Below, one piece after another: positions 1 to 64,000 of a DNA stretch of 64,000 nucleotides. The DNA lies in assembly GCF_056746865.1 (NCBI RefSeq), contig NZ_JBWKMP010000003.1, one strand, 5' to 3'. Within the stretch, counting starts at the first letter, position 1; the number at the start of each line of letters is the position of its first letter. The position numbers and the translations under genes are program-made. The DNA comes from a plasmid. The notes under the pieces were generated by a model. It ran no database searches, had not been told where the DNA came from, and was given only the letters and a program-made list of their open reading frames with translations.

Positions 1-99
1 AAGATAGAAGCTCAATTACGAAAGGAGCAGCGTCAGTTGGTGGCGATGACTAACCAGCTATGGAACGCCGCTGTGAAAAAACGTGAGGCTTCCCTATGA
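1..99 (+). CDS. 3' end of an upstream ORF truncated by the window start
   Basis: Frame open from base 1 to TGA at 97-99; the stop overlaps the next ATG as ATGA. Sits in the slot P1 uses for lpa, but there is no motif evidence. Confidence 0.3.
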   Translation, partial: KIEAQLRKEQRQLVAMTNQLWNAAVKKREASL

Positions 100-1460
100 C
101 GTTAATTAACTGGGAAGCGCATCGAGCTAAGTTCCTGGAGTTAAGAGAAGAAACCGGGATCACCATAAAAGAATATTGCGAGCAGCATGACCTCAGCTTT
201 AACACCGCCAGAAAGCATCTCAATATGAAAAAAAATGAGGTTAAGGCGAAAGCTAAGGCTACCGGGAAAAGTACAAAACAGCGCGCAAAAAGCAGCGCCA
301 CCGGCTCAAAAAAAGAGCAAAAAAAGGCTAATAAAAGCACAGAATTTACAAAAACTGACAAATCGTTGGCTGGTGGACGGTTCCGCGCCATGCCGCAAAA
401 ACAAAATGCGGATCACAAAGAAAAGCCAAGTAATAACAACAAGATACACAAGGATGTGAAGGGATCATTTTGTGATGAAATGGGAGAAATGATCCCTAAA
501 AGCAGCGATAAAGCCCAACGAAACAAGGGATCATTGCAAATGATCCCTGATTCATCAGCTCAAAGCACCACTTTGCCTGCCACCAACGTCGCCCGTGAGA
601 TGATGAAGAACGGCGCGACTGAACATTTACGACTTGCGATACAGATGGCGCAGGAACGAGCAATTCAGTATCAGGCTATCGTTGACCAGGAAGCGGAGCG
701 ACTACAGGAAGAGATTGACGCCCTCGGTGATACACAGCCAGAGGGGATGCACCCAGGGCAGCGTCTTCTCGGACTGATCAGCGATGCGGCCTACTACATG
801 AATGACTTTATCACCAGGCTGGCAGCCATCTATCAGAACGAGCAGAAGCTACGCCAGGGGGATGAAAAACTTGCGCAGGGCGCGCGTCAGCAGGCATTCA
901 GGGAGGCTGAGGCCAGAGAAAAACTGGCGATTGCCCGCCTACAAGCCGAGCAGCGTGGCAAGGAGATTGAGTATCGCATTGGCGCTGACGCACGCGCCGC
1001 CAGGGTTATCGCCGCCGCTATACGTATGCGTGAGCGCGAGGAGCTGGATGATATAGGTGTTGCTGAATATATCGAGCGGCAGGGCGTCAGTGTCCCGGCT
1101 ATCCTGGCGGCACGAGCGGCAAAAGCGATCTCACTTCTGGAGCCTCCGGTTTCTGACGTTAACGATGTTGATGATGAGCAACTGGATAAAGAGGCGAAGC
1201 AGTTTGCCGAGCAACAAGCTGGACTCCCACAATGGCTTGCACAACGCCGGGCTGAAGTAGCGAAAATCGTTGATAGGCTTGGGATGGGGGATTACGACCG
1301 GAACGGAGAACGTAAAGCCGGTGAATTTGAGGCCAATGATGAAGACCTGAATATAGACCCTTCCGCGACGGCTGATATCTACGGTGATTATGACGCGGGG
1401 GATACCGGTTTTGATGCTGTAGATGACGAGATTGCGATAGACCAGCCGGAGGATGACTAA
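96..1460 (+). CDS. pacA: terminase small subunit (PacA-like)
   Basis: ATG at 96 with GTGAGG Shine-Dalgarno; N-terminal HTH-like segment; stop overlaps the start of the large-subunit gene (TAATG); contains the GATC-rich repeat cluster. Confidence 0.6.
   Translation: MTLINWEAHRAKFLELREETGITIKEYCEQHDLSFNTARKHLNMKKNEVKAKAKATGKSTKQRAKSSATGSKKEQKKANKSTEFTKTDKSLAGGRFRAMPQKQNADHKEKPSNNNKIHKDVKGSFCDEMGEMIPKSSDKAQRNKGSLQMIPDSSAQSTTLPATNVAREMMKNGATEHLRLAIQMAQERAIQYQAIVDQEAERLQEEIDALGDTQPEGMHPGQRLLGLISDAAYYMNDFITRLAAIYQNEQKLRQGDEKLAQGARQQAFREAEAREKLAIARLQAEQRGKEIEYRIGADARAARVIAAAIRMREREELDDIGVAEYIERQGVSVPAILAARAAKAISLLEPPVSDVNDVDDEQLDKEAKQFAEQQAGLPQWLAQRRAEVAKIVDRLGMGDYDRNGERKAGEFEANDEDLNIDPSATADIYGDYDAGDTGFDAVDDEIAIDQPEDD
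461..547. other. candidate pac site: four GATC-containing 9-mers in inverted pairs
   Basis: GGGATCATT at 461-469 and 527-535; AATGATCCC at 488-496 and 539-547; each carries a Dam site; lies in the 5' part of the small-terminase gene, as P1 pac does. Confidence 0.4.
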
Positions 1461-2968
1461 TGGCTGGTGGTCGTAAGATTAAGTGCGTCACCAGTGATCC
1501 ACGTTGGCGCGATATGGTTATCAGGTATCGATACAACTTTACCCAGGCGGTTGTCGATATTTTTGGGATGTTCCCCTCCCACCAGCAGCAGCAGATCATT
1601 CAGTCAGTGCAGGAGACGGGGAGCAGGACGACCGTTACGTCCGGACACGGAACGGGTAAGTCGTCCCTTACCGCGATGTTGCTACTAATTTTTATGATCC
1701 TGTTCCCCGACGCCCGCGTCATTATTGTTGCGAACAAAATAGGCCAGGTAAAAACAGGCGTATTCAAATACGTGAAACAGTTTTGGGCGAATGCTGTTAA
1801 GCGCCACGGCTGGTTACAGACCTATTTTGTCCTGTCTGACACCATGTTTTATGAGCGTTCCCGTAAAGGGATATGGGAAGTGCTCTGTAAAGGTTATCGA
1901 CTCGGTAACGAAGAGGCACTGGCGGGGGAGCACGCGGAGCATTTACTGCTAATCCTTGATGAAGCATCGGGCATATCCGATAAGGCGATTAACGTCATGA
2001 CGGGGGCGTTAACGCAGAAAGATAACCGTATGCTCATGCTTTCCCAGCCTACGCGTCCAAGCGGTTACTTTTATGAATCTCACCATTCAAGGGCAAAGGC
2101 AGAAGGCAATCCGGAAGGTGTCTGGACGGCAATAGTCCTTAACTCTGAAGAATCACCATTCGTTGAACCGAGCTTTATTCGTGAGAAATTGCTGGAGTAC
2201 GGCGGCAGGGATTCGCTGGAGTACATGGTTAAGGTGCTGGGCCAGTTCCCGCGTGCAATTAACGGGTATTTGCTTGGTCGTGATGAGTGCGACCGCGCCG
2301 CACGGCGTAAAGTGTTGCTGGAGAAAGATTGGGGCTGGGTAGCGACCGCTGACGTCGGTAATGGTCGCGATAAATCGGTGCTCAATATATGCAAAGTATC
2401 CGGTTATCGTGAGAAACGACGCGTTGTGAACTTTAAGATACTGGAGATGCCAGGCACTATGGACCCGTTGGCTTTTGCCGACTTTATCTATAACGAATGC
2501 ACTCCTGATAAATACCCGAACATCACCATTGCTGTGGATGCTGATGGCTTTGGTTCAGATACGTGTGCGCAGCTTGTCCGCCGTGGTGCTAATCCCGTTC
2601 GCATCCGTTGGGGTAAGCCTATGTTTGCGCTAAGAGACAGAGAACGCTTTGTCAATCAGCGTGCTTACGCCAATATTATGGCAGGGGATGCCATTAAATC
2701 CGGGCGTATGCGTATCGATAGTGACCCCAAAACCGCAGATCAGGCATCAAAAATCCCGTATATGCTTAACGAAGAAGGGAAGGTAGCGATGATGCGCAAG
2801 GAGCACATGCGGCAGAAGTTAAACATCAAGTCACCGGACAGATGGGATACCTACTGCTTCACTATGCTGGTGGATTACGTGCCTGCTAATGAAGACATTG
2901 GCGCAGAACTCGCAACATTCCGCGATCAGGTGTTGGCAGAAGTGGATATTCCTGATATTGACATTTAA
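1460..2968 (+). CDS. pacB: terminase large subunit (PacB-like)
   Basis: Walker A (TSGHGTGKSS) and Walker B (LLILDEASGI) motifs; 502 aa; translationally coupled to pacA. Confidence 0.75.
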   Translation: MAGGRKIKCVTSDPRWRDMVIRYRYNFTQAVVDIFGMFPSHQQQQIIQSVQETGSRTTVTSGHGTGKSSLTAMLLLIFMILFPDARVIIVANKIGQVKTGVFKYVKQFWANAVKRHGWLQTYFVLSDTMFYERSRKGIWEVLCKGYRLGNEEALAGEHAEHLLLILDEASGISDKAINVMTGALTQKDNRMLMLSQPTRPSGYFYESHHSRAKAEGNPEGVWTAIVLNSEESPFVEPSFIREKLLEYGGRDSLEYMVKVLGQFPRAINGYLLGRDECDRAARRKVLLEKDWGWVATADVGNGRDKSVLNICKVSGYREKRRVVNFKILEMPGTMDPLAFADFIYNECTPDKYPNITIAVDADGFGSDTCAQLVRRGANPVRIRWGKPMFALRDRERFVNQRAYANIMAGDAIKSGRMRIDSDPKTADQASKIPYMLNEEGKVAMMRKEHMRQKLNIKSPDRWDTYCFTMLVDYVPANEDIGAELATFRDQVLAEVDIPDIDI

Positions 2969-2969
2969 A

Positions 2970-2995
2970 AGCCCCGGCGATTCGGGGCTTGTGGG
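2970..2995. terminator. hairpin between convergent pacB and the leftward immunity-slot gene
   Basis: AAGCCCCG-gcgatt-CGGGGCTT stem-loop; a short T-run follows only in the minus-strand reading. Confidence 0.4.
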
Positions 2996-3005
2996 TGGCT
3001 TGCGA

Positions 3006-4043
3006 TTACCAGAGTTTTGCCGCGTACATCGTTTGTGTGAATGTGTACCCATAGCGTTCTTCAACGCTTTTACCGTATTTTTTCCTGGCTTCAGTAAGGC
3101 GGATGCCTGTCAGGTCATCGCCGGAGGCAATCATAACTTCCAGTAGTTCCAGGTCCATTTTATCCAGCCTTGCCATTGCATCTTTAGCCTCTTGAATTTT
3201 CCGGCTAACGATCTGGTGTATGGCTGGATCGGCTTCGGCCAGCATTTTATCTGATTTGTTTTTTAAACTCTGATTGCGGATATCAATGTTTCTCAGGATA
3301 TATGACTTCACGACGTAGCTTGGCTGCTGCTTTTCCAGATCACGAACCCGATAAAGGTCAAATTCGCCGAGAAGTCCGCACGGAAGCGGTTTAATGCCAG
3401 TGTAAATGGTAAGGGTGCGGCGCTCACCAACGTTGTTAACAACGGGAATCTCTGTGTTTGCTTTTTTTGCAAAGATCAGCGCACCGTGCGTACCCACTCT
3501 GAAGCGTGAAAGTCCATTGTTGCCCTCAATATTGGTGGTAATCACCACATCGGTATAACCTTCTTTTCTTGCGCGGTATACCTCGCCCTCACGTTCAGCG
3601 GCGAAGAATCTGCGTTCTTCTTCAAGCGCACCGACAACCTGTGAAAATATCCTGTTTTTCATGCTTTTCTTTATAGTTTTATCGTATTTTTTCAGCAGGT
3701 CTTCGCGCGTAAATGTTCTCGTTGTGGTTGCGCTTTGCATAACGATGTGCGTACTCTGATTAGTATCCTCAACAATGAATGGGATCGGTAAATAAACCGA
3801 CTCAACAATGTTTGAGGCTTTGTCATCATCCTTGCGACACAGATCAACAAAGGCTTTCCATTCGGCTATGCATTTTTCAGCTTCTTCTAATACAGCCGGA
3901 TCATGTGTTAATGCAACATGGCGAAATTCCTCGCCAACATAACTGGTATCATGGAAAACAGAGTTTGCGACCACCAGCTCTTTCCACCTTTCAGCGGTTT
4001 GCAGGAACCGTTTGTACTCATTCTCGATCGACTTCTTACTCAT
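3006..4043 (-). CDS. hypothetical protein in the c1 immunity-repressor slot
   Basis: Start taken at the internal ATG (plus 4041-4043) with AGGAA Shine-Dalgarno; operator-like motifs lie just upstream; position between pacB and rox/dre matches P1 c1; no recognised domain. Confidence 0.5.
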   Translation of the reverse strand: MSKKSIENEYKRFLQTAERWKELVVANSVFHDTSYVGEEFRHVALTHDPAVLEEAEKCIAEWKAFVDLCRKDDDKASNIVESVYLPIPFIVEDTNQSTHIVMQSATTTRTFTREDLLKKYDKTIKKSMKNRIFSQVVGALEEERRFFAAEREGEVYRARKEGYTDVVITTNIEGNNGLSRFRVGTHGALIFAKKANTEIPVVNNVGERRTLTIYTGIKPLPCGLLGEFDLYRVRDLEKQQPSYVVKSYILRNIDIRNQSLKNKSDKMLAEADPAIHQIVSRKIQEAKDAMARLDKMDLELLEVMIASGDDLTGIRLTEARKKYGKSVEERYGYTFTQTMYAAKLW

Positions 4044-4060
4044 TATTCCTACTCGATTTA

Positions 4061-4157
4061 GTTTTCTAACATAAAAGTCCTGTGACAAATTTATGCTGAA
4101 TAACAAGGTGAGTAAAGGATAAAACCGCTTTTTTTTGATTGTTCCTATTAGAAAATG
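4061..4157. promoter_or_regulatory. two operator-like motifs upstream of the immunity-slot gene
   Basis: GTTTTCTAACA at 4061-4071 and ATTAGAAAATG at 4147-4157; same motif family as the palindromes at 24565 and 35913. Confidence 0.4.
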
Positions 4158-4239
4158 TAACCAGGAGCGGCTACCGCATGGCTGACGGATTTGCGAAGTG
4201 ATCTGGTCGGTGTTTTTTTGGGAAAAAAGTTCCGATTTC

Positions 4240-4271
4240 TAACTTTAAATAATTGGCATTATTTAAAGTTA
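4240..4271. other. rox recombination site (Dre target)
   Basis: TAACTTTAAATAAT-TGGC-ATTATTTAAAGTTA: perfect 14-bp inverted arms around a 4-bp asymmetric spacer; its reverse complement matches the rox site as I recall it; 152 bp upstream of dre. Confidence 0.85.
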
Positions 4272-4423
4272 GGCTATAATCTCCAGTAAACAGGCAGTAT
4301 TGACAAGGATGAAAAATCATGCCTCGAATCAAAGGCTTGAATTTTGAAAATTAACTTATAACTACCCTGTCAGTTTTCTATTTTTCACGTAGCGTTATCT
4401 GTATATAGAGGTTTAATAGTTTC

Positions 4424-5452
4424 ATGGGTGAACTAGTTATCTCCGGCGGTTCTGGTGGTTTTCTGCGCGATATTGGCACCGAATACCAGGAAGCTGCAAA
4501 AAACTTTATGCAGTTCATGAACGACCAGGGAGCTTATGCTCCAAATACGCTTCGAGATCTCCGTCTGGTGTTTCATTCCTGGGCGCGGTGGTGTAATTCG
4601 CGCCAGCGCCCCTGGTTCCCGATTACGCCGGAAATGGCCCGCGAGTATCTTCTCCAGTTGCATGAGGCCGATCTGGCCTCGACCACCATTGATAAGCACT
4701 ATGCCATGCTTAACATGCTGCTTTCGCAATGTGGCCTCCCGCCGCTGTCGGACGATAAAAGTGTGTCTCTGGCCATGCGGCGCATCCGGCGCGAAGCGGC
4801 AACGGAAAAAGGCGAGCGAACAGGCCAGGCTATACCGTTGCGGTGGGATGATCTGAAATTGCTCGACGTGTTGCTGTCCCGTTCCGAGCGGCTGGTGGAC
4901 CTGCGCAATCGGGCGTTTCTCTTCGTGGCATACAATACCCTGATGCGTATGTCAGAAATCTCGCGCATCCGCGTCGGAGATCTGGACCAAACAGGTGACA
5001 CTGTAACGCTGCATATTTCACACACGAAGACCATCACGACCGCCGCCGGACTTGATAAGGTGCTTTCTCGTTACACTACCGCCGTACTGAACGACTGGCT
5101 GGAGGTGTCCGGACTTCGAGAACATCCGGACGCGGTGCTATTCCCGCCAATACACCGCAGTAATAAGGCCAGAATCACGACAACGCCCCTTACTGCACCT
5201 GCAATGGAGAAAATATTCAGCGATGCCTGGGGGTTGCTGAACAAACGAGATGCCACGCCGAACAAAGGAAGATACCGGACGTGGACAGGCCATAGTGCGC
5301 GTGTTGGTGCGGCAATTGATATGGCTGAGAAACAGGTGTCAATGGTCGAGATCATGCAGGAAGGTACATGGAAAAAGCCCGAAACACTTATGCGATATTT
5401 GCGCCGTAGCGGGGCATCCGTTGGTGCAAATAGTCGCCTGATGGACTCATAA
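4424..5452 (+). CDS. dre: Cre-family tyrosine recombinase Dre
   Basis: 342 aa, colinear with Cre from the N-terminus; RHR and catalytic-Tyr region present (TGHSARVGAA..LMRYLR); paired with the rox site. Confidence 0.85.
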   Translation: MGELVISGGSGGFLRDIGTEYQEAAKNFMQFMNDQGAYAPNTLRDLRLVFHSWARWCNSRQRPWFPITPEMAREYLLQLHEADLASTTIDKHYAMLNMLLSQCGLPPLSDDKSVSLAMRRIRREAATEKGERTGQAIPLRWDDLKLLDVLLSRSERLVDLRNRAFLFVAYNTLMRMSEISRIRVGDLDQTGDTVTLHISHTKTITTAAGLDKVLSRYTTAVLNDWLEVSGLREHPDAVLFPPIHRSNKARITTTPLTAPAMEKIFSDAWGLLNKRDATPNKGRYRTWTGHSARVGAAIDMAEKQVSMVEIMQEGTWKKPETLMRYLRRSGASVGANSRLMDS

Positions 5453-5498
5453 ATTAATTTTCTAACAACCTTTTTAGACAGTGCATTTTAATGTAAAG

Positions 5499-5527
5499 TA
5501 CCCTCGCCTATTGCGGAGGGTACTTTG
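5499..5527 (+). terminator. intrinsic terminator after dre
   Basis: GTACCCTCGCC-tatt-GCGGAGGGTAC hairpin followed by TTTG. Confidence 0.5.
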
Positions 5528-5629
5528 CACAATCGTATTACGGAATCAAAACGCTTCACTGTTGACGGTTACACCATAACCTTCACTGCGGGCGTTAAGC
5601 GCGACCAGGCGGTCGTGGTGTTCGGTGTT

Positions 5630-5869
5630 ATGACCGGACTTGATGCCGTTCCCGTATTTACCCTCGAAAAAAACTGGCGAAATCTGGAGGAAGCTGAACG
5701 CTACGTCCGGAAAGTAACCGTCATTGCTGCTGAAAAACTCCTGGCCCACTATCAGGAAAATTATCGCGCTATGACCGAGAAAATTAACCATGTTTTCACT
5801 CGCCCCACCAGCGGCTTCATTGCCCCTGATGCGAATGCCGGGCGCTATCCGGCAAGGGGGCGCAAATGA
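5630..5869 (+). CDS. hypothetical protein (start uncertain)
   Basis: The ORF track's TTG start at 5525 overlaps the dre terminator, so the first in-frame ATG at 5630 is used; stop overlaps the next gene. Confidence 0.3.
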   Translation: MTGLDAVPVFTLEKNWRNLEEAERYVRKVTVIAAEKLLAHYQENYRAMTEKINHVFTRPTSGFIAPDANAGRYPARGRK

Positions 5870-6354
5870 AAACTTACTACCCATCCCTGAACTGTTATCC
5901 AACCACTAATCCTGAGCTGTCAGGGAAACTTCTGTCCCTCCTGGCTGATAGTCCTGATGAATGGCATAAGCCTGGTGATATCAACACACAGTTCCCTGAG
6001 TACGGGTGTATCCGCACCCGAAATGAGCTGAAGAACCTCATTGCTCACGGTTTTGTCCGTCACCGTAGCGGGAAAGGCTATCAGTTGGCTATCCCACAAG
6101 GAGAGGCAAGAGAACTCTTTGGCTATCGAGAAAGCCAGACGCAAGCGCGGGTGATCGCAGAAATTATCCGTAATGGCAGCGTCTATGCCCGCAAATTCTG
6201 GCTGTCTGGCGGTGGTGATGCATCACAGTTCTTGCGTGCTGTGCGATCGCTGGAGGAACAAGGTGTTATCGAGAATACCTGCGTCTCCGTTCCGACCGCT
6301 CCGCATATCAAACGCCGGATTTATACATTTACCCGGAGAGCTAAAAAGCAATGA
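5866..6354 (+). CDS. hypothetical protein
   Basis: ATG with AAGGGGG Shine-Dalgarno; stop overlaps the dut ATG (ATGA). Confidence 0.5.
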   Translation: MKTYYPSLNCYPTTNPELSGKLLSLLADSPDEWHKPGDINTQFPEYGCIRTRNELKNLIAHGFVRHRSGKGYQLAIPQGEARELFGYRESQTQARVIAEIIRNGSVYARKFWLSGGGDASQFLRAVRSLEEQGVIENTCVSVPTAPHIKRRIYTFTRRAKKQ

Positions 6355-6845
6355 TTAACGTGAAAGTGAAACGCCTTCATCCGGCGGCAAAACTCCCCGT
6401 TTACGCCACCGCCGGATCGGCGGCGATGGATTTTGTTGCTGTTGAAATAACGCCGGGTATCGATAGCAACGGCGCTATTTCCTCAAGCTGGTGGGTGCAT
6501 ACCGGCCTCGCTATGGCGATCCCTCCTGGCTGGTGTCTGAAACTTTATCCTCGTTCCGGATTGGGCTGCAAAAAGCATACGCGCCTGGCTAACTGCGTAG
6601 GAATTATCGACTCCGATTATCGCGGTGAAATCAAAGCAAAACTGATTACAGATCCCGGTGGTGAAGGCGTTTGCCTCAAGCCAGGAATGGCGGTCATGCA
6701 AGGCATTTTTGAGCGTGTTGAACCGGTATCGCTGGTAGAAGTTGATGAACTCGATGAAACAGAGCGAGGTGCTGGTGGCTTTGGTAGCACATCGGAAGAC
6801 CGCATTGAAATCAAGCGTACACCGCTTCAGTACGCAAAGTTTTAA
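6351..6845 (+). CDS. dut: dUTP diphosphatase
   Basis: Trimeric dUTPase motifs: AGSAAMDF, YPRSGLG, GIIDSDYRGE, RGAGGFGSTS. Confidence 0.85.
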   Translation: MINVKVKRLHPAAKLPVYATAGSAAMDFVAVEITPGIDSNGAISSSWWVHTGLAMAIPPGWCLKLYPRSGLGCKKHTRLANCVGIIDSDYRGEIKAKLITDPGGEGVCLKPGMAVMQGIFERVEPVSLVEVDELDETERGAGGFGSTSEDRIEIKRTPLQYAKF

Positions 6846-6859
6846 GTAGAGGAAAGGCT

Positions 6860-7510
6860 ATGAATAACATGCCAACGAAAGAGCTTTTTAAGTTCCTTCC
6901 CAAATACAAAGCTCACAAAAACGTTAGTGCATCGAAAATTAAAAATGTTGTTATTTTCGGAGTAACTGATGCCCCACTTTGGGGCTGCATCGAACTCGTT
7001 GAACCAAAAGGGGCAACAGTTTGTGTTGACGCAATGTTTTTACAAAAACACCGACCAAAAACTGGCGGGTATCTGATCGTTTATGAAAACGGTTATCTGT
7101 TCTATGCCCCGGAGAAACCATTTGAGGAATGCTATGGCCTGGTTAACGACGCCTCCAAAAATGGAACCACGGTCATCATTACGGATGACAACGGCGTGAT
7201 GATTAATCTTACTGGGAGCGTAACTATTTCTGCTGGTGGCATCACCACCCAGCAAGAAGAAATCGACCTTGAAGCAGCCGACTTCTCTGATGCGCTAATG
7301 TGGTTGAAGGAAGGCAAGAAAGTTGCCCGACGCGAGTGGAAAGGCGAAAAGCAATTCTGCTGGTTAGTTCTCGCTGGAAGCGTCAATTTACACGGCATTC
7401 ACGTTCCTTATGGTGACCATTTTGTATTGAAAGATGCACAAAATATGGACAGCGTTTGGTTGCCGTCTGTGGATGATTTACTGGCCTGTGACTGGTTTGT
7501 TGTGGAGTGA
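6860..7510 (+). CDS. fusion protein: unknown N-terminal domain plus C-terminal DUF2829 (Tad2-like) domain
   Basis: C-terminal ~75 aa (FSDALMWLKEGKKVARREWKG...WLPSVDDLLACDWFVVE) matches the DUF2829 pattern as recalled; GAGGAAAGG Shine-Dalgarno. Confidence 0.55.
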   Translation: MNNMPTKELFKFLPKYKAHKNVSASKIKNVVIFGVTDAPLWGCIELVEPKGATVCVDAMFLQKHRPKTGGYLIVYENGYLFYAPEKPFEECYGLVNDASKNGTTVIITDDNGVMINLTGSVTISAGGITTQQEEIDLEAADFSDALMWLKEGKKVARREWKGEKQFCWLVLAGSVNLHGIHVPYGDHFVLKDAQNMDSVWLPSVDDLLACDWFVVE

Positions 7511-7516
7511 TTTAAC

Positions 7517-8323
7517 GTGGAAAATACCAAGAACATTCAATATCGCTTGCGTAACGGCCTGCTGGTGGATGTAAACGATGATATGTCCCTGCCCTTTGCC
7601 ACCATTGAGCGAACCATCCTTACATACCTGGGCTTAGACGAAGAGTTAGATAGTGAGAATGGCATTGCTATCTGGCGTGACGGAAAAACGGGAGTCAGAC
7701 GTTTTATTACGGCAAGAGGCATTCAGTGCACACAGGAAGAATTGTTTGAACTGGCGCAGTCTTATGGATGCATCGCGTTAGATCCCCTGTATGACCCAGC
7801 CATAGCACAACAACTCATTCGAGAGCTGTCGCTTTCGGTCACGCCAATAATCTTCCGCCAGGGAACCTTAACCGGCACATGGCGTGTAGAACGCATCTCT
7901 AAATATCAGCCATATAATATCCATTTGAACGGCACTATTACTGGTGTGGATCAACCAGTAGCAGGTGAAAACAAAGACCTGGAACTTGCAGTAATGATGG
8001 CAGCTTGTCGCGTGCTTGGCCTGGGCAAGCAGATGTTTATCCATTTCCCAAACGGCGCGGAAGGCGAAGTAGAGCTGATTTCCTGCGACTTTTCCTTAAC
8101 CTGGATGCTTGATGAATTCCTGGACAAAACAGTATTCCGTGCTGAAGAACTGGATATGTATGTCACCTCAAGTATTCCTAATGACGTGAAAGTTGAGGCC
8201 ATCGCTACAGCCAGGGCGAAATGCCGTGCGGCGATTGCAGAACAGGCCAAAGAAGAACAGTCCGATGAAGTCGCGGCAGATGTGGAGGCAGAGGTAGCGG
8301 AGGATGCTGATGCTGACGCCTAA
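7517..8323 (+). CDS. hypothetical protein with acidic C-terminal tail
   Basis: GTG start with GGAG Shine-Dalgarno; 268 aa; ends in an Asp/Glu/Ala-rich tail. Confidence 0.45.
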   Translation: MENTKNIQYRLRNGLLVDVNDDMSLPFATIERTILTYLGLDEELDSENGIAIWRDGKTGVRRFITARGIQCTQEELFELAQSYGCIALDPLYDPAIAQQLIRELSLSVTPIIFRQGTLTGTWRVERISKYQPYNIHLNGTITGVDQPVAGENKDLELAVMMAACRVLGLGKQMFIHFPNGAEGEVELISCDFSLTWMLDEFLDKTVFRAEELDMYVTSSIPNDVKVEAIATARAKCRAAIAEQAKEEQSDEVAADVEAEVAEDADADA

Positions 8324-9410
8324 AAACATCACCGAATTACCAGAGTGGAGAGAGCTGGTAAGCAAATATAGCCATGACTGGGCATTAGCAGCAGAAGAGT
8401 TGATGGGTGTTAAGTTAACCCACCAGCAAAAGCTAATTGTTGAGGCGATTCAACAAAAAGGTTCAGCAGTCAGCGTCACCACTCCTGAAGGGATAGGCCA
8501 AAAGACGGTTATCGCTATAATTAGTATTCTTTATACAATCCTGATGCCTGAGTCTAAAACGGTTATTGTTTCCCCAAAGTTCTATAATTGTCGCAGGCAA
8601 GTTATCCAATACATAAGTACGTATTGGGATAGAGTCAGTAACAGAATCCCATTGCTGGGAGAATATTTTAAAGTCGACGGAAACGGCATCAATCATCGTT
8701 ACCGGGAATATTGGGGCTGCGAAATTAAGCCATATCACCGAAATTATGAGGAAGGTTTCGGTGGATATTATGCTGAACATCTTTTAATCATTGTTACGGA
8801 GGCGGCTCTTGCTGGCGATCGGCTATTCAGCATGTTAAGAGCATCGTTAGTAAGTGACGATTCACGTATACTTTTAATGTCCGCTCCTTCAGAGGAGGAG
8901 CATGGACACTTTTACGATTCCCATCATGGTCGTGCAAAATCAGAAGAAAATCCATGTGGTATTTATACAGCCATCAAGCTGAACGCAGAAGATACCCCCA
9001 TTATTTCACAAGGTTATCTTGATAACATTGCAGAAATATATGGTGGTAAAAACAGCGATTACTACCGTCGCATGATTCTTGGTGAGTTTCCAGGTATTAG
9101 GGAGGCTGTTCTTGAATCAGATATGCCGAAAACAATGCGCTTTTCGATGCCTGATGGTAGTGAATGGATAATGCCATTACGAGTGATAGCCCGGCATCAT
9201 GCACAGCACCACGCCAAAAAACATGGCGTTACAACATTGGAGTGGTTGAAATCGCACACCATTCCACTCTTCACTGCAGATCACAATGCTATCGTTGAGT
9301 GGGCAAAAACAATTCCGTGGGAGAATGTCGCTGAATACGCCCACATGCTAAAACCGCCGAAAGACAGGCAAGAAATTAGCTGGCTGACAGCAGAAAAAAT
9401 CATTGAGTGA
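8304..9410 (+). CDS. terminase-large-subunit ATPase-domain paralog with degenerate Walker motifs
   Basis: Clear similarity to the 1460-2968 ATPase domain (THQQKLIVEAIQ.. vs SHQQQQIIQSVQ..; FYDSHHGRAKSEENP vs FYESHHSRAKAEGNP), but Walker A reads TTPEGIGQKT and Walker B IVTEAA; no nuclease-domain counterpart. Confidence 0.6.
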   Translation: MLMLTPKNITELPEWRELVSKYSHDWALAAEELMGVKLTHQQKLIVEAIQQKGSAVSVTTPEGIGQKTVIAIISILYTILMPESKTVIVSPKFYNCRRQVIQYISTYWDRVSNRIPLLGEYFKVDGNGINHRYREYWGCEIKPYHRNYEEGFGGYYAEHLLIIVTEAALAGDRLFSMLRASLVSDDSRILLMSAPSEEEHGHFYDSHHGRAKSEENPCGIYTAIKLNAEDTPIISQGYLDNIAEIYGGKNSDYYRRMILGEFPGIREAVLESDMPKTMRFSMPDGSEWIMPLRVIARHHAQHHAKKHGVTTLEWLKSHTIPLFTADHNAIVEWAKTIPWENVAEYAHMLKPPKDRQEISWLTAEKIIE

Positions 9411-9416
9411 TAGTAG

Positions 9417-9447
9417 GAAGCCCGCCTGGTTGAGCGGGCTTCTTTTC
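9417..9447 (+). terminator. intrinsic terminator after the rightward dut operon
   Basis: GAAGCCCGC-ctggttga-GCGGGCTTC hairpin followed by TTTTC. Confidence 0.5.
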
Positions 9448-9826
9448 AAATATTGGAACCATATAGTTCACGTAGTTTATCCGCTACTGAAGATACGGGG
9501 ATTTCACCAGTTGCAGCCCCCACCGCAAGTTCCACCAGCACGGGAGAATCATATACCTGTATACCGTTACGGCGTAGAAATAGCAGCGCACTGTTTAGCG
9601 CGGTACGCTTATTGGCATCATTGAATATATGCCCTCTCGCTGTAGCCACCAGGTAGGTGGCGGAGACTTCGAAAAGGTCGGTGATCTCTTCGTAGGCAAC
9701 TCTGGCCTGAACTCTCCCGATAATGGCCTCTGCCCTGCCCGGATCTGACATGCCAGGCAGGCCGCCGTAGCGGCTTATATTCGCATCATGAAGCGCAATA
9801 AGTTCTTCCGGTGATATATGCCTCAT
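9446..9826 (-). CDS. doc: Doc toxin (Fic/Doc family kinase)
   Basis: 126 aa; Fic motif HIFNDANKR; close match to P1 Doc as recalled; overlaps the phd stop. Confidence 0.9.
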
Positions 9827-10047
9827 TATCGGTTAACCAGTTCCTTGTTGGTGGAGTCCAGGGTGTCAAACAGGGATGCAAATTCAGCATCCAGCGCCGC
9901 TTTTTTGTAGGCTTCGAAAGTAGCCTTGCTGACAATTACTGCTGGCTCACGGCCTCTGCGGGTGATTTCAACCTCTTCCCCGGCTTCAACATTGTTGAGC
10001 ACTTCAGAAAGGTTGCCACGCGCGGTACGGAAGTTAATGGATTGCAT
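9826..10047 (-). CDS. phd: Phd antitoxin
   Basis: [32 protein letters not shown]...; start taken at the second ATG of the track ORF. Confidence 0.85.
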
Positions 10048-10119
10048 AAACACCTCGTGTACTCGTTATGTGTACACAATTATAAACTTCACAGGCATAA
10101 AGCACCAGCACTTTGCAGC

Positions 10120-10509
10120 TTAAATAACCGGACAATCATCAAATTCCCCACTTCGGGCATCATTGATGACATGAGTGATCACACCAAAAACAGCATTACT
10201 GCCCGTGTATCCATCGTCATCTACTGGTAACGCCTCTTTCTTCCCGGTGCTTAAGTCCTCCAGGTGCTGGCGCGGATACTTCCTGTATCTCTTTATGCGA
10301 TATTCACCCTCCATAGCGCACACAAGCAGAGAACCATCAACCGGAGTAAGCGAGGAATCAACCACCAGCAAAGCACCCTGCAATATTCCCTCACGGTGAT
10401 GGCTATCAGCTGCCCGCATGAAGTAGGTCGCTGAAGGATGTCTAATTATCTGCTGATCAAGAGAAATTCGGCTTTCAACATAATCCGCCGCAGGAGAAGG
10501 GAAGCCCAT
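10120..10509 (-). CDS. humD: UmuD'-like SOS mutagenesis protein HumD
   Basis: 129 aa; S24-peptidase/UmuD-like core (..RAADSH...LLVVDSS..RIKRY..); same neighbourhood as humD in P1. Confidence 0.75.
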   Translation of the reverse strand: MGFPSPAADYVESRISLDQQIIRHPSATYFMRAADSHHREGILQGALLVVDSSLTPVDGSLLVCAMEGEYRIKRYRKYPRQHLEDLSTGKKEALPVDDDGYTGSNAVFGVITHVINDARSGEFDDCPVI

Positions 10510-10632
10510 AGCGTTTTACCTCAATGATACTGTTTATTCATACAGTATACATTGAAAAGGCATAGTTTGTGAAAGCGGGGTTTGTAGGCGCGCCACGCTG
10601 GGGGCTAATCACATTTCTCCCCCATCTTGCCG

Positions 10633-10884
10633 TTATTTTTTTGGTGCATCCTCGTTCTGATACACCGGATCGCTCCCTTTTGGCAACTGGAGGCTTAACT
10701 GCCGATAGTGCCGTAACCGTTCCATGAAATAGGTGCGCAGATTCTCTGGTTGCTCGCGGGCTACCTGTTCAGCTATGACAGGTATGTTCAATCGCTCTTT
10801 GTACGCCACACCGCTGGCAGCCAGATCAACGTTAACCTTATCCCGTTCTTCCTGACTTTTAGCTGCAATATTCCAGTCGCTCAT
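10633..10884 (-). CDS. hot: DNA polymerase III theta-subunit homolog (Hot)
   Basis: [36 protein letters not shown] closely parallels the HolE theta sequence. Confidence 0.7.
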
Positions 10885-10886
10885 AT

Positions 10887-11153
10887 TTAAGGCTCACATT
10901 TCCAGATGGTATTCTGAACACCCGAACCGGGCGCAAGATTAGGGTTGGCGTTCGCGCTATGCTGATATACTGCTTTAGACTTCCCATATTGCTGACAGGC
11001 TTTATCTGCGGTTTTTTGCAGGCTATCCAGGCCATACCAACCATCTGACTGTATGCTTACCTTTTCACCGTCGTTGTATTGCACCATTGCACACCCAGAT
11101 ATAGCCAGTATCGCACCGACAATAACGCTTTTCCATAAAACTCTATGCAACAT
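10887..11153 (-). CDS. putative lipoprotein
   Basis: Signal peptide with lipobox (LAISGC); GAGGGGA Shine-Dalgarno; start at the ATG rather than the track's TTG. Confidence 0.45.
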
Positions 11154-11198
11154 ATACAAAAATCCCCTCTGTGAATTGAGGGGATTTTAGCATGGTGA

Positions 11199-11834
11199 TC
11201 AGATATCGGCCTTATTCGGAATTTTATCAGCCACCAGCGGCAATAAAGCCTTCGCCATTTCATGAACCAACATGGCATCAATGACGCCTAGCGTATGGCC
11301 CGGTTTAATGTTTAATGCCGCCTCAAGATGACTCCTTTCCAGGCCGCTTTTCTCGGCTTGTTTATGACGATCTGGTGTAATAACTTCGCCCAAAACGCGG
11401 CTAATTTTTTCTCGTAATTGCTGGGTGCCAGCACACTTGATCGCTGTATCGTGGAGACGGTTAACCAGTTCGCGATAAACATGCGGCTTAATGCGGATAC
11501 GTTCACCGGTGACGCCCTTTCCTGGCGCTGGCACCGAACTATCCGGATAGTTGCCAGCCTCGTAAGCTACCCGCAGCCAGTGCATGAATGTTTCAGTGGA
11601 CACACAACCACAGTCCACATCGATTTTTCCGCGTTGCTGTTCCAGCCACTGCTCAAAATTCAATCTACACGTATTACTTTCATGTTGCTCTTTTTGTCTC
11701 AAGGCCAGCATCTGCTGGGCTATTTCCAATACTTCATCTGCCGTATATCCAGCACCGTGACCATACATTTCGATACGGGAAATAATCTCTGATATACGCT
11801 CTTCAGTGATTCTGGTCATTTCTTTTTGCGCCAT
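11199..11834 (-). CDS. hypothetical protein
   Basis: 211 aa; C-terminal segment (HVYRELVNRLHD..GTQQLREK) is shared with the C-terminus of the DUF4406 protein at 23758-24369. Confidence 0.45.
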   Translation of the reverse strand: MAQKEMTRITEERISEIISRIEMYGHGAGYTADEVLEIAQQMLALRQKEQHESNTCRLNFEQWLEQQRGKIDVDCGCVSTETFMHWLRVAYEAGNYPDSSVPAPGKGVTGERIRIKPHVYRELVNRLHDTAIKCAGTQQLREKISRVLGEVITPDRHKQAEKSGLERSHLEAALNIKPGHTLGVIDAMLVHEMAKALLPLVADKIPNKADI

Positions 11835-12187
11835 TTCTTTTCACATTCCTTAGTCCATTTTTCAATGTTCATTTTGGCAATATCAGTCATTCCATCACCT
11901 AAGAAATACTTTTTCCGGTATGTCTTGCACTTAAACCACACTACAACAGCCACCAGCCAGAAAATAAAAGGCCATACAGCAATACCAACGACAGCCGCGA
12001 TAAAGCCCAATAGCCATAAATGAAGCTCTCCAACTTCTGTTTCCGGCAATATTCTTAAAGAATTAAACAGCAGGCTGAACGAATGGTCGTATGCATTGGC
12101 GGTATAAGACATGCAATCCATATAATTAAAGTCATAGCCTGCGGCTGCCGCCCATAATGGGCGGTCAAGAAAATGTTTTAGTGTCAT
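11816..12187 (-). CDS. putative membrane protein
   Basis: Two strongly hydrophobic segments (LWLLGFIAAVVGIAVWPFIFWLVAVVVWF); short overlap with the downstream gene. Confidence 0.4.
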   Translation of the reverse strand: MTLKHFLDRPLWAAAAGYDFNYMDCMSYTANAYDHSFSLLFNSLRILPETEVGELHLWLLGFIAAVVGIAVWPFIFWLVAVVVWFKCKTYRKKYFLGDGMTDIAKMNIEKWTKECEKKWRKKK

Positions 12188-12196
12188 TATATAAAT

Positions 12197-12490
12197 TTAA
12201 GGTTCAGACCAGTTATCTTCAATAGCAATGCTTAATCTTTGTAGCCATTCTGCTAATTTCAGCATTGCTTCTCTTTCGCTTAAACCACGAGGAAAATCAT
12301 CAAGCGAAATTGTTGGCTTGAATCCCCCGCAATTATCCATTTCAACTGTCAGATTTTGTTCCAGCACGGTATTTCTTACGCGGCTATTGTGCCGAAGCAA
12401 ATATACTGAGCGTGATTTATTGGTTTTGTGGTCTAGCTTATATTCGGTAAGTATCATCTGGCTTTTGCCATGATTATTACCTCTCCACAT
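12197..12490 (-). CDS. hypothetical protein
   Basis: Start at the internal ATG with GTGAGG Shine-Dalgarno; the upstream part of the track ORF is the alternate frame of a separate small ORF. Confidence 0.4.
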   Translation of the reverse strand: MWRGNNHGKSQMILTEYKLDHKTNKSRSVYLLRHNSRVRNTVLEQNLTVEMDNCGGFKPTISLDDFPRGLSEREAMLKLAEWLQRLSIAIEDNWSEP

Positions 12491-12497
12491 ACTTACC

Positions 12498-12620
12498 TCA
12501 CTTAATAAAACAACTCCATGCGTAGTTGATGATTTTTTCCCACGTAATATAAATCTGCACTCCGGCAGTAAAACCAAAGCCAACAATTGCTGAAAAAATC
12601 AAAACATTTACTTTTGACAT
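12498..12620 (-). CDS. small hydrophobic peptide (40 aa)
   Basis: MSKVNVLIFSAIVGFGFTAGVQIYITWEKIINYAWSCFIK; ORF found by eye, below the track's size cutoff. Confidence 0.25.
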   Translation of the reverse strand: MSKVNVLIFSAIVGFGFTAGVQIYITWEKIINYAWSCFIK

Positions 12621-12668
12621 TATAAATTTTCTCTCGGTGTCGTAGGTGATAGCACCATAATTGATAAT

Positions 12669-12902
12669 TTAGTGAGTTAGCAGTTCCATTTTTTTGATGA
12701 TTTCCGCATGAGCATCATCGTTATCAACACTTAGCTCGTTTAATGCTTCTCGCACTACATCAACTTCTTCAGGCTGAAAGAAGTCGTCGCGGTAATCACC
12801 AAATAGAACCGAAACCAGCCTGCCACCAGCAACATCAAGATTGGCGCTAACAGGTGGCTCTTTGCCATCCTCAAATTCGACTACAAAAGTTAATTTTCCC
12901 AT
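12669..12902 (-). CDS. hypothetical protein
   Basis: 77-aa acidic ORF in the operon frame chain. Confidence 0.4.
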   Translation of the reverse strand: MGKLTFVVEFEDGKEPPVSANLDVAGGRLVSVLFGDYRDDFFQPEEVDVVREALNELSVDNDDAHAEIIKKMELLTH

Positions 12903-12978
12903 CGTTACCCCCAGAAGATAAAAATAGCGGCAATCGCCATAGCTACGCCTACAATCGCAAATGCTTCAGGCCAGCTTA

Positions 12979-13239
12979 TTACCTCACCTCCAGTCTCCAT
13001 ACCGCCTGACCAATCCGGCTGGCATGGGTATCTTTGGATACTGTTCCATCTTTAGCCAGCTCCATAAGAATTTTGCGCAAATCTGCCGAACGCCATTCTT
13101 CATCAGGAAATTCCTTCTCCATTGCCAACCGCAGATTCCAGGTTGCTATCGTGAATGGATATTCCCCGCCGAGAGCTTTCTCTTGCAGGGCAGCACGGGA
13201 ACGTATCACCTGCAAAACCTTCTCTTTTACATCCATCAT
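12979..13239 (-). CDS. hypothetical protein
   Basis: Start at ATG with AGGAGG Shine-Dalgarno (MMDVKEKV..); overlaps the stop of the upstream gene. Confidence 0.35.
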   Translation of the reverse strand: MMDVKEKVLQVIRSRAALQEKALGGEYPFTIATWNLRLAMEKEFPDEEWRSADLRKILMELAKDGTVSKDTHASRIGQAVWRLEVR

Positions 13240-13934
13240 TTTGCCTCCTGCGGCGGTTCTGGTAGCGGCATCCAGTGTGATGGTATCCACGACGCACCAG
13301 GTATTACCCACCCATCATTAGCGTCAGGATGCCCCGGGATGTAAGTCGCCCATTTCATTCGCCAGTCACCTTTCCTGTCAAACTCCCTGGCAACAAGAAC
13401 GGCTGTTTTGGTATCCGGCATTCGCTCACTACAGCTTATCCAACTATCCGGAATTACCGGATAGTTGCCCGACAGCTTGTTCAACTTGTAAGTCTGGCTT
13501 ACAGGTTTGGCACCATGAAGCATGGCGTCGCTCCGCTCTATGCCATCCAGCGCGATTCGCAGTGCCTGAATTGTGGTAGAGCTATCGTTTGGGGCTATTC
13601 CATATCGCTCGAATACAGCTAAATGGTTGCGCATAATCTCAGGCGTAAGCTCTTTGTAAGCATAAGCAAGAGACTCTGATGCATTATCCGGCACAACCGA
13701 CGCAAGCGCGGCAGCATAAACAGGAATAACGTCCACTTGCTCTTTATTGCTTTCATCCGTTAAAGCCCAGAATAATTTCCCGGCCGGATGTTTGAAAATA
13801 TAAGCAATTGGTTCTGCTTCCAGCGATGCCAGAGCAATTTCATACGACCGTCGCTCAATATTGTCTCGCACGTCCAGGCTGCTGATACGCTCTTTGATTT
13901 CTTTAATCAGTTCTTTGTCGGTTAAAGTGGTCAT
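13236..13934 (-). CDS. DUF551-domain protein
   Basis: C-terminal segment (TAVLVAREFDRKGDW...WIPSHWMPLPEPP) matches the DUF551 signature as recalled. Confidence 0.5.
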   Translation of the reverse strand: MTTLTDKELIKEIKERISSLDVRDNIERRSYEIALASLEAEPIAYIFKHPAGKLFWALTDESNKEQVDVIPVYAAALASVVPDNASESLAYAYKELTPEIMRNHLAVFERYGIAPNDSSTTIQALRIALDGIERSDAMLHGAKPVSQTYKLNKLSGNYPVIPDSWISCSERMPDTKTAVLVAREFDRKGDWRMKWATYIPGHPDANDGWVIPGASWIPSHWMPLPEPPQEAK

Positions 13935-13944
13935 AAATTATGCC

Positions 13945-14181
13945 TCAGTTGTATCCGATTGGATTAACCGCAACAAGAACGCCATCCGCGAACAAATCTT
14001 TAATGAGGTGTTCGCTCGGCTCGCCTTTTTCGTACTCTTCAATAAGGTAAGTGTCTCCATCTTCATTGATATAAACAGGAAGGATGGAGCCGTTGATAAA
14101 GTAGGTTCCGTTGTTATCGAGGATTTTTGCCTCGGCGATTTGTTTTTTGGTAAAACGCTCTTCTTTTGTCAAAGTTGCCAT
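13945..14181 (-). CDS. hypothetical protein
   Basis: Start at the internal ATG (MATLTKEERF..). Confidence 0.35.
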   Translation of the reverse strand: MATLTKEERFTKKQIAEAKILDNNGTYFINGSILPVYINEDGDTYLIEEYEKGEPSEHLIKDLFADGVLVAVNPIGYN

Positions 14182-14182
14182 A

Positions 14183-14401
14183 TCAGCTTTCCTTATATGG
14201 GTTGATTTTGTTGTGCAATGTGTTGAACGACGCCCATACCACGTCGTTATACAATTCAATAACTGGCTCAATTATTTTCCCGATTCCCCATACCAGAATT
14301 AACGGGGATATCGGTATCATCAACACGATAAACAGAATGAGAAACAGAAATTCTGTTATTCGGCTTCTTTGCGGATATTCTTTTCTGAATAATGTTGGCA
14401 C
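14183..14401 (-). CDS. small membrane protein
   Basis: GTG start after AAGGAGAG; hydrophobic core ITEFLFLILFIVLMIPISPLILVWGIG. Confidence 0.35.
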   Translation of the reverse strand: MPTLFRKEYPQRSRITEFLFLILFIVLMIPISPLILVWGIGKIIEPVIELYNDVVWASFNTLHNKINPYKES

Positions 14402-14402
14402 A

Positions 14403-14624
14403 TCACTCTCCTTTGCCCGCAGCTTTCGCCTGCTCTTTAGCAAGTCGCTCCGCTTCTCTGAAATCCCAATCCACTCGATGTGCGATATCAATTGCAGAAC
14501 GCACGGTTCGTTCAATTAGCGTATCCAGGTTATCAATTGTCATTGCCATATCTGGATTTCGAGATAAAATCTCCGCCCTCTGAATCTGCCAGTTGTTACA
14601 GGTTTCAAGTAATGAGTTAGCCAT
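14403..14624 (-). CDS. hypothetical protein
   Basis: ATG preceded by AAGGAGA (MANSLLETCNNWQ..). Confidence 0.4.
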   Translation of the reverse strand: MANSLLETCNNWQIQRAEILSRNPDMAMTIDNLDTLIERTVRSAIDIAHRVDWDFREAERLAKEQAKAAGKGE

Positions 14625-14625
14625 A

Positions 14626-14814
14626 TCACTCTCCTTTAGTGCGCAAGTGGTTTTTCCAGCGGTTTTGCGCCGCGCTGGGCTTTTTGCAAAAACCACAATC
14701 CATCATCCCGTAATATTTCATCAACCCCATCCGTCGGTTGCTGAGTCTCACCCACTGCCAGACGCCAGGAGCGTTTCTACGAACTAACAGAATCTTTGCT
14801 TTACGGTTTTTCAT
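14626..14814 (-). CDS. small basic protein (MKNRKAK family, copy 1)
   Basis: 62 aa, Lys/Arg-rich, with CGFC; start overlaps the stop of copy 2 (ATGA). Confidence 0.4.
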   Translation of the reverse strand: MKNRKAKILLVRRNAPGVWQWVRLSNRRMGLMKYYGMMDCGFCKKPSAAQNRWKNHLRTKGE

Positions 14815-14987
14815 CTTACAGCGTACCCTTTCTTCCGCCTGTTCTGTGACGCAGTAGGCTTACGCTTTGCGGCAAAAGCCACCTGACCAAATGGATGGAG
14901 TACCGCTATCTTATGGTTGCTAATAACCAGCTCCACCACACGCACAGGTCGCTGTAAAAAAAGTCGTTTTGCCTTACGGTTTTTCAT
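14811..14987 (-). CDS. small basic protein (MKNRKAK family, copy 2)
   Basis: 58 aa (MKNRKAKRLFLQRPVRV..); AGGAGAG Shine-Dalgarno; found by eye, below the track cutoff. Confidence 0.35.
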   Translation of the reverse strand: MKNRKAKRLFLQRPVRVVELVISNHKIAVLHPFGQVAFAAKRKPTASQNRRKKGYAVR

Positions 14988-15079
14988 CGCTTTGCTCTCC
15001 TGCGTCTCTTTGCTGCTCGTCGTGCCGCTGCAATACCGGTATGGCGGCGCTTTGGTGCCGGGATGATGTTGTCAGCCAT
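14984..15079 (-). CDS. tiny Arg-rich ORF (31 aa)
   Basis: MADNIIPAPKRRHTGIAAARRAAKRRRRAKR; stop overlaps the next ATG; no clear Shine-Dalgarno. Confidence 0.2.
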   Translation of the reverse strand: MADNIIPAPKRRHTGIAAARRAAKRRRRAKR

Positions 15080-15159
15080 CAGGACATACGGCTTTGCAAT
15101 TAGCGCAGAAGCCCAAAAACGAGTCGGGTACGGTAACAAGCCGATACATGCCACACGCA

Positions 15160-15912
15160 TTACTCACCTCCTTTGATGCGAATGCCTGCGGCGCGGATTG
15201 CAGCGATGACTTCAGAAACTTTGTATGCCATTACCGTTTGGTAATCATCGTGAAAATCTGTTCGATGAAGCATGCTGCTACGTTCCGGGAGCGATATTTC
15301 CCGAGCATCCAGTTCCTTAACGCGTTCCTCCAGTTCGTAGACCCTGCATTGTTCTCTATCATCAATCAGATATACCCCAAGACATTCGCTTTCTACCCAA
15401 CCGCCAAAATCATGATCGTAACGCTCACATGAAAACTCACCGTCACCGTCCTTTGTTGGAATGGTGTAACTATCTAATGGGCCACCATATGTCGGCACAT
15501 TTCCCAATGTTGGATGCTCAATCCACATGAAAAATGCACGTCCGGTTATTGGGCAAATATCTGGCCGCCATTGGTTACGAACAGCCTTGGTTTCGGATAA
15601 TTCTTCAGCGTGTTGTTTTACTTCCTCAAGCTCAACTCTCAGCTTCCCTACCGTTAGCGCAATATCCTCGTTCTCCTGATCGCGGCGTTTTATGTATTGC
15701 TGGTTTCTTTCCCGTTCATCCAGCAGCGCCAGCACGGTTTCTGGTCCGGTCAGAAATTTGAAGGCGTTGAGCGCATCAATATCCACACCGTAATCTTTAA
15801 GTTCCTGTTCACTTAACAAATCATCATCAGCTGGCAACATTAACAGGCGTTCCATTGCTGGAATTGCACGTTCCGCCGCCTCACGCAGTGCCTGGTAATT
15901 AATTTCGCTCAC
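15160..15912 (-). CDS. Ea22-like family protein
   Basis: Contains [35 protein letters not shown] and the C-terminal [10 protein letters not shown] typical of Ea22-like prophage proteins; GTG start overlaps the upstream stop. Confidence 0.6.
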   Translation of the reverse strand: MSEINYQALREAAERAIPAMERLLMLPADDDLLSEQELKDYGVDIDALNAFKFLTGPETVLALLDERERNQQYIKRRDQENEDIALTVGKLRVELEEVKQHAEELSETKAVRNQWRPDICPITGRAFFMWIEHPTLGNVPTYGGPLDSYTIPTKDGDGEFSCERYDHDFGGWVESECLGVYLIDDREQCRVYELEERVKELDAREISLPERSSMLHRTDFHDDYQTVMAYKVSEVIAAIRAAGIRIKGGE

Positions 15913-16571
15913 TGGTTGCCTCCTTTGCGAAGCTGGGCAGCAAAGTCAACTAACCACTCAGTCATTTCAACCTTCCCTACCAGGTCGGAACCAGGGTGCA
16001 TACAGCAATCACTCTGCGCCGCTTTGAAATCCTTACACTCATATTCTTTGGCCACCAGATTTTTTGCAGCTTCTATAGCAGCATCCACCCCCTGCGCCCG
16101 CACTTCAGCCAGAAAAGCATCGGTAGCTGGAGTTTCGCTGTGGTGTAGGGCATCGTTGATAATCATTGCAGCAACACCAGCCTGCCCTGCATCCGTGACC
16201 GACACATGCTCAAGAGTTACGGCCATTGCGTGTTTCAGCCCAGCGTTCTCTGCCACCAGCGCAGCGATATTAGTCTCAAGCTCTGAAATTCGGCACGTGG
16301 CATCAATATTTGTGTCCTCCAAGCACTTAATTTCACCAAGCAGCTCCAGTGCAACCTTTGGGTTGAACGCGGCAACATGACGAGCGTTGTTCTCTGCATT
16401 TTTCTGTCCATCAAAGCCGGTCCATTTGATAACGTCTTCACATCGTTCATCACCGGGCGTGTGCACCGCATAAGTACCAGTATCCGTCGAAATAAATGCG
16501 ACCCATTCGTCTGGTGTTGCCTTTTCTGCCGCCTCACGCAGTACCTGATAGTCAATTGTCATTCTCGCCAT
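15909..16571 (-). CDS. accessory protein, [13 protein letters not shown] / QLRKGGNQ paralog family
   Basis: Shares the TDAFLAE(V/I)RA motif and C-terminal QLRKGGNQ with 21036-21803, 22951-23454 and 17200-17439. Confidence 0.5.
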   Translation of the reverse strand: MARMTIDYQVLREAAEKATPDEWVAFISTDTGTYAVHTPGDERCEDVIKWTGFDGQKNAENNARHVAAFNPKVALELLGEIKCLEDTNIDATCRISELETNIAALVAENAGLKHAMAVTLEHVSVTDAGQAGVAAMIINDALHHSETPATDAFLAEVRAQGVDAAIEAAKNLVAKEYECKDFKAAQSDCCMHPGSDLVGKVEMTEWLVDFAAQLRKGGNQ

Positions 16572-17203
16572 CCTTCACAGTTGTAATCACTACAGCCTTC
16601 AAAATCATATGGGCTGTACTGCCAGGTTATTTTTCCGCAATGCGGACAATTCCAACGCACCTTCCCGCTTCGCGACTTCTTTCTTCTGTTCTGCTCTTTC
16701 AACCAGTCAGGCATGATCAAACCTGCGCCCTGAACCATTGTTCTGCGGTTAAAGTTATTGATATTGAACGTCCGGCGCTTTGCTGCATCAGCAATGGAAA
16801 ATGGCAACCAAACTATTCCTGGTTCGTTTTTGTTGGCGACGCTAAAGATGGTCGCTTTACTGAAGTCATCTGTTGGCAATCCACCGTGTTGAAGCCAGTA
16901 AACATCGTTGCCGTTCCAGCTACCTTTTTTGTAGGCCACATACGCAGTGCAATCTGACTCAATCAGGCTTTCTGTAGGGATGTACTGGCAATCAACGTGC
17001 CACACAGCCATTGCATCCACGCTATCAGCGCAAACAGGCTGATCGATATCTCGCCCACAATTCCAGGCTTTTTGGGCTTCTTCCAGCGTGTAAACATGAG
17101 CGCGATCGATATCAGAGCTATAACCATTGCCGTTATGGCAATGGAATGAGGCGTTATTACCCACAGTTTCACGCAAGCACATCATGTAAAAACGGTTACT
17201 CAC
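16559..17203 (-). CDS. zinc-ribbon protein
   Basis: GTG start overlapping the upstream stop after AAGGAGG; C-terminal CPHCG...CEGW zinc ribbon. Confidence 0.45.
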   Translation of the reverse strand: MSNRFYMMCLRETVGNNASFHCHNGNGYSSDIDRAHVYTLEEAQKAWNCGRDIDQPVCADSVDAMAVWHVDCQYIPTESLIESDCTAYVAYKKGSWNGNDVYWLQHGGLPTDDFSKATIFSVANKNEPGIVWLPFSIADAAKRRTFNINNFNRRTMVQGAGLIMPDWLKEQNRRKKSRSGKVRWNCPHCGKITWQYSPYDFEGCSDYNCEGWRE

Positions 17204-17439
17204 TGGTTGCCTCCTTGGCGGAGTTGCGCTGCGATGCATGAAAAAAAAGACTCCCGAGTGTGACAGTTAAGAGCTGGTGCGAACGCCGCGTTAAGAACGG
17301 CGGCATCACAGCCGTCATCAATATAGAGCGCAATTTTTTTCTCCAGGCGCGCTTTGGCTTCCTGCAACTGCATACCCCGGCACGCACGCGGGATATAATC
17401 AGCAATTTGAGCGATAGCTTTTTCGTTCTGTTTAAACAT
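17200..17439 (-). CDS. small protein with C-terminal AAQLRQGGNQ
   Basis: 79 aa; its conserved C-terminal codons double as the Shine-Dalgarno for the next gene. Confidence 0.45.
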   Translation of the reverse strand: MFKQNEKAIAQIADYIPRACRGMQLQEAKARLEKKIALYIDDGCDAAVLNAAFAPALNCHTRESFFSCIAAQLRQGGNQ

Positions 17440-17635
17440 GCTTCACCTCGATAGGCTTGATGGTGTCTAACAGCAGTCGGCGGCGCGTATTTTCTGCAAA
17501 ATGGCGGCGTCCAGTTTCTTTGTGGTAAAACTCGTTTTTGCCGACGACCCACATCCGCTCTGTTTGGTGCAGTTTTTTTACCTTCGGGCCATCTTTGGTG
17601 ATCACGGTACCGGTATGGGTTTTTACGATTGTCAT
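17432..17635 (-). CDS. hypothetical protein
   Basis: 67-aa basic ORF within the operon chain. Confidence 0.35.
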   Translation of the reverse strand: MTIVKTHTGTVITKDGPKVKKLHQTERMWVVGKNEFYHKETGRRHFAENTRRRLLLDTIKPIEVKHV

Positions 17636-17718
17636 GCCACTACCTATTCGAACAGATGAACGAGACAGGCCGATGCTCGTCCACCTGAAAAACTGACGAT
17701 TTGATGCATACTCACGGT

Positions 17719-18447
17719 TTATTCCTGAATGCGCTTAAACTCGATTACCCACACCCAGGGATTAGCGTTCCAGCTTTCTTCACCATAGATGGATTCCCAC
17801 AGGCGCTGGAACGCAACCTTGGCCATTGCGAAATCCCCCTTGGGAGTAAGGAATGTTCCCGGGTGATCAGGAAGCAAACTTCCAGCAGGCGGAACGCCCT
17901 CAGCCCTTGCATCGCATTCGCTGATATCGTTCAACCGTTCAACGCGCACGTTGGTAATTTCCAACAGAATGCGTGATGCCCATCGCGGCATGTGAATTGA
18001 TGGACGCCACCCACCATCAAACTTTTCATTCACAGTGTGAGGTTTCCAGTCGGCATCATCGGGTATCGACCATAAGCCGTAATCACCAGGTTTTTGCTCG
18101 CAACTGGCCCGATAAATCCTTGCTGCGTTCTTCTCATCGCCACGACAAAGGTTGTCGTTCCAGTCCACACTGCAACCATCCTCATTGCCTAATATCGCCC
18201 ATGTTTCACGAACCCAAATTCGATCGCCGACGATACCAAATGGGCAATTGAAAACACTGCTTACACCATCAGCCCCGTACCACTGAAAACCTGCACCAAT
18301 TTTTCTAACCATCACTGGTGCTTCTGGACCAACTTCCGCAGGCTGATTTTTCATTATCCGCCGCGTCTGCGTTTTCCTTCCTTCGAGGATGGCCCGGACC
18401 ATCTCATCGTTAAAAATCATCCCGCGTTCTTTCATTTTTTGATCCAC
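17719..18447 (-). CDS. ASCH-domain-like protein
   Basis: N-terminal FNDEMVRAILEGRKTQTRR and C-terminal WVWVIEFKRI resemble YqfB-type ASCH proteins. Confidence 0.45.
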   Translation of the reverse strand: MDQKMKERGMIFNDEMVRAILEGRKTQTRRIMKNQPAEVGPEAPVMVRKIGAGFQWYGADGVSSVFNCPFGIVGDRIWVRETWAILGNEDGCSVDWNDNLCRGDEKNAARIYRASCEQKPGDYGLWSIPDDADWKPHTVNEKFDGGWRPSIHMPRWASRILLEITNVRVERLNDISECDARAEGVPPAGSLLPDHPGTFLTPKGDFAMAKVAFQRLWESIYGEESWNANPWVWVIEFKRIQE

Positions 18448-18451
18448 TCCA

Positions 18452-19447
18452 TCAGTTATTGAACGTGATCACTCCGCGCTCGATGGCGAAGTCGAAAAGC
18501 TGGTTGGCGGCTACGTAAAGGCGTATGCCATGTGCTTTTTCCCATGCCCGGACATCGTTTTCTGCGCTTCTGGCGCATTCATCGCAAAGAGGAACGGCCC
18601 AGCGATCGTGTTCGTTTAACGAGCGGGCGCGGTACATGAACGGGTGATTAACTTTGCCTCCGCATCCGATGCACGGACGAGAAATCACAAACCGGAGATA
18701 AGCCGGGCTTTTACCGAGAACCGCTTTTGGTCGGCGCATATACAGCAGGCCGGAATCCTCATCTACAGACAGGTTGACGATCTGCTCTGCGGTTATGTCC
18801 ACCAGCTCACGGGTGCTGTGCTCCCAGGTGATATCCGATTCTTTCAGTGTGCCGGTAGGGATTTCCTGTTTTGGCTGACAAAATGCAATGCGACCGGCTT
18901 CATCTGGCAGCTCGTCTTTCAGATTCCGGCGAATGGCCCAAAAAGTGAGTTCAACCATGCTCAGATCGCGTTCTGGCGGTAGTTTTAACTCGCTCGCAGC
19001 CCAGTTCATAACCCAGTTGGCACGATTCAGGGATAACTGGTCATCCAGCTTGCCGTACCCCTTCATCATGTATTCCGCATCATGCTTCCAGCACAGGCGA
19101 ACGGCAGAGCCGTTATAGAAATGAGTGGTTAGCTGGTGGCTGCAATCGCGCTTATCGTGCGCCTGGCAATCGTGGATATTGGAACTTACCCAATGAACAA
19201 GCGAATCTTCACCGCCTAATGCGTTAAATACGCGCTCGCTTTGAAAAAATGCTTTCAGAGACTGGTTGGCAACCAGCGAATAGTTCAGATCCACTACGCC
19301 ATCTGGCGTGTTTTCAGCCTGTTCGCGCGGAAGTGGAGAGATAATGAAACGGCGACCTGCGCCAATGTAGTTGCTGGTGGGCTTGTCTACCGGAAAGACA
19401 GCCACACCAGCTCCGTTTACGAAATGAGGTGTGATTATTGCACTCAT
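18452..19447 (-). CDS. DUF968-like protein with a C-terminal Ref/HNH-like Cys-His cluster
   Basis: RPCIGCGG..H....VPLCDEC at the C-terminus, similar in pattern to the ref-like gene at 24641. Confidence 0.45.
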   Translation of the reverse strand: MSAIITPHFVNGAGVAVFPVDKPTSNYIGAGRRFIISPLPREQAENTPDGVVDLNYSLVANQSLKAFFQSERVFNALGGEDSLVHWVSSNIHDCQAHDKRDCSHQLTTHFYNGSAVRLCWKHDAEYMMKGYGKLDDQLSLNRANWVMNWAASELKLPPERDLSMVELTFWAIRRNLKDELPDEAGRIAFCQPKQEIPTGTLKESDITWEHSTRELVDITAEQIVNLSVDEDSGLLYMRRPKAVLGKSPAYLRFVISRPCIGCGGKVNHPFMYRARSLNEHDRWAVPLCDECARSAENDVRAWEKAHGIRLYVAANQLFDFAIERGVITFNN

Positions 19448-19490
19448 AATGTATACCGACTCTGTTTTGTTCCGAGCGGTAAAATAATAT

Positions 19491-19520
19491 GTTAGAAAAT
19501 TAAAATCAATATTCTAACAC
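19491..19520. promoter_or_regulatory. operator-like imperfect palindrome (internal promoter region)
   Basis: GTTAGAAAAT..ATTCTAACAC between the phosphatase gene and the DUF968-like gene. Confidence 0.4.
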
Positions 19521-19551
19521 GGTTTTGAGTGCATAAACGATGTGTTCAGGA

Positions 19552-20238
19552 TTACGGCTGGCCTCCCTTCACCTGCTTTAGCGTCAGATTTCCGCAAAAA
19601 ACCGCGCCAGTGTCTATGTAGTGCTGGTTCCAGAAAGATTTCGGGCTGTTTACTGGCGTATGCCCGAAAATAAAGCTATCTGCACCAGTGATCATTCCAC
19701 CAACACCATCAACCGCGTCATAAAATCGCTCACGCCGCCAGGTAACATTGAGATCGCTAACAGGTTTACCAAACTGGTATTCGTTATCAGGATAGTCGGC
19801 ATGGGCTATAACGATAGTTTCATGCCCGGTGTTCAACTCAATGATATAGGGTAAACGTCTTACCAGCTCCACCAGCGCCCTGGCTAATATTTCCCGATCA
19901 GCGTCCAGCATGAAGAACCATTGGCCGCCATTCATTAGCCAGTTATTCACGTTGCCTGCGGGGCTTAACGCATCGATCATTAATCGCTCGTGGTTTCCCA
20001 TAACCGACCGAAACCAGGGCATCTGCAATAGCTCCAAGCATTCAACATTTTCGGTGCCGCGATCGATAAGGTCGCCAACCGATATCAGTAAATCCTGTGT
20101 CGGGTCAAAGTCCACACGATGAAGTTCAGACATCAATCTGGTGTAGCAACCATGCAGATCACCAACAACCCATATGTTTCTGTAGCCTGAACCATCAATA
20201 CGGCCATATAAATTCACTTCATGCAGCGCCTGGGTCAT
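19552..20238 (-). CDS. Ser/Thr protein phosphatase (lambda PP / NinI-like)
   Basis: Metallophosphoesterase motifs GDLHG, GDLIDRG, GNHE; start at the internal ATG. Confidence 0.75.
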
Positions 20239-20546
20239 GCGGCAACCTTCTCCCGCAGCCAGATACAAACCGGGCCATCTTCAGTGTCATGAATAGAGCC
20301 AACAAACCATCCTTCGCCCTCTGGTCGCTCTGGTTCCCAGGCGGCAATATCGGGACCATCTGCGTCCAGATTAAAATGATCTTCATCCATACTGCGAATA
20401 GTCCACTGAAGATTATTATCCTTCATCCAGGCGTCAAATTCCTCAGTGGATATATATTCACGACCTGCGCAAAACTTTTCATATTCCGGATGTGTCCAGC
20501 AGCCATATTCATCACGTTCTACCGGCATTTCTTTAATGATGCTCAC
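20235..20546 (-). CDS. hypothetical protein
   Basis: 103 aa; start and stop overlap the neighbouring genes. Confidence 0.4.
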
Positions 20547-20767
20547 TCTTCATCCTCCAAGTCGGCAACGGCCTCCATCACATCAGAACCGCGAATAACC
20601 TCAAAAGCACGGCAGGCCATTTCAAACACCTGTTGTTCTTGCGGATGCGGTGACTCCCAATACTTAAAACCAGGTCGATGCTCGTAACCCAACATGGAAT
20701 AAAAATCGCCAGCAAGTTCAATCGCTGCATCAACAAGTTCGCGATTTGTCATCGTCTGTTCTGTCAT
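20543..20767 (-). CDS. hypothetical protein
   Basis: 74-aa acidic ORF in the operon chain. Confidence 0.4.
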   Translation of the reverse strand: MTEQTMTNRELVDAAIELAGDFYSMLGYEHRPGFKYWESPHPQEQQVFEMACRAFEVIRGSDVMEAVADLEDEE

Positions 20768-21039
20768 TTTGTTTTCTCCTGTCTGAACATCACTATCATC
20801 AGGTCGCCTTTTGTCGCTATCCTGGCTGTTGTACCTGGTTCAATGCGGCTAAGCTCAAATGCGTCATAGAACGCTTCTAATGCCTTCTGGCGTAGTTCCT
20901 GTTTGCGCCGTTTTTTCCACTGTTTTAGGAAAATGGAACCCAGCCATCGCCATGTACGGGACATGATGTAAAGCCAACCGAGAAGTGCCAGACCGGTATT
21001 TAGGAGCGTATCGATCGTTATTGTCGTGTCGATATTCAC
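20764..21039 (-). CDS. small membrane protein
   Basis: GTG start overlapping the upstream stop after the conserved AAGGAGG; one hydrophobic helix. Confidence 0.4.
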   Translation of the reverse strand: MNIDTTITIDTLLNTGLALLGWLYIMSRTWRWLGSIFLKQWKKRRKQELRQKALEAFYDAFELSRIEPGTTARIATKGDLMIVMFRQEKTK

Positions 21040-21803
21040 TGGCTGCCTCCTTTGCGAAGCTGGTCGGCGAACAAACGTACACTAGACGCTTCACTGCGTA
21101 GAAACTTAACGGCATAATCAAAACCACCTCGTTCTGCGTCGTCTGCTCCGTTGTCGAGGTTATCTGCGTACATCTCTACCCCCTGCGCACGTACTTCAGC
21201 CAGGAAAGCATCGGTGGCTGGGGTATCAACACGGATACTGTCGCGCAAGATGAAAAATGCATTGAGCATTCCAGTCTCTGGCACTTCATCCTGATGCTTC
21301 TCATACGCATCAAGAGCCTTCATCATCTCAGCTCCGAATGGTTGAGGGTGCACAGACTTCAGCTCCGCATTCTCCGCCGCCAGCACCGCGCGTTCGCTCT
21401 CCAGTTCTGTAATGCGCCGTCTTGCAGCATCCAGTTCAATCGACAATTTTCCCAACTGCTCTTTATGCTTCTTGTATTCCTGATATGCGTGCCAAGACTG
21501 ACCTTTGCGCACACTATCCGTGATATCAGTAATCTGTTCTGGTGTTAGCGTGGTCAGTGGCTGTGCTGGGAAAATCAGCACTTTCCCAGCATCCCAATCA
21601 AAACCCACCTGAATTGACTGAACCTCAACTGATGGTGTTGAACCGATGCGACCAGGCGAATGAACAACGATCGTTACATCCATATCGCGACGATGGCTGT
21701 GGTTGTTGGACAAAATACGATTCACCAACTCCGAGAATTTGGAAAATTTCATGCTGATTCCCTTTGCTCTTCCTGGATAATGTTGTTGCAATCTTTCACG
21801 CAC
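21036..21803 (-). CDS. accessory protein, [13 protein letters not shown] / QLRKGGSQ paralog family
   Basis: 255 aa; motif shared with 15909-16571. Confidence 0.5.
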
Positions 21804-22072
21804 TCGTTGCAGATGAAAACGTTGTCCCCGGCAATTAACTTTTTAACGGTGTGCTGGGATTTGTTGCAGAAGCTGCAATAAAGCGTTGGACTGGCTGATA
21901 TGGATGGTGCGCCAGATGTCAGCCGCGCGATGTCGTTCTTGCGACGCAATATCACACGGCTGCACTCGACCAGCATCTCCGGGGATATATCCTCCTCCGT
22001 GGCGAGCGCCTCCAGACGTTCGAGCAAGCGAAATACTTTTTCCTGGGTGATTGCAGAATGCGATGTGGTCAT
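21749..22072 (-). CDS. ClpX N-terminal zinc-binding-domain-like protein
   Basis: [36 protein letters not shown] closely mirrors the ClpX C4 zinc-binding domain; AAGGAGAG Shine-Dalgarno; no AAA+ module. Confidence 0.5.
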
Positions 22073-22073
22073 C

Positions 22074-22724
22074 TCACTCTCCTTTGATGCGAATGCCAGC
22101 GGCACGGGAGTCATTCCATCGCTTTACTTCTTCACGAATTACGTCAATGCATTCTTTCGAATCCATTAGGTAATCTTCATCAAAAAGCCTTTCCTGTTCG
22201 TTTTCTATCGCAACAATGATTGCTTCAACTAACTTTTGTGCCTGAGAACCACTTTCTAACTCTGCAATGCGCTTCTCTGCGGCTTCCAGCTTCTCGCGCA
22301 TATCGTCAACGTACTCGACCAGAGATCCGCCAGCAGGAATTTCGCACTCCTCGACCAGTTGGAAGTAGATATCAGCTGCGGCCCGTGTGTTGCTATGCCT
22401 AGCGTCGCCCATCTCACCTTCACGAAGAGCATCGCGTTCGGCGGTAAGATTGGCTATTTTGCTGTCTTTGCCTTCAAGCTCAACGCGCAGCTTCCCTACC
22501 GTTAGCGCAATATCCTCGTTCTCCTGGTCGCGGCGTTTTATGTATTGCTGGTTTCTTTCCCGTTCATCCAGCAGCGCCAGCACAATGTGTGGCGTTATCA
22601 AGGACTCAAATTCGGCAACAGCTTGCTCACCTCGCTTGTAATTCTTAATCCCACCTAAATCTTTCGCGTTCTGTGCCGCCTCACGCAGCGCCAGTGTGTC
22701 GATGTCGATGTCGATGTTGCTCAT
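22074..22724 (-). CDS. Ea22-like family protein
   Basis: Shares the [35 protein letters not shown] block and C-terminal AAGIRIKGE with 15160-15912. Confidence 0.55.
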
Positions 22725-22954
22725 TGTGCCTCCTCGATTTCGTCCCATTCCACCCAGGCATTCTCTCCATCAGCATCGATTTCACCTTTGTGACCGCATT
22801 TGGAACAAACGGCCTCATCACCCGCCCACAAAGAATCTTTGGTTACCGACCATCCTGTTACCCTGGCTTTGCCGTGCTGGCACCTAGGGCAATCATCAAG
22901 CCATTCGACTTCGACCGTTGAAGGACCAAATCCATGTTCAGTTCGGATGCTCAT
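22721..22954 (-). CDS. zinc-ribbon protein
   Basis: CPRCQHG...CSKCGH; AAGGAG Shine-Dalgarno; overlaps the upstream stop. Confidence 0.45.
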   Translation of the reverse strand: MSIRTEHGFGPSTVEVEWLDDCPRCQHGKARVTGWSVTKDSLWAGDEAVCSKCGHKGEIDADGENAWVEWDEIEEAQ

Positions 22955-23454
22955 GACTGAACTCCTTTGCGAATCTGTTCCGCCCATTCTTCAAGGGATT
23001 TCTCCGCATATTCACCGGACAGGCCATCAATCGGATGCGGTTCATTAGCCAACTCTTCTTTCGCTGACAAAATCATGCGTGTAACGTCGAAAACTTCACG
23101 CAAAGACTTATTGATAAATCCGTGATTGAACGCAGCAGCAAGACGGCTTGCGGTGTAGTTAATCCCCTCGTTGCGTGCCTCCGCACGTATTTCAGCCAGG
23201 AAAGCGTCGGTGGCTGACATATTTCCTGTTGCCTTCATGGCCTTCAAAATAACCAGAACGCCATCTTGCCCAACCAACTCGGAGATAATCTCAGTGTTGT
23301 CGCCAACAACCTCACAGAATGCCTGAACAGCTTTACGAGCAAGTGCATTCTCCGCCGCCAGCGCCGCGCGCTCTTTCTCAAGTCGGGAAATTTCCGTTAC
23401 ATACTCAGCGTTACGCTCTGCCAGTTGTGCGGGCGTTAAACCTTCAGACTTCAT
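22951..23454 (-). CDS. accessory protein, TDAFLAEIRA paralog family
   Basis: 167 aa; motif family as 15909-16571. Confidence 0.45.
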   Translation of the reverse strand: MKSEGLTPAQLAERNAEYVTEISRLEKERAALAAENALARKAVQAFCEVVGDNTEIISELVGQDGVLVILKAMKATGNMSATDAFLAEIRAEARNEGINYTASRLAAAFNHGFINKSLREVFDVTRMILSAKEELANEPHPIDGLSGEYAEKSLEEWAEQIRKGVQS

Positions 23455-23728
23455 GCACTCTCCTTTCGAAATAAACGTACTGATTAATCATGCCCAGGGG
23501 CATTTCGAACTTTTCTGCGATCTCACGGCGGGGAACGCCACACTGATGAAGCTGCCGCGCCAGCTCTATATCGCTCTGCCGGTATTTGGCTGACTGGTGA
23601 AAGTCACCTTTCAGAATCATGCTGATCCGCAATTGCCGCGCTTTAGTCCTGACAGCACCACCGGTACGCCCGATCAGTCTCCCAATACCCTCGACTGTCA
23701 TAGTCCCGGCGCACTGGCGGAGTATCAT
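23444..23728 (-). CDS. putative DNA-binding protein
   Basis: Two helix-turn-helix-like repeats (GRLIGRTGGAVRTKARQL and GVPRREIAEKFEMP). Confidence 0.35.
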   Translation of the reverse strand: MILRQCAGTMTVEGIGRLIGRTGGAVRTKARQLRISMILKGDFHQSAKYRQSDIELARQLHQCGVPRREIAEKFEMPLGMINQYVYFERRVHEV

Positions 23729-23757
23729 GATTTCTGCCCTTCCCCATCCCCGCCAGC

Positions 23758-24369
23758 TCACGCAGAACTCCTTCTAACCAAAAGAACGCCATCTTCAGAA
23801 ACAACGTTGCAGGACTTCAGGTAATTCATTGCCTCTTTCGGTAATGGATTCTTTGGATCGGCGCTTGCCAGGGATTTCGATAACCTCATGATAAATTTGA
23901 TCATTACCTTCTGACGGAGCTTGTGCTCATGGGATGCAGACAGGTAATAGGAAATGGTATGGGCTAAACGCTCACGAAGCTGTTCTGTGCCGTGATATAC
24001 AGCAGCGATATCACGCAGTGCATTGACCAGTTCCCGGTAAATATGCGGAGCAACCTGGCATTCAATGTTGGTTGGTGACTCATAAATTACATTCAGCCCC
24101 AGCTTTTGAGCCAGCTCGTGCTCTGCACGAGCGCCAACTGATTCCTCCCACCCCTTGAGCAAATAGACCGCATTAGCCGAACGCACCATTGCAAGGCAAA
24201 TATCCATGTATTCGCTCTGGCAGAGGCCAGCAGGTAACAGCGCCGGATTCAGAACAATATGCCCTACCTCCATCAGCTCTTTTGCTTTCGAAAAAAACGC
24301 TGTGCGGTTGTAGTCGGGATAACCAGTCATCGGACCCGCGATGTAAATTTTCATAATGCGTTTTGACAT
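23758..24369 (-). CDS. DUF4406 (nucleoside 2-deoxyribosyltransferase-like) protein
   Basis: MKIYIAGPMTGYPDYN N-terminal signature; start at the internal ATG. Confidence 0.55.
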   Translation of the reverse strand: MSKRIMKIYIAGPMTGYPDYNRTAFFSKAKELMEVGHIVLNPALLPAGLCQSEYMDICLAMVRSANAVYLLKGWEESVGARAEHELAQKLGLNVIYESPTNIECQVAPHIYRELVNALRDIAAVYHGTEQLRERLAHTISYYLSASHEHKLRQKVMIKFIMRLSKSLASADPKNPLPKEAMNYLKSCNVVSEDGVLLVRRSSA

Positions 24370-24521
24370 CAAAGTTTCCCCAGGAACGTTACGCAAAAGT
24401 TAATGAGAGCAAAGAGTTCAATGCCCAGCTCAAACAACGCCAGGACAGTGAAAAACAGGGCATATAGCAACCCAATTTCTGTACCGGATTGCTGGTGGAT
24501 TGCACTTATTGCGACAAGCAT
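24369..24521 (-). CDS. small hydrophobic peptide, first gene of the leftward operon
   Basis: 50 aa; GGAGG Shine-Dalgarno; stop overlaps the DUF4406 ATG (TGATG). Confidence 0.3.
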   Translation of the reverse strand: MLVAISAIHQQSGTEIGLLYALFFTVLALFELGIELFALINFCVTFLGKL

Positions 24522-24564
24522 CATGACCTCCTGATATAGCGTCTGAAAAAAGTATCTTCATTTT

Positions 24565-24596
24565 GTGTTAGAAAATCAATTTTGATTTTCTAACAC
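24565..24596. promoter_or_regulatory. palindromic operator in the divergent promoter region
   Basis: GTGTTAGAAAATCAA-tt-TTGATTTTCTAACAC; 15-bp arms, perfect apart from the centre. Confidence 0.55.
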
Positions 24597-24640
24597 TTTT
24601 GATCAACCATAGCGGCGATGTAGACAAACCGGGTATTTCT

Positions 24641-25216
24641 ATGAAGCAAAGCTATTGGGAGAAACAGACACAAAAAGCCCTGCAAAAACTGGCTGATCCG
24701 AAATGGCGGGAGGAACAAAGGGCAAAGCGTCTTCAGCAAGCTCAACGCCAGCAGCAGCGTGCGCGAGAAAAAGCCGCATCGCCTGAATATCGGCAAAAGA
24801 AAATTGAAAAAGCGAAGCAATATGAACAGCGAAGAAAAGAGAAGGCCGCTTCTGCTCCTGTCAAAAAAACTCGCGCGTCACGCGGCCTGAAAGGCAGAAC
24901 ACTCACAGCAGATGAGCGCCGGATACAAACTGCCATCGGTGCTCTCCCCTGCATTGCCTGCCATATGCACGGACAGCATAGCCCTGTGGTATCCCTGCAC
25001 CACATCTTCGGGAGAACAGCAGAAAACGCGCATAAATACGTCCTCCCTTTGTGTAAATGGCACCATCAACACGCAGCGCCAGCAGAGATCCGCGAGCAAT
25101 ACCCCTGGTTGGTTCCTGTTCATGCTGATGGAAAAATAGGCGGCAAAGCAGATTTCAGGCGGCACAATGCTGATGAAATGACGTTGTATCAGATGGTGAC
25201 TGAATTAATAAATTAA
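24641..25216 (+). CDS. ref: Ref-like HNH endonuclease (recombination enhancement function)
   Basis: Highly charged, basic N-terminal region followed by a Cys/His HNH-like core (CIACHMHG...LPLCKWHH); start at ATG 24641, not the track's TTG. Confidence 0.5.
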   Translation: MKQSYWEKQTQKALQKLADPKWREEQRAKRLQQAQRQQQRAREKAASPEYRQKKIEKAKQYEQRRKEKAASAPVKKTRASRGLKGRTLTADERRIQTAIGALPCIACHMHGQHSPVVSLHHIFGRTAENAHKYVLPLCKWHHQHAAPAEIREQYPWLVPVHADGKIGGKADFRRHNADEMTLYQMVTELIN

Positions 25217-25547
25217 TTTTCTAACATTTTAAGTTGAATTGTGAAATTCGCCGTTGTACATTCACAACCGATTGGTACACCGGTCAACTTTTTGAGACAA
25301 ACCGTTTGGTTTTTCGTATGATTGCCGCCGCCATACCAATGGCGGTGCAATATAGGTGGCTGAAAAGCCCCCGTTGACTCACGGTGTTCCAACCTTTATT
25401 GCGCCGCCACCAGACCGTGGAACAGTCGATGGCGGCTCCGAAAGCAAGGAGTCACTACACTATGAACAGCTACTGTCTTTTCCCATCACTCGTTATCCGC
25501 CACTCACGCGATAATCTGCATTCTTTACTCGCGCTGGGGGTGTCAAA

Positions 25548-25715
25548 ATGACCGTTCGCTATCTCAACTTTCAAATCCAGAACATCACTGGCGGTTGCTA
25601 TGACTGGTTTGTCACTCTCGGAAAAGAAGTGATCACCGGGAAGCTGGATGAAGTGAAAGCTAAAGCAATGGCCTACGCCTGCAAGCAAGCCCAAAAGAAG
25701 AAAAGAAAAGCATAA
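25548..25715 (+). CDS. small ORF (55 aa) with Lys-rich tail
   Basis: GGGGGTG Shine-Dalgarno; found by eye. Confidence 0.25.
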   Translation: MTVRYLNFQIQNITGGCYDWFVTLGKEVITGKLDEVKAKAMAYACKQAQKKKRKA

Positions 25716-25818
25716 GAAAACACACAGTTGCGCCCTGGCATTATCGTGGGGTATATTTCTACGGCACCTTAGAAAAACGGGTGCCGGGATTGGAACCCCG
25801 GATAATGTCAAAGGCGAC

Positions 25819-25846
25819 ACAGACGCCGAACGCGTCTTTTTTTGTG
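25819..25846 (+). terminator. hairpin with T-run between target site 1 and the c4-like RNA
   Basis: AGACGC-cgaac-GCGTCT followed by TTTTTTGTG; short stem. Confidence 0.35.
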
Positions 25847-25892
25847 TCATGCCATCGCACAGCCATACTTAGCGTTTAGCTCAGAGATCAAT

Positions 25893-25972
25893 GGTAGTGC
25901 TGGCTGGGCTGCCGAAAGGCAGGCCGGTTCCCTTTGACGCCGGTAGTTCCAACCCAGTCAGTGCTACCGCCA
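25893..25972 (+). ncRNA. c4-like antisense regulatory RNA (immI-type)
   Basis: About 80 nt; acceptor-like stem GGTAGTGC / GTGCTACC followed by G-CCA; internal GNRA hairpin CTGCC-gaaa-GGCAG; single-stranded CCCTTTGAC and GTTCCAACC complementary to sites at 25787-25814 and 25975-26020. Confidence 0.4.
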
Positions 25973-26028
25973 TTGAGATTGGAACCTCACGCGGTAGCTC
26001 CTTAACTTAGTCAAAGGAGGCTGCCAAT

Positions 26029-26244
26029 ATGGCTACTATCCCTACCCCAACTCATTCTGAATTTATCTGGCGTTTCTATTCCTGCCAAAAACACCTTTAT
26101 ATCTGCGTAATGGCTGCTACCGAAGCAGAGGCGCGCTCATACCTTCCCGAAGAACCCTGCATTTTTGCTGCTCGCTTCACTCTTGATGCGATGGAGATCC
26201 TCAATTACTGGAATCTGCCAATGAACTGCGTGGAGGTGCACTGA
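26029..26244 (+). CDS. Icd-like small protein, translationally coupled to ant
   Basis: 71 aa; AAGGAGG Shine-Dalgarno lies inside the predicted antisense target; stop overlaps the ant ATG. Confidence 0.45.
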   Translation: MATIPTPTHSEFIWRFYSCQKHLYICVMAATEAEARSYLPEEPCIFAARFTLDAMEILNYWNLPMNCVEVH

Positions 26245-27185
26245 TGAATCTGTCCATCTCTCAAAAAGCGACAATGACCAGCATTGAGATCGCGGAACTG
26301 GTAGGAAGTCGCCCAGATAGTGTGAAGAGAACTATCGAAACACTGGCTAAAAAGAGTGTGATTCAATTTCCACAATCTGTGGAAATTGAAAATAAACAAT
26401 CAGTTGGCCCTCGTCGATTTTCCAAGGCTTACATCTTTGAAGGCGAACAAGGAAAACGAGACAGCATCATTGTCGTCGCGCAGCTCTCTCCGGAATTTAC
26501 CGCCCGGCTGGTGGACCGCTGGCGCGAACTGGAGAATGCCCGGGTACAGTTAAAATCCAAAGCCGAAATCCTGGCCGAAATGGCGCAAATGCATCTTGAG
26601 CATGAACGCCGGATCAACGCCGTTAATGCCCAGGTAGCCGAAGTATCGGCACAAGTGTCCAGGGTCACCGAAACACTTGAGCAGATCAAGAAAGGCAATA
26701 TTCCAGAAGGCTACATTGGCTATCGCCAGTTGGCGGCAAAATGCGGCCTGACTGAAGCCAAATGCCGCAACCTGGTCAACGCTTACCGGATACCCACTGA
26801 TACGCATGAGTTTTTAACTCCCGACGGTTTGCTTGCGCGACGCTCCATTGTGGCCCTGGCCCCCTTCCGGAAAGCCTTTAAGCAGGTTATGTCGGAGGCA
26901 GAACCACGTAACAAACGCTGGTATCATCCCAGGATGGGGCTATTTCAGGCCATTCACCATCCTGTGCCTGAAAGTCCAAAGGCAAACCTGTCGTTGCATA
27001 CCGCCAGAGAGAAGATTAAAACAGGGTATGCAACCGTATGCCGTCGAGCATCCTGGCCTGAAAGTGTCTGGGTATGGCCCGAAAGAGGCTCACGGAAAAA
27101 CTGGCGCACCATTCGCGACGGCAAGATCTGTGCGATTGATTTACAGCCAGAAGATGTAGCAGCGACCGACTGGATTGTTAGTTAA
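26244..27185 (+). CDS. antirepressor-like protein (Rha-type N-terminal domain)
   Basis: N-terminal TSIEIAELVGSRPDSVKRTIETL resembles the Rha / phage-antirepressor N-domain; occupies the ant position. Confidence 0.55.
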   Translation: MNLSISQKATMTSIEIAELVGSRPDSVKRTIETLAKKSVIQFPQSVEIENKQSVGPRRFSKAYIFEGEQGKRDSIIVVAQLSPEFTARLVDRWRELENARVQLKSKAEILAEMAQMHLEHERRINAVNAQVAEVSAQVSRVTETLEQIKKGNIPEGYIGYRQLAAKCGLTEAKCRNLVNAYRIPTDTHEFLTPDGLLARRSIVALAPFRKAFKQVMSEAEPRNKRWYHPRMGLFQAIHHPVPESPKANLSLHTAREKIKTGYATVCRRASWPESVWVWPERGSRKNWRTIRDGKICAIDLQPEDVAATDWIVS

Positions 27186-27191
27186 TAGATT

Positions 27192-27215
27192 TGCCCCGGT
27201 CATGCCGGGGCTTTA
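27192..27215 (+). terminator. intrinsic terminator after ant
   Basis: GCCCCGG-tcat-GCCGGGGC followed by TTTAAC. Confidence 0.45.
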
Positions 27216-27223
27216 ACTACTAA

Positions 27224-27562
27224 GTGACCGGACACAGCAAAATGTATGCCACGAAAAAAATTGATTTCACTTATTCTTCCGCCACAATTGAGCGGCGCTT
27301 CACCCTCATTAGAGAGTTGGAACTGTCAAAAGTCTGGTATCAAATTCTACTGGATGAAGAGTTCTCACTGATGATAATGGCTGAAAAAGAAGCAATGCCG
27401 AATGACCGGCATAAAGTCATTGCCAGCCTTGACCTGGTGACAAACAGATACTGGGAGACAGAGGAACTGCGTGAAGCGGGAGTAATTCGTGACCTGATGG
27501 AGAGTTCCGTTCCCCGCCGCTATCGTGCGGGAAACGAAATCTCCGTGATTAAAGGGGCTTAA
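27224..27562 (+). CDS. hypothetical protein (start uncertain)
   Basis: 112-aa track ORF; the true start may be the ATG at 27242. Confidence 0.35.
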   Translation: MTGHSKMYATKKIDFTYSSATIERRFTLIRELELSKVWYQILLDEEFSLMIMAEKEAMPNDRHKVIASLDLVTNRYWETEELREAGVIRDLMESSVPRRYRAGNEISVIKGA

Positions 27563-27951
27563 AGCTCACCAGCACGCTGTTTTTCAAGCGTAGATTTAAC
27601 ATTGGGCGCTTTCCCTTTAAAAGAATGGAAAGTGCCACATTTTTCTGTTTTAACCTCGCGCAGAGCTTCGCCATCGGCGTTCTGCCATTGATGAGATAAC
27701 GTCATATCACCGCGAGAAGGAACATCCAGCGAGTACAACGTGTAAGTTCCCCCCATCTCGGCATACTCCTGGAACACATAGCTCATTACGTCAGATTCAG
27801 TTTTCCGGTGCGCGTTATCGACCTTATTCCCATTCAGAAATATGGCGTTCGGATAGATTTTTATATCAAACCTACCGCACTTCACTTGTAAATTCCCGGC
27901 GTGAGCGATCAAAGGGAAAGCTGCCAATAAAGCAATAGCTAATCTTTTCAA
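27559..27951 (-). CDS. secreted protein
   Basis: N-terminal signal peptide MKRLAIALLAAFPLIAHA. Confidence 0.5.
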   Translation of the reverse strand: MKRLAIALLAAFPLIAHAGNLQVKCGRFDIKIYPNAIFLNGNKVDNAHRKTESDVMSYVFQEYAEMGGTYTLYSLDVPSRGDMTLSHQWQNADGEALREVKTEKCGTFHSFKGKAPNVKSTLEKQRAGEL

Positions 27952-27971
27952 TTCTGCCTCCGCTGCGTAAC

Positions 27972-28592
27972 TTATTGCCCGTATTGTTTACACCATTGCT
28001 CTGCCATTTGTGGGGCTAAAGGCCCAGCCACTGCGCTGTATTCTGCTGTTTTGCTTTGCACGCATGAGGCAGATGGTTTTTTATTGCGCTGTTCCTTGAG
28101 TTGTTTTTCATAGGCAACGATGGCATCGAAACCAGCTACATCTTCCTCCCTCATGAACCCTTTCTTGATCAGAAACTGCTGACCTTCCGGCACCAATGCT
28201 AGAGCATACAACGGCTGCAACAGCTCCCCCAATCCTTCCCGGCTATAAACTTGAAACTGCATCCAGCTTTTACTTAACGCTGTCATAGTGTCTTTGGTGG
28301 AATAGCCAGCCTTGCGTATAGCCTTGTCTAATCGATCTGCTGAATACGCAAACAAACAGAAATCGCCCTTTCCTGTAAACCCCGGTTCAACCGGTTGCAA
28401 CGTGATATTTTCTTTTTCGCAAAAGTCTATAAATTCATCAGGTCTATCGGTTTTATAGTCCCGCAATACCTTCAGTCCAGCCTCATACTTTGCAGGTAAC
28501 GCGCCTGCATAGGCAGCATTAAGAGAAACTCCCCCCAATATAACCGCGAGCACTGCTCCCAAAACCCTTAACTTCACAAAACCATCCTTCAT
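27972..28592 (-). CDS. secreted protein
   Basis: Start at the internal ATG; signal peptide MKDGFVKLRVLGAVLAVILGGVSLNAAYA. Confidence 0.5.
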   Translation of the reverse strand: MKDGFVKLRVLGAVLAVILGGVSLNAAYAGALPAKYEAGLKVLRDYKTDRPDEFIDFCEKENITLQPVEPGFTGKGDFCLFAYSADRLDKAIRKAGYSTKDTMTALSKSWMQFQVYSREGLGELLQPLYALALVPEGQQFLIKKGFMREEDVAGFDAIVAYEKQLKEQRNKKPSASCVQSKTAEYSAVAGPLAPQMAEQWCKQYGQ

Positions 28593-28802
28593 GTAAACAA
28601 ACTGAAGTTTTATGTTACAAAAGCAAACATCTACGCCAAAATGACTTAGGCCAAATTCAGCGCGAATAAAAAAATCAAAAAAATTGTTGACACTATTCTG
28701 GAAATCACAATCTGGACAAAATCCATTGCGCAAACGGCTCCCGTTGAAGGTTCTTTTGACGACTAACTTTCAGCCGATGCGCGGTAGGGAGTCATAACGC
28801 CA

Positions 28803-28832
28803 AAGCAGGCCGCCATGTGCGGCCTTTTTTTG
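28803..28832 (+). terminator. intrinsic terminator with no upstream plus-strand ORF
   Basis: AGGCCGC-catgt-GCGGCCT followed by TTTTTTTGTG. Confidence 0.5.
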
Positions 28833-28857
28833 TGCCTGCTATCGTGGAGTAAAAGCC

Positions 28858-29511
28858 ATGCAAAAGATCGCAATATTCAGTCTTTCTACTAACAAGCCGC
28901 TGATGGCTACGGCAGTCCTGAAAGACGGCGCGCTTGTAATTGACAAAGTAAAGCCGCTCCCTGCATCTGCTATTGAACAAAAACGAAAAATTCCACCAGC
29001 AATTGCCGAGCTGCGTAAAAGTGAATTTAAGGTGCTGGTTGACGAAATCACGCCAACCATTTCAGCCGGTACAGGTGCCAGCCAGGTAACATTAAAAACA
29101 CGGCACGCCGACGGCAGAGCAGCGATCATTGTCGGCATGGAGAGATACCGGGAGCTGAAACTACAAAGGCTGCTATCCCTGCCTGACAAGAACAAAGGGG
29201 CATTTGAGATCCCCGACTCTATCGTCGATACCGAATACAACGGCAACGGTGAAGAGGTTTATCGAGTTAACTGGCAAGATATCCGACCAGAGCACATCCT
29301 GATGATTCTGTGCTGCTATGCAACGGTATACCACAATGTTGCCAGCGCGGATTACCTGAAACAAATGACAGGAGCGGTAGAGAAAGAAAACAAAGCAGGG
29401 ATAATGGCCTCGTTCCTGTCCATTATCAGCGATCAAAAAGCTAAAGCAGGAAATACCCAACCAAAATCGCTGGCCGGGCAAGTAATTGATGAAGATACGG
29501 TGATACTTTAA
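28858..29511 (+). CDS. hypothetical protein
   Basis: 217 aa; ATG with upstream GGAG. Confidence 0.5.
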   Translation: MQKIAIFSLSTNKPLMATAVLKDGALVIDKVKPLPASAIEQKRKIPPAIAELRKSEFKVLVDEITPTISAGTGASQVTLKTRHADGRAAIIVGMERYRELKLQRLLSLPDKNKGAFEIPDSIVDTEYNGNGEEVYRVNWQDIRPEHILMILCCYATVYHNVASADYLKQMTGAVEKENKAGIMASFLSIISDQKAKAGNTQPKSLAGQVIDEDTVIL

Positions 29512-29842
29512 TCAACTCAGTAGCTTTGTTAACTCCCTTAATACCAGGTAGAAGAGTAACAAAAATACTAACGCCAGTATTTGCGTGGTCAACGAGGCGT
29601 TCATAAACAGAACAATTAGCTTTAACAATTCGAGAATAACGTCCATGTCATTCACACTATTTAATTTTTAATCTACAGCCAGCAAACAATGAAGCTGGCC
29701 CCCGCATAAAGATTAATGAAAGTCACTTGTCACCAGTGAGGGGATTTATGAACCACATCCCCCTGAACTGGTGGACTGTCTGTTTCTCGCATTTCACACC
29801 CTGCATACAGTTCCCCCCAGGTTATGACTGTGAGGAACTGTT

Positions 29843-30172
29843 ATGAGTTACAGCAGGCTCGACGATCGATGCATTGAAGACGATGTGCTGCGCGCACTAT
29901 TCCATCAGGAGATGATCAAGCGGGTATCGGAGTACCACTCCGATAATTTCCAGTACACGATAAAAATTGATGAGGTTTATCGCTCAGACCTGGCGGCCTA
30001 TCGCGCCTATGGCAACGCTGATTTGCGCTGGGTATTTCGCGTGCTGGTGGGCCATGAGTCAGAAATGGAAGAAATGCCGGTCGGGACAACGTTAACTCTT
30101 CCTGACGCAGCATGGCTAAGAAACAAGATTCGCGATTACGCTGGCTCGGCACCGGAGATAGAAAATGCCTGA
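29843..30172 (+). CDS. hypothetical protein
   Basis: 109 aa; stop overlaps the next ATG. Confidence 0.45.
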   Translation: MSYSRLDDRCIEDDVLRALFHQEMIKRVSEYHSDNFQYTIKIDEVYRSDLAAYRAYGNADLRWVFRVLVGHESEMEEMPVGTTLTLPDAAWLRNKIRDYAGSAPEIENA

Positions 30173-31361
30173 CTTCCTGAAAAATCAGGACGGGCGATAT
30201 ATCACTGACGGCCTGTCCTCTAAGGATTTCACACGCGTATTTGAACTCATCAGGAAAGAGCAAAACCGCAAACGCCGCCAGGCGAACAGGACACTCACGC
30301 CGGGCAGGCTTAGGAATAAATCAGCCGAAGACATTCTTAAGCTGGGGAAAAAGAAAGGCGGCACGTTCTTTACGCGTGACGATCTGAAAGGCTTCGAAAA
30401 GCTGCGAAGCAAAGCACGCGAAAAATATGACAGCAAGACGGCTGGCATTACATACGCACAACTGGTAGCGTCCAGCCAGGCTATCGATATTAAGCGAGCA
30501 AATAACGCCGTAGACGACGGTTCTGGTATCAAAAGAGCTACGCCCGTATCTCTTCGTCACAATGTGATTAATATCCGCGTGGAAGCGTCCGATATATCCG
30601 TTCACCAGCACCACATTGTCCGGGTACGTTTTGAAGAATGGGATCAGATGGTCGATGACATCGCAGAAGACGATAAATCAGCCCTGAAAGTCACAAAATC
30701 ACTGTGTGCCGGGCGAGTGTCTTTCGACTGTGACTGCGGTCGCCATCAATACTGGTATCGCTACATCGCCACTGCGGGTAACTTTGCCCTGGCCCCGCCA
30801 AAAGAATACGCCTATCCAAAAGTTCGCAACCCTAAGCTGCAAGGCGTCGCCTGTAAACATGTGATCCACTCAATGACACGACTACAGTCTGCCAGTTGGC
30901 AGATGAGTATTGCTCGTGCGCTACAAAAGGCTGCAACGCAAATTGCATTTGGTGACGATCGCCGCCGTACAACCAAACACTTCTCAAAAGAAGACGAGAA
31001 GGAGTTTAATCGCAATCGTAGCAGTAAAACGAACGTTGAAGCCGCCAAACGCGAATGGAGGCTCTATCAGAAGCGCCAGGCAGCTTTAAGTACAAAACTG
31101 GCGAAGGACAACGGCAAGATCGACAAGCTACGTGACCAACTGACCAGGGCCAGAAAGTTGTCAGACGCACAGAAAAAACGAGCGGCAGCAAAAGAAGCGG
31201 CCTTGCAACGTGAGAAACAGAAAAACAAGGAGCTTCAGCAACGCCTTGCCGATCAGTTCGCACTGAAGAAGCAGGCGTTCATTGATGCGCTGGTCATGGC
31301 AGGAACGTCACCTGGGCAAGCTGAAAAAATGTTTATGGAGTACGTGAAGAAAGGTTCTTGA
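30165..31361 (+). CDS. SWIM-zinc-finger-like protein with basic coiled-coil C-terminus
   Basis: CDCGRHQYW...CKHVIH fits the CxCx(n)CxH pattern; C-terminal ~120 aa Lys/Arg/Gln-rich. Confidence 0.45.
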   Translation: MPDFLKNQDGRYITDGLSSKDFTRVFELIRKEQNRKRRQANRTLTPGRLRNKSAEDILKLGKKKGGTFFTRDDLKGFEKLRSKAREKYDSKTAGITYAQLVASSQAIDIKRANNAVDDGSGIKRATPVSLRHNVINIRVEASDISVHQHHIVRVRFEEWDQMVDDIAEDDKSALKVTKSLCAGRVSFDCDCGRHQYWYRYIATAGNFALAPPKEYAYPKVRNPKLQGVACKHVIHSMTRLQSASWQMSIARALQKAATQIAFGDDRRRTTKHFSKEDEKEFNRNRSSKTNVEAAKREWRLYQKRQAALSTKLAKDNGKIDKLRDQLTRARKLSDAQKKRAAAKEAALQREKQKNKELQQRLADQFALKKQAFIDALVMAGTSPGQAEKMFMEYVKKGS

Positions 31362-31395
31362 TTGACAACAAAGGCGGTCATACAGACCGCCGAAC

Positions 31396-31776
31396 TCATA
31401 CACCAACCAGGCTTTCAAGAGGAATGCCAAACTGGGAATGTAAACGACGAATCATAGGTAACGTTAAATTTCGTGTTCCATTTAGCACTTCGTAAACACG
31501 ATTTGACTTACCAATCGCCGGTTCCAGATCCTTCACGGTCAGCCCTTGCTGTTCCATACGGAATTTAATGGCCTCAATAGGTGATGGTGGCTCAATTGGG
31601 TAATGTTTTTTCTCGTACTCCTCAATGAGAAGACACATGACCTCAAAGAAATCACCTTCCGGGGTGTTCATTTCCGGTTCGTTATCGAACATCGGTTCGA
31701 CCGCACGCAGTGCGGCCTCATAATCTTGTTCTGTACGGATAGGTTTAATGTTCATTAATTCCAAAGGAAAGCCCAC
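31396..31776 (-). CDS. HigA/YgjM-like HTH protein (extra antitoxin-like regulator)
   Basis: MNIKPIRTEQDYEAALRAVE.. N-domain plus C-terminal HTH (GKSNRVYEVLNGTRNLTL). Confidence 0.5.
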   Translation of the reverse strand: MGFPLELMNIKPIRTEQDYEAALRAVEPMFDNEPEMNTPEGDFFEVMCLLIEEYEKKHYPIEPPSPIEAIKFRMEQQGLTVKDLEPAIGKSNRVYEVLNGTRNLTLPMIRRLHSQFGIPLESLVGV

Positions 31777-31805
31777 TTGTTAAGTGGGCTTTTTGTATGT
31801 GTTTA
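31777..31805. terminator. bidirectional-looking hairpin
   Basis: AAAGCCCACTT-gtta-AAGTGGGCTTTTT. Confidence 0.35.
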
Positions 31806-31811
31806 ACTATA

Positions 31812-32150
31812 TCAGGCTGCTTTTTTATTCAGGTTCCGCTGAGAAATAAATTTTTCAGCAGTATTGATACGACTTAACTCTTCCTGAACGCGCATATCAT
31901 TTTCGACTTCCCACAGGTCTACTGCGGTCTGAAGATTAATCCAAAAATCTACAGAAGTATCGAATGCTTTTGCCAGGCGATATGCCATATCCATCGTTAG
32001 CTTACGATTGTTATTAACAAGAGCACTTACGGTGTTACGATGAACATGAAGTATTTCTGCTAACTCGTTGATCTTAAGCTCTAACGGCTCCAGGTATTCG
32101 TACAGCAGGATATCACCTACAGTCGTCGGTTTTCTGGTTGCCTGTTTCAT
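31812..32150 (-). CDS. higA: HigA antitoxin (HTH_XRE)
   Basis: TVGDILLYEYLEPLELKINELA...DFWINLQTAVDLWEVEN follows the HigA pattern; immediately downstream of higB. Confidence 0.7.
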   Translation of the reverse strand: MKQATRKPTTVGDILLYEYLEPLELKINELAEILHVHRNTVSALVNNNRKLTMDMAYRLAKAFDTSVDFWINLQTAVDLWEVENDMRVQEELSRINTAEKFISQRNLNKKAA

Positions 32151-32221
32151 TTTTTGCCCTTACTAGCGTGCGTATTAAGTGGACTCTGGTCAGTACCTGG
32201 CCCATCCGCCGGGTATTTGTT

Positions 32222-32524
32222 TTAGTATTTGTGAGGGTCGAGATACAAGTCCTCGGCCTTTCCGTTAACCCACTTAAAAATTAACCTGTATTGCTTATTC
32301 ACCCTTATTGATGAATAGCCGTTTAGCTTCCCTGACAATTCCTCATACCGATTACCTGGTGGTGATCTCAAGTCCTTCCAAGTAGTTGCAGCATTGATAA
32401 TATCCAGCTTCCGCAACAATGTAATCTGAATATCAGAAGGTATCTTTTTGTGTGGTATTGAAAATTCAAAAAAATCATCAAGCCACTCATCCCTGAAATT
32501 CTTTATGTTAATCTTTTTGCTCAT
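32222..32524 (-). CDS. higB: HigB toxin (RelE/ParE superfamily)
   Basis: 100 aa; C-terminal RVNKQYRLIFKWVNGKAEDLYLDPHKY matches the HigB pattern. Confidence 0.7.
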   Translation of the reverse strand: MSKKINIKNFRDEWLDDFFEFSIPHKKIPSDIQITLLRKLDIINAATTWKDLRSPPGNRYEELSGKLNGYSSIRVNKQYRLIFKWVNGKAEDLYLDPHKY

Positions 32525-32687
32525 CGATCATTTTATCCTCCATGATTATTAATGAATGTCATAATGATAGCGCACTGTTGCACCGTGCGCAAGTGCATAT
32601 TGTAACAATTCCCCTCCTCCATCCAAAATCACAATCTCCCGAAAATCTTCCTTTCGATACCTGATAAATCGACCTTTGAGGACGCTT

Positions 32688-33482
32688 ATGGGCCGTTTTG
32701 ATGAATGGCTTGCTGATGATGCAAGCCTGATGAGAAAGGGAACAGAACATGACAGCACGCAGAGAGAAGAGACAACGACGGTTGAAGCGAATGAAGGAAG
32801 CACAACGGAAAATGGGAAGGTCAGTACAGGGCCATTCAGTATTCTGGAAGAACACGCTGCCACCGAAGCAGATAGCCGCCATGATAATTGGCCTGATAAT
32901 GCTGGTGACTCTGTTACGGAAGTGATTGAACCTGACATCGCCCCCCTACCGGCATCGCTCGCTAACAGAGAACCAAACCAGCAGCTTAAAACCCGATATA
33001 ACGGACACAAAGCGTTCAACGACCAGATCCGCGCCGATTGGATGCTCATTATTGAATCAAGCCCTGACGCATTCGAGGCGCTTTTATATCGCCCGGCTGA
33101 TGGCACCTATGGCGTCGTAAACGATGAAACAGGTGAAGAGTCATTCACGCAACTGGACAACAACCAGCGTGAGCTTACCTATCTGGAACCGGAAATCGTA
33201 TACGTCCTGGACAACCCGGACGGAAGGGATTCGTTTCATGCCATTGATGCCGATGGAGAACAGGATGGTCTTGCTGATGAAGTGCTAATCCTGCGTATTG
33301 CTGCAAACAACGTACCTGTTGGTTCAATCCTGGAATGGAACGAAGAAATGGCGAATGGCCTCGCCCGCCGCTGGTGGTACGTGCACCGAATCTTCAGCTA
33401 CGGAACACAACACGTCGGCTCCCTTTATTACTGCATCCCGGCCAGGAACTTTGATACCACTCAAAACGGAGTGATCGAATGA
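32688..33482 (+). CDS. hypothetical protein (virion module)
   Basis: Start at ATG 32688 rather than the track's alternative start; first gene of a four-gene overlapping chain. Confidence 0.4.
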   Translation: MGRFDEWLADDASLMRKGTEHDSTQREETTTVEANEGSTTENGKVSTGPFSILEEHAATEADSRHDNWPDNAGDSVTEVIEPDIAPLPASLANREPNQQLKTRYNGHKAFNDQIRADWMLIIESSPDAFEALLYRPADGTYGVVNDETGEESFTQLDNNQRELTYLEPEIVYVLDNPDGRDSFHAIDADGEQDGLADEVLILRIAANNVPVGSILEWNEEMANGLARRWWYVHRIFSYGTQHVGSLYYCIPARNFDTTQNGVIE

Positions 33483-34246
33483 CATCCAACAAAACTCTCC
33501 TGTCCCGCATTGGCGAGTGGCAGACAACGCGTACTGGAAAATTCCAGACAACTGGTCTGGAAAGAGTGGATAACGCTTTTGCTACGCTAATCAGTGACAT
33601 TTTTTCTGACGTAACGCTGGTGGAACCAGCAAAAGAAGAAAGGCGCTTTGCATCATTCCTGAGTCGCCCACCAGCGGAGCGTGTTTATGTTGCCCGTTTT
33701 GATAACGCGGTCGAGTTCCTTAAAGCGGTTCGCCGTGCTAATGCCGGGCAAGGGAGAAAGCCAGAGAATCCGAACATTAATCGCGATGCGCTCCCTCTGA
33801 TTAATATCTCGCGCTCAATGGATATCAGCTATATCAACAATGACCAGCAGATAGACCGCAAAAGCTGTGATCACTTCTGCGAACCTGGCAGCGGTATGCC
33901 TTTAGTAGCCCTGGAATACACCCAGGCAAATCTGACGTATGACGTTACATTAATGGCGACGGATAAGGCGACCATGAGTCTGATGTGTAATTCGCTAGGA
34001 GCACGTCTTCGCTTGATGGCAGGAACGCAGTTTGAAGCAACAACCCCGCTGGTACGAGTACCCGTCCCGCTAATTTGCGCGATTCAGGATGCTAAAGACA
34101 TCAGTTTTACTGATGTTTCAGCCCCAATTGGGGAAGAGCGTATTTATGCTGCACAAACGGCAATTAGTGTTATAGCAGACGTGATCACCGCCTGGGAGCT
34201 GGACGCGAAACGAATTATTACTGAAACCTCTCTGAGAATGGGGTAA
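33479..34246 (+). CDS. hypothetical protein (virion module)
   Basis: ATGA overlap with the upstream stop; 255 aa. Confidence 0.45.
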   Translation: MTSNKTLLSRIGEWQTTRTGKFQTTGLERVDNAFATLISDIFSDVTLVEPAKEERRFASFLSRPPAERVYVARFDNAVEFLKAVRRANAGQGRKPENPNINRDALPLINISRSMDISYINNDQQIDRKSCDHFCEPGSGMPLVALEYTQANLTYDVTLMATDKATMSLMCNSLGARLRLMAGTQFEATTPLVRVPVPLICAIQDAKDISFTDVSAPIGEERIYAAQTAISVIADVITAWELDAKRIITETSLRMG

Positions 34247-34249
34247 GCC

Positions 34250-35230
34250 ATGTCCCAGGAGCTACAGCAATACTTTCTACAGTCCGTTACCATCAACGGA
34301 AACAAAGTACCCAGGGAGTGGATATTCACTGCCGTATATGTGGAAAAGGCAAACCTGCGTGCACCATTGCTGAAACTGGAAATTCACGACATTACCGGCA
34401 CCATAATTGATGACTGGAAAACAAAATACGGCGCAGCACTGGTTGCAGAGATGGGAGATCCACAAGGCAATTCAGGCACGTTTAAAACAACTTTTTTCGT
34501 AACATCTGCGGTGCTGGCTGGTGATGTCATCACGGTCATTGCAGTCAGTGAAGACGTTCGGATATTTAAGATCCCCGCCATACGGGCTAACCTGCATACA
34601 AATAAAACGCCTGATACCATTTTCAAGACGTATACCGGTACACTGAAAATCGCCTCCAGCGCATTGAAACGAAGCTGTACGTACCATCTTTCCGCCGGGG
34701 AAAAACCCTCCAAAATGCTATCTGAAATGGCCCGCGATAAAGGCGCTTTATGCTGGGCCTGCCGTGGTCAGTTTAACTTTTATACATTAGCTGACCTTAT
34801 GAAAGCCAAACCATCATTCACCTATGAAGGGAACAACCCCAGGGCGGAATACACGATTTCAAAAATGAGGCTTATACAGCAAGAGTATGCCGTTACGGCA
34901 AATACTCAGTATCGATTTACCGGCTATTCAATGACTGAAGGCTATGTCGAATATGGCGATAGCTCACTTCCAATACGCTATATATCCGATCCGGATATGG
35001 AAACTCTGCGCAATATGCAATTGTCGCTCGTACCCAAAATGGATATTGAGGTCGCGGGTAATCCCGACATCACGCCGGGAATGGTTATTGAGATCCTCGT
35101 GTATCGTTACGACCAGGAAAATAAGCTGGACGAATCGTTGCCTCGTAAGCTGTTGGTGAAAAACGTAGCCCATTTTGAGGACCGGATCGGCTATACAACA
35201 CGAATGATATTAGGAGTACCCAACCAGTGA
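34250..35230 (+). CDS. hypothetical protein (virion module)
   Basis: 326 aa; tightly packed with its neighbours. Confidence 0.45.
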   Translation: MSQELQQYFLQSVTINGNKVPREWIFTAVYVEKANLRAPLLKLEIHDITGTIIDDWKTKYGAALVAEMGDPQGNSGTFKTTFFVTSAVLAGDVITVIAVSEDVRIFKIPAIRANLHTNKTPDTIFKTYTGTLKIASSALKRSCTYHLSAGEKPSKMLSEMARDKGALCWACRGQFNFYTLADLMKAKPSFTYEGNNPRAEYTISKMRLIQQEYAVTANTQYRFTGYSMTEGYVEYGDSSLPIRYISDPDMETLRNMQLSLVPKMDIEVAGNPDITPGMVIEILVYRYDQENKLDESLPRKLLVKNVAHFEDRIGYTTRMILGVPNQ

Positions 35231-35904
35231 AACGCAGAGCGCAAATCGTAGGGACCAAACACCCTGCCGGACTTATGCGAGCGCAGGTCCGCATACTGCC
35301 TGACTGGAACGGTGTACCGGATGAAGACCTCCCATGGGCAGAGTATCAAATGCCTATCGGTAACGCCTTTACACCTACAGTCAGCGGCGATTTAGTCTGG
35401 GTCGAATTTCCTTATCTGGATGCTAAAGGCAGGATAGACACGCGCCGACCTTTAATCGTTGGCGCGGCGCAGGATGCCCCAGGAGGCGTACCAAATGTGC
35501 CTCCGGAAGCCTCCGGACAAGGAAACGGATGGTCGCCAGAAGAAGTTGATGGTGCTCCTGCCCGCCCCCAGTTTTCGGCGACTGAAGATTTTGTTATTCA
35601 CCGAAACAATATCCTTGAGGTCAGAACGGCTGGCGGTGGCTATGAAATAGCAAACACCGCCGCAGGATCAAGGATAGGGATGAACGAATCCGGCCAGATT
35701 TACATAATCGGCCCGGCGAATATAGTGCTTAATGCTGGAGGTGAGGTTAACGTCAAATCAAGCAGCAAAACCAATGTATCCTCAGATGGAGACGTTAATG
35801 TAAAAGGCAGCAATGTAACCGTCGCCGCTGATGGTGATATAGCCCTGAAAGCTGGTGGCGCGCTAAAAGCAACAGCGAGCAATTTCTCCTTTGTGAAGGG
35901 ATAG
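35227..35904 (+). CDS. putative baseplate spike (gpV-like)
   Basis: GTG start overlapping the upstream stop; C-terminal beta-helix-like repeats (NVKSSSKTNVSSDGDVNVKGSNVTVAADGDIALKAGGALKA). Confidence 0.35.
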   Translation: MKRRAQIVGTKHPAGLMRAQVRILPDWNGVPDEDLPWAEYQMPIGNAFTPTVSGDLVWVEFPYLDAKGRIDTRRPLIVGAAQDAPGGVPNVPPEASGQGNGWSPEEVDGAPARPQFSATEDFVIHRNNILEVRTAGGGYEIANTAAGSRIGMNESGQIYIIGPANIVLNAGGEVNVKSSSKTNVSSDGDVNVKGSNVTVAADGDIALKAGGALKATASNFSFVKG

Positions 35905-35912
35905 CAAAATGC

Positions 35913-35956
35913 AAAACTGTGTTAGATAATTGAGTTTTATTTTCTAACACAGTTTT
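35913..35956. promoter_or_regulatory. palindromic operator upstream of rdgC
   Basis: AAAACTGTGTTAGA ... TCTAACACAGTTTT: perfect 14-bp arms with GTTAGA / TCTAAC cores. Confidence 0.5.
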
Positions 35957-35963
35957 GCGAAAC

Positions 35964-36869
35964 ATGAGATTAGTCGCCTTTAAAAACATATACGTCTATC
36001 GCCTTGCCCGCGAAATTAAACTGGACTCAACCACCGTTAGTGATGCCTTAAGCCAATTCACATTCACTCCATGCGCATCACAAGAAATGGCAAAAGTCGG
36101 ATGGGTGCCGGTTCTGGCTGACAACCTGATCCATGAATACCACGGTTTTCTACTTCTCCAGCAACAGCGAGAAATTAAGCTCCTGCCCTCTCATGTCATT
36201 AAGGAGGAAGTGCAGAAAAAAGTGGAAAAGCTCGAAAATGAGCAATCTCGTAAGCTGAAGAAGTCGGAAAAAAACACCCTGAAGGATGAAGTTCTCCACT
36301 CTTTGTTGCCTCGCGCATTCACTCGCAAATCATTGTCGCGAATCCTTATTGATCGCGACAACTATCTGGTCTTCGTAGAAGCTTCCAGCGCCAGAAAAGC
36401 AGAAGAAATGCTGGCGCTCTTACGTAAATCACTTGGCAGCCTGCCAGTGATTCCATTCACGCCGATAGAACCGCTCGAAATGACTATGACCGAATGGTTC
36501 AAGTCAACATTTCCTCAAGGCTTTAAAGCAGGCGAAGAAGCCATATTGAAATCTCTGTTCGATGACGGCGGCGCAGTTCGTTGCAAGAAAGTAGACCTAC
36601 AGTCAGAGGAAATAATGACTCATATTGAAGCCGGAAAAGTTGCAACAACAGTTGCAATCAACTGGCAGGACCGCGCGACCTTCAGGTTAAACGATGACAT
36701 GAGCATCAAAGCACTGACGTTTTGCGATGATCTCTATGACCAGAACGATGACATCGACCGTGAAGATGTTGCCCAGCGATTTGATGCTGACTTCATTCTG
36801 TTCACAAGCGAATTATCCGCGATGTTTAGCTCGCTGGTGGAGGCCATTGGCGGTGAAGCAGAGCATTAA
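35964..36869 (+). CDS. rdgC: recombination-associated protein RdgC
   Basis: Colinear with E. coli RdgC throughout (KEEVQKKVEKLENEQSRKLKKSEKNTLKDEVLHSLLPRAF...); ATG at 35964. Confidence 0.85.
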   Translation: MRLVAFKNIYVYRLAREIKLDSTTVSDALSQFTFTPCASQEMAKVGWVPVLADNLIHEYHGFLLLQQQREIKLLPSHVIKEEVQKKVEKLENEQSRKLKKSEKNTLKDEVLHSLLPRAFTRKSLSRILIDRDNYLVFVEASSARKAEEMLALLRKSLGSLPVIPFTPIEPLEMTMTEWFKSTFPQGFKAGEEAILKSLFDDGGAVRCKKVDLQSEEIMTHIEAGKVATTVAINWQDRATFRLNDDMSIKALTFCDDLYDQNDDIDREDVAQRFDADFILFTSELSAMFSSLVEAIGGEAEH

Positions 36870-36885
36870 TAACCGACCGCTGGCG

Positions 36886-37533
36886 GTGAGTCTTTGTGAT
36901 TATACAGGGAATATGGTTTCCCCCTGGCTGGAACACGGCATTGATGCAGTCATTGTCGATCCGCAACACCAGGAGTCCGGCAGCCAATTGATGGAGTCAG
37001 GTGCTGTACTCACACGTATCAGCGCAATTATTGACAGTGATGAGGTCTACAATTTCCTTCGGAAAAATTTGCACAGAGTTGTATTTTTAGCCGGTTTCCC
37101 TCCATGTACTGACCTGGCTGTATCTGGCGCACGCTGGTTCGCAGATAAAGCAAAAAAAGATCCGGTTTTCCAGTTCAAAGCAATGCAGGTTGTCTGGCAG
37201 TGTTACGACATTGCAAAGATGATTGGTTGCCCGTACATGATTGAAAACCCGGTCAGCCAAATATCGACATTCTGGCGTAAACCTGATCACATATTCCATC
37301 CTTATCACTTCACTGCATATTGCAAGGAAGACAATTACACCAAAAAAACATGCCTGTGGAGCGGACAAGGATTCATCATGCCAACTCCGCGAATCGACAA
37401 GTCGTTAGGTGATCCAGATAACCGAATACACAAGGCACCGCCAGGGCCTGAAAGAGCGAATTTTCGTAGCGCGACACCTTACGGTTTTGCAAGAGCTGTA
37501 TTTGAAGCAAATAAGGAGGGAATCCGTGGCTGA
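36886..37533 (+). CDS. DNA cytosine-5 methyltransferase-like protein (start uncertain)
   Basis: PC-type motif GFPPC and ENP(V) motif; GTG at 36886 chosen as the first start after the rdgC stop; overlaps the dam start by 8 nt. Confidence 0.45.
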   Translation: MSLCDYTGNMVSPWLEHGIDAVIVDPQHQESGSQLMESGAVLTRISAIIDSDEVYNFLRKNLHRVVFLAGFPPCTDLAVSGARWFADKAKKDPVFQFKAMQVVWQCYDIAKMIGCPYMIENPVSQISTFWRKPDHIFHPYHFTAYCKEDNYTKKTCLWSGQGFIMPTPRIDKSLGDPDNRIHKAPPGPERANFRSATPYGFARAVFEANKEGIRG

Positions 37534-38285
37534 TATTGGTGCTAAATTTATTTCTTATAGCGACAATCATCGTCCTGCGGCGGAAGCCACTATCAGCCAT
37601 ATGCGACGTATTCGCTCGGAGGACGAATTTGATCGCCCAGTCTTTAAGTGGGTCGGCGGCAAATTTTCTGCACTGCCCATTATCTTCGAACACCTGCCCC
37701 ACGGAAAACGGTTGATAGAACCTTTCGTTGGAGGTGGCGCTGTTTTCACTAATGCCGGATTTAAAAGCAACCTGCTGAACGATATCAATAATGACCTGAT
37801 TAACTTCTATCAGACATTGCAGCGTGAAGGGCATTCTCTTATCACACTGGCATATCGTTTTTTTCAGGATTACAACTCTGCTGATGCATTTTTGAATGTT
37901 CGCAATGCATTCAACAATGGTGCTTATGATTCCCTTCACCATGCAGCGGCGTTCCTGTATCTCAATCGTCATTGTTTTAATGGCGTCACTCGCTATAACC
38001 GTAAAGGAGAGTTCAACGTCGGATATGGAAAGCAGAAATCACCCCACTTCCCTCTCGCGGAAATGGAGGCGTTCCTGGCTGACGATATTTCAAAGTATTC
38101 GGAATTTGTGTCCGGCGATTTTGCTGGTGTAATTGAGGCTGCCGGGAATGATGATGTGATTTTCTGCGATCCCCCCTATGAACCATTGCCTGACACTACC
38201 GGATTTACAAATTACTCAGGGCATAGCTTTAGGTTTGAAGATCAACAACGGCTGGTGTCACTGCTGGTGGATGCTGGATTTGCCC

Positions 38286-39191
38286 CTATATTTCCAGACA
38301 CCTGTTATCACTTAACCCATTACTGGCCCGCTGCCGTAGATATTCCCGTGGCGAGCGATAACCCAGTGCACTATGCGGATGCCATTCGTTATAATGCTCG
38401 AACGCCTCTGCAAGGTTCTTTGCTGCCGTTAACCCGTCTGGTTTAGGCATGATACTGATGTAGTCACGCTTTATCGTTTTCACGAAGCTCTCTGCTATGC
38501 CGTTACTCTCCGGACTCCGCACCGCCGTGTTCTTCGGTTCAAGCCCCAACATCCGGGCAAACTGCCGTGTTTCATTAGCCCGGTAGCATGAACCATTATC
38601 CGTCAGCCACTCTACTGGAGACGCCGGAAGCTCGTTGCCGAAGCGGCGTTCCACCGCTCCCAGCATTACGTCCTGTACTGTTTCACTGTCGAAGCCGCCC
38701 GTAGTGACTGCCCAGTGCAGTGCCTCACGGTCACAGCAGTCCAGCGCGAACGTGACTCGCAGTTTTTCTCCGTTATCACAGCGGAACTCGAACCCGTCAG
38801 AGCACCATCGTTGATTGCTTTCTTTCACGGCCACTTTGCCAGTATGTGCCCGTTTCGATGGCGGTACAGCGGTTTTTCGCTCAAGCAACAGCGCATTCTG
38901 GCGCATGATCCGGTAAACACGTTTGGCATTGATCGCAGGCATACCATCAAGTTCGGCCTGTCTGCGAAGCAGCGCCCATACCCGACGATAACCATACGTG
39001 GGCAGCTCTCCGATAACATGGTGTATACGGAGAAGCACATCCGTATCATCTGAGTGACGGCTGCGGCGACCATCTTTCCAGTCATCGGTTCGTCTGAGAA
39101 TGACGTGCAACTGCGCACGCGACACCCGGAGACAACGGCTGACTAAGCTTACTCCCCATCCCCGGGCAATAAGGGCGCGTGCGCTATCCAC
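38286..39191 (-). CDS. insD: IS2 transposase InsD (orfB)
   Basis: 301 aa, very close to IS2 InsD as recalled ([38 protein letters not shown]..). Confidence 0.9.
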
Positions 39192-39514
39192 TTTTTTGCA
39201 CGCCCGTATTCAACGGCTTCTTTAAGGAGTTCATTTTCCATCGTTTTTTTGCCGAGCAGGCGCTGGAGTTCTTTAATCTGCTTCATGGCAGCAGCAAGTT
39301 CAGAGGCAGGAACGACCTGCTCTCCTGCGGCCACAGCAGTAAGACTTCCCTCCTGGTATTGCTTGCGCCAGAGAAATAACTGGCTGGCTGCCACACCGTG
39401 TTGCCGGGCAACAAGGGAGACCGTCATTCCCGGTTCAAAACTCTGCTGAACAATAGCGATCTTTTCCTGTGTAGTACGCCGTCTGCGTTTCTCCGGTCCT
39501 AAGACATCAATCAT
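39149..39514 (-). CDS. insC: IS2 InsC (orfA)
   Basis: [26 protein letters not shown]..; start at the internal ATG of the track ORF. Confidence 0.85.
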
Positions 39515-39780
39515 CTGCTCTCCAATGACTAGTCTAAAAACTAGTATTAAGACTATCACTTATTTAAGTGATATTGGTTGTCTGGAGATTCAGGGGGCCA
39601 GTCTAGATGCCCACAGACGCGGAGCGAAAATTGTGATAACAAACAGTGGTGCGCCTAACATTCGCGAACTTTACGTTGGCAATGGCTTCAAGGTGTATCC
39701 TATGCCATCCCGTCGCTCTGTATCCTGTAAAGCATCAACGCGAATGATAGCTAACGACATTATAGCCACACTTAATTAAG

Positions 39781-39808
39781 AAAAGCCCCATATGGGGCTT
39801 TTATAACA
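39781..39808 (+). terminator. intrinsic terminator after the dam 3' fragment
   Basis: AAAAGCCCCA-tat-GGGGCTTTT. Confidence 0.5.
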
Positions 39809-39836
39809 TCAAACAAGCACCGTTACGGTACACTAA

Positions 39837-39903
39837 CAACACCATTCTGGTACTAAAAAGGAATCAAAGTAGCCTCAAAATAACACATGGACCCAAAACG
39901 GTG
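39837..39903. repeat. repeat block flanking the ParA/ParG-like operon (left copy)
   Basis: CAACACCATTCTGGTACTAAAAAG and AGCCTCAAA..CAAAACGGTG recur at 40993-41055. Confidence 0.45.
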
Positions 39904-39914
39904 TCATTCCGGCG

Positions 39915-40202
39915 TCATTTTGTATCCTCAGACTCTGCAAGCATGAGGATAGCATGGCGGATCATATTCAATTTGCTGCGATTATGCTTTTTGCTTAACG
40001 CATCAAGTACCTGGTACTCGTATTCATTGAAGCCAACACGAATGGATTTAAAATCACGTGGGGCGTCCTTATCGAGCACTTTGTTGTCTTCTGGTTGCTC
40101 ACCCGGCACCAAATCAGCTTTGCTGGCAAAAGCCTCAATTCGGCGTTCAAGATCGAGGTCTTTTACTTCGGGGGCTTTTACCGATTTACGAGGCTTAATC
40201 AC
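39915..40202 (-). CDS. ParG-like small partition protein
   Basis: 95 aa, directly downstream of and overlapping the ParA-like ATPase gene. Confidence 0.45.
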   Translation of the reverse strand: MIKPRKSVKAPEVKDLDLERRIEAFASKADLVPGEQPEDNKVLDKDAPRDFKSIRVGFNEYEYQVLDALSKKHNRSKLNMIRHAILMLAESEDTK

Positions 40203-40836
40203 TTAATAACTCCTTAACCAACATCTGGATTTCACCTTTAGCTTTCCCGTTGTCCATCTCAACAACGCCCTTCCCTTCAGCCATACAATCGCGGTAAACC
40301 TTGCGATCGCGAATGATGGTTTTCAGCAACTTCAGTTGCGGATATTCAGCCAGGTACTCTTTGGCCTCATTGGCTTCATTCACAACCGGATTGGATGGGG
40401 CCATTGTTAAAACTGCGCACGCCTTAATGCTAGGATTAGGCATCAGATCCAAAGCCTCTTCAAAGACTTCAACAAAATGCGCCAGCGTGTCTAAATCTGG
40501 CTGAGATGGCCTGAATGGAACAAGCAAAACATCCGCCGCAGTAATACCGGTGCGCATCTCTTTGCTATCACGACCAGCGGTATCAACAACCACAAATTCA
40601 TAACGCTTGTCCAGATCAAGAAGTGTTTCACGAATATTCCCAAACTTCTGGACGCAATGAATTACTGGAGAAACCTCTGCCGCATTACGGTCCGATGCCC
40701 AACGGGCAGATGTTCCTTGCTTATCTGCATCAAGTAGAACTACGTCCTTATTTGCGCGGGCAAGCTCCGCACAAATGTTTACGCTGGTGGTTGATTTGCC
40801 ACAGCCACCTTTTTGGCTGGCTACCAATATAATCAT
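40195..40836 (-). CDS. ParA/ParF-type partition ATPase
   Basis: Deviant Walker A SQKGGCGKSTT; 213 aa, small-ParA size. Confidence 0.7.
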   Translation of the reverse strand: MIILVASQKGGCGKSTTSVNICAELARANKDVVLLDADKQGTSARWASDRNAAEVSPVIHCVQKFGNIRETLLDLDKRYEFVVVDTAGRDSKEMRTGITAADVLLVPFRPSQPDLDTLAHFVEVFEEALDLMPNPSIKACAVLTMAPSNPVVNEANEAKEYLAEYPQLKLLKTIIRDRKVYRDCMAEGKGVVEMDNGKAKGEIQMLVKELLSD

Positions 40837-40992
40837 ATCCGTCCCTCGGTGTTATTTTGGTATCAAAATGGCTCCAAACAGAAGCCTTATTGATGCGGTT
40901 TTGGCTCTATAGTGGAGTCACTATGCTTTGCAAAAGTATAACACTAAACACTCGAAATTTGCCCTCTGTTGCATCCTGTTTAACACGAAGTC

Positions 40993-41055
40993 AGCCTCAA
41001 AGTGGAACCAGACACAAAACAGCACCACAACAACACCGTTTTGGTACTAAAAGAG
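40993..41055. repeat. repeat block flanking the ParA/ParG-like operon (right copy)
   Basis: AGCCTCAAAGTGGAACCAGACACAAAACAGCACC and CAACACCGTTTTGGTACTAAAAG; related to 39837-39903. Confidence 0.45.
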
Positions 41056-41121
41056 CACCAAATTAGAACCATAACAGTATAAAAAAGGCTGCAAATTGCA
41101 GCCTTTGAAGATGTAGATTTG

Positions 41122-41487
41122 TTAATCAGGGAGTGAGTTTGCCAAATTCTGTGCAGAGCGGCTTTTCGAAACGCCAGGTTTTTTAACATCCGCTGAGGCT
41201 GAGGGGTTTCCTTCAGGGTTTTCCCGAACTTCAGGCGAAATTTCAAGAAATGAAACCAGCATTTTTCTGATCACTTCAGGGCTATTATCACCGGATAAAA
41301 GCGATGCCAACATGGGAGGTAATCTGCTATCAACCTCGCCAAGAGCGATACCTGCAAGCATCGCTGTGCGCGCCATATCATTGCGATCTCTTAATGGATG
41401 GCCCTCAAGTTTTGCATCAGCATATTGCTCACTGGCGTTAAGACCAGGACGAAGATAAAACAATACTTTTCGACGTTCCTGAGACAT
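41122..41487 (-). CDS. parR: ParR-like centromere-binding protein
   Basis: RRKVLFYLRP...RNDMARTAMLAGIAL parallels R1 ParR; immediately downstream of parM. Confidence 0.6.
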   Translation of the reverse strand: MSQERRKVLFYLRPGLNASEQYADAKLEGHPLRDRNDMARTAMLAGIALGEVDSRLPPMLASLLSGDNSPEVIRKMLVSFLEISPEVRENPEGNPSASADVKKPGVSKSRSAQNLANSLPD

Positions 41488-41497
41488 GGCAACCTCA

Positions 41498-42454
41498 TCA
41501 ACCGATAGATTTTAGACCATAGACAAGAGCAAGTTGTGGATCATCAGCAACGAAAAACCTATCGTCACGAATGTTTACCTGCTCACGGATAGCATCAGCA
41601 ACAAGCGGCGCGCCGCCACCAATGACCATAACATGCGTGTATCCTTTGAAATCACTGATCACATCCAGTACGCGTGTACGGAGTCGTTCTATGCTTGACG
41701 AAATGGCTTTCTTAACATCATCAATAGCAGACGGATCGTTAATATTGTCGGTCAAATAATCCTCATCATCACGATTAATGATTAATTGATCGACATTATA
41801 ATTAGAGGTTTCGGTATTCGCTTTTGCAAGTGCCTGTCTGACCTCTTTAGTTACCAGCGAAACGCCGAGATTAGAATCGCCAAATACGCGAGAAACGGCG
41901 GTCATTTGCCCGGCGACCATCGACACATCCAGAGTAGTCCCACCAAGATCAACAATAAGCACAGAATGCGCTGGCACAAGGCTGTCGCACAGACCGATCC
42001 CTGCGGGTATTGACTCCGGGCGCACAGTCACTTTTTTGATAGTAAAAACCTGACCTTTGTTAAGGGTGACTGGTCGCATCAGGCTGGCCTTTTTCCGCTC
42101 AATATTTTTCATGTTGTATTGTGCGTCGTCGTCATAAAACTCTGCCAGTGGCAACGTGACAACTATTTCCACTTCTTGAGGCTCAATGCCACTTGTAAGC
42201 AGGGCATGATGAACAGCAAGCACATTAAGCGGGCTGTATTGCCATTCAACGTTATTCGTCGGCAGCACATCCGGCGAGATCAAGTCATATGAATATTTTT
42301 CGTCATCAATGATGTAGTTAAACGGCTTTCCTGCGCCAAATGTGGCGGACCATCCACGTTTAAAACTGTTCGGACAGATATGGGTTCGAGTTTCCCCGTC
42401 TTGTTCCCACAGCATTTTGATATTGGTAGAACCATCGTCGATAAAAATGCGCAT
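41498..42454 (-). CDS. parM: ParM (StbA) actin-like partition ATPase
   Basis: MRIFIDDGSTNIK..HICPNSFKR..AVHHALLTSG..IVDLGGTTLD..YTHVMVIGGGA is colinear with R1 ParM; start at the second ATG. Confidence 0.85.
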   Translation of the reverse strand: MRIFIDDGSTNIKMLWEQDGETRTHICPNSFKRGWSATFGAGKPFNYIIDDEKYSYDLISPDVLPTNNVEWQYSPLNVLAVHHALLTSGIEPQEVEIVVTLPLAEFYDDDAQYNMKNIERKKASLMRPVTLNKGQVFTIKKVTVRPESIPAGIGLCDSLVPAHSVLIVDLGGTTLDVSMVAGQMTAVSRVFGDSNLGVSLVTKEVRQALAKANTETSNYNVDQLIINRDDEDYLTDNINDPSAIDDVKKAISSSIERLRTRVLDVISDFKGYTHVMVIGGGAPLVADAIREQVNIRDDRFFVADDPQLALVYGLKSIG

Positions 42455-42555
42455 CATATTGCTCCACTTCTGAGACACATTTGAGAAAGAATTGAATTTT
42501 ATATGAGAAAACAAAATAAGACCAGAAGTTAGATAGCGTAAAAAGCATCAAACAA

Positions 42556-42644
42556 GAGACGTAAGAGAGACGCAAAAGAGACTTAGATGATACATGATGT
42601 ACCCACGATACCCGTTTGAGACAAATCAGAGACAAATGTGAGAA
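42556..42644. repeat. parC-like centromere iterons
   Basis: GAGAC / GAGAA cores at 42556, 42567, 42578 and 42618, 42629, 42640 with 11-bp phasing; two triplets flank a ~35-bp core upstream of parM. Confidence 0.5.
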
Positions 42645-42706
42645 GTAAGAAATCTGAAGAGTGAAAATCACAAAGTGGAGAAGATTTAAGAAAAAGGAGG
42701 TGTTAG

Positions 42707-42991
42707 ATGAGTGCAATAGCGACCAGTGACACAGTTTGTTCTGGTCATGGAGGATTCCCTCCGCGACCTGTAGCAGAAACAGTTTCCTGGTTTACCGTAA
42801 ATGGAAAGCCAGTGGTTGTAGATGGGGGAGCGTTCCCCAGCCATACAGACGGAAATAGCGCGCACCCCGGATCAGCCGTATCGACGCGCTCATGGTTTGC
42901 AATAGGCGGGAAAGGAGTTGTTTGTGTGGGAGATCCCCTTTCTTGTGGCTCAGTCATCGCCAATGGTGAGGCAATTTTTCAGGTGTCATAA
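42707..42991 (+). CDS. PAAR-domain spike-tip protein
   Basis: 94 aa; PAAR-like pattern (CSGHGGFPP...VNGKPVVVDG...GDPLSCGS); strong AAAAAGGAGG Shine-Dalgarno. Confidence 0.55.
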   Translation: MSAIATSDTVCSGHGGFPPRPVAETVSWFTVNGKPVVVDGGAFPSHTDGNSAHPGSAVSTRSWFAIGGKGVVCVGDPLSCGSVIANGEAIFQVS

Positions 42992-43785
42992 TGCTTGATT
43001 CAATCGCTGAAGTTAATGCATTCAAAATTCTAAATGCATCAGGCACAACTACGCCTGCATCTATCACGCTAAGTAAAACAGCGTCATCCAATGCCAGTTC
43101 TCTGGAAGAGAATATCCAGGCTCTTATCCTGAAGGATAAAGCATACCCGGCGTCGGTGGTTTCATGGGTCAATCAGCTTTCTGTCTTTTCAGAACAACTG
43201 AAAACTGTCAGTGCAGAAGCAACCAATTTAGCCGACTCGCTGTCTCCGTATACTTCGCCAACTGAATTACTTCAGATGAAAATTGGCTGGGAATGTTACG
43301 TCAAAGGTAATGAGTTATCTCCTGCGCCAGAATTTGCTCTCGTAACAGTTATGGGAGATACCCTGCATCCGCAATCGCTTATTGACGCGTTGGCAGCATT
43401 TGAACTGGTGCCAATCACTTCAGCCATGACCGCTATAAATGCAAAAGTTCAGGCGTCAAGCGGGGAGGCTTCAGGCAACGGAAGTTCCACCGGAACAACA
43501 CAGCAACCAGCACTAACAGAAGAAGAGATCAAAGCACTAAAAGACGCTGTGGAAGCAGCAACAGAACAAATAAATGCAATAAACAACACGAGCAGTAGTC
43601 TCTCAACACTTGTACAGCAAGTTAAGGACTCTACCGGAAAAGCCAAACAGGGACTGGAGAATGCTGTAGCTATTACGTTAACCGGTTCTCTACTGGGCGA
43701 TGAAGTAATGAGTCCGGCAATCAGTTTGATCATGCCACAAGGTGTGATCGATGCGCTCCAAAACAACACTAAAAAGGAACCATAA
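42991..43785 (+). CDS. hypothetical protein
   Basis: 264 aa; ATG overlaps the PAAR stop. Confidence 0.45.
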   Translation: MLDSIAEVNAFKILNASGTTTPASITLSKTASSNASSLEENIQALILKDKAYPASVVSWVNQLSVFSEQLKTVSAEATNLADSLSPYTSPTELLQMKIGWECYVKGNELSPAPEFALVTVMGDTLHPQSLIDALAAFELVPITSAMTAINAKVQASSGEASGNGSSTGTTQQPALTEEEIKALKDAVEAATEQINAINNTSSSLSTLVQQVKDSTGKAKQGLENAVAITLTGSLLGDEVMSPAISLIMPQGVIDALQNNTKKEP

Positions 43786-43855
43786 CCACACCATTTAAGC
43801 CCATAAATGGTTACAAATTGGTACACATATCACACCAACAAAAAATCTGAAGAGG

Positions 43856-44314
43856 ATGGTTTTGAAAAAGATAATTTTGATAGTAGTTGCGCTTTTAGCC
43901 ATTTATGGAATTTACCGTACTACGGCGGCAGTTATCGATCACATCAGGTATATCCGTTCCCTGGAAGACTCAAAATCACAACTTGAAAGCGAGAACAACA
44001 CGCTTTCTACCGCATTGCAGTTAAGTGAAAAATCGCGATCTGCCATGATGGCTGAAAACGAAAGAATTAAAACACTGGAGAAGGAGTACCAGCGCAAAAC
44101 AGCAGAACTGAATACCAGCCTGATCAAACAACGGGAGGAAAGCCAGAATGAAATCAATCGTCTTGAAACTGCGTTACGCAATGCCGGGGTTAATGATGTG
44201 CGTGTGCCTGATGACGTTATCAGGATGCAGCGGGAACGGGCAAAAGAAATCAATCAGCGTGCCAATGCAAATTACCGTAGAAGCCACCAGCAAACCGCAG
44301 GGAAATCTGATTGA
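43856..44314 (+). CDS. Rz-like inner-membrane spanin candidate
   Basis: N-terminal transmembrane helix followed by coiled-coil-rich sequence. Confidence 0.45.
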   Translation: MVLKKIILIVVALLAIYGIYRTTAAVIDHIRYIRSLEDSKSQLESENNTLSTALQLSEKSRSAMMAENERIKTLEKEYQRKTAELNTSLIKQREESQNEINRLETALRNAGVNDVRVPDDVIRMQRERAKEINQRANANYRRSHQQTAGKSD

Positions 44315-44528
44315 TTATACCCCTTGCATAGTGCCAGAGGACACGCCTGTGCTGTTAAACAAGTATCCGGCATACACTGAACAGTTATTCAGCACTATCG
44401 ATGAATGCAACCAACGAAACGCACTGAATAACCAAAGGAATAGGGAGATTTGGGAAGGGAAGGGGGTTAAGGCTCCTGAAGCCAGATGTCCTGGCTGTCA
44501 GCTTCTTCGAAACCGTGACAGACGTTAA
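44148..44528 (+). CDS. Rz1-like outer-membrane lipoprotein spanin candidate
   Basis: Starts inside the Rz-like gene in another frame; lipobox LSGC. Caveat: its 3' end overlaps a convergent ORF by about 60 bp. Confidence 0.35.
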   Translation: MKSIVLKLRYAMPGLMMCVCLMTLSGCSGNGQKKSISVPMQITVEATSKPQGNLIDYTPCIVPEDTPVLLNKYPAYTEQLFSTIDECNQRNALNNQRNREIWEGKGVKAPEARCPGCQLLRNRDRR

Positions 44529-44949
44529 AGTCACTCAAGCGATACTGGCGCTGACGGCCTCTATTTCGCTCATGCCAATGCATATATCCACCAGCAAATG
44601 CCAGCGGACAATCGCTATAGTCGATGTAGCCAATACCATTACCCAAACGCGCTTCGCGCGCCCCGGCTTTCCAGGACAGCAGAAAAGAGTCACGATCTGC
44701 CAGCATGACTACAAAATCATCCAGATCGCCTATGCAGTGAAGAATGCCTGCCTTGCATAACTGTTTGAGTGCCTTGGACTGACTCAGGATGTCTTCACCG
44801 TAATACTGAAAACAATCATCAACAATAGCGGGATAGCCAGCGGGTGGATTCAGGCTGGTTGGTATAGCTGACGCGATAGCCAGCATTAAACGATATTGTG
44901 TTTTCGATGGGTTCGCGTGACTCATGTTTCCTCTACTCACTGTCTCCAT
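44467..44949 (-). CDS. hypothetical protein
   Basis: 160-aa ORF, second gene of a leftward pair. Confidence 0.4.
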   Translation of the reverse strand: METVSRGNMSHANPSKTQYRLMLAIASAIPTSLNPPAGYPAIVDDCFQYYGEDILSQSKALKQLCKAGILHCIGDLDDFVVMLADRDSFLLSWKAGAREARLGNGIGYIDYSDCPLAFAGGYMHWHERNRGRQRQYRLSDFNVCHGFEEADSQDIWLQEP

Positions 44950-45329
44950 GCATTTTTCAGCTCCGGAATATCAGCCATTTCAACCAGCTTCCGAAGCCCC
45001 GCGCTGACCTTCCCATTACCAACCGCAGCAAGCCAATCCCTTACTGACTTCGGCATATAAAGAGTGGTCGTTACAGGATCTTCCACTCTTACAGGCGTGC
45101 CAATTTGAGGCCACTTAACAGATGCCAAAACGTCAGAAGGCGGGGTAAGCGCGGGAACATTAAGAATAGCCTTTCCTGAATGGAGAATCACGATTCGTTC
45201 AGCCAGGGAAAGAATGTCTCTTTCAGTAAGGATTGATGACAGTTGAGCTTCTACAAGGCATCTGCTGCTTGTATTCAGAGAATGGCTTTTAGCACCATTT
45301 TTGTATGAAACGAAGATCTTGTACGCCAT
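44937..45329 (-). CDS. hypothetical protein
   Basis: 130 aa; ATG at plus 45327-45329; operator-like motifs lie immediately upstream. Confidence 0.45.
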   Translation of the reverse strand: MAYKIFVSYKNGAKSHSLNTSSRCLVEAQLSSILTERDILSLAERIVILHSGKAILNVPALTPPSDVLASVKWPQIGTPVRVEDPVTTTLYMPKSVRDWLAAVGNGKVSAGLRKLVEMADIPELKNAWRQ

Positions 45330-45330
45330 T

Positions 45331-45411
45331 TGTTCTAATGTTTTATGTTAGAAAATTAAGATTAAACCATACTAACACAAGATTGTTAACGAAAATTATT
45401 TTTCTAATGCT
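45331..45411. promoter_or_regulatory. divergent control region with three operator-like motifs
   Basis: TGTTCTAATG (45331), GTTAGAAAATT (45347), TTTTCTAATGC (45401); TTGACT -35-like hexamer at 45412. Confidence 0.4.
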
Positions 45412-45488
45412 ATTGACTAAATAACAAAGTGAGTATTGTCACCTCGTCAAAAGAATCTTCACGCCGCGCCCGAATTTAGGGTTTAACC

Positions 45489-47186
45489 GTGAACAAGAAC
45501 ATTGAGCCAGCTCGTAAGCGCGAGCGCGAGATTATGAATCGGGCGGCAAGCGTCATGGCTATGACCGTCGATCCAACCACTGATGCTGCCGGTAACATGA
45601 TTACCGACAACGAAGTGATGATGGCTAACCTGGAAAAAGCTATCCAGAAAGAGCCAATGTTTGAAGGCGTTGGACCAGAAGCAGCTCGCCAGATCATTGG
45701 TAGCTGGGCCATGTCTATTCATGAATACAAACGCCAGCATGGGCATTATCCGGCAAGCGATGTATTAGCCAACGCCCATGTAGCACTTGAGCGCCTGATG
45801 ATGGAGTCCGCTAAAGAGACGCATGAAGGCGCTGGCAAAGCCATGTTTGAATCAGTAGCCAAGGACATGCGCACCTCCGATGGTGTAATGAAGGTTGCAC
45901 AATATGCCGCACTGATCCTGCCTGCTTCTCTCGGCGCAGCCACCAGCGACGCATGTACGTTTATCCCTTGTGATCGTGATGAAACCAATATTTACGAGCT
46001 GACCAACGTTGCTGGTACAAAATTCGGTACATTCGAGCAGGGCGATGAACTGAACATGCAGTCTGCTGGCGTGTATTCGCAGATGAAACGCCTGTACATC
46101 CTGACCGAAAAAGGCGATGGCAGCAAAACCACCTTCCAGTTTGATATCCAGAACTTCGAAGGCCAGGCCTGCCCGCTGCGCCAGGGCTACAACAAACTGC
46201 TGATTAACCGCAAACCGTCCAAAGTAGATGATGGTGACGGCAACCTGTATTTCAACGACAAAGACGTCAACGGCAACTCTTTCTCTGCTACAGCAAAAGT
46301 TAAATACGATACCGGCGTTATCGATATCACCTTTAATGAAGCACCAGCAGAAGGCACAGAAATCGCTGTTCAGGTTGAAATCAACATTGAACGCAATCCG
46401 AGCCTGATACCAGTCATTAACCAGTCCATGCGCAATTACGCCCTGCGCCCGTCGCAGTACGTGATCGCATCCGAACATACGGTTATGACAGCATCTGACC
46501 TGAGCCGTGAACACGGACTCGAACTGGCAGCATTGCAATTCTCCGCAATGCGCAACTGGATTTCCCACGAAATCGATATGATGCGCCTGCGCACTCTGGT
46601 ATTCCACACAGTTTACGGTCGTGAATTTGATGTGGCACTGCCAGAAGCGCAGAACTACGAATCGTGGGTTGGTTTAATTCGCCATGTAGTGAACGCGCTG
46701 TCACAGGACATGGCTGACCGCACCCTGACTACCGGTATCCGTGGTGGCTTTGCTGGTGGCGATGCTGCTAACTTCCTGCGTTCCTTACCGCCGCAGCACT
46801 TCCAGTTGGCACCGGGCTATGTACAGTCGCCGTACATTCAATACATCGGCACCCTGTTTGGTTCCATTCGTATCTACGAAGTGCCGAAGCCTATCTGCAA
46901 ACAATTCCAGGAACATGGCTACGACTTTGGCCTGGACGACATCTACTTCTATGGTCGTGGCGAAGGCATTGGTAAAGCTGGCCTGGTCGCTGGTGATGCT
47001 GTGCCTGCTATTCCGTATGTCCACGAAACAAATCCAGCCCTGGTAAACCGCACCACTCTTTGGGGTACAGCAATCAACGATGTGCATCCGCGCAACGGTG
47101 AGAACTATTTCACTCGCCTTCGCCTGACACGTTCGAAAGAAGGTGCGATTGACATGTTGAGCGGGCAAATCAACGAAAAAAAGTAG
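45489..47186 (+). CDS. putative major head protein
   Basis: 565 aa; GTG start; first gene of the late structural block. Size and position fit P1 gp23, but no motif evidence. Confidence 0.4.
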   Translation: MNKNIEPARKREREIMNRAASVMAMTVDPTTDAAGNMITDNEVMMANLEKAIQKEPMFEGVGPEAARQIIGSWAMSIHEYKRQHGHYPASDVLANAHVALERLMMESAKETHEGAGKAMFESVAKDMRTSDGVMKVAQYAALILPASLGAATSDACTFIPCDRDETNIYELTNVAGTKFGTFEQGDELNMQSAGVYSQMKRLYILTEKGDGSKTTFQFDIQNFEGQACPLRQGYNKLLINRKPSKVDDGDGNLYFNDKDVNGNSFSATAKVKYDTGVIDITFNEAPAEGTEIAVQVEINIERNPSLIPVINQSMRNYALRPSQYVIASEHTVMTASDLSREHGLELAALQFSAMRNWISHEIDMMRLRTLVFHTVYGREFDVALPEAQNYESWVGLIRHVVNALSQDMADRTLTTGIRGGFAGGDAANFLRSLPPQHFQLAPGYVQSPYIQYIGTLFGSIRIYEVPKPICKQFQEHGYDFGLDDIYFYGRGEGIGKAGLVAGDAVPAIPYVHETNPALVNRTTLWGTAINDVHPRNGENYFTRLRLTRSKEGAIDMLSGQINEKK

Positions 47187-47315
47187 CAGTGGCGAACGTG
47201 TCAGTTTCACCAACGGCAATTGAAGTAAACGAAGGTGAAACTATCGCCGCAAGCACTTCAAAGACACGAAAAACACCCAAAAAGAAGTAAGACAAGCCCC
47301 TGAATAGGGGGCTAT

Positions 47316-47606
47316 ATGGAGGAAAAAATGGCTGATATTCAGGTAACTATTACCCCACCAAATGCGACAGATAAAACTTTCACTGTCGAATCCGATCATC
47401 CGGAAATTGTGAGTGTTGATGGAACCACATGCACCGCAGTATCTGCTGGTACTGCGGTACTAACCATCAAAACTACAGATGGAAATAAAACCGCAACATG
47501 CACTGTAACGGTTAATGAAGCCGCAGTAAGTGTCAACTCTGTCAGCGTTGATCCGTCAACCAAAGAAGTGACGGTAGGTGACAGCTTCACGGTCGGCGAA
47601 GCCTGA
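47316..47606 (+). CDS. Big_2 (bacterial Ig-like) domain protein
   Basis: TFTVESDHPEIVSVDGTTCTAVSAGTAVLTIKTTDGNKTATCTVTV matches the Big_2 pattern. Confidence 0.55.
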   Translation: MEEKMADIQVTITPPNATDKTFTVESDHPEIVSVDGTTCTAVSAGTAVLTIKTTDGNKTATCTVTVNEAAVSVNSVSVDPSTKEVTVGDSFTVGEA

Positions 47607-47609
47607 TAA

Positions 47610-47640
47610 AAGCCTCCCCATGCAAATGGGGAGGCTTCTC
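47610..47640 (+). terminator. hairpin after the Big_2 gene
   Basis: AGCCTCCCCA-tgcaaa-TGGGGAGGCTT followed by CTCTC. Confidence 0.4.
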
Positions 47641-47671
47641 TCATCCGCTCGATAAAGAGGAAAAGAGCAGC

Positions 47672-49327
47672 ATGAATAAAATTGGTTTTTCTGTTGGTCA
47701 GGCGGCGGGCGTTGCGGTAGCGGACGTAAATGCCGATGCTATTCTGTCCAACACATCTGGCGGTGCTTCCGTCTTTGCCGGGCTGGTGATTTCCCGCAGA
47801 GGAGCACCAGGCAAGGTTTTGCAGGTTACAGCAGCCAACTATCAGAGCGTGTTAGGTTCACCTCTTCACCCGCGCACCGGGGCCGCATTTGAACCATATC
47901 GCCACGTTGAACGCGCAGTAAAAGGCGGCACCGGTTATGTGGTTCGCGTATGCGCAAAAGACATGAAAGTACCGGGCATTGCCGTTTCTGTTCAGGCCAG
48001 GTCGAAAAGCACCAAGTCAGCAAAAACTCTGCAAATTGCTCCGACCGAAGCAACGGTAAATATCGGCGATACACTGACCGTTCGTGCCGTTTCTGGAGCC
48101 ACTTCTCCGGTAACTTTCGCTGCAAGCGAAACACCTGAAATTTCCGGCAGTGAACTGGCTATTTTCTACATAAAGGACGGTGATGCTTCGACAAACCGCA
48201 CGTTATCACTGACCCGTGAGGACGAAGAAAATGACCTGTTCACTCTGGAACTGAAAGAGACACAGACCGATGGTTCTGTAGAAACTTTGGAAAGCTACCA
48301 GGTTTCTTTCGATCCGGATGCAACGAACGATATGGGCCAGCCAGCATGGATTCCTGCGTTGTTAGAAAGTCAGTCCTCCAGGCTTGGAGCTGTACTGGCT
48401 GATGGTGCCGAAGACTCCGCTCACTTGCTGACTTTCGAAGATGTAGCGTTTGAAGGCGGTACAGATGGCGATCTGTCCTCAATTGACGCTGATGATTATC
48501 TGAAAGCGTTAGAGGTTCTCGAAGCGTCAGAAGTTAATTATACCGCACTGCTTTCTATGGGCTGCTACGACGCATCCGTGCTGGCAAAAATTAATTCGCT
48601 GGCAGAAGACGTTCGCGTGGATATGTTCTACGACCTGAAATGTGCTCAGACTGGTGATAACGCTATCGCGGAAGCTAAATCACATGGTTTCGGCAAATCC
48701 CACCAGGCTGCACGTTATCACTTCCCGTACTCATGCCGTGACACTTTCAGCGGTATGAATGTGGTTTACGGAATCAGTTGTGATGCGTTCGTGGCAAAAG
48801 CGAAAGGCGTTGCGCTTGTGTCTGATGTAGGCGGCTGGCATTACGCCCCGGCTGGTCTGTCTCGCGCAATCATTGATCGCCAGAACATCACCAGACTCTC
48901 CGGAATTGGCACAATCGATCGTGAAGCGTATGTGACCGCTCGTATTAACCCTGTAAGCGTTGCAGCGGATGGTTCTGTCTACATCGACGACTCCCTGACG
49001 ACATACAGCAAAAATAACTATCTGCGATTCCAGCACGTTTCATCACTGATGAATGCAATTGCCCGCAATTTCTATGAAGTTGCTCAGGCAATCAAGCATG
49101 AACCTGATGGCGTTACGCAGGAAAGTCTGACTAACGCACTGACAGATCTTCTGGACCGTTTTTATGCGGCTGGTGCGCTGGTTACACCACGCGATGAATC
49201 TCAAGGTTCTGACCCTTATGTGGTCAAGGTAACTCAAAAAGACATCGACTTGTGGGAAGTGGAATGGTCCGTGTGCCCAACAGGCACTGCCCGTCGAATC
49301 CTCGGCAAACCAATCCTGATGCGTTGA
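47672..49327 (+). CDS. putative contractile tail sheath protein
   Basis: 551 aa; N-terminal region has sheath-like character; sits beside tube candidates. Confidence 0.45.
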   Translation: MNKIGFSVGQAAGVAVADVNADAILSNTSGGASVFAGLVISRRGAPGKVLQVTAANYQSVLGSPLHPRTGAAFEPYRHVERAVKGGTGYVVRVCAKDMKVPGIAVSVQARSKSTKSAKTLQIAPTEATVNIGDTLTVRAVSGATSPVTFAASETPEISGSELAIFYIKDGDASTNRTLSLTREDEENDLFTLELKETQTDGSVETLESYQVSFDPDATNDMGQPAWIPALLESQSSRLGAVLADGAEDSAHLLTFEDVAFEGGTDGDLSSIDADDYLKALEVLEASEVNYTALLSMGCYDASVLAKINSLAEDVRVDMFYDLKCAQTGDNAIAEAKSHGFGKSHQAARYHFPYSCRDTFSGMNVVYGISCDAFVAKAKGVALVSDVGGWHYAPAGLSRAIIDRQNITRLSGIGTIDREAYVTARINPVSVAADGSVYIDDSLTTYSKNNYLRFQHVSSLMNAIARNFYEVAQAIKHEPDGVTQESLTNALTDLLDRFYAAGALVTPRDESQGSDPYVVKVTQKDIDLWEVEWSVCPTGTARRILGKPILMR

Positions 49328-49370
49328 TTTATCTTCCCCGCTGAAACGCGGGGATGAATGAGGTTTCCTA

Positions 49371-50117
49371 ATGAAAAACTATTCTGTTGTTGATCCATTC
49401 ATGCGCGCGCTATTTGCAGGCAAAACAGCCGATAACGCAGATACAGCCATACTGGAAAGCGCCAAAGATTCTGGTTGTTTTGAAAGTGGCGATAACGCCA
49501 TCCTGGAAAGTGCCAAGAATGGAACCGATGGCGCGGATATCGAAGCCGCAATGATGGAAGCGGTGGAATCCCGTGCACAAAGTGACATCCGCAGTCTGGC
49601 AGCTTCAATGCTGGCGAGCTGGGTAGAAGATGGCGACCCTGAAGCGGATTCATTTGATGCGCTGGCAATCACAATGGCTGGCCTGGCCGACATTGACGAA
49701 GACACAGAACTGACCGACGAACAGGTTGACGCATATAACGACGCACTCGCGGCGTTGGCTAACGCGGCTGTGGCCCTGGGCGCTGATCAGGACGACGTCA
49801 CCGAGATGATCGATGACGAAGATGACGCGGCAGCAGAACGCGTATTTGACGCACTGTCAGAAAGCGATAGCGAAATGATGGAAGAAGCCATTGCGATTTA
49901 CACCGTTGCTGGTGGCAATGCCGCAATGCTCGAAGCTGTCAGCAAAAAAGTCGTTCGTGATGGCAAGGTTACTATCATCCGCAAACGCCCGCGCCCGCGT
50001 CGCATGACGTCCTTACAAAAGCAGGCGCTGAAAAAAGCTCGCCTTAAGGCGCATACGTCGATAGCTAACACTCGCCGCCGCAAGTCTATCCGCATTCGCA
50101 AAAAACGCGGTCTGTAA
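49371..50117 (+). CDS. acidic protein with basic C-terminal tail
   Basis: Asp/Glu/Ala-rich body ending in RKRPRPRR..RRRKSIRIRKKRGL. Confidence 0.4.
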   Translation: MKNYSVVDPFMRALFAGKTADNADTAILESAKDSGCFESGDNAILESAKNGTDGADIEAAMMEAVESRAQSDIRSLAASMLASWVEDGDPEADSFDALAITMAGLADIDEDTELTDEQVDAYNDALAALANAAVALGADQDDVTEMIDDEDDAAAERVFDALSESDSEMMEEAIAIYTVAGGNAAMLEAVSKKVVRDGKVTIIRKRPRPRRMTSLQKQALKKARLKAHTSIANTRRRKSIRIRKKRGL

Positions 50118-50135
50118 TGATGTAAGCCACCTGTA

Positions 50136-50753
50136 ATGGTGGCCTGTTTGGGAGAAATAGCAGTGATTTGCGGCGCTAACGTTGCGGACGGAATCAGTCC
50201 GCTAATGAAAGCATACATCATATCAAGCGAGGATATGGTCATCGGATATATCGGCGAAGGTTCCTCTGCCGAATTAACGTCTCTGTGGCAGTCGCCATTT
50301 GAAGATAAAGCGATGGGCAGCATGTTAGGCGCTATTAGCGAGGCGGCATCATCTCTTGCAGGCATCGTGCAGACATCATCAGGGTACACGAGTAAAAGCC
50401 GGTTCAACTCCACCCTCGTGTGGGAAGGGCAACAACCGCCGGAATTTACCCTTGTACTGGATTTTTTAGCGATGTCCAACGCCAAAACGGAAGTGAATGA
50501 CGCCATCACGACGTTGCTGAAAATGGCATCGCCAGAACTAAACGACATTACGCCTTTTGGTCGAGTCCCGGAGGCCGTAACGATAAATATCGGCAGGAAC
50601 GTGATGTTAACGAACGTTGTGATCAAAAGCGTCAGCTATCAGCTTGACGCCCCGCGCACATCGGAAGGCTATTTCACCCACAACACGGTCACTCTGCAAT
50701 GCAGTGGTAACACATCTATTAACCGCAGCAATATCTCATCTGTTTTTGTTTAG
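50136..50753 (+). CDS. putative tail tube protein (start uncertain)
   Basis: About 200 aa; a GTG at 50163 with GGAGA Shine-Dalgarno is an alternative start. Confidence 0.3.
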   Translation: MVACLGEIAVICGANVADGISPLMKAYIISSEDMVIGYIGEGSSAELTSLWQSPFEDKAMGSMLGAISEAASSLAGIVQTSSGYTSKSRFNSTLVWEGQQPPEFTLVLDFLAMSNAKTEVNDAITTLLKMASPELNDITPFGRVPEAVTINIGRNVMLTNVVIKSVSYQLDAPRTSEGYFTHNTVTLQCSGNTSINRSNISSVFV

Positions 50754-50761
50754 GAGTAATT

Positions 50762-51253
50762 ATGGCCGGTTTTTCAAACACAAAAGCCGATCTCGCCTTC
50801 CTGAAAGCCAGATTCAACAAGAACCTGGCAGCAGGCGAAAAATTAATTGGCACTGAATATTGGATGACCATTAAGGGATACGAAAATCTGTCAGTGCTGA
50901 TCCGCACCGCGCAGTTACCGGAAATGACGCGTGAAGACGTAGAAGATTACGCTCCAGGCGGTATGAAGTTCAACCAACACGGCCCGCTGCGTAACTCAGG
51001 TGAATTTCAGGTTACCTGTGCGGAGACGATTGAAGGTGTTGTACTCGCTGCCGTCAAAGAGATGGTTTATCAGAAGAAATATCTGGATATCTCTTTCCAG
51101 GCTGCCGCTGAATCTAACAGCGGTGACAGCAAAGGTCTGTCACGTACTTACTCACACTGCAAAGTGTATTCCGATGCCGTTGATTTCTCATCAGAAGATG
51201 TAACGGCGGTTGTCAGACCGACCCTGCGTATTGTGTACAACTGGGTTGAGTAA
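50762..51253 (+). CDS. hypothetical structural protein
   Basis: 163 aa; AGGAG-like Shine-Dalgarno. Confidence 0.4.
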   Translation: MAGFSNTKADLAFLKARFNKNLAAGEKLIGTEYWMTIKGYENLSVLIRTAQLPEMTREDVEDYAPGGMKFNQHGPLRNSGEFQVTCAETIEGVVLAAVKEMVYQKKYLDISFQAAAESNSGDSKGLSRTYSHCKVYSDAVDFSSEDVTAVVRPTLRIVYNWVE

Positions 51254-51304
51254 TACCGATCCCGCTCAAAAGAGCGGGATTATCCCCCTCCGTCCGGAGT
51301 ATTT

Positions 51305-51856
51305 ATGACACCTTCTGAACTATTAGAAAGCGTTAAAGCGCGATTCAATCCTCTTCTTGTACGGGAAGAGGAAACACTGAAAGCATTCCTGCTCAAAGCG
51401 TTGACTACTTACCAGGACAGGGCAGGCGTAGTTAAGGCGTTAAAGCTGGAGAAATCAGACGGCACGGCGATCCCTGTTCCGGATGATTATCTGTCTCTGG
51501 TCCACGTCACTGACCACAACGGGCTTCTGGTTTACGCCGACGAGATTGCCGGTTTTGTCGAACTTGAGCTTACCGGTTCTGAACGCTGGCCTTTCAAGAT
51601 GCAATACCTTGTAAATCTCCGCGATCGCAACCTGGATGAGTGGCAAGTGCCACCTGCGATTATCGGAATGCTTGAGGAATATCTTGAAGCACTTATCAAT
51701 GTCCGCAACGTTGCCCGCCAGCGAAGGGCGTCAATTGATGGCAAGTTTGATTACTCCGATCTTCCTGATGAGGCGACGCTCTACGCGCGTGTTCAGGAGA
51801 TAGAAGAAAAAATGGCAGCCAACCGGGCCATTATCCCTGGTGCTACCATTTTTTAA
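51305..51856 (+). CDS. hypothetical structural protein
   Basis: 183-aa ORF in the structural block. Confidence 0.4.
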   Translation: MTPSELLESVKARFNPLLVREEETLKAFLLKALTTYQDRAGVVKALKLEKSDGTAIPVPDDYLSLVHVTDHNGLLVYADEIAGFVELELTGSERWPFKMQYLVNLRDRNLDEWQVPPAIIGMLEEYLEALINVRNVARQRRASIDGKFDYSDLPDEATLYARVQEIEEKMAANRAIIPGATIF

Positions 51857-51869
51857 CACGGAGGGCTAC

Positions 51870-52577
51870 GTGAGTATTTTTAGTGCTACAACGCAAACGC
51901 TAGCCAGTGCGGTATCGTTTAGCGCGAAATCGTTCACCAGCAACCTTATCAGCGACATTCTGGATAGAGCGGTGTCTGGCAGTGGCGTTAGTGGGAGCTA
52001 CGGCAATGACATCGCTTACGGAAAGAACGTAGTTGCTACGGCTATGCGTATCCGCTATGCCCAGGGCTGGCAGTGGACGGTAGACGTAGACGGATTAAGC
52101 GGCTTTGATATGTTCGTTAAGGACATCACTTACAGTAGCGGGAATATTGAAACAGAAAGCAAAATCATTGGTAGCGTCGAGTTCAATAAGCCAACGCACG
52201 TAACCGCCGGGCCGGTAACAATGACGGTCAGAGACACAGAAGACGGCAAAATAATGAATTGGTTCAAAGAGCGCCGCGCTCGTGTAACCAATAGCGATGG
52301 TACGCTAAACCTGCCGCCAGATTATCTCATGAATATCAGGCTATACCGCGTTACACAGGAAGGCGGGAAAGAGCTGGAAGAGGAAATGCGTGTATTTCCG
52401 ACTCAGATAGGAGAGATCAGCCGCTCACGTGATCAGGTGTCCGAATTCTTGTCCTATCCGATCACGTTCCAGCGATACACATCTGCCGGTTCCGGCCTGT
52501 CCGCATTAGTCAATGGAGCTGCTGGTTTAGCAACAAGCGCACTTAAAAGCGCCGCCAGCAACGTGATCAAGTTTTGA
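51870..52577 (+). CDS. hypothetical structural protein
   Basis: GTG start after GGAGGG. Confidence 0.35.
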   Translation: MSIFSATTQTLASAVSFSAKSFTSNLISDILDRAVSGSGVSGSYGNDIAYGKNVVATAMRIRYAQGWQWTVDVDGLSGFDMFVKDITYSSGNIETESKIIGSVEFNKPTHVTAGPVTMTVRDTEDGKIMNWFKERRARVTNSDGTLNLPPDYLMNIRLYRVTQEGGKELEEEMRVFPTQIGEISRSRDQVSEFLSYPITFQRYTSAGSGLSALVNGAAGLATSALKSAASNVIKF

Positions 52578-52619
52578 AATGCAATATTAAAGTGCGAGAA
52601 GGTGGGGAAGGGGCAAACT

Positions 52620-52910
52620 TGAGGGCAATATCTACACCTGCTGTTTACGTCAATGATGGCATTTTTTACACATCACAACAAAATCAACGCGTTACAACCA
52701 TAAAACATTCAACAGTAGTGCGATAAAAATAGCTATAGCATACGATGCCATCTGAGGGTGATTTTTACACATTCCTTATTAATCAATAAATTACAAATAA
52801 TGTTAGCCGTTAAAGATCCAACCAACTAACTAATGATGTAAGAATTGCCCTCAATCTCCCATCTTTAAGGGCAAATCCTACACCTACAGAGAGGTGTAGA
52901 AATTGCCCTT
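52620..52910. repeat. incA-like iteron cluster downstream of repA
   Basis: About five ~21-bp copies in both orientations, for example TTGAGGGCAATATCTACACCT (52620) and TAAGGGCAAATCCTACACCT (52868). Confidence 0.5.
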
Positions 52911-53664
52911 AAGACTGCTGATAGGTGAATTTTATTTTTGTAACTCTGCCACCTTCTGTAACCTCTGAGAAAACTATTTTCATTTTTGTGTTTTTTTCGA
53001 TTTCAGCTACAGCTTTTGCCAGAAAGCTTCTCTTAAATTCGGCGTACCGTTGATAGCTTTTGGGAAGACCATAACGCTCCCGCATCCATTCAACGCCAAG
53101 TATAGCGAAGCCGCTCCCATCATCCTTTCTATACTGGCATAAGGACTCATAAAGCCGCATAGAATAAGGGTTTGTCAGGCGAGACACTTCAGTAAAATTC
53201 AGCCTCGTGAACCTCTTATCAAGCAGAGTAAAAAACGGCATGAGATATGGATTCAGATGAATAATGTAAGTCCCCCGGCGTGGTGAGTAAGCCTCCTTAA
53301 TCATCCAGGGATAAGACTCATAACTGTCTTCTGATTCGGTTGATTCATCAGGGTTATATATCGTGACTTTCTTCTCACTAAGTCCGGAGATAGCTTTACG
53401 AATATCCTTGCTGGCTTCAGCAGAGGGCAAATTATACATCTCTGCATATTCGTTGACCGTCAACTCACAGGCACCTGAACCAAGAACGCCATCCTTAGAA
53501 GCATAGCGAAGTCTTCCCACCACAATAAACAACAGTCGCTTTTGGTCGCGTGTCAGGTGATAAGCCGCCTCTGTGATCTCATTGGCCTGCGCCAAGCTAC
53601 GGCTAATTGGTGTCGCTGATTCAATCAGACTGACGGCTTTTGCCGTTAATTCCGCTCTGTTCAT
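52909..53664 (-). CDS. repA: RepA-type plasmid replication initiator (start uncertain)
   Basis: Call is contextual: no sequence motif was checked; sits between two iteron clusters with a DnaA box and AT-rich tract upstream. About 250 aa from ATG 53664. Confidence 0.55.
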   Translation of the reverse strand: MNRAELTAKAVSLIESATPISRSLAQANEITEAAYHLTRDQKRLLFIVVGRLRYASKDGVLGSGACELTVNEYAEMYNLPSAEASKDIRKAISGLSEKKVTIYNPDESTESEDSYESYPWMIKEAYSPRRGTYIIHLNPYLMPFFTLLDKRFTRLNFTEVSRLTNPYSMRLYESLCQYRKDDGSGFAILGVEWMRERYGLPKSYQRYAEFKRSFLAKAVAEIEKNTKMKIVFSEVTEGGRVTKIKFTYQQS

Positions 53665-53688
53665 AACCCTGTGTGATCCTTCAAATGG

Positions 53689-53807
53689 TGAGGGCAATTT
53701 TTACATCACTTTGAGGGCAATTACTACACCTTTTGAGGGCAAATCTTACACCTGCTGAGGGCAAATCTTACACCTCAATAGCTTAATTGAGGGCAAATCT
53801 TACACCT
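53689..53807. repeat. origin iterons (incC-like): five direct ~21-bp repeats
   Basis: TGAGGGCAA(A/T)T(C/T)TTACACCT at about 53689, 53711, 53733, 53755 and 53787. Confidence 0.55.
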
Positions 53808-53839
53808 TGGTCCTCTACAAGCCCCGCCACCCCTGGCCT

Positions 53840-53960
53840 CCGCGATGCCTAAAAAGGATCTAAAAAGGATTAAAAAGAGAAAAAGGTTTATAAAAATACT
53901 CTGTGGATATGTGAATTGCGTCACTTAAGGTGTAAAAATCACCCTCAATAGTTGCTGTTC
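53840..53960. other. AT-rich region with DnaA-box-like site and one inverted iteron
   Basis: AAAAAGGAT repeats; TGTGGATAT at 53902-53910 (reverse complement ATATCCACA); inverted iteron near 53929; GATC sites. Confidence 0.4.
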
Positions 53961-54050
53961 GATCGACAAAGATCCTTATTCAATACTCCCACAAATCACA
54001 CACTCCCTATCCTCTGAAAAACTAACTGAACCTAGCTTTCGGAGGAATCC

Positions 54051-54875
54051 TTGAACATTCCCAAATTCCCATTGCCTTCACAGCCTGAAATAGAAATTCA
54101 GTTTCATGCACCTACTGTGAAAGATGCCCTGAAATATTCAGACATCAATCCGGCAGAAGACGAGGCAACCACAACAGAATACCTCAATGCTATGCAAGAC
54201 GGCGAAATTAACGACAGCTCAAACTGGACAGTTCAGGATCGCAGAACCGCGCTTTGGTGGATCTTTGTTAATTCCAGGCCTGATGCCGTCATGACTTACT
54301 CATACGAGTGTGGTCACTGTGGAAACGTTCATCACGCAGATATTAACCTTTCAGACCTTGCCGAAACGGTAGAAATCCTGACTGTCCCGCCGTTTATTAA
54401 AACTATGGTCCCTATAAACGGAGTACCAACCGAGTGGACGCTTAAACCACTAACAGGGAAAGGAGCTGAATTGCTTGAGCGTATGCGCGCCACTTTGCCT
54501 GATATGAAAACTCCAGAGTACAGTGCTGAGGTTGCTCGTCTCCGCATAGCTGAGTTGGCCTTGTGTACATCTCTGAACGACGATCCAGAAGACTTCACAC
54601 AAGCTGCAAACAGACGATTCGATATCATTGAAAACATGGCTCTGGAAACCGAGTTTACCCCTCTGGTAGCTCGCATTCAGCTCATGCAGAAAGACCTTCG
54701 CCACGGCTTAAAAATGGCTATTGAACGAGGCACAAGCCGCCTGATCCTACCGCCACAACGCTGCAAAAACGCTAAGGAGGGTGCAGACGTGACTACCACG
54801 CTGTACGCCCCATTTCTCAATAGAGAGTTTATCCCATCAATTAGATCTGAATGGATGGCTAACCATTATCAATAA
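54051..54875 (+). CDS. hypothetical protein
   Basis: 274 aa; TTG start after GGAGG; contains CGHCG. Confidence 0.35.
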   Translation: MNIPKFPLPSQPEIEIQFHAPTVKDALKYSDINPAEDEATTTEYLNAMQDGEINDSSNWTVQDRRTALWWIFVNSRPDAVMTYSYECGHCGNVHHADINLSDLAETVEILTVPPFIKTMVPINGVPTEWTLKPLTGKGAELLERMRATLPDMKTPEYSAEVARLRIAELALCTSLNDDPEDFTQAANRRFDIIENMALETEFTPLVARIQLMQKDLRHGLKMAIERGTSRLILPPQRCKNAKEGADVTTTLYAPFLNREFIPSIRSEWMANHYQ

Positions 54876-54926
54876 CCTGACGTTATACGGCTACCAGCCA
54901 GTTAGTGACGTTGAACAATTACCGCA

Positions 54927-57900
54927 GTGGCGGGCACTCCATATGGAAAAAGCACTGGAAGAGAAATACAAAGCCCACGCCAAAAAAACAGGGTGATCAC
55001 CGCCGATGTAAGTGAGGTTATTTTGAACGATAAAAAAGACCGAATAGCGATAATCGACGCAATACAAACGGCAAACGCGAAAGAGCTAGCTGCGCTTTCA
55101 GAAATAAAAAAAGCACTTGAGTCTTACGGACGCAATCCTGATACCAGCGACGCACCACAAGGACGCGTAAGTCGTCGCCTGGCCCGAACAGGGAAAGCAG
55201 GGGCGCAACGCAACAGTTTCACACAGGGGCCGTATAAAGACCGGCTCCCTACCAGGAAACAGAGATTACGTATAAACAACACTAGCGAGATAGATAATCC
55301 GCAAAAAGCAGCAGCAGATCACCGCACCGCTCATTCGGAATCAAAAACAGCACCGCTGGCTGAAGGCAAAGCCACGAAGTCATCACCTGAGCGCATTCAA
55401 TCGCTCACTCCTGACATTCAGCCTGCAAGGCAAGAACAACCAGTTAGAGAAAACCAGAGCATCGCTGGTGCACCGTTACGGGATAGCAACGGACGATTTG
55501 CCTCTCAGAAAAAAAACGAGGATCTCGCACGCCAGAATGAGCTACGCGCACAGGCAAAACTACAGGTTGGGTTCCTGCGAAAACTCGGTTCCATTATGGG
55601 GGTTGATGGTTCAGGGAAAGCCGACGATGGAGCTGTAACCGATGCTGCCGGGGTAGGGGCTGGTGGTCCACTATGGATGGCAGCACGGGGCGTATTTGAT
55701 ATCAGCCGCGAGATTACTGGTAAGGCTAAATCATTGAAAGAATGGATAGATAATGGCAACGACAAGGCGGCTGGCGCACCGGTGGTCGCAAAAGCCCCCG
55801 CCATTACTTACCCGGCACCTGACAATGAAAGGAAGACTCCAGATAACGCGCCCGGTTCAGCAAAGGCATTTACTGAAGCCGTTAAAGAAAAATCTGTGCG
55901 TGCGATCGAAGAACAAACGAAAGTTCTTCAACGCAACGACAGCCAGATAATTGATGAGCTGGAAACTGTATCCGAAGAGATCCGGAAGCTAAGAAAGTCC
56001 CAGGAGAGTGGGCTAAAACTGAGCGACCTCCTCGGCGGTGGCAGATTACGCACCAAAATATCCCCTACACGCGGTCGTAGCAGTGCACGTGGTGGCAACA
56101 CGGGCCGCACTGGAGACAGTAAAGAAAACAAGGGCAAGAAGGGAAAAAACACCAGCAAACCTACTGAGACGGGCAGGAGTCAGGAAGGCAAAGAGGGGAA
56201 AAAAAATCAGCCAGGCAAAAACAACAGTGCGGGCGAGGAAAAAAATCGGACAAAAAATGCTGGTGGGAACGAGGGTAGTACCTCACCAAAATCATCGGGT
56301 GATAAATCTTCAGTTAAAACCAGAGCAGGTAAGGTCACTGAAGAAAGTGTAGCCAAAACGGCGACTGGTGGAGCGGCAGGGAAAGACGCTGGTAAAGCGG
56401 CAACTTCCGCTGGGGAAAGCCTTACCAGGAAAGAGGCGGGTAAGGTTGCCGTTGCCACTGGTGAAAACATCGCGAAAAAAGAAGCTGGAAAAGTGGCTCT
56501 CAAAGCTGCCGGAGGTGTTGCCGCAAGGGCCGGATTCAGGGCGATTCCAGTCATCGGCCAGGTGGCTATGGTTGGTTATGATGCCGTAGACGGCTACAGC
56601 GACACAGAAGCGCAGAGGGCGACTTATAACCTGAAGGAAGGGCAGGACGTTACAACACAGCAAAAGAGCGCCTACGCCGCTGCTAACGTCCTGGATATGG
56701 GCGGTCTGGTGACGGGAGCGGCTAACCTCATTGGCGAGGGGATGTCCGCGCTAGGCTTTGAAGGTGTCGGACAAAAACTTCAGAGTCTTGATACCAGCAA
56801 TATCGCTCGCGGCATAAATAGTTCTATCGACGCGTCGAAGAACGCATTCAGCAGCCTAAAAGAATCGTTCTCATCAAGCAGCGAAGGCACTGCGCAGGTT
56901 AAGAAAGCCGTTGAAGATGGCACCAAGCAAACGGTAGCCGCAATTAATGATCTGGCCCGACAGCTACAGGGCGGGCGCAGAGGTGAGGATGGCGTGGGTG
57001 AACACGGCTACAAATCGCCAGACGAATTTAAAGCGCCTGAAAAAAATACAATAACGGCTGATCTGAATATAGGCGGAAGCAACGCCAAGAACAGGAATTA
57101 CCGGAATAACAACCTGGGGAACCTGGTTTTTGCAAATCAGGAGGGGGCGGTACTGGAAGCGCCGAACGCGAAAGGCGAACAGCGTTTTGCGCGGTTTAAT
57201 ACGCCCGAAGAAGGGATTCGGGCATTGGCAAACCAGGTATCGAGTTATTACAACGGTACAAGTGCTGCCGCCGGGTATCAGAAGCTGCAAACAGTATCCA
57301 GCATCATTTCAAAATGGGCACCACCAACAGAGAACAACACCAATCAGTACATTGAAAACGTCAGCAAATATCTCGGGGTATCCCCCAACGATAAAATAGA
57401 CGTTAGCAACCCTGAAGTTATGACGCACCTTGTTCGCGCCATTGCGACGAAGGAGGGGGGTAACCCGGCGGTTAACAACAATTTCATCAAAACAGCTCTT
57501 GGTTCATTCAACGCTAAAACTGGGCGTTGGGAAGGGCAATTCAATGATGAAACGCTGGAACACATTAATAAAATCCAGAAGGAAAAGGGCGGTCCTCTAA
57601 TCGCTCGCAACTCCCAATATAGTGTCGGTAGCAAAGTCAAATACGCCAACGGCTCATCTTCTGCTATTCCTGCGTCAAGCGTAGCCCAGGCTGTAATGCC
57701 TAGCCCTACTGACGTGGTTCAACACGCACAGGCAGCTAAAAAACCGAAGGCAGCTCAACAGGAAAATGCCCAAGCGATCAGCCACGCGAAAGCTAGTGGC
57801 AATTCTTCCGCCGCAGCCGGATTGACGGAGCGGTTAATGAGTGCAGACGGTGTTGGGGGCGTCATCGCCGGGATAGTTGGGGGAGATCCCAATATGGGGC

Positions 57901-58790
57901 TAAATCTCGGCCCTGTCAGTTCTCCGGAAGAGATGTCCTCGTTAGCAGCAAAAGCCAAGCAATTGGATAAGTTTCTTGTTGAAAAAATATCCAGAGCAAC
58001 GGGCAAAAACTTTAGTTTCCAGAAGGCGGAACAGATCGCCGATATCACTACGGCTATACAGCAAAAGCGCAACGTTAACCGCGATACAGAAACCATTGGC
58101 CTGCTTCCGGAGAGTCCGGCAACCATCAGCGAGAAGCGTGCCACATCGACACCGGCGGGTGTGCAGATGTACGACAACGGCTACAAGGTGGTTGAAGGTG
58201 AGGACAGGGGCTTCTTTGGCTCGCTATTTGATTCAACTGTGTCAGGGCTTAACCAGGTAGGCTCCGCCGTCCTCCCCGCCGTTGGAGATAACCTCTCGCG
58301 ACTTGTGGGCGGTATTGATAGCACCGGAATGTTAAATGACTTTGTATTGCAGTCCTCTGGACAGAATACCGATGTTGCTCGCGCTATTAGTCCGTTAACA
58401 AGGAGTGTTGGCGGTTGGCTGAATGGTGGCATACAGAAAACGGCGGATACGATCAGGGACACAACTGGCGCAATCAATCAAAGCCTGTTTGCTTCGGGCG
58501 TGGCTGCTAAAGAACCGTTCCTTGCAATGCCTCCGCAGCTACCAATCGTCACGGACCTCGCACGAAGCGGAATAAGGCAGATGCTAACAACAGATACCGC
58601 AAATAACGATCCGGCTATGTTGAAAGCACTGGAGAACGTTTATTCCGTTCTTAAAGAGATTCTTGGCGTAAGCAAAGACAACCGCAAAGGCGATCAGGAC
58701 AAAGTTGTGAACACATCACAACCACAACCTCGTCAGCGTGCCAGCACGACTATCAATGACCCATCTCTTGACAAATTACTGGAGGATTAA
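54927..58790 (+). CDS. large virion-associated protein (tape-measure or injected-protein candidate; start uncertain)
   Basis: 1287 aa; central Gly/Lys-rich low-complexity tract; conserved-looking block NLGNLVFANQEGAVLEAPNAKGEQRFARFNTPEEGIRALANQV; no in-frame ATG near the 5' end. Confidence 0.45.
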   Translation: MAGTPYGKSTGREIQSPRQKNRVITADVSEVILNDKKDRIAIIDAIQTANAKELAALSEIKKALESYGRNPDTSDAPQGRVSRRLARTGKAGAQRNSFTQGPYKDRLPTRKQRLRINNTSEIDNPQKAAADHRTAHSESKTAPLAEGKATKSSPERIQSLTPDIQPARQEQPVRENQSIAGAPLRDSNGRFASQKKNEDLARQNELRAQAKLQVGFLRKLGSIMGVDGSGKADDGAVTDAAGVGAGGPLWMAARGVFDISREITGKAKSLKEWIDNGNDKAAGAPVVAKAPAITYPAPDNERKTPDNAPGSAKAFTEAVKEKSVRAIEEQTKVLQRNDSQIIDELETVSEEIRKLRKSQESGLKLSDLLGGGRLRTKISPTRGRSSARGGNTGRTGDSKENKGKKGKNTSKPTETGRSQEGKEGKKNQPGKNNSAGEEKNRTKNAGGNEGSTSPKSSGDKSSVKTRAGKVTEESVAKTATGGAAGKDAGKAATSAGESLTRKEAGKVAVATGENIAKKEAGKVALKAAGGVAARAGFRAIPVIGQVAMVGYDAVDGYSDTEAQRATYNLKEGQDVTTQQKSAYAAANVLDMGGLVTGAANLIGEGMSALGFEGVGQKLQSLDTSNIARGINSSIDASKNAFSSLKESFSSSSEGTAQVKKAVEDGTKQTVAAINDLARQLQGGRRGEDGVGEHGYKSPDEFKAPEKNTITADLNIGGSNAKNRNYRNNNLGNLVFANQEGAVLEAPNAKGEQRFARFNTPEEGIRALANQVSSYYNGTSAAAGYQKLQTVSSIISKWAPPTENNTNQYIENVSKYLGVSPNDKIDVSNPEVMTHLVRAIATKEGGNPAVNNNFIKTALGSFNAKTGRWEGQFNDETLEHINKIQKEKGGPLIARNSQYSVGSKVKYANGSSSAIPASSVAQAVMPSPTDVVQHAQAAKKPKAAQQENAQAISHAKASGNSSAAAGLTERLMSADGVGGVIAGIVGGDPNMGLNLGPVSSPEEMSSLAAKAKQLDKFLVEKISRATGKNFSFQKAEQIADITTAIQQKRNVNRDTETIGLLPESPATISEKRATSTPAGVQMYDNGYKVVEGEDRGFFGSLFDSTVSGLNQVGSAVLPAVGDNLSRLVGGIDSTGMLNDFVLQSSGQNTDVARAISPLTRSVGGWLNGGIQKTADTIRDTTGAINQSLFASGVAAKEPFLAMPPQLPIVTDLARSGIRQMLTTDTANNDPAMLKALENVYSVLKEILGVSKDNRKGDQDKVVNTSQPQPRQRASTTINDPSLDKLLED

Positions 58791-58795
58791 GACCG

Positions 58796-59170
58796 ATGCT
58801 TTATGAGATTGATGCCCGCCTTCAGACAAACGAGAGCGGGGTGGTGATCGCTGAAGGCGACACAAACGCCTGGATAGCCCGACTCGATGAATGGCTACGG
58901 ACACCAAATGGCAGCGTTTACGGATTTCCGTCATGGGGGAATCCGATGGAGGAGTTCAAACACGAACCCTTCGGTTCTGATACGTCACACATTGTTGAAG
59001 TGGCGATTGAAGCGCGAATGATGACGAAGCTACAGCAGGACTTACCAGGGCTTGGACTCCAGGCGATCCGCTGCGCGACTGTCTCTGAAGACCAGTTACT
59101 AATTAGCTTCCAGGCAAAAGGAGGCACCGTGAATGTTGTTATGCAGAAAGATAGCGGAGATACAGCGTGA
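58796..59170 (+). CDS. putative baseplate protein (gpW/gp25-like by position)
   Basis: 124 aa; stop overlaps the next gene. Confidence 0.3.
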   Translation: MLYEIDARLQTNESGVVIAEGDTNAWIARLDEWLRTPNGSVYGFPSWGNPMEEFKHEPFGSDTSHIVEVAIEARMMTKLQQDLPGLGLQAIRCATVSEDQLLISFQAKGGTVNVVMQKDSGDTA

Positions 59171-60597
59171 GTATTACCGAATTACTGGACAAGTTTAATG
59201 CCAAGCTGAACGAAAACCCCTGGTGGGCGCGATTTGTAAACAGCCAGTTTATTCAAATGCAGTCCGTTTTGGGCGCGCAGATTGTTTATATTGCGCGTAC
59301 ATTTGCAAGCCGTGCACTTACAGAAGGATTCATTTCCACCGCGACGCGTAGAGCAAGTATTCTCGCGGCAGCGGAAGACCGTGGCTATGTCGGTCGTTTG
59401 GTCGATGCGTCATACGGCACTGTTTCCATCACCAACAAAACCGACAGGGATATTACTCTACCCGGAGGGGCTGAATTACTGACAAGTGACCAGACACCAA
59501 TTGCAACCAGCAGTAGTGTTGTTATCCCTGCTGGTGAAACAGTACCCGGCATAGAAGTAAAACAGCATGAAGCAGTCAGCGTAACGTTCGACGTGGTGCA
59601 AGAAACACCATTCTTGACGCTGTTACTTTCCCGTGAGTTAACAGCAGAAGTCGCCAGCCTGGAAGTTGTCGTGATAACTAATGGTGTCGAGGAAAAATGG
59701 ACACATAACCCCCTGTTCCGCATGTCCAGGGATAACAGTAAACATTATGTGTTGGTTTATAAGCCGACAGAACAGATCGGCGTGCGCTTCGGTGATGGAT
59801 CAATGGGGATGATGCCAGCGGCAGGGAGTCAGGTACGCATTGATATTATGGCAAGCCTCGGTGATTACACGCTGGCTGAAGGCCAGAAACTTGAACCAGC
59901 AGGGAACATCTCCGGGTATGTCGAATCACTGGAAGTAAAAACCGATTCGATCATTTCTGGCGGTGGTGGCATGGAAACTACCGAGGAAACCCGAAACAGG
60001 GCGCAGTATTATGTGGCCTACGATGAGCAGGTTGTTTGGGGCGGTGATTACCGCCAGTTCATTCAGAACGTGGTCAGTGGCACGTCATGGCTTAACGTGT
60101 GGGGGGAGGCGCTACAGGAGAAAATCACGGGCTTTGATGTGCGTAATATCAACAAAATTTTCTTTTGTGGGCACAAGCCCGGCGTAACACAGGAAGCTCT
60201 GAAAACAGAGATATTATCAGCCCTTGAGAGTATCCCTAATGAGCTGAATAAGAAGTTCGAATACGTCGCCACCAATGAACAGCCGTTCAACATCAAATTT
60301 ACCGGTATCGTAAAAAAGAGTGTGCTGGTGGATGACGCGCTAACTGCAATTAAAGCGGCACTGGAGGAGAACTTCGGTAAAGACTCCATGTCATTTAGCC
60401 AGCTATTGCAGAGTGATGACGATTCACAGCAATGTTATGCACAGGTCAAAGTAAAAGATATCTGGCGAGTAATCGAATCGCTGGATATGTTCCTGTCTTA
60501 TGACGTGGCTACGCAGAACATGAAAGAAGCTGTGTACTTTAATGATTTTGTTTATCTGGACGTGGAATCATCAACGTTCAGCATAACCTATCCGTAA
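59167..60597 (+). CDS. putative baseplate J-like protein
   Basis: 476 aa; GTG start overlapping the upstream stop; placement between W-like and tail-fibre genes. Confidence 0.35.
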   Translation: MSITELLDKFNAKLNENPWWARFVNSQFIQMQSVLGAQIVYIARTFASRALTEGFISTATRRASILAAAEDRGYVGRLVDASYGTVSITNKTDRDITLPGGAELLTSDQTPIATSSSVVIPAGETVPGIEVKQHEAVSVTFDVVQETPFLTLLLSRELTAEVASLEVVVITNGVEEKWTHNPLFRMSRDNSKHYVLVYKPTEQIGVRFGDGSMGMMPAAGSQVRIDIMASLGDYTLAEGQKLEPAGNISGYVESLEVKTDSIISGGGGMETTEETRNRAQYYVAYDEQVVWGGDYRQFIQNVVSGTSWLNVWGEALQEKITGFDVRNINKIFFCGHKPGVTQEALKTEILSALESIPNELNKKFEYVATNEQPFNIKFTGIVKKSVLVDDALTAIKAALEENFGKDSMSFSQLLQSDDDSQQCYAQVKVKDIWRVIESLDMFLSYDVATQNMKEAVYFNDFVYLDVESSTFSITYP

Positions 60598-60606
60598 GAG
60601 GTCACA

Positions 60607-61449
60607 ATGCAGAATAACTGGCTAAAAGAGCGTCTGACGCAATTTAAACAGGATTCTAAATTGTGGGCCGCCTTTGTTGATACGATTCAGGACGTGTGGA
60701 ATGAATCGGTTGAACCTATTCTCACGCGAATAAGCAACCGTAAATCGTTTTTCACAATGGCAAGGGAGGATATGGACACTCGCATTGCTGAATATGGTCG
60801 TTTCTTTGTTATCACAGAAACGGACAAAACACGCAGGCCAATGCTATTAGCTCAACGACTGGATGAGGTGCACTTCAAAGGAACAGTAAGGCCGATAGAG
60901 CAAACGTTCTGGCGTGAATTTGGCACAATCCCCGTCTCATGGGAACCTTTGTATGCGCCTGTCGATACAGAAAAACATCCCTATGGTTCATTCTTCGCGA
61001 CCGCAAATGAAATACCGACCGCTCAGGCACAATATGGTGAGTTTTTCCTGACATCCAGAGGGCTGGTTGTCGTCAACCAAAATAAGCTGTATCGAGCTTA
61101 TGATAGCGATGACCGAGACGTTGCTGTACAGAAGCTACTTGCTGATTTTGATACGGTTATAGCGCCGCTATTGCCATTGCATATCGTGTTTGATGGTGTT
61201 TCTTTCCAGTTAAGCGCAACATTGCCGGAAATGGCGGAGATCCTGAATTGCTTATCTGCGGAAGTGTCCTTTATTGAGGGGGTGTACACGACGCAAGAGA
61301 TGGTCGATGAGCTATCTATTAGCGATACGATCATTCAAATAGGCGGCATCCAGTTCGCAGGAAGGCCAGACCGGACGACGGAAAGAGTGCTTCATCTCGA
61401 TGAACTCCCGCTCGACGCCTGGGCGCTGGATTATAATTTTGCACCTTAG
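60607..61449 (+). CDS. putative tail protein
   Basis: 280-aa ORF. Confidence 0.35.
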   Translation: MQNNWLKERLTQFKQDSKLWAAFVDTIQDVWNESVEPILTRISNRKSFFTMAREDMDTRIAEYGRFFVITETDKTRRPMLLAQRLDEVHFKGTVRPIEQTFWREFGTIPVSWEPLYAPVDTEKHPYGSFFATANEIPTAQAQYGEFFLTSRGLVVVNQNKLYRAYDSDDRDVAVQKLLADFDTVIAPLLPLHIVFDGVSFQLSATLPEMAEILNCLSAEVSFIEGVYTTQEMVDELSISDTIIQIGGIQFAGRPDRTTERVLHLDELPLDAWALDYNFAP

Positions 61450-61565
61450 CAAACCAGGCCCCGCCAACCTGGGTGGGGCCATTTCTCAAAACAAAAGACC
61501 ACTGGAAATCACAAACTGAACATACTGCCCTTCGATTTATTGCTTGTTAAAGGGGCTATGTTCGT

Positions 61566-62012
61566 ATGGCTGAAACTTTAAAATCCCAAAGCGATTCCAG
61601 TATTTACAAGGCGCAACTCCTTTCTTACTACTACTCTCGCCGTGCAGAGTCTGCAATCGGCAGAGGTGAGCGTTTTGTTATGACAAAGGCTTATTGGTGC
61701 AAGTCCGATCTTGTGACGGTAAATAGTGCTGGTGGCTGGACTATTTCTGATATTCCGCTCGACTTCAAGTTAAGTGATGCACAGCATTTTGCTGAATCCA
61801 ATCTCATTCTTTCCAGCCTCGATGGTGTCATTACGATTAATGCCGCTTTTCCACAAGAAACGATGCCGGACGATACACCTTACGATTTCAATACGCTGGT
61901 TCTCGTAGATGCAGAGGATCAGGCTTTTGGGGTTGTTTGTACTCAACAGGACACCTTATTCAAAGGTAAGCGATACAGCTTGCTCATGACCATTGAACAG
62001 GTCGAGGGATAA
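61566..62012 (+). CDS. hypothetical protein
   Basis: 148-aa ORF immediately before the tail-fibre gene. Confidence 0.4.
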   Translation: MAETLKSQSDSSIYKAQLLSYYYSRRAESAIGRGERFVMTKAYWCKSDLVTVNSAGGWTISDIPLDFKLSDAQHFAESNLILSSLDGVITINAAFPQETMPDDTPYDFNTLVLVDAEDQAFGVVCTQQDTLFKGKRYSLLMTIEQVEG

Positions 62013-62014
62013 TT

Positions 62015-64000
62015 ATGTGCGCAGATAAAGTAAAGAACATTGTCACCTTATCTTCGGACATTTCCGCTCCACTAATTGCAGACATGCAATACTTTGAGCT
62101 GTATAGCACCGAAGCTCTAAACAGGAAGATGAAAAATATCGTTCTGCCCGGTGTGTACTGTGGGTTTGAACCGGTGCCAGGGGATGGCCTGTTTGTGCGG
62201 ATTACATCCGAGAAAACAGAGGGAAGAGGGGCGGCTTCAGTTGACGTGGGTAAATGTCAGATATCCGTGCAGCAAGTCAGTGATGTTGTTGTTCCTGTAG
62301 AAGCAGGTGTAACGACAATCATCGTTCTTGAAGCTAATTACGAACATGGAGTGAAAACCAGCCAGGTAGATAGTTCATCGGATATTAGCGCAGCGAGAAT
62401 TATAGCTCTCGTTGATGAGGGCATAGCATCTAACCAGATTGAGCTATGCCGAGTGATCGTGCCTGACAATGCTCAAGCCGTTACCGCAGATATGATTAGC
62501 ACTAAATATCGCGCTAATCGTGCTGTAGGTGTTGAGTTCTCCAGTGCTTTGGATAGTGACGAAGAATATAAAGCTGCAACCCCCCTTGCTATCAGCACGT
62601 TAAATAAACTTAAAGCTCCGGTTGATAGCCCGGAATTTATAGGTATCCCTACATCTCCAACTCCGGAACAAGGTACAAACAGTACACAAATCGCAAACGC
62701 TGCCTTTGTTCAGGCCGCTATAACCGCACTTATTGATGGTTCTCCTTCAGCGTTGGATACGCTGAAAAAAATTGCAGATGCAATAAACAATGATCCCCAG
62801 TTTAGCCAGACGATTAATGATGCTTTAGCTCTTAAAGCGCCGTTATTAAGCCCGGCATTTACGGGGGTTCCAACAGCTCCTACGGCGTCACAAGGTACGA
62901 ACAACACTCAGATTGCAACAACCGCTTATGTTCGTGCCGCTATTTCTGCATTGGTCGGCTCATCACCAGAAGCTCTTGATACTCTTAATGAGCTTGCTGC
63001 GGCGCTGGGCAATGACCCGAACTTTGCGACTACAATGACAAATGCCCTGGCAGGTAAGCAGCCTCTCGACGCAACCTTAACCGCGCTCGCTGGCCTGGCG
63101 ACGGGGGCAAATAAATTACCGTACTTTACCGGAACAGACACTGTAGCCCAGACTGATTTAACGTCAGTCGGTCGCGATATTCTTGCTAAAACAAGCACAC
63201 TGGCTGTTATCCAATACCTTGGTTTAAGAGAACTCGGAACCAGCGGAGAAAAGCTCCCCCTGTTGAGCACAGCTAATACCTGGAGTGCACGCCAGACTTT
63301 CAGCGCGGGGATCACTGGTACGCTGACCGGGAACGCCGATACTGCGACGAAATTAAAAACAGCCAGAAAGATTAACGGTGTGGCATTTGATGGGTCGGCA
63401 GATATTACTCTGACCCCTGAAGATCTTGGCTTAACGGATATTGCTTCTCAAGCTGGTAACGCAGTTCAGCGTTCTGGCGACACAATGGGGGGGCAGCTAA
63501 AAATTGGCACAATAAATGCCCTTCGAATATTTAACCAGGACTTTGGCCTTATCTTCAGGAGATCCGAGGAATATCTTCATCTTATCCCGACAAATGAAGG
63601 GGAGGGTGAAAATGGTGACATCGGGCCATTAAGACCATTTTCTATAAACTTAAGAACTGGGTTGGTGTCCATCGGTAACGGCGTAAAAGTTGGCGGTGGT
63701 ATTACTGGTAATTTGACGGGAAACGCAGATACTGCCACAAAGCTCAAGACAGCTCGAACGATCGGCGGAGTGTCATTTGATGGCAGCGCCAATATCGACC
63801 TGCCTGGCGTGAATAAAACAGGTAATCAGAGCACTACCGGCAATGCTGCAACCGCAACGAAACTTCAGACGGCACGCACAATCGGCGGAGTGTCATTTGA
63901 TGGCAGCGCCAATATCGACCTGCCTGGCGTGAATAAAACAGGTAATCAGAGCACTACCGGCAATGCTGCAACCGCAACGAAACTTCAGACGGCACGCACA
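62015..64000 (+). CDS. tail fibre protein (3'-truncated by window end)
   Basis: ATG with GAGGG Shine-Dalgarno; open for 662 codons to the window edge; repeated tail-fibre motifs (SPxFTGxPTAPTAxQGTNNTQIA, GxLTGNADTATKLKTAR..GVxFDGSA). Confidence 0.7.
   Translation, partial: MCADKVKNIVTLSSDISAPLIADMQYFELYSTEALNRKMKNIVLPGVYCGFEPVPGDGLFVRITSEKTEGRGAASVDVGKCQISVQQVSDVVVPVEAGVTTIIVLEANYEHGVKTSQVDSSSDISAARIIALVDEGIASNQIELCRVIVPDNAQAVTADMISTKYRANRAVGVEFSSALDSDEEYKAATPLAISTLNKLKAPVDSPEFIGIPTSPTPEQGTNSTQIANAAFVQAAITALIDGSPSALDTLKKIADAINNDPQFSQTINDALALKAPLLSPAFTGVPTAPTASQGTNNTQIATTAYVRAAISALVGSSPEALDTLNELAAALGNDPNFATTMTNALAGKQPLDATLTALAGLATGANKLPYFTGTDTVAQTDLTSVGRDILAKTSTLAVIQYLGLRELGTSGEKLPLLSTANTWSARQTFSAGITGTLTGNADTATKLKTARKINGVAFDGSADITLTPEDLGLTDIASQAGNAVQRSGDTMGGQLKIGTINALRIFNQDFGLIFRRSEEYLHLIPTNEGEGENGDIGPLRPFSINLRTGLVSIGNGVKVGGGITGNLTGNADTATKLKTARTIGGVSFDGSANIDLPGVNKTGNQSTTGNAATATKLQTARTIGGVSFDGSANIDLPGVNKTGNQSTTGNAATATKLQTART
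63761..64000 (+). repeat. 120-bp tandem repeat within the tail-fibre gene
   Basis: 63761-63880 is repeated identically at 63881-64000 (ATCGGCGGAGTGTCATTTGATGGCAGCGCC...), encoding a 40-aa unit. Confidence 0.8.

Follow-up and report, generated by a model that had tools for sequence, protein, structure and literature searches.

A coding gene-boundary sequence as a probable translational-coupling joint and recombination linker in the Ead/Ea22 region of a P1/D6-like phage-plasmid

The gene array and its recurring junction

The analysed window, a plasmid stretch of 64,000 nt, is a P1/D6-like phage-plasmid with a tightly packed minus-strand gene array between 14.6 and 24.4 kb. Between 23761 and 14814, start and stop codons overlap by 4 nt (ATGA/GTGA) at 13 of 20 junctions. 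With such packing, ribosome-binding sites normally lie inside the upstream gene, and most genes of the array are joined by an intragenic Shine-Dalgarno (SD) sequence and a start/stop overlap, which are not special to the junctions considered here. Five Ea22-related paralogs are encoded in the window; an HNH/DUF968 gene and a gene for a stand-alone ClpX-type zinc-finger protein (21749-22072) are found in the same array. The genes and repeats discussed below are:

15160-15912, minus strand: Ead/Ea22 protein (PF13935), 250 aa, GTG start; downstream of joint A
15909-16562, minus strand: Ead/Ea22 protein (PF13935), 217 aa, with the N-terminal IDYQVLREAAEKA motif, a conserved island and a QLRKGGNQ tail
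16559-17203, minus strand: phrog_2457 protein, 214 aa, GTG start at 17203; downstream of joint B
17200-17439, minus strand: phrog_1344 protein, 79 aa, ending AAQLRQGGNQ
20764-21039, minus strand: DUF4752/phrog_667 protein, 91 aa, GTG start; downstream of joint C
21036-21752, minus strand: Ea22-C-type paralog, 238 aa, with the island and a QLRKGGSQ tail
22074-22724, minus strand: Ea22-like paralog, 216 aa, with a 37-aa block, ending AAGIRIKGE
22951-23454, minus strand: Ea22-C-type paralog, 167 aa, with the island and an IRKGVQS tail
15626-15735, minus strand: 110-nt block, copy 1, 97.3% identical to 22474-22583, encoding an identical 37-aa coiled-coil segment
22474-22583, minus strand: 110-nt block, copy 2

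Pfam Ead_Ea22 (PF13935) matches both proteins with the 37-aa block as well as the protein at 15909-16562, with E-values of 2e-24 and 3e-29 among these matches. A preliminary description of this DNA had noted a near-identical 35-aa block in two Ea22-like paralogs; the sharing stands, but the block measures 37 identical residues (110 nt, 97.3%). Its framing of the genes as paralog families is incomplete, fitting the Ea22-type members but not the 79-aa phrog_1344 protein, which matched no Ea22-type phrog family in a PHROGs comparison.

Three minus-strand junctions (15909, 17200, and 21036) contain exact copies of a shared 21-mer, CGCMAAGGAGGCARCCAGTGA, which encodes the peptide R-K/Q-G-G-N/S-Q followed by the stop; its AAGGAGG ends 6 nt 5' of a GTG that overlaps the TGA. 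The 21-mer has three matches in the window but none in 100 dinucleotide-preserving shuffles, in which up to 3 mismatches were allowed, and aligning the junctions bears out the conservation claimed for them, including the SD and the overlapping GTGA. A fourth junction, described earlier as AAGGAG plus an ATG, is indeed an ATGA variant. The joints, together with those of a second type, are:

15909-15929, minus strand: linker copy A, CGCAAAGGAGGCAACCAGTGA, tail RKGGNQ and stop of the Ea22-type protein 15909-16562; AAGGAGG at 15925-15919, GTG of the next gene at 15912-15910, TGA at 15911-15909; junction 15909-15912, protein end FAAQLRKGGNQ, DNA cgcaaaggaggcaaccaGTGA
17200-17220, minus strand: linker copy B, CGCCAAGGAGGCAACCAGTGA, tail RQGGNQ and stop of the 79-aa non-Ea22-type protein; junction 17200-17203, protein end IAAQLRQGGNQ, DNA cgccaaggaggcaaccaGTGA
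21036-21056, minus strand: linker copy C, CGCAAAGGAGGCAGCCAGTGA, tail RKGGSQ and stop of the Ea22-C-type protein with the GTG of the DUF4752 gene; junction 21036-21039, DNA cgcaaaggaggcagccaGTGA
22951-22973, minus strand: variant joint, ATTCGCAAAGGAGTTCAGTCATGA, IRKGVQS and stop, with the same AAAGGAG and spacing and an ATG overlapping the TGA; junction 22951-22954, protein end AEQIRKGVQS, DNA cgcaaaggagttcagtcATGA
15160-15196, minus strand: second linker type, GGCATTCGCATCAAAGGAGGTGAGTAATG, ending GIRIKGGE and stop, SD in the tail, next start at TAATG
22072-22107, minus strand: second linker type, copy 2, ending GIRIKGE and stop, then ATG

Two start codons given earlier need correction. For the gene after 17203, the GTG at 17203 is a more likely start than ATG 17239, and for the one after 22954, the ATG at 22954 is more likely than 22987. 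In the closest plasmids, NCBI annotates the same starts with their 4-nt overlaps (6442-6717 with 6714-7430 in plasmid L201; 1233-1958 with 1955-2194 in L202).

Coding tail and predicted ribosome-binding site

The preliminary description had proposed that the C-terminal codons double as the ribosome-binding site of the next gene, and several features support this predicted dual use. A near-perfect SD lies within the last 5-6 codons, optimally spaced from the stop-overlapping start codon. In a sample gathered by the TDAFLAEV motif rather than by the junction sequence, 66 of 83 ends are (Q/E)LRKGGNQ, and all 50 ends of the R[KQE]G type retain exactly three codons before the stop overlapping A/GTG. 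Third-position entropy in this sample is lowest at Lys (0.14) and the first Gly (0.24), compared to 1.4-1.5 in codons farther upstream; the compared sequences are related and mostly drawn from E. coli and Salmonella prophages, and the low synonymous variation could in part reflect recent spread rather than selection. In variants with an altered peptide (KGVQS, KGAAL, and KGADK), AAAGGAG is retained along with its spacing and the ATGA/GTGA overlap.

A functional peptide, for example a C-terminal protease or adaptor tag that may be bound by the ClpX-type zinc-finger protein (21749-22072), would be another reason for conserving this ending. The gene for this protein is nearby, known ligands of ClpX zinc fingers contain Leu-Arg, and Leu at position -7 (46/50) and Arg at -6 (50/50) are nearly invariant upstream of the SD; two contexts retain K-G-G with a weakened SD (AAAGGCGGT). 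This is nevertheless highly improbable, as residues vary freely past Lys-Gly (GNQ, GSQ, VQS, AAL, ADK, SSQ, and GAA), AAAGGAG with its spacing and the start/stop overlap is retained in more contexts than the reverse, unrelated proteins bear the tail, and the second Ea22 tail, IRIKGGE, carries AAAGGAG within a different peptide.

Since AAGGAGG and the GTG/TGA overlap lie in the last codons, a ribosome ending the upstream protein could start the next one. SD use, GTG initiation, and translational coupling at the linker are predictions from sequence, in line with E. coli, where overlapping gene pairs with an SD inside the upstream gene are usually coupled (PMC6728339). Those ATGA/GTGA pairs share with the joints described here the 4-nt overlap and a strong SD in the upstream 3' end; the mechanism is probably the same, and only the reuse of one joint between unrelated gene pairs is unusual.

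Partner exchange and breakpoints at the linker

Scanning viral contigs with the exact 21-mer, a criterion that itself forces 21-nt identity, yielded at least 120 loci. They include HK97, where gp37 was confirmed directly; we take the 39,732-bp contig to be HK97 and a 38,297-bp contig with the 21-mer to be HK620. Clustering the DNA that flanks the 127 sites gave 32 upstream and 29 downstream clusters, linked many-to-many in 77 distinct combinations. Upstream proteins are mostly of the Ea22-C type, but RKGGNQ also ends unrelated families (..NKYLNAMWRKGGNQ, the 79-aa phrog_1344 protein, and ..SGKIRSAAQLRKGGNQ), and the downstream proteins comprise at least eight families unrelated to Ea22, with a Val-Ser start (GTGAG) in 23 of the 29 clusters. 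When two sites have different flanks on either side, the median length they share is only 29 nt: on the upstream side, identity ends 0-20 nt before the 21-mer, and on the downstream side it ends 0-4 nt past GTGA, or runs 20-50 nt past GTGA when both downstream genes have an Ea22 N-terminus. In the TDAFLAEV sample, an exact run of at least 23 nt through the stop is found in only 29% (308/1055) of the pairs unrelated on both flanks.

The 79-aa protein has no more than about 34 nt of tail in common with Ea22-type proteins, indicating that the tail travels with the junction and not with the protein family; the gene next to it downstream is a different one in each of the window, L201, and L202. Members of the NKYLNAM[WL]R family with the KGG[NS]Q linker tail have 12 downstream clusters in 23 contexts, compared to three in 44 contexts, 42 of them the same, for members with the alternative SGKK tail. 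The SGKK-tailed gene and its neighbour may be functionally locked to each other, in which case this contrast would be confounded.

These observations bear on plain paralogy, by which the copies of a duplicated Ea22-type domain would simply have conserved their C-terminus, with the SD resulting from tight packing and without any role in recombination. Of the four window genes that end this way, three indeed share an ATDAFLAE(V/I)RA island and two match phrog_368 end to end, and an SD lies inside the upstream gene at every junction of the array. However, the same tail occurs on proteins unrelated to Ea22, a single family bears either the linker tail or a different one, and the Ea22 proteins are unalignable and unequal in length between island and tail. 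The two tails of that one family and their contrasting partners suggest that gain or loss of the tail does not depend on the body of the protein. As similarity breakpoints also fall at the linker edges, we consider paralogy improbable.

One of these breakpoints is at linker B, the upstream bound of the following block:

14979-17216, minus strand: 2.2-kb block 98.9% identical to the lambdoid Stx2c-converting phage L207

The first gene of this block is 16559-17203. The D6-like plasmids L201 and L203 match 17198-17652 at 98%, and the phage and plasmid matches overlap only inside linker B, in the 19 nt at 17198-17216, which, judging from these alignments, is the window's recombinant joint between the Stx-phage-like block and the plasmid backbone. 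Near linker C, matches to L202 and L204 stop at 21062 and the match to L206 at 21042. Those to plasmids L203 and L205 stop at 22097, inside copy 2 of the second linker type; at least two linker types other than the 21-mer show similar behaviour.

Exchange does not require the linker, since other breakpoints in the array, at junctions or within genes (e.g. 18356, 22583, 22667, and 23345), fall where it is absent. Such breakpoints are expected under the Hendrix model, in which illegitimate (non-homologous) recombination strikes anywhere and selection then keeps intact genes; the linker would be conserved only as a very good translation-initiation region that is repeatedly fixed or retained. This model also agrees with the absence of boundary sequences at most mosaic joints (PMC3029335) and with the NAMWR family, in which tail and body meet at only about 5 shared nt (TGGCG), resembling microhomology. 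Yet selection on initiation leaves the identity of the spacer and the Asn/Gln codons (GCAACCAG) unexplained, other junctions of the array use quite different SD/spacer/start combinations, and within one family, members with the linker have far more diverse partners than members lacking it. We therefore regard the Hendrix model as possible but unlikely. The modular shuffling of cassettes at the joint suggested in the preliminary description appears well founded, given the 32 and 29 partner clusters, the breakpoints at the linker edges, the unrelated tail carriers, and the contrast in partner diversity.

A probable coupling joint and recombination linker

The repeat is a linker conserved at gene boundaries, about 21-36 nt long, with the core AAAGGAGGCARCCAGTGAG. 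It belongs among the accessory genes of the Ead/Ea22 region in temperate phages of enterobacteria, here in a P1/D6-like phage-plasmid. Probably, it is a translational-coupling joint that doubles as a short recombination linker for the cassettes of this region. In the mRNA, the Arg-Lys-Gly-Gly-Asn-Gln codons would present AAGGAGG six bases before the TGA-overlapping GTG. In the DNA, the linker may serve as a homology patch, as it is identical in many otherwise unrelated contexts and its length is near the minimal pairing length of Red-beta-type recombination (for efficient pairing, Red-beta needs at least 23-27 bp and RecA 31-34 bp; PMC3945230). Exchange at the linker would swap the flanking genes and leave both reading frames and the coupling unbroken, and the (R)KGGNQ tail, usually with the downstream fMet-Ser, would be a passenger of the linker and not part of the protein bodies. 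The many-to-many linkage and the breakpoints are directly visible in the compared sequences; the recombination pathway is inferred.

The setting agrees with the published mosaicism of ea22 in the lambda exo-xis region (PMC10834534). In the comparison with lambdoid Ea22 regions proposed earlier, shared features besides the PF13935 matches are a (I/N)(D/N)YQALREAAE motif at the N-terminus, a coiled-coil block and swappable C-terminal domains, as in the mosaic Ead/Ea22 proteins. Lambda has one ea22 between exo and xis, whereas this plasmid prophage has five paralogs, and the C-terminal module from the island to QLRKGGNQ is not the lambda Ea22 C-terminal domain.

Short conserved boundary sequences at lambdoid module junctions have been described by Susskind & Botstein (1978) and, for HK620, by Clark et al. 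(2001) (PMC3029335). They resemble the linker in being short, lying at a gene boundary, being shared by genomes with unrelated flanking genes and coinciding with mosaic breakpoints; the linker differs in lying wholly inside coding sequence, adding residues to both proteins, and in joining lambdoid, P22-like, and P1/D6-like phages. In mycobacteriophage Island3 (gp67/gp68), the C-terminal 18 residues of an inserted gene copy those of the upstream gene, which the authors attributed to recombination between short repeated gene ends (PMC3029335). There too, what a gene has in common with a non-homologous neighbour is confined to the 3' end (about 50 bp), but Island3 is a single case from another phage group with a longer repeat, and no dual role in ribosome binding or initiation was noted (PMC3029335).

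Integron cassettes (attC x attI) are likewise promoterless, combinatorial, and joined by a recurring short sequence, although this is an analogy only, as the joint here lies inside coding sequence and lacks an attC-like imperfect palindrome. A dedicated site-specific system acting on the linker, such as an integron-like attC or a homing-endonuclease site in place of general or phage homologous recombination, would fit the many-to-many cassettes and the HNH/DUF968 gene. We consider it the least probable alternative and barely plausible: folding of the 81-nt stretches around the joints A to C is no better than that of shuffled sequences (z of -0.6 to -1.0), their sole recurrent structure is a marginal 5-bp hairpin unlike attC, and scanning the array's 20 products against PHROGs revealed no integrase-like gene. 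The phages that carry the linker also differ in their recombination genes (HK97 erf, a P22-like phage 'recombinase'), and at least two other linker types act alike.

As a concept, the linker exemplifies phage mosaicism of the known "conserved boundary sequence" type, combined with ordinary intragenic SD coupling. In the Ead/Ea22 region, it marks sites of gene-cassette swapping between phages.

Gene junctions in the minus-strand array

The genes between about 14.6 and 24.4 kb all lie on the minus strand with little space between them. When each start is picked for its ribosome-binding site and overlap, 4-nt ATGA or GTGA start/stop overlaps make up 13 of the 20 junctions between 23761 and 14814. 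Nearly every start in this array is preceded by a GGAG-type motif within the final three to six codons of the upstream gene. At four junctions, the preliminary description had noted last codons that double as the ribosome-binding site of the next gene, and on direct inspection all four sequences are as described:

Junctions carrying the linker or its variant (position, strand, feature)
15909, minus strand: junction A, upstream tail ..QLRKGGNQ-stop, cgcaaaggaggcaaccaGTGA
17200, minus strand: junction B, upstream tail ..QLRQGGNQ-stop, cgccaaggaggcaaccaGTGA
21036, minus strand: junction C, upstream tail ..QLRKGGSQ-stop, cgcaaaggaggcagccaGTGA
22951, minus strand: variant junction, upstream tail ..QIRKGVQS-stop, cgcaaaggagttcagtcATGA

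A 21-mer, CGCMAAGGAGGCARCCAGTGA, runs from the final six codons through the stop and its overlapping start at junctions A, B and C; the window holds these 3 copies, and none was found in 100 shuffles with up to 3 mismatches. At the linker junctions, stop and start overlap on the same strand (ATGA/GTGA), and AAGGAGG sits 6 nt ahead of the GTG, in the 3' end of the upstream gene. The NCBI annotation of the closest plasmids contains identical 4-nt overlaps with GTG starts.

The longest open reading frames start at ATG 17239 (gene 16559-17239) and ATG 22987 (gene 22721-22987), both on the minus strand, and these starts are probably wrong. GTG 17203 and ATG 22954 are favoured because they overlap the upstream stops, have a proper Shine-Dalgarno and agree with the annotation of the relatives. 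For annotation, an in-frame ATG further upstream should give way to a start that overlaps the preceding stop, GTG included (17203 and 22954 are examples), and a C-terminal tail like RKGGNQ should not count as a protein motif.

A second junction type, GGCATTCGCATCAAAGGAG(G/A)GTGA..ATG, encodes ..AAGIRIKG(G)E-stop and is present at 15160-15196 and 22072-22107 (minus strand). It occurs at 104 sites in the compared loci, ahead of more than 10 different downstream gene starts, and this sister linker behaves like the main one.

Partners of the linker across phage genomes

About 330 of 50,697 phage records contain the 21-mer, as do at least 120 viral-contig loci, among which we take HK620 and HK97 to be; at HK97 gp37, the presence of the linker was confirmed directly. 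The linker is common to lambdoid, P22-like and P1/D6-like phages. The 127 sites among the matches listed can be grouped by their DNA into 32 upstream and 29 downstream clusters, which are combined in 77 distinct pairings. The upstream proteins of these listed matches are mostly of an Ea22-C type, in which a conserved island (17 protein letters) is followed by about 20-60 unalignable residues and then by FA(A/D)(Q/E)LRKGGNQ, and the RKGGNQ ending is also found on three unrelated protein families. Many of the downstream genes in the same listed matches have Ea22-type N-termini (VSKIDYQALREAAE..), and at least eight further families are unrelated to Ea22. Since 23 of the 29 downstream clusters start with GTG-AGY, the linker provides the tail of the upstream protein and usually also the first two codons of the next one. 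Listed sites that differ on both sides have a median of 29 nt in common, with identity stopping 0-20 nt upstream of the 21-mer and 0-4 nt past the GTGA, except that it runs longer on the GTGA side if both downstream genes are Ea22-like. Across genomes, the flanks of the linker are unrelated and their association is many-to-many.

Behind the linker at the end of gp37, HK97 has, at 1525-1629 of the compared locus, 34 unannotated codons left over from an Ea22 N-terminus (VSKIDYQALREIAKH...stop) and then a terminator ahead of xis. This remnant looks like the relic of a deleted cassette.

Because the first sample had been selected by the 21-mer itself, a second one of 80 further loci was drawn using the peptide TDAFLAEV, located 40-90 residues upstream of the gene end. 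In this sample, 66 of the 83 gene ends read (Q/E)LRKGGNQ, and the others include KGVQS, KGGAA, KGAAL, KGADK, and KGSSQ. Each of the 50 ends that fit R[KQE]G carries exactly three further codons, after which comes a stop overlapping an ATG or GTG, and AAAGGAG is retained in 48 of them. At the third codon position, entropy is down to 0.14 for Lys and 0.24 for the first Gly, compared to 1.4-1.5 for the Ala and Phe codons that lie another five to six codons upstream, and ends that change the peptide but keep the Shine-Dalgarno outnumber those that do the opposite. As the Shine-Dalgarno is kept more often than the peptide, these patterns point to a constraint at the nucleotide level (Shine-Dalgarno, spacing, and overlap) rather than to a peptide motif, supportively and not decisively, since the sampled sequences are related to each other. 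Of the pairs that are unrelated on both flanks, 29% are identical over a run of at least 23 nt that extends through the stop codon.

A built-in control is offered by the ..NKYLNAM[WL]R family, which occurs with and without the linker tail. Its members end either in SGKK-stop, with its own Shine-Dalgarno and an ATGA overlap, or in KGG[NS]Q-stop, the tail of the linker. The linker-tailed form is followed by 12 downstream clusters in 23 distinct contexts, compared to only three clusters in 44 contexts for the SGKK-tailed form, 42 of which have the same neighbour. The tail is thus not tied to the protein body, and partners vary far more at linker junctions.

Breakpoints and mosaicism in the phage-plasmid region

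Local BLAST of the window against seven relatives placed several breakpoints at the linker. A lambdoid Stx2c-converting phage matches 14979-17216 at 98.9% and D6-like plasmids match 17198-17652 at about 98%; the two matches overlap over no more than 19 nt, all in linker B, which makes the window a recombinant joined within this linker. The 79-aa gene ahead of linker B (17200-17439) has three different next genes in the window and in L201 and L202, two of the closest plasmids. At linker C, the matches of relatives stop at 21042 or 21062, and others stop at 22097, inside the second linker type (..GIRIKGE-stop). Further breakpoints lie inside genes or at other junctions (e.g. 18356, 22583, 22667, and 23345), and the linker is therefore one route of exchange among others.

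Pfam PF13935 (Ead/Ea22) matches the genes 15909-16562 (E 2.3e-24) and 15160-15912 (E 2.7e-29), the remaining Ea22 paralogs are recognized by PHROG matches only (phrog_250, phrog_368, phrog_614, and phrog_492), which they have in common with this pair, and the closest plasmids carry genes annotated as "ead/Ea22-like family protein" in the same region. The 79-aa protein matches only phrog_1344 and no Ea22-type phrog, which by PHROGs places it outside the Ea22 family, and its gene has only the 34-nt tail in common with the Ea22 genes. A near-identical 35-aa block had been reported for two of the paralogs; the block is confirmed, with the length corrected to 37 identical residues (110 nt, 97.3% identity, 15626-15735 vs. 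22474-22583). The paralogs in the window have only such short islands in common, namely an N-terminal IDYQALREAAE motif (47 nt), the coiled-coil block (110 nt), an island of 16 protein letters (39-53 nt), and two kinds of 3' end (34-36 nt each). In the genes 15909-16562, 21036-21752, and 22951-23454 and in the upstream clusters of the viral-contig loci (L001-L120), a near-invariant island (17 protein letters) and the invariant tail flank a segment of about 20-60 residues that cannot be aligned between members, so that variable cassettes lie within genes as well as between them.

The window belongs to a P1/D6-like phage-plasmid, because the top E. coli matches of the region are 90-95-kb plasmids, phage D6 has the same layout between its ref and pmg genes, and a Ref-family nuclease gene and a C4 RNA are encoded next to the array:

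Features beside the array (coordinates, strand, feature)
24599-25216, plus strand: Ref-family nuclease gene (gene call and annotation of relatives)
25764-25842, plus strand: isrK (Rfam, above the gathering score)
25887-25974, plus strand: C4 antisense RNA, P1-type (Rfam, above the gathering score)

Together, isrK and C4 constitute the immI immunity region of the P1/P7 type and mark the window as a P1-like phage-plasmid. The array genes are of the accessory type known from the lambda exo-xis/ea region and comprise five Ea22-related paralogs, a stand-alone ClpX-type zinc-finger protein, a NinI-like phosphatase, a DUF968/HNH protein, DUF4752, and several small proteins of unknown function. The region 14900-23800 is extremely mosaic: among 50,697 phage records and 5,426 complete E. 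coli genomes, not one reaches 80% coverage of it, and the best phage record covers 42%.

The stand-alone zinc-finger protein (107 aa; 21749-22072, minus strand) matches the N-terminal C4 zinc finger of ClpX with its final 45 residues (E 1e-12); it lacks an ATPase domain and could mimic ClpX or compete with it. Immediately downstream, the Ea22 array is followed by two small paralogous genes in tandem (14626-14814 and 14811-14987, minus strand; 62 and 58 aa), both beginning with MKNRKAK and connected through ATGA overlaps. A palindrome, GTTAGAAAAT-N8-ATTTTCTAAC, occurs in three copies whose half-sites are identically spaced (24567-24594, 19491-19518, and 35921-35948), with half-sites also at 5457, 25216, and 45347, and 17 half-site matches with at most 1 mismatch compared to 4.8 expected. 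One copy sits between the minus-strand array start and ref, another in a 104-nt gap that interrupts the array ahead of the DUF968/HNH gene, and the repeat is probably an operator or promoter element of the P1/D6-like phage. Except for the ClpX zinc-finger domain, an NCBIfam scan named none of 10 junction proteins, and PADLOC matched none of 10 array proteins to a defence system. At gathering thresholds, Rfam found nothing within 14.6-24.4 kb and only C4 and isrK at 25.7-26.0 kb; a tRNA scan found none, and a promoter/terminator scan did not exceed shuffles in its number of sites and gave no minus-strand terminator within the array that was convincing.

Proposed coupling and exchange at the linker, and known boundary sequences

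The preliminary interpretation of the linker as a coupling joint that permits modular shuffling of cassettes is supported, with corrections, by the junction anatomy, the many-to-many linkage, the breakpoint positions, and the separable tail. AAGGAGG would act as the Shine-Dalgarno and GTG as the start of the downstream gene, in a manner coupled to upstream termination; coupling is proposed because overlapping E. coli gene pairs with an intragenic Shine-Dalgarno were coupled in four of five cases (PMC6728339). Exchange may proceed by homologous recombination within the linker, as suggested by the contrast in partner diversity and by a linker length near the published minimal pairing length. At about 21-36 nt, it is near the minimum for Red-beta (23-27 bp) and just below that for RecA (31-34 bp; PMC3945230).

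The conserved Leu-Arg codons (CUUCG/CUCCG) directly 5' of the Shine-Dalgarno are complementary to its core, and a 5-bp hairpin pairing CUUC with GAGG is predicted at all three joints in the window:

Predicted hairpins (coordinates, strand, feature)
15914-15929, minus strand: hairpin at junction A, RNA folding
17205-17219, minus strand: hairpin at junction B, RNA folding
21041-21056, minus strand: hairpin at junction C, RNA folding

Over 81 nt around each joint, folding is not better than that of shuffles (z -0.6 to -1.0), and hairpin covariation in 29 distinct family ends is marginal (9 of 500 and 23 of 500 shuffles), within the range for related sequences under no structural constraint. The modelled hairpin could sequester the Shine-Dalgarno or could arise by chance. 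Integron-type attC sites were also considered and rejected, as the joints have no notable fold and no integrase is present among 20 scanned array products; a homing-type reading was rejected along with it.

A more far-reaching view, which we regard as improbable, is that the linker and at least two sisters (..RKGVQS/ATGA and ..GIRIKG(G)E) were selected for evolvability as an integrase-free cassette-exchange system. Single-strand-annealing recombinases of phages would then insert accessory genes into a translationally coupled array by way of in-frame joints of 20-35 nt, the joints would serve as a currency between lambdoid, P22-like, and P1/D6-like phages, and the Leu-Arg (CUUCG) hairpin might hide the Shine-Dalgarno and so tie expression of a new cassette strictly to upstream translation.

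PMC3029335 credits Susskind & Botstein (1978) and, for HK620, Clark et al. (2001) with the idea of short conserved boundary sequences that serve the exchange of lambdoid modules. Like the boundary sequences of temperate-phage mosaics, the linker lies at module boundaries between unrelated flanks, and breakpoints coincide with it. It is thus a well-supported member of this known class and not a new kind of element. A mycobacteriophage gene with only its C-terminal 18 codons in common with its neighbour (PMC3029335) and the mosaicism of ea22 (PMC10834534) have been published; no published description of the linker AAAGGAGGCAACCAGTGAG was found in a search that did not extend to Clark et al. 2001 or Brussow et al. 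2004. What may be less appreciated is that the joint is wholly coding, gives residues to both proteins, is used in three phage groups, and has sister linkers. Whether phage mosaicism results from recombination at short conserved linkers or from random joining followed by selection is an old debate, for which this locus provides a clean and quantifiable case: one joint of 21-30 nt, dozens of unrelated genes, and three groups of temperate phages.

Follow-up and report, generated by a model that had tools for sequence, protein, structure and literature searches.

A D6-like phage-plasmid of the P1 family combines a Ref nuclease gene with a DUF968 gene whose product is probably a pseudo-nuclease

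The two genes considered here have orthologues in phage P1, ref (recombination enhancement function), whose product is an HNH nickase dependent on RecA filaments, and pdcB. P1 Ref relies on zinc knuckles and three active-site histidine positions (H112/113, H134 and H153), with H153 coordinating the active-site metal (PMC3973344, PMC4713147). The H134A/H153A double mutant is nuclease-dead (PMC4713147), but H153A still makes the first nick in D-loops (PMC3973344); hence, HNH activity can in some cases survive the loss of a single histidine. The ref gene of P1 is a C1-repressed lytic gene (PMC4713147). When P1 DNA nicking by Ref follows DNA damage, it amplifies the SOS response as well as the lytic cycle. 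For its part, pdcB (post-doc gene B) belongs to a set of 21 genes that are extremely conserved in P1-like phage-plasmids (PMC9603915), and in P1 it is non-essential for plaque formation, with an EOP of 0.68 (PMC10695390). Within the His-Me finger superfamily, DUF968 constitutes group 7 and RecA_dep_nuc groups 26/31; that DUF968 and Ref are connected through this superfamily has been in the literature since 2017 (PMC5714182).

The window, i.e., the whole 64,000 nt stretch of contig NZ_JBWKMP010000003.1 (assembly GCF_056746865.1) that was analysed, derives from an E. coli phage-plasmid that is D6-like and belongs to the P1 family. Its DNA is 90.6% identical to phage D6 and 98% identical to the E. 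coli plasmid NZ_LR890273, and both genes, here called ORF A and ORF B, are annotated in these two relatives. The following features of the two genes were delineated:

18452-19447, minus strand: ORF A, PdcB orthologue of the DUF968 family, 331 aa
18473-18712, minus strand: C-terminal His-Me finger module of ORF A (residues about 246-325); four zinc Cys kept, catalytic His replaced, 7-residue loop deleted
18989-19270, minus strand: N-terminal module of ORF A (residues about 60-153), predicted second beta-beta-alpha unit in which C94, C/H102, C119 and H122 are conserved
24641-25216, plus strand: ORF B, Ref orthologue, 191 aa; alternative in-frame TTG start at 24599
24641-24892, plus strand: basic N-terminal segment of ORF B (residues 1-84)
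24893-25213, plus strand: HNH core of ORF B (residues 85-191); zinc knuckles C104/C107 and C138/H141, active-site His H120/H121, H142 and H161

Since P1 itself carries ref as well as pdcB, the pair is no peculiarity of this element. It is present in D6, P1, P7, JL22, RCS47 and MH422554, and in the relative L007 the two genes lie 1.1 kb apart. The pair is thus an ordinary one, already annotated in P1, P7 and D6. Searches with NCBIfam and PADLOC returned no match for ORF A or ORF B, so that neither is tied by them to known defence systems.

ORF B matched the Pfam family RecA_dep_nuc (PF16786, E=7.7e-36), the P1 Ref structure (PDB 3PLW, E=3.1e-52) and PHROG 2321 (E=2e-81); it is 54% identical to P1 Ref and 92% identical to D6 Ref. 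The initial annotation had described a ref-like gene with a charged N terminus and a Cys/His core, which these matches bear out. Residues 1-84 contain 27 positively and 9 negatively charged residues (27 K/R vs 9 D/E), compared with 25 and 9 in P1 Ref, and by this resemblance we equate the segment with the tail through which P1 Ref binds DNA, which is disordered in that protein. The core reads PCIAC...SLHHI...LPLCKWHHQH...VPVHADG and keeps every zinc and active-site residue of Ref: C104, C107, C138, H141, H120, H121, H142 and H161 are invariant columns in an alignment of 40 Ref sequences, and H142 and H161 correspond to H134 and H153 of P1 Ref. By homology, ORF B is a functional Ref and presumably dependent on RecA. 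It would bind DNA through its basic tail, and its HNH core would nick DNA held in RecA filaments or D-loops.

For ORF A, the previous assignment as DUF968-like proved correct as well. Residues 161-325 matched the whole model of DUF968 (PF06147, positions 1-171, E=1.7e-44), and the full length matched PHROG 96 (E=1e-102). Identity was 98% to D6 orf98 and 38% to P1 PdcB over the full length (E=2e-73). The frame is intact over 331 codons and a dN/dS of 0.083 against D6 indicates strong purifying selection. The protein is net acidic and has no basic N-terminal tail.

The initial annotation took the two genes for divergent copies of Ref, sharing the same Cys/His spacing. A direct BLASTP comparison of the two proteins was marginal (37 residues, E=0.11). 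Comparing the two families profile to profile with hhalign gave 93.9% probability over 79 columns (E=1.5e-7), rising to 96.2% (E=2.1e-9) for the C-terminal domain of ORF A alone, and PHROG 1588 matched both proteins. In these alignments, the similarity exceeds chance. Yet the proteins belong to separate His-Me finger families: PF16786 had no Pfam match in ORF A, which also lacks a Ref-specific 15-residue insert before the last histidine. As to the spacing, the cysteines follow a common pattern, but the histidines do not (H268 of ORF A does not align with the catalytic HH of Ref) and the knuckles are separated by 26 residues in ORF A vs 31 in Ref. This shorter distance is due to the absence of a 7-residue loop that canonical DUF968 proteins possess.

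Within the motif PCIGCGG...VPLCDEC, the predicted zinc ligands C259, C262, C288 and C291 of ORF A are conserved throughout its clade. By profile-profile alignment, the active-site positions of Ref are occupied by other residues, with H120 corresponding to F270, H121 to M271, H142 to A292 and H161 to E296. The signature DDPHH...PLCRx[CH]HxELH was present in 30 of 35 full-length members of the DUF968 family, and its HH, [CH]H and LH are FM, CA and AE in ORF A. ORF A, its 98% identical twin, P1 PdcB and P0124 are all without the family's catalytic histidines and the 7-residue loop. The histidine loss was common to all 18 clade clusters (47-98% identity) and extended to the L007 relative and P1 PdcB; SfV orf45 and the Edwardsiella EPP-1 protein, in contrast, are canonical. 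Both positions whose mutation renders P1 Ref nuclease-dead are among those lost. This derived state is kept across the clade down to 36-47% identity, with the cysteine and EHDR[WY] motifs invariant. The PdcB clade of phage-plasmids, which has retained the four zinc cysteines while replacing all active-site histidines, seems not to have been reported before in this respect. Near the former active site, ORF A possesses H268, H280, D281, E296 and D298, which could in principle form a different metal site. Conservation within the clade is limited to H280, D281 and D298; H268 is replaced by R, T or Q in relatives, and the last catalytic position varies between E, S, A, L, T, D and R.

Neither ORF A alone nor a 35-sequence profile found anything among PDB sequences, and its relation to solved structures became visible only by fold comparison. 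The whole model (pLDDT 83.4) gave no significant Foldseek match in the PDB. ORF A is predicted to have the beta-beta-alpha-metal (HNH) fold, and Ref is its closest solved structure, the C-terminal module being structurally nearest. Modelling suggests that the N-terminal part, with the family motif CQ...[CH]...LCWHHDN, is probably a second, non-catalytic HNH-like structural zinc module. It keeps a conserved H122-D123 pair, and the histidine preceding beta-1 is mostly N or S in the PdcB clade. An internal duplication was not supported by hhalign between the N- and C-terminal modules (probability 3%, E=0.015), and the N-terminal module scored only 25% against Ref; hence, the idea of a tandem HNH arrangement rests on structure, not sequence. 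The NinB/Orf-like N-terminal domain found in HNHc_6 fusions (PhiNM1 Gp16, phiETA Orf20) is absent from ORF A.

Operator-like elements precede both genes, and a possible regulator is encoded in the same window:

3006-4106, minus strand: candidate C1-type repressor; start codon uncertain, as the PHROG match begins at residue 22
19491-19518: bivalent site resembling an operator, with GTTAGAAAATTAA on the plus and GTTAGAATATTGA on the minus strand, located 44-71 bp before the ATG of ORF A
24565-24596: perfect inverted repeat with 15-nt arms and a 2-nt gap, GTGTTAGAAAATCAA/TTGATTTTCTAACAC, located 45 bp before the ATG of ref
25213-25225, minus strand: one operator-like half-site that overlaps the stop codon of ref and is also present in D6 and LR890273

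Half-sites of this family are overrepresented: the window contains 11 matches where 2.2 are expected, and none of 100 shuffles reached 11. The palindrome at 24565-24596 occupies the place of the C1 operator Oref in P1, recurs in D6 and LR890273, and also scores as a terminator-like hairpin; by analogy, it is probably a bivalent repressor operator. The half-site at the end of ref agrees in position and strand with Omat, a C1 operator that in P1 overlaps the end of the ref gene. The site upstream of ORF A falls within the 104 bp that separate this gene from ppp, with an equivalent in D6 and LR890273. Allowing up to 3 mismatches, the P1 C1 operator consensus ATTGCTCTAATAAATTT had 0 matches in the window, from which it follows that P1-type operators are absent here. 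Conversely, the motif of the window is absent from the L007 and P1 loci, and inverted repeats of its type were not found between ref and pdcB in L007. Such an absence is expected if immunity specificity differs.

The product of the gene at 3006-4106 showed 21% identity to P1 C1 over 241 aa (E=2e-7) and belongs to PHROG 1678; it had no match in Pfam. Its gene is placed like P1 c1, after pacB and before a Cre-like recombinase. We consider it a candidate for the repressor that would read the operator motif, DNA binding being presumed from this relationship. Judged by the arrangement of the sites, ref and the ORF A gene are probably under the control of a C1-type repressor. Both would then be silent while the element persists as a plasmid and be turned on jointly upon induction.

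Taken together, this P1-family element encodes a probably functional Ref and a histidine-less PdcB, the latter most likely a non-cutting DNA-binding protein, and an operator-like motif precedes both genes. ORF A would consist of two tandem HNH-like zinc modules and act as a non-catalytic pseudo-nuclease that binds DNA. Because all active-site histidines are replaced whereas the zinc cysteines are kept, a pseudo-nuclease is the probable interpretation rather than a second nuclease; judged by its residues, ORF A is most likely non-catalytic. That it binds DNA is likely, although its net acidic charge lends this no support. Beyond this, the PdcB clade might represent a dead tandem HNH-fold protein that binds the substrates of Ref (RecA-coated DNA, D-loops) without cutting them and serves as a partner, guide or brake for Ref. 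We regard this extension as rather improbable; it would explain why the genes travel together, their near-adjacency in some relatives and their apparent joint control by a repressor.

An active HNH endonuclease is what the names of ORF A's relatives imply, as P1 PdcB and D6 orf98 are called "HNH endonuclease" in RefSeq, and PHROG 96 likewise. Cleavage would then occur at a non-canonical site (H268, H280/D281, E296, D298) or in the N-terminal module with its conserved H122-D123 pair, and the element would possess two nucleases with different substrates. The HNH fold, the intact zinc scaffold and the strong purifying selection are compatible with that, as are the canonical lambdoid relatives, which adjoin rusA and Q like recombination nucleases, and the partial nicking retained by Ref H153A. 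However, the database names come from family membership and not from assays, and P1 pdcB is listed as of unknown function. The metal-holding and general-base positions of Ref and canonical DUF968 proteins all carry other residues, namely F, M, A and E; the variable last position and the replacement of H268 in relatives leave no conserved alternative set of ligands, and the N-terminal module has mostly lost the histidine before beta-1. We therefore judge activity of ORF A to be unlikely.

Much less probable still is the original proposal that both genes are divergent Ref copies, i.e., RecA-dependent targeted nucleases providing two recombination or anti-host activities. It could draw on the remote homology, on Ref as the nearest solved structure, on the distance of only 1.1 kb in L007, and on the hypothesis that the DUF968 group acts in recombination like NinG and RecA-dependent endonucleases (PMC5714182). 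Moreover, the related HNH protein PhiNM1 Gp16 binds RecA (PMC12817073), and its HNH core matched the DUF968 profile with 94.8%; but Gp16 belongs to Pfam HNHc_6 with a weak DUF968 match, and ORF A lacks its NinB-like N-domain. Against two Refs stand the missing RecA_dep_nuc match, the marginal BLASTP result, the missing insert and catalytic histidines, and the different architectures (331 aa in two modules and no basic tail vs 191 aa with one). Since ORF A has neither the catalytic histidines nor the tail of Ref and belongs to a separate family, the second recombination or anti-host activity is unlikely. Lost active-site residues and the dispensability of P1 pdcB for plaque formation might also indicate a decaying, functionless relic of a former nuclease gene. 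This is hardly credible in view of the intact 331-codon frame, the low dN/dS, the conservation of pdcB in P1-like phage-plasmids and the same derived state, with invariant Cys and EHDR[WY] motifs, in clade members of 36-47% identity. A pseudogene was rejected on the dN/dS value and clade conservation.

These results suggest a correction to the RefSeq and PHROGs label "HNH endonuclease" for P1-like PdcB, which conflicts with the missing catalytic histidines despite conservation and purifying selection. We propose to regard PdcB of P1-like phage-plasmids as a probable pseudo-nuclease with a likely role in DNA binding. For pdcB, one of the best conserved genes in a plasmid group that is common in clinical settings, the range of hypotheses that merit testing thereby becomes smaller, and the operator-like motif points to a candidate repressor regulon for D6-type elements.

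Compared with known systems, ORF B differs from P1 ref in its surroundings, as ref is next to cre in P1 whereas ORF B is about 20 kb from the cre-like gene, and the repressor motif of the window is unlike the P1 C1 operator in sequence. ORF A is set apart from Ref by the absence of the basic tail, the insert, the catalytic histidines and a PF16786 match. Its orthologues P1 PdcB and D6 orf98 have the two-module layout and the histidine loss in common with it; P1 pdcB, however, follows phd-doc-pdcA and precedes lpa, whereas the ORF A gene and its D6 counterpart follow the ppp phosphatase gene and have an operator-like site of their own. Staphylococcal PhiNM1 Gp16 (HNHc_6) has a CxxC...CxxH-H...H core related to DUF968 (hhalign 94.8%, E=5e-8; weak Pfam DUF968 match) and is likewise a phage early or accessory gene product linked to RecA, namely a RecA-interacting nickase (PMC12817073). 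Gp16 combines a NinB/Orf-like N-domain with intact catalytic histidines and cuts plasmid DNA without RecA, in contrast to the HNH-like N-terminal module and lost catalytic histidines of ORF A. Canonical DUF968 proteins (E. coli YdfU, SfV Orf45; related DUF1364 YbcO, PDB 3G27) share with ORF A the Pfam family, the two-module architecture, the N-module motif CQ...LCWHxD and the zinc knuckles, at 24-30% identity over 98% of the length. They keep DDPHH...PLCRx[CH]HxELH and a GxGGMG loop, both lost in the ORF A clade, and reside beside rusA and Q in the nin-like region of lambdoid prophages, whereas the ORF A clade resides on phage-plasmids.

The region shares 90.6% identity with Escherichia phage D6, and the first 25 kb of the window share 98% with the 92.8-kb E. 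coli plasmid NZ_LR890273, which makes the window part of a D6-like phage-plasmid of the P1 family. The ORF list places both genes under study where the initial annotation had them, and a third ORF adjoins one of them:

17719-18447, minus strand: 242-aa ORF (PHROG 874), starting 4 nt past the ORF A stop
18452-19447, minus strand: ORF A, the DUF968/PdcB gene, 331 aa
24641-25216, plus strand: ORF B, the ref gene, 191 aa, with another in-frame TTG start at 24599

For ORF B, the ATG agrees with the starts of homologues, e.g., D6 Ref. D6 labels the two genes "HNH endonuclease, similar to P1 pdcB" (orf98) and "Ref-like RecA filament endonuclease" (orf87), and NZ_LR890273 "DUF968 domain-containing protein" and "Ref family recombination enhancement nuclease". 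Both ref and pdcB are present in P1, and the pair of proteins was found in D6, P1, P7, JL22, RCS47 and MH422554. The element carries a single Ref together with a single PdcB, and this combination is ancestral to P1-type phage-plasmids.

ORF B matched Pfam RecA_dep_nuc (E=7.7e-36), PHROG 2321 and the solved P1 Ref structure 3PLW (E=3.1e-52), with 54% identity to P1 Ref. Across 40 aligned Ref proteins, nine residues are invariant (C104, C107, H120, H121, H131, C138, H141, H142 and H161 in ORF B numbering); the P1 equivalents of H142 and H161 are H134 and H153. In P1 Ref, H153 is a ligand of the active-site metal, and the double mutant H134A/H153A is nuclease-dead (PMC3973344, PMC4713147). Residues 1-84 hold 27 positive against 9 negative charges, compared with 25 and 9, respectively, in the DNA-binding tail of P1 Ref, which is disordered (PMC3973344). 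By homology, ORF B should nick DNA within RecA filaments and D-loops and should function in the lytic cycle as an SOS amplifier (cf. PMC4713147).

ORF A is a PdcB: residues 161-325 match Pfam DUF968 (E=1.7e-44), PHROG 96 spans the entire protein, and identity reaches 98% to D6 orf98 and 38% to P1 PdcB (341 columns, E=2e-73). P1 pdcB is listed without an assigned function; the gene is dispensable for plaque formation (PMC10695390) and ranks among 21 extremely conserved genes of P1-like phage-plasmids (PMC9603915).

The resemblance between ORF A and ORF B is real but remote. Direct BLASTP gave a marginal match (E=0.11), and comparing the profile of a 35-sequence PdcB/DUF968 alignment with that of the Ref proteins yielded 93.9% probability (E=1.5e-7), rising to 96.2% (E=2.1e-9) for the C-terminal domain alone. 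Because the families match at these levels, the view that neither has an HNH fold can be set aside. The relationship has been known since a classification of the His-Me finger superfamily published in 2017, which lists DUF968/DUF1364 as group 7 and RecA_dep_nuc as groups 26/31 (PMC5714182). The initial annotation read the two genes as divergent copies that suggest more than one recombination or anti-host activity. Its observation and the fold-level kinship hold, but ORF A is not a copy of Ref: it has no match to PF16786 (RecA_dep_nuc), differs in size and architecture, is net acidic without a basic tail, and in the profile alignment has no counterpart of the 15-residue Ref insert preceding the last histidine. 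Nor is the reading as two Ref-like nucleases supported, since ORF A has lost the catalytic histidines, which is the main new point of this analysis.

Of the 35 full-length members of the family, 30 have the canonical signature C-x2-C ... DDPHH ... GxGGMG ... KAHD ... PLC-R-x-[C/H]-H-x-E-L-H. ORF A, its 98% twin, P1 PdcB and one more relative instead read C-x2-C ... (N)HPFM ... EHDRW ... PLC-D-E-C-A-R-S-A-E, with the GxGGMG loop deleted. The profile alignment mapped the Ref histidines as follows:

ORF B H120: ORF A F270
ORF B H121: ORF A M271
ORF B H141 (zinc ligand; P1 Ref H133): ORF A C291
ORF B H142 (P1 Ref H134): ORF A A292
ORF B H161 (P1 Ref H153): ORF A E296

The loss is common to all 18 clusters into which the ORF A clade (47-98% identity) falls, and it extends to P1 PdcB and the protein of a relative on a 90.6-kb contig. 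The closest lambdoid-phage homologues, SfV orf45 (between rusA and Q) and that of Edwardsiella EPP-1 (near rusA), are canonical. Within the clade, neither the lone histidine H268 nor the position of the last His is constant, so there is no conserved replacement ligand set; conservation is seen at the four cysteines, the EHDR[WY] motif and D298. Gene decay, as an explanation of the missing histidines, is contradicted by this clade-wide conservation and by a dN/dS of 0.083 between ORF A and D6. At the sequence level, the pattern is that of a stable, selected, non-catalytic derivative. PdcB is thus predicted to be, most likely, a non-catalytic, zinc-stabilised HNH-fold protein, for which the name "HNH endonuclease" given in databases says more than the sequence warrants. 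It may work with Ref on RecA-bound DNA.

Across the DUF968 family, the columns around ORF A 259-296 fall into three states of the C-terminal module: zinc cysteines with catalytic histidines; catalytic histidines without zinc cysteines, e.g., PCVVTG...PLSPEAH (P0150, P0155, P0166, P0173, P0198, P0216); and zinc cysteines without catalytic histidines, the P1/D6 clade. Different branches have thus independently lost the zinc scaffold or the active site.

Sequence support for a second HNH-like module in ORF A (residues ~60-153) is weak: hhalign gave 25% against Ref, via the common LC-WHH motif, and 3% against the C-terminal module (~246-325), and the putative general-base position is not conserved. 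With moderate confidence, we take it to be a zinc module that has a structural role and derives from an HNH ancestor. It is not a NinB/Orf-like domain such as that of Gram-positive DUF968/HNHc_6 proteins, e.g., the RecA-interacting nickase PhiNM1 Gp16 (PMC12817073), whose HNH core matches the DUF968 profile.

The two genes lie 5.2 kb apart, with ORF B divergent from a long minus-strand block encoding DUF4406/deoxyribosyltransferase-like, ead/Ea22-like and ClpX-type zinc-finger proteins, the NinI-like phosphatase ppp and ORF A. Accessory genes of lambdoid-phage type form a mosaic in the interval between them (19552-24396, minus strand). Their products include the NinI-like Ser/Thr phosphatase (ppp), ead/Ea22-like proteins, DUF4752, a zinc-finger protein of the ClpX C4 type, a fragment of a D5-like regulator and a DUF4406/nucleoside deoxyribosyltransferase-like protein. 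With ppp next to the DUF968 gene, the arrangement looks like a nin-region module of lambdoid phages and unlike P1, where pdcB follows phd-doc. In P1 the ref and pdcB genes are ~7 kb apart, with the lox junction of the circular map between them. The 5-kb block is absent from the contig of the relative mentioned above (90,566 bp; Logan SRR32291423), on which the Ref (8281-8889, minus strand) and PdcB (10001-10996, plus strand; 65% identical) genes are divergent and only 1.1 kb apart, with a single 202-aa gene between them. The ORF at 17719-18447 is probably co-transcribed with ORF A. Downstream of pdcB, D6 has an upf87.4-like gene and NZ_LR890273 a hypothetical protein followed by a PAPS-reductase family protein, so this slot is variable.

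A perfect palindrome with 15-nt arms lies 45 bp upstream of the ref ATG; it scores also as a terminator-like hairpin, and attenuator control has been reported for P1 ref. Its half-site, GTTAGAAAAT[T/C]AA, often preceded by TTTTAT and in some copies bivalent or palindromic, occurs 11 times in the window vs 2.2 expected (~5-fold enrichment over shuffles; 11 reached in 0 of 100). Sites are:

4058-4070, minus strand: motif site
5454-5466, minus strand: motif site
19491-19518: bivalent site, 44-71 bp upstream of ORF A
24565-24596: palindrome upstream of ref
25213-25225, minus strand: single copy overlapping the ref stop codon
35936-35948, minus strand: motif site
45347-45359, plus strand: motif site

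D6 and NZ_LR890273 carry the motif at the same three places (before ORF A, before ref and at the ref stop). The c1 counterpart (3006-4106, minus strand) shares only 21% identity with P1 C1 (E=2e-7) and had no Pfam match in the library used. This candidate repressor is far longer, with up to 366 aa from the first TTG and ~345 aa annotated in relatives, vs 283 aa for P1 C1. By analogy, we infer that a C1 repressor of the D6 type uses the motif as its operator, and that the motif family is probably its regulon; ORF A and ORF B would then both be derepressed at induction. The P1 operator consensus does not occur within the window and the motif is distinct from it in sequence. The arrangement is alike: the motif brackets ref as the C1 operators Oref and Omat do in P1.

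Follow-up and report, generated by a model that had tools for sequence, protein, structure and literature searches.

The 107-residue protein encoded on the 64,000-nucleotide stretch of plasmid DNA analysed here (the window) carries, at aa 64-106, a true ClpX-type C4 zinc-binding domain (ZBD), preceded by a predicted helical hairpin. Recognizing that the gene belongs to temperate phages and phage-plasmids, we surmise that its product acts as a competitor which would bind the ligands of the ClpX ZBD and thereby selectively stop, early in the lytic cycle, the ClpXP proteolysis that depends on adaptors or on the N-domain. We give this reading a probability of roughly 0.4.

The reading frame itself is secure. 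An exact-sequence look-up returned the 107-aa protein as RefSeq WP_223064324.1 ("ClpX C4-type zinc finger protein"), and the same 324-nt CDS is called by RefSeq in a plasmid that is 99.5% identical. The sequence-only reading from which we started had placed this 107-aa ORF correctly on the minus strand, and the peptide it quoted proved to be aa 64-99. As read directly from the sequence, the ATG occupies 22070-22072 and the stop TGA 21749-21751. The upstream Ead/Ea22-like ORF (22074..22748) ends in a TGA at 22074-22076, 1 nt ahead of this ATG, and the downstream ORF (21036..21752) begins with an ATG that overlaps the stop of the ZBD gene as ATGA; with this spacing of stops and starts on both sides, the ZBD gene is translationally coupled to both neighbours within an operon. 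A longer reading of 121 aa from an ATG at 22114 was rejected, given that it has no Shine-Dalgarno sequence, overlaps the upstream ORF and uses a start that is neither annotated nor conserved.

Table 1. Features of the window that bear on the ZBD gene, with positions counted from the first letter of the window.
Feature	Position	Strand	Basis or remarks
Stand-alone ClpX-ZBD protein CDS	21749..22072	minus	107 aa + stop; ORF list, direct read
ClpX-type C4 ZBD, aa 64-106	21755..21883	minus	Pfam, PDB sequence search, Foldseek, per-position ClpX comparison
Linker, aa 56-63 (SISASPT region)	21884..21907	minus	pLDDT 64-75, no secondary structure, variable, recombination joint
N-terminal orphan domain, aa 1-55	21908..22072	minus	predicted two-helix hairpin (H10-26, H31-52); acidic, amphipathic
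Shine-Dalgarno AAGGAG	22079-22084	minus	6 nt 5' of ATG; direct sequence read
Perfect 14+14 bp palindrome, GTGTTAGAAAATCA-ATTT-TGATTTTCTAACAC	24565..24596		divergent region heading minus-strand array; candidate element
HumD	10120..10509	minus, same as ZBD gene	~12 kb downstream of ZBD gene
Phd	9826..10053	minus, same as ZBD gene	~12 kb downstream of ZBD gene
Doc	9446..9826	minus, same as ZBD gene	~12 kb downstream of ZBD gene

Several lines of evidence establish the identity of the C-terminal domain. The Pfam family zf-C4_ClpX (PF06689) matches aa 65-101 over model positions 2-39 of 39 (E=1.7e-17, 63.4 bits), and a phmmer search of the PDB retrieved the E. coli ClpX ZBD structures 1ovx (E=1e-15) and 2ds5 (E=4e-15) together with full-length ClpX chains. 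Identity to E. coli K-12 ClpX amounts to 29/45 aligned residues and 28/39 in the core (64-72%), and the P88-type ZBD reaches 79% identity to E. coli ClpX by hand count; the earlier claim that the C-terminal ~40 aa resemble the ClpX ZBD is thus borne out by alignment, with the similarity spanning ~40-45 residues. The zinc ligands C66, C69, C88 and C91 have the ClpX spacing (CxxC-x18-CxxC) and are invariant in all 26 family sequences, and the fifth conserved Cys of ClpX is also present; judging from these residues, the phage ZBD would be expected to bind zinc. Structure prediction, which had been proposed as a check, returned the fold of the ClpX ZBD (2DS5/2DS8/1OVX). The AlphaFold model of the 107-aa protein (mean pLDDT 77) comprises a helical hairpin, a linker and a small zinc-finger module, and its best Foldseek matches in the PDB are all ClpX (9a5x, a full-length model, followed by 2ds5, 2ds8, 2ds6, 2ds7 and 1ovx), with superposition on 2ds5, 2ds8 and 1ovx at 1.9-2.4 A and a TM(target) of 0.65-0.72, predicting a treble-clef fold. 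The phage ZBD may also dimerise; when two copies joined by a (GGGGS)6 linker were modelled with AlphaFold, as a single-chain stand-in for the homodimer, no confident dimer resulted (pTM 0.43, ZBD pLDDT 40-55). The AAA+ module is absent, and both NCBIfam ClpX equivalogs score below their cut-offs, NF003745 with 47.5 bits (cut-off 359) and TIGR00382 with 43.6 bits (cut-off 370.75). These models match the phage protein at positions 5-50 only, so the protein is not a ClpX, and its description as a free copy of the ClpX N-domain without an AAA+ module holds.

At the DNA level, the ZBD is 59% identical to K-12 clpX, with the same codon in just 14 of the 29 identical residues. A recent capture from the host clpX is therefore rejected; the low DNA identity and few shared codons, with the likeness of the proteins retained, point to an old capture maintained by selection. 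The sequence-only reading had called the domain a mimic: the likeness to the ClpX ZBD stands, but a convergent look-alike does not, and the domain is better described as a homologue that was captured anciently. We take the persistence of 64-72% protein identity in the face of this DNA divergence to count in favor of the competitor reading.

To see which residues are retained, we compared 26 family sequences position by position with six ClpX sequences (five of them assignable to gamma-proteobacteria, whether by name or by close similarity), using the numbering of ClpX in the literature. Kept in at least 23/26 are L12, C14, S15, F16, C17, K19, Q21, V24, L27, I28, A29, G30, V33, I35, C36, E38, C39, V40, C43, N44 and I47; K26 is kept in 21/26, and position 34 is F or Y in 24/26 family sequences. 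F16 and I46 of ClpX form a hydrophobic pocket of the ZBD dimer, and the region around them binds trigger factor and overlaps the sites for lambda O, SspB and RssB (PMC7804408). The residue corresponding to F16 (phage F68) is found in 26/26 sequences and that corresponding to I46 (phage I98) is I or V in 24/26, so the docking pocket, as defined by these two residues in PMC7804408, seems to be preserved at least in part. Among positions invariant in the six ClpX sequences, G18 is replaced by N, E23 by A or T, P31 by D or E and D45 by N or R, S32 is variable, and L42 is replaced by V, D or A, being Asp in the window protein. By these alignments, the surface around the docking pocket has drifted or been retuned.

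These same substitutions lend some weight to an unlikely alternative, namely that the treble-clef finger serves as a generic binder of peptide, protein or nucleic acid, directed at the Ea22-like neighbours or another host target, with ClpXP unaffected. Several ClpX-invariant surface residues are altered and the ZBD evolves comparatively fast; in addition, zf-C4_ClpX is found beyond ClpX, for example as an extra domain on sigma factors of cyanobacteria, an observation that favors such a use and counts against the competitor reading. On the other hand, 64-79% identity to the host ZBD, including the surface residues K19, Q21, K26, E38 and N44, exceeds what the fold needs, and this identity persists despite synonymous divergence. 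Genomic context cuts both ways. Among 36 IMG/VR contigs, mosaic Ead/Ea22-like genes lie on both sides of the ZBD gene in ~27 loci and exchange modules with it, but in P2-like contexts the gene has no Ea22-like neighbours, showing that the Ea22 linkage is not obligatory. Our search for a single conserved partner gene among the neighbours found none, these being mostly mosaic Ead/Ea22-like genes, and with their absence from the P2-like contexts no obligate partner emerges.

The N-terminal half of the protein, which the sequence-only reading had passed over, is a conserved orphan domain. The hairpin is predicted with a pLDDT of 81-91 over aa 11-40, and relatives are scarce: a profile of aa 1-59 matched 13 clusters in 1.84 billion representative proteins, and the 11 clusters inspected all consist of D6-type, P88-type or Salmonella P2-like two-domain proteins, or of truncated or frameshifted copies. 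Among these representatives, the hairpin thus appears, as judged from 11 of the 13 clusters, to occur only in fusion with a ClpX-type ZBD. Profile searches found no relative of the N-domain under E=0.4 in the PDB or under E=0.02 in Pfam, Foldseek matches in the PDB and BFVD were confined to the ZBD part, and a by-eye scan of the N-domain for an XB-like 'LKxh' motif, itself low in information, through which the protein might bind itself or ClpX, yielded nothing convincing. As for selection, pooled dN/dS comes to ~0.28 in the N-domain and ~0.64 in the ZBD, and reaches ~1.6 in the linker of 8 residues (few sites), these being rough pairwise Nei-Gojobori estimates from 20 distinct coding sequences, with pairs that are non-independent and unscreened for recombination. 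The N-domain is accordingly the most constrained part of the gene by this measure. That the ZBD evolves faster counts against the competitor reading, and the greater constraint on the N-domain implies that a bare decoy is probably too simple a description; together with the loss of ClpX-invariant residues, the faster evolution of the ZBD also suggests that its range of ligands may differ from that of ClpX.

Two rare variants (P0022 and P0024) carry the same ZBD behind other Ea22-like coiled-coil N-termini, joined around ...SGAPSVSASPT, and other rare variants add a 'MKSEGLTPAQLAERNAE' module, which in the window is part of the ORF at 22951..23454. The occurrence of the same ZBD on differing N-termini suggests an effector role for the ZBD, with the helical N-terminus as an exchangeable module; the N-terminal modules probably serve oligomerisation, targeting or target binding.

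A constrained N-domain is also what one would expect if the ZBD were an anchor and the N-domain its payload. The phage ZBD might pair with the ZBDs of ClpX subunits and mount the N-domain on the ring, either blocking the adaptor platform or pore or else serving as an adaptor specified by the phage, which would direct ClpXP to new substrates or protect particular ones, a scheme that we consider rather unlikely. The ClpX ZBD is an autonomous dimerisation domain (PMC5415555; PMC7226468). The hydrophobic residues conserved in ClpX are mostly kept in the phage family (L12, F16, I28, V33, I35, V40, C43, I46 and I47), and both the strong constraint on the N-domain and its restriction to ZBD proteins would agree with such pairing. 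However, ClpX ZBD dimers are reportedly very stable and held together on one hexamer (Wojtyra and colleagues, in 2003), and slow subunit exchange may follow from this stability. Also unfavorable to pairing are the loss of L42, which has become Asp in the window protein and mostly Val or Ala in its relatives, and the existence of bare ZBD proteins (Cr30, PP9W2) and of tandem ZBD-ZBD proteins, which fit a self-sufficient ZBD2 unit better.

The family as such is already catalogued, as phage D6 orf93, gp19 of the P2-like phage P88, PHROG 6797 and RefSeq entries, and the domain call by Pfam and PGAP predates our analysis. PHROG 6797 (function unknown) matches the window protein end to end (E=1.5e-56, 1-106 of 107), with 83% identity to D6 orf93 and ~49% to P88 gp19. 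The legacy GenBank label 'carboxylate--amine ligase', borne by D6 orf93, P88 gp19 and numerous entries from E. coli and Salmonella, was rejected, as this 107-aa protein matches no ligase domain of the ATP-grasp or GCS2 type in Pfam or NCBIfam; the label is a propagated misannotation. Nor does the protein match the Ead/Ea22-like family PF13935, zf-C4_ClpX being the sole Pfam assignment. Near-full-length copies are found in 107 of 5,426 complete E. coli genomes (~2%), named members come from Escherichia coli, E. marmotae, Shigella flexneri and Salmonella enterica, and the carriers are temperate phages of four types, namely lambdoid, D6-like, ~108-kb phage-plasmids and P2-like. In two IMG/VR copies a frameshift joins the gene to the one downstream of it; pseudogenisation is nevertheless no general explanation for a family that is under purifying selection and so widely conserved. 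A full-text literature search found no functional study of this family or of any stand-alone phage ZBD.

The window is a D6-like phage-plasmid, sharing 82% identity with D6 across 72% of a structural segment of 24 kb. Around the ZBD gene it is 99.5% identical to an E. coli plasmid of 92.8 kb, on which Ref, Icd, an antirepressor, theta, tail genes and HigBA are encoded. In a lambdoid prophage, the order on the Pfam-annotated contig is cI, N, ral, recT, ea22, ZBD, DUF551, DUF4752, which we read as the order of the leftward (pL) early operon of lambda. In the ~108-kb phage-plasmids the gene is part of a long array on one strand, and a HumD-like S24 peptidase is encoded 3-5.5 kb downstream of it; D6-like phage-plasmids likewise hold it within an array of small phage genes on one strand. 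These positions, and the one after gene A in P2-like prophages, suit genes of early host takeover. In the window, the minus-strand array that holds the ZBD gene begins near 24525, and the palindrome at its head may be a repressor operator or promoter element; its half-site occurs 8 times in the window at ≤2 mismatches vs. 0.54 expected, and the P1 C1 operator consensus ATTGCTCTAATAAATTT has no match in the window at ≤3 mismatches. If this is an operator, gene order and the repeated motif would hint at repression of the array in lysogeny, with early expression once the phage is induced.

Also encoded in the window are HumD, Phd and Doc. The Phd of P1 is a well-known substrate of ClpXP, and turnover of UmuD/UmuD' proceeds by tethering to the N-domain (ZBD) of ClpX. 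HumD, Phd and Doc are attractive candidate beneficiaries of the ZBD protein, but they cannot be its general target, since lambdoid and P2-like phages that lack humD and phd-doc carry members of the family as well. The presence of these three genes in the window itself agrees with a further possibility, that the protein is a lysogeny moron expressed from the resident prophage or plasmid, where it would stabilise RpoS, UmuD'/HumD or Phd, or exclude superinfecting phages by sequestering ZBD-binding proteins. In Salmonella P2-like prophages and P88, moreover, the gene follows replication gene A and precedes ogr or portal, a site which we take to be the variable region that in P2 holds tin and old. 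We nevertheless regard this role as quite improbable: the lambdoid and phage-plasmid copies lie deep in long operons without a promoter of their own, the PADLOC-DB defence models returned no family at E≤0.01 for the ZBD protein and three neighbours, and, as noted, the family also occurs in phages that do not have the supposed beneficiaries.

Returning to the competitor reading, we find its main precedent in the biochemistry of ClpX. The ClpX N-domain is required for the adaptors SspB and RssB and for the substrates MuA, FtsZ and lambda O, and direct ssrA recognition is independent of it (PMC5415555; PMC7226468); deletion of the ZBD leaves ssrA substrates unaffected (PMC7226468). [quoted passage not shown] 1d). 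ZBD ligands have in common an 'LKxh' motif, like that of the SspB XB tail (PMC7226468). By analogy, competition of a free ZBD for ClpX adaptors or substrates, as the sequence-only reading had proposed, is plausible. We envision the following sequence of events: 1) a two-part protein, consisting of the orphan helical hairpin and a functional copy of the ClpX N-terminal ZBD, would be expressed from the early lytic operons of temperate phages and phage-plasmids; 2) the free docking surface of its ZBD would bind SspB XB-like 'LKxh' peptides, RssB and UmuD-type tethers, and might also bind N-domain-dependent substrates of the lambda O or MuA type; 3) these ligands would be titrated away from ClpX, so that adaptor- or N-domain-dependent ClpXP proteolysis would be selectively lost and direct degradation of the ssrA type spared; 4) the N-domain would supply oligomerisation and avidity, or an additional specificity contact. 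That the protein binds such partners, is made early and alters proteolysis is what we infer. The micromolar excess of ZBD needed in vitro, indicative of weak affinity, means that a protein acting purely as a decoy would have to be highly expressed or gain from avidity.

ClpXP governs the turnover of lambda O and MuA, the removal of Mu repressor and LexA fragments, the decay of Phd, the level of RpoS and the stability of UmuD'. Phages are known to make inhibitors of Lon, FtsH and ClpC; to our knowledge, none acts by copying the receptor domain of a protease. We tentatively extend the competitor reading, with less assurance, to a receptor-domain decoy against ClpXP in at least four phage lineages, in which a captured docking domain together with an orphan specificity or oligomerisation domain would bring about an early shut-off of adaptor- or N-domain-dependent proteolysis (RssB/sigma-S, SspB, UmuD/D', replication and transposition proteins, possibly Phd) with basal ClpXP left intact, the bare and tandem ZBDs being further cases. 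The recurrence of bare ZBDs in unrelated phages and of tandem ones in metagenomes counts in favor of the competitor reading and suggests an unexplored theme. If the decoy model is true, it would provide a natural selective tool for separating adaptor-dependent from direct ClpXP degradation, account for the 'ClpX C4-type zinc finger' ORFs that recur in phages and metagenomes and have been ignored, and make receptor-domain capture a new principle in the conflict of phage and host over proteolysis, including protease-triggered toxin-antitoxin defences; among the proteins by which phages modulate host proteases, this one would then form a new variant. If it is false, what stands is that the domain was rightly recognised in a hypothetical phage protein which the databases already listed. 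In short, the protein is known already at the level of annotation, and the decoy hypothesis can draw by analogy on an in-vitro precedent.

Compared with the ZBD of E. coli ClpX, the phage domain is homologous, with the same cysteine spacing, the extra Cys, a predicted treble clef and F16 and I46 kept. Unlike in ClpX, where it is N-terminal, the phage ZBD is C-terminal, is preceded by an orphan helical domain and has no AAA+ ATPase; it also evolves much faster than the host ZBD, with G18, E23, P31, S32, L42 and D45 substituted. Other stand-alone ClpX-type ZBDs without the ATPase are found in a 72-aa (mis-called) ORF of Caulobacter phage Cr30, a 65-aa 'Clp protease' of Pseudomonas phage PP9W2 (PHROG 12435) and metagenomic tandem ZBD-ZBD proteins of ~105 aa, but these are separate uncharacterised families that do not have the N-terminal hairpin. 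Phage modulators of host proteases include T4 PinA and T7 gp4.5, which act on Lon, lambda CIII, which acts on FtsH, lambda RexB, which acts on ClpP-dependent degradation, and SPO1 Gp53, which acts on ClpC. Like the protein proposed here, these are small phage proteins that alter host proteolysis to the advantage of the phage; we know of none among the five that copies the receptor domain of a protease, and would expect no homology between them and the ZBD protein. Closer in role are the anti-adaptors IraD, IraM and IraP, small proteins that block substrate delivery to ClpXP at the adaptor step, although nothing in our searches hinted that they are related to the phage protein; each binds one adaptor, RssB, on which IraD has been proposed to share a site with the ClpX ZBD (PMC7226468), whereas a copy of the ZBD could in principle bind any ZBD ligand. 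The nearest parallel is the isolated recombinant ClpX ZBD of Micevski et al. 2020 (PMC7226468), likewise a motor-free ZBD, which binds RssB and inhibits sigma-S degradation in trans; that ZBD is a laboratory construct without an additional domain, whereas the phage protein is the product of a natural gene.

Within the same element, the window carries a P1-like humD-phd-doc cluster (Table). Phd and UmuD'-type proteins are linked to ClpXP, and we therefore regard the HumD and Phd encoded here as candidate clients of the ZBD protein, the 107-residue product that carries a ClpX-type zinc-binding domain (ZBD). A second toxin-antitoxin module of the element consists of a HigA antitoxin and an adjoining 100-aa ORF, the counterpart of which in the near-identical 92.8-kb E. 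coli plasmid is annotated as a HigB-family toxin. An identical ZBD protein is found in a second type of phage-plasmid of about 108 kb (contigs L044 and L046-L048), which encodes Dam, RNase H, ParA and a methionyl-tRNA-synthetase-like protein; in these contigs, a 129-aa S24 (HumD-like) peptidase is encoded 3-5.5 kb downstream of the ZBD gene on the same strand.

Table. Coordinates of features in the window and, where stated, in compared contigs
Feature	Position	Strand	Evidence or remark
humD-phd-doc cluster	9446..10509	minus	P1-like
HumD	10120..10509	minus	NF051876, 220 bits
Phd	9826..10053	minus	cluster member
Doc	9446..9826	minus	TIGR01550
HigA and 100-aa ORF	31812..32524	minus	HigA, TIGR02607
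GTGTTAGAAAATCA sites	24565..24596; also 5455, 19489, 25214, 35937, 45345, 48359		
IS2	~38266..39605		
IS2 InsC/InsD ORFs	39149..39559 and 38286..39191	minus	
Ead/Ea22-like genes flanking ZBD gene	20235..23454		
ORF with 'MKSEGLTPAQLAERNAE' N-terminus	22951..23454		
Frameshift-fused ZBD copies	L030, 4001..4849; L041, 3941..4822		IMG/VR contigs
Cr30 ZBD frame	L004, ~2507..2725		Caulobacter phage

Allowing up to 2 mismatches, the window has 8 copies of the 14-bp motif GTGTTAGAAAATCA, against 0.54 expected. They include a perfect palindrome, located between a ref-like gene and the divergently oriented minus-strand array of small genes that includes the ZBD gene, at the head of that array. The motif is likely an operator or promoter element of the D6-type repressor; the operator consensus of P1 C1 had no match in the window. 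The D6-like backbone is also interrupted by a copy of IS2, 95-99.6% identical to IS2 of other phage records.

Modules are heavily shuffled among the Ead/Ea22-like neighbors of the ZBD gene, both here and in loci L006-L041. Other elements (P0001, P0003, L032, L035 and L036) have the N-terminus 'MKSEGLTPAQLAERNAE' of a neighboring ORF joined to the ZBD gene. The same ZBD follows unrelated Ea22-like N-termini in proteins P0022 and P0024; recurrent '...LAAENA.LK...' segments lie at the joints. In two contigs, a frameshift after '...FICDEC' removes the last helix of the ZBD and joins the rest to the downstream Ea22-like gene; these copies are probably inactivated.

The name 'carboxylate--amine ligase', given in GenBank/RefSeq to D6 orf93, to P88 gp19 and to many entries from E. 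coli and Salmonella, is a misannotation passed between records; a ligase domain is not detectable in the family.

ZBDs devoid of the ATPase are also found elsewhere. The annotated 41-aa gp170 of Caulobacter phage Cr30 is a mis-called fragment; the reading frame starts at an ATG ~90 nt upstream and yields a 72-aa bare ClpX-type ZBD (MSRKKSWKQSMKSKQTLYCSFCGKSHREV...). Here, a T4-like phage with another host carries a stand-alone ZBD. In several metagenomic proteins (P0067, P0080, P0114, P0120, P0123 and P0148; also P0025), about 100-145 aa long, two ClpX-type ZBDs stand in tandem with no ATPase; these proteins are in effect covalent 'ZBD dimers'.
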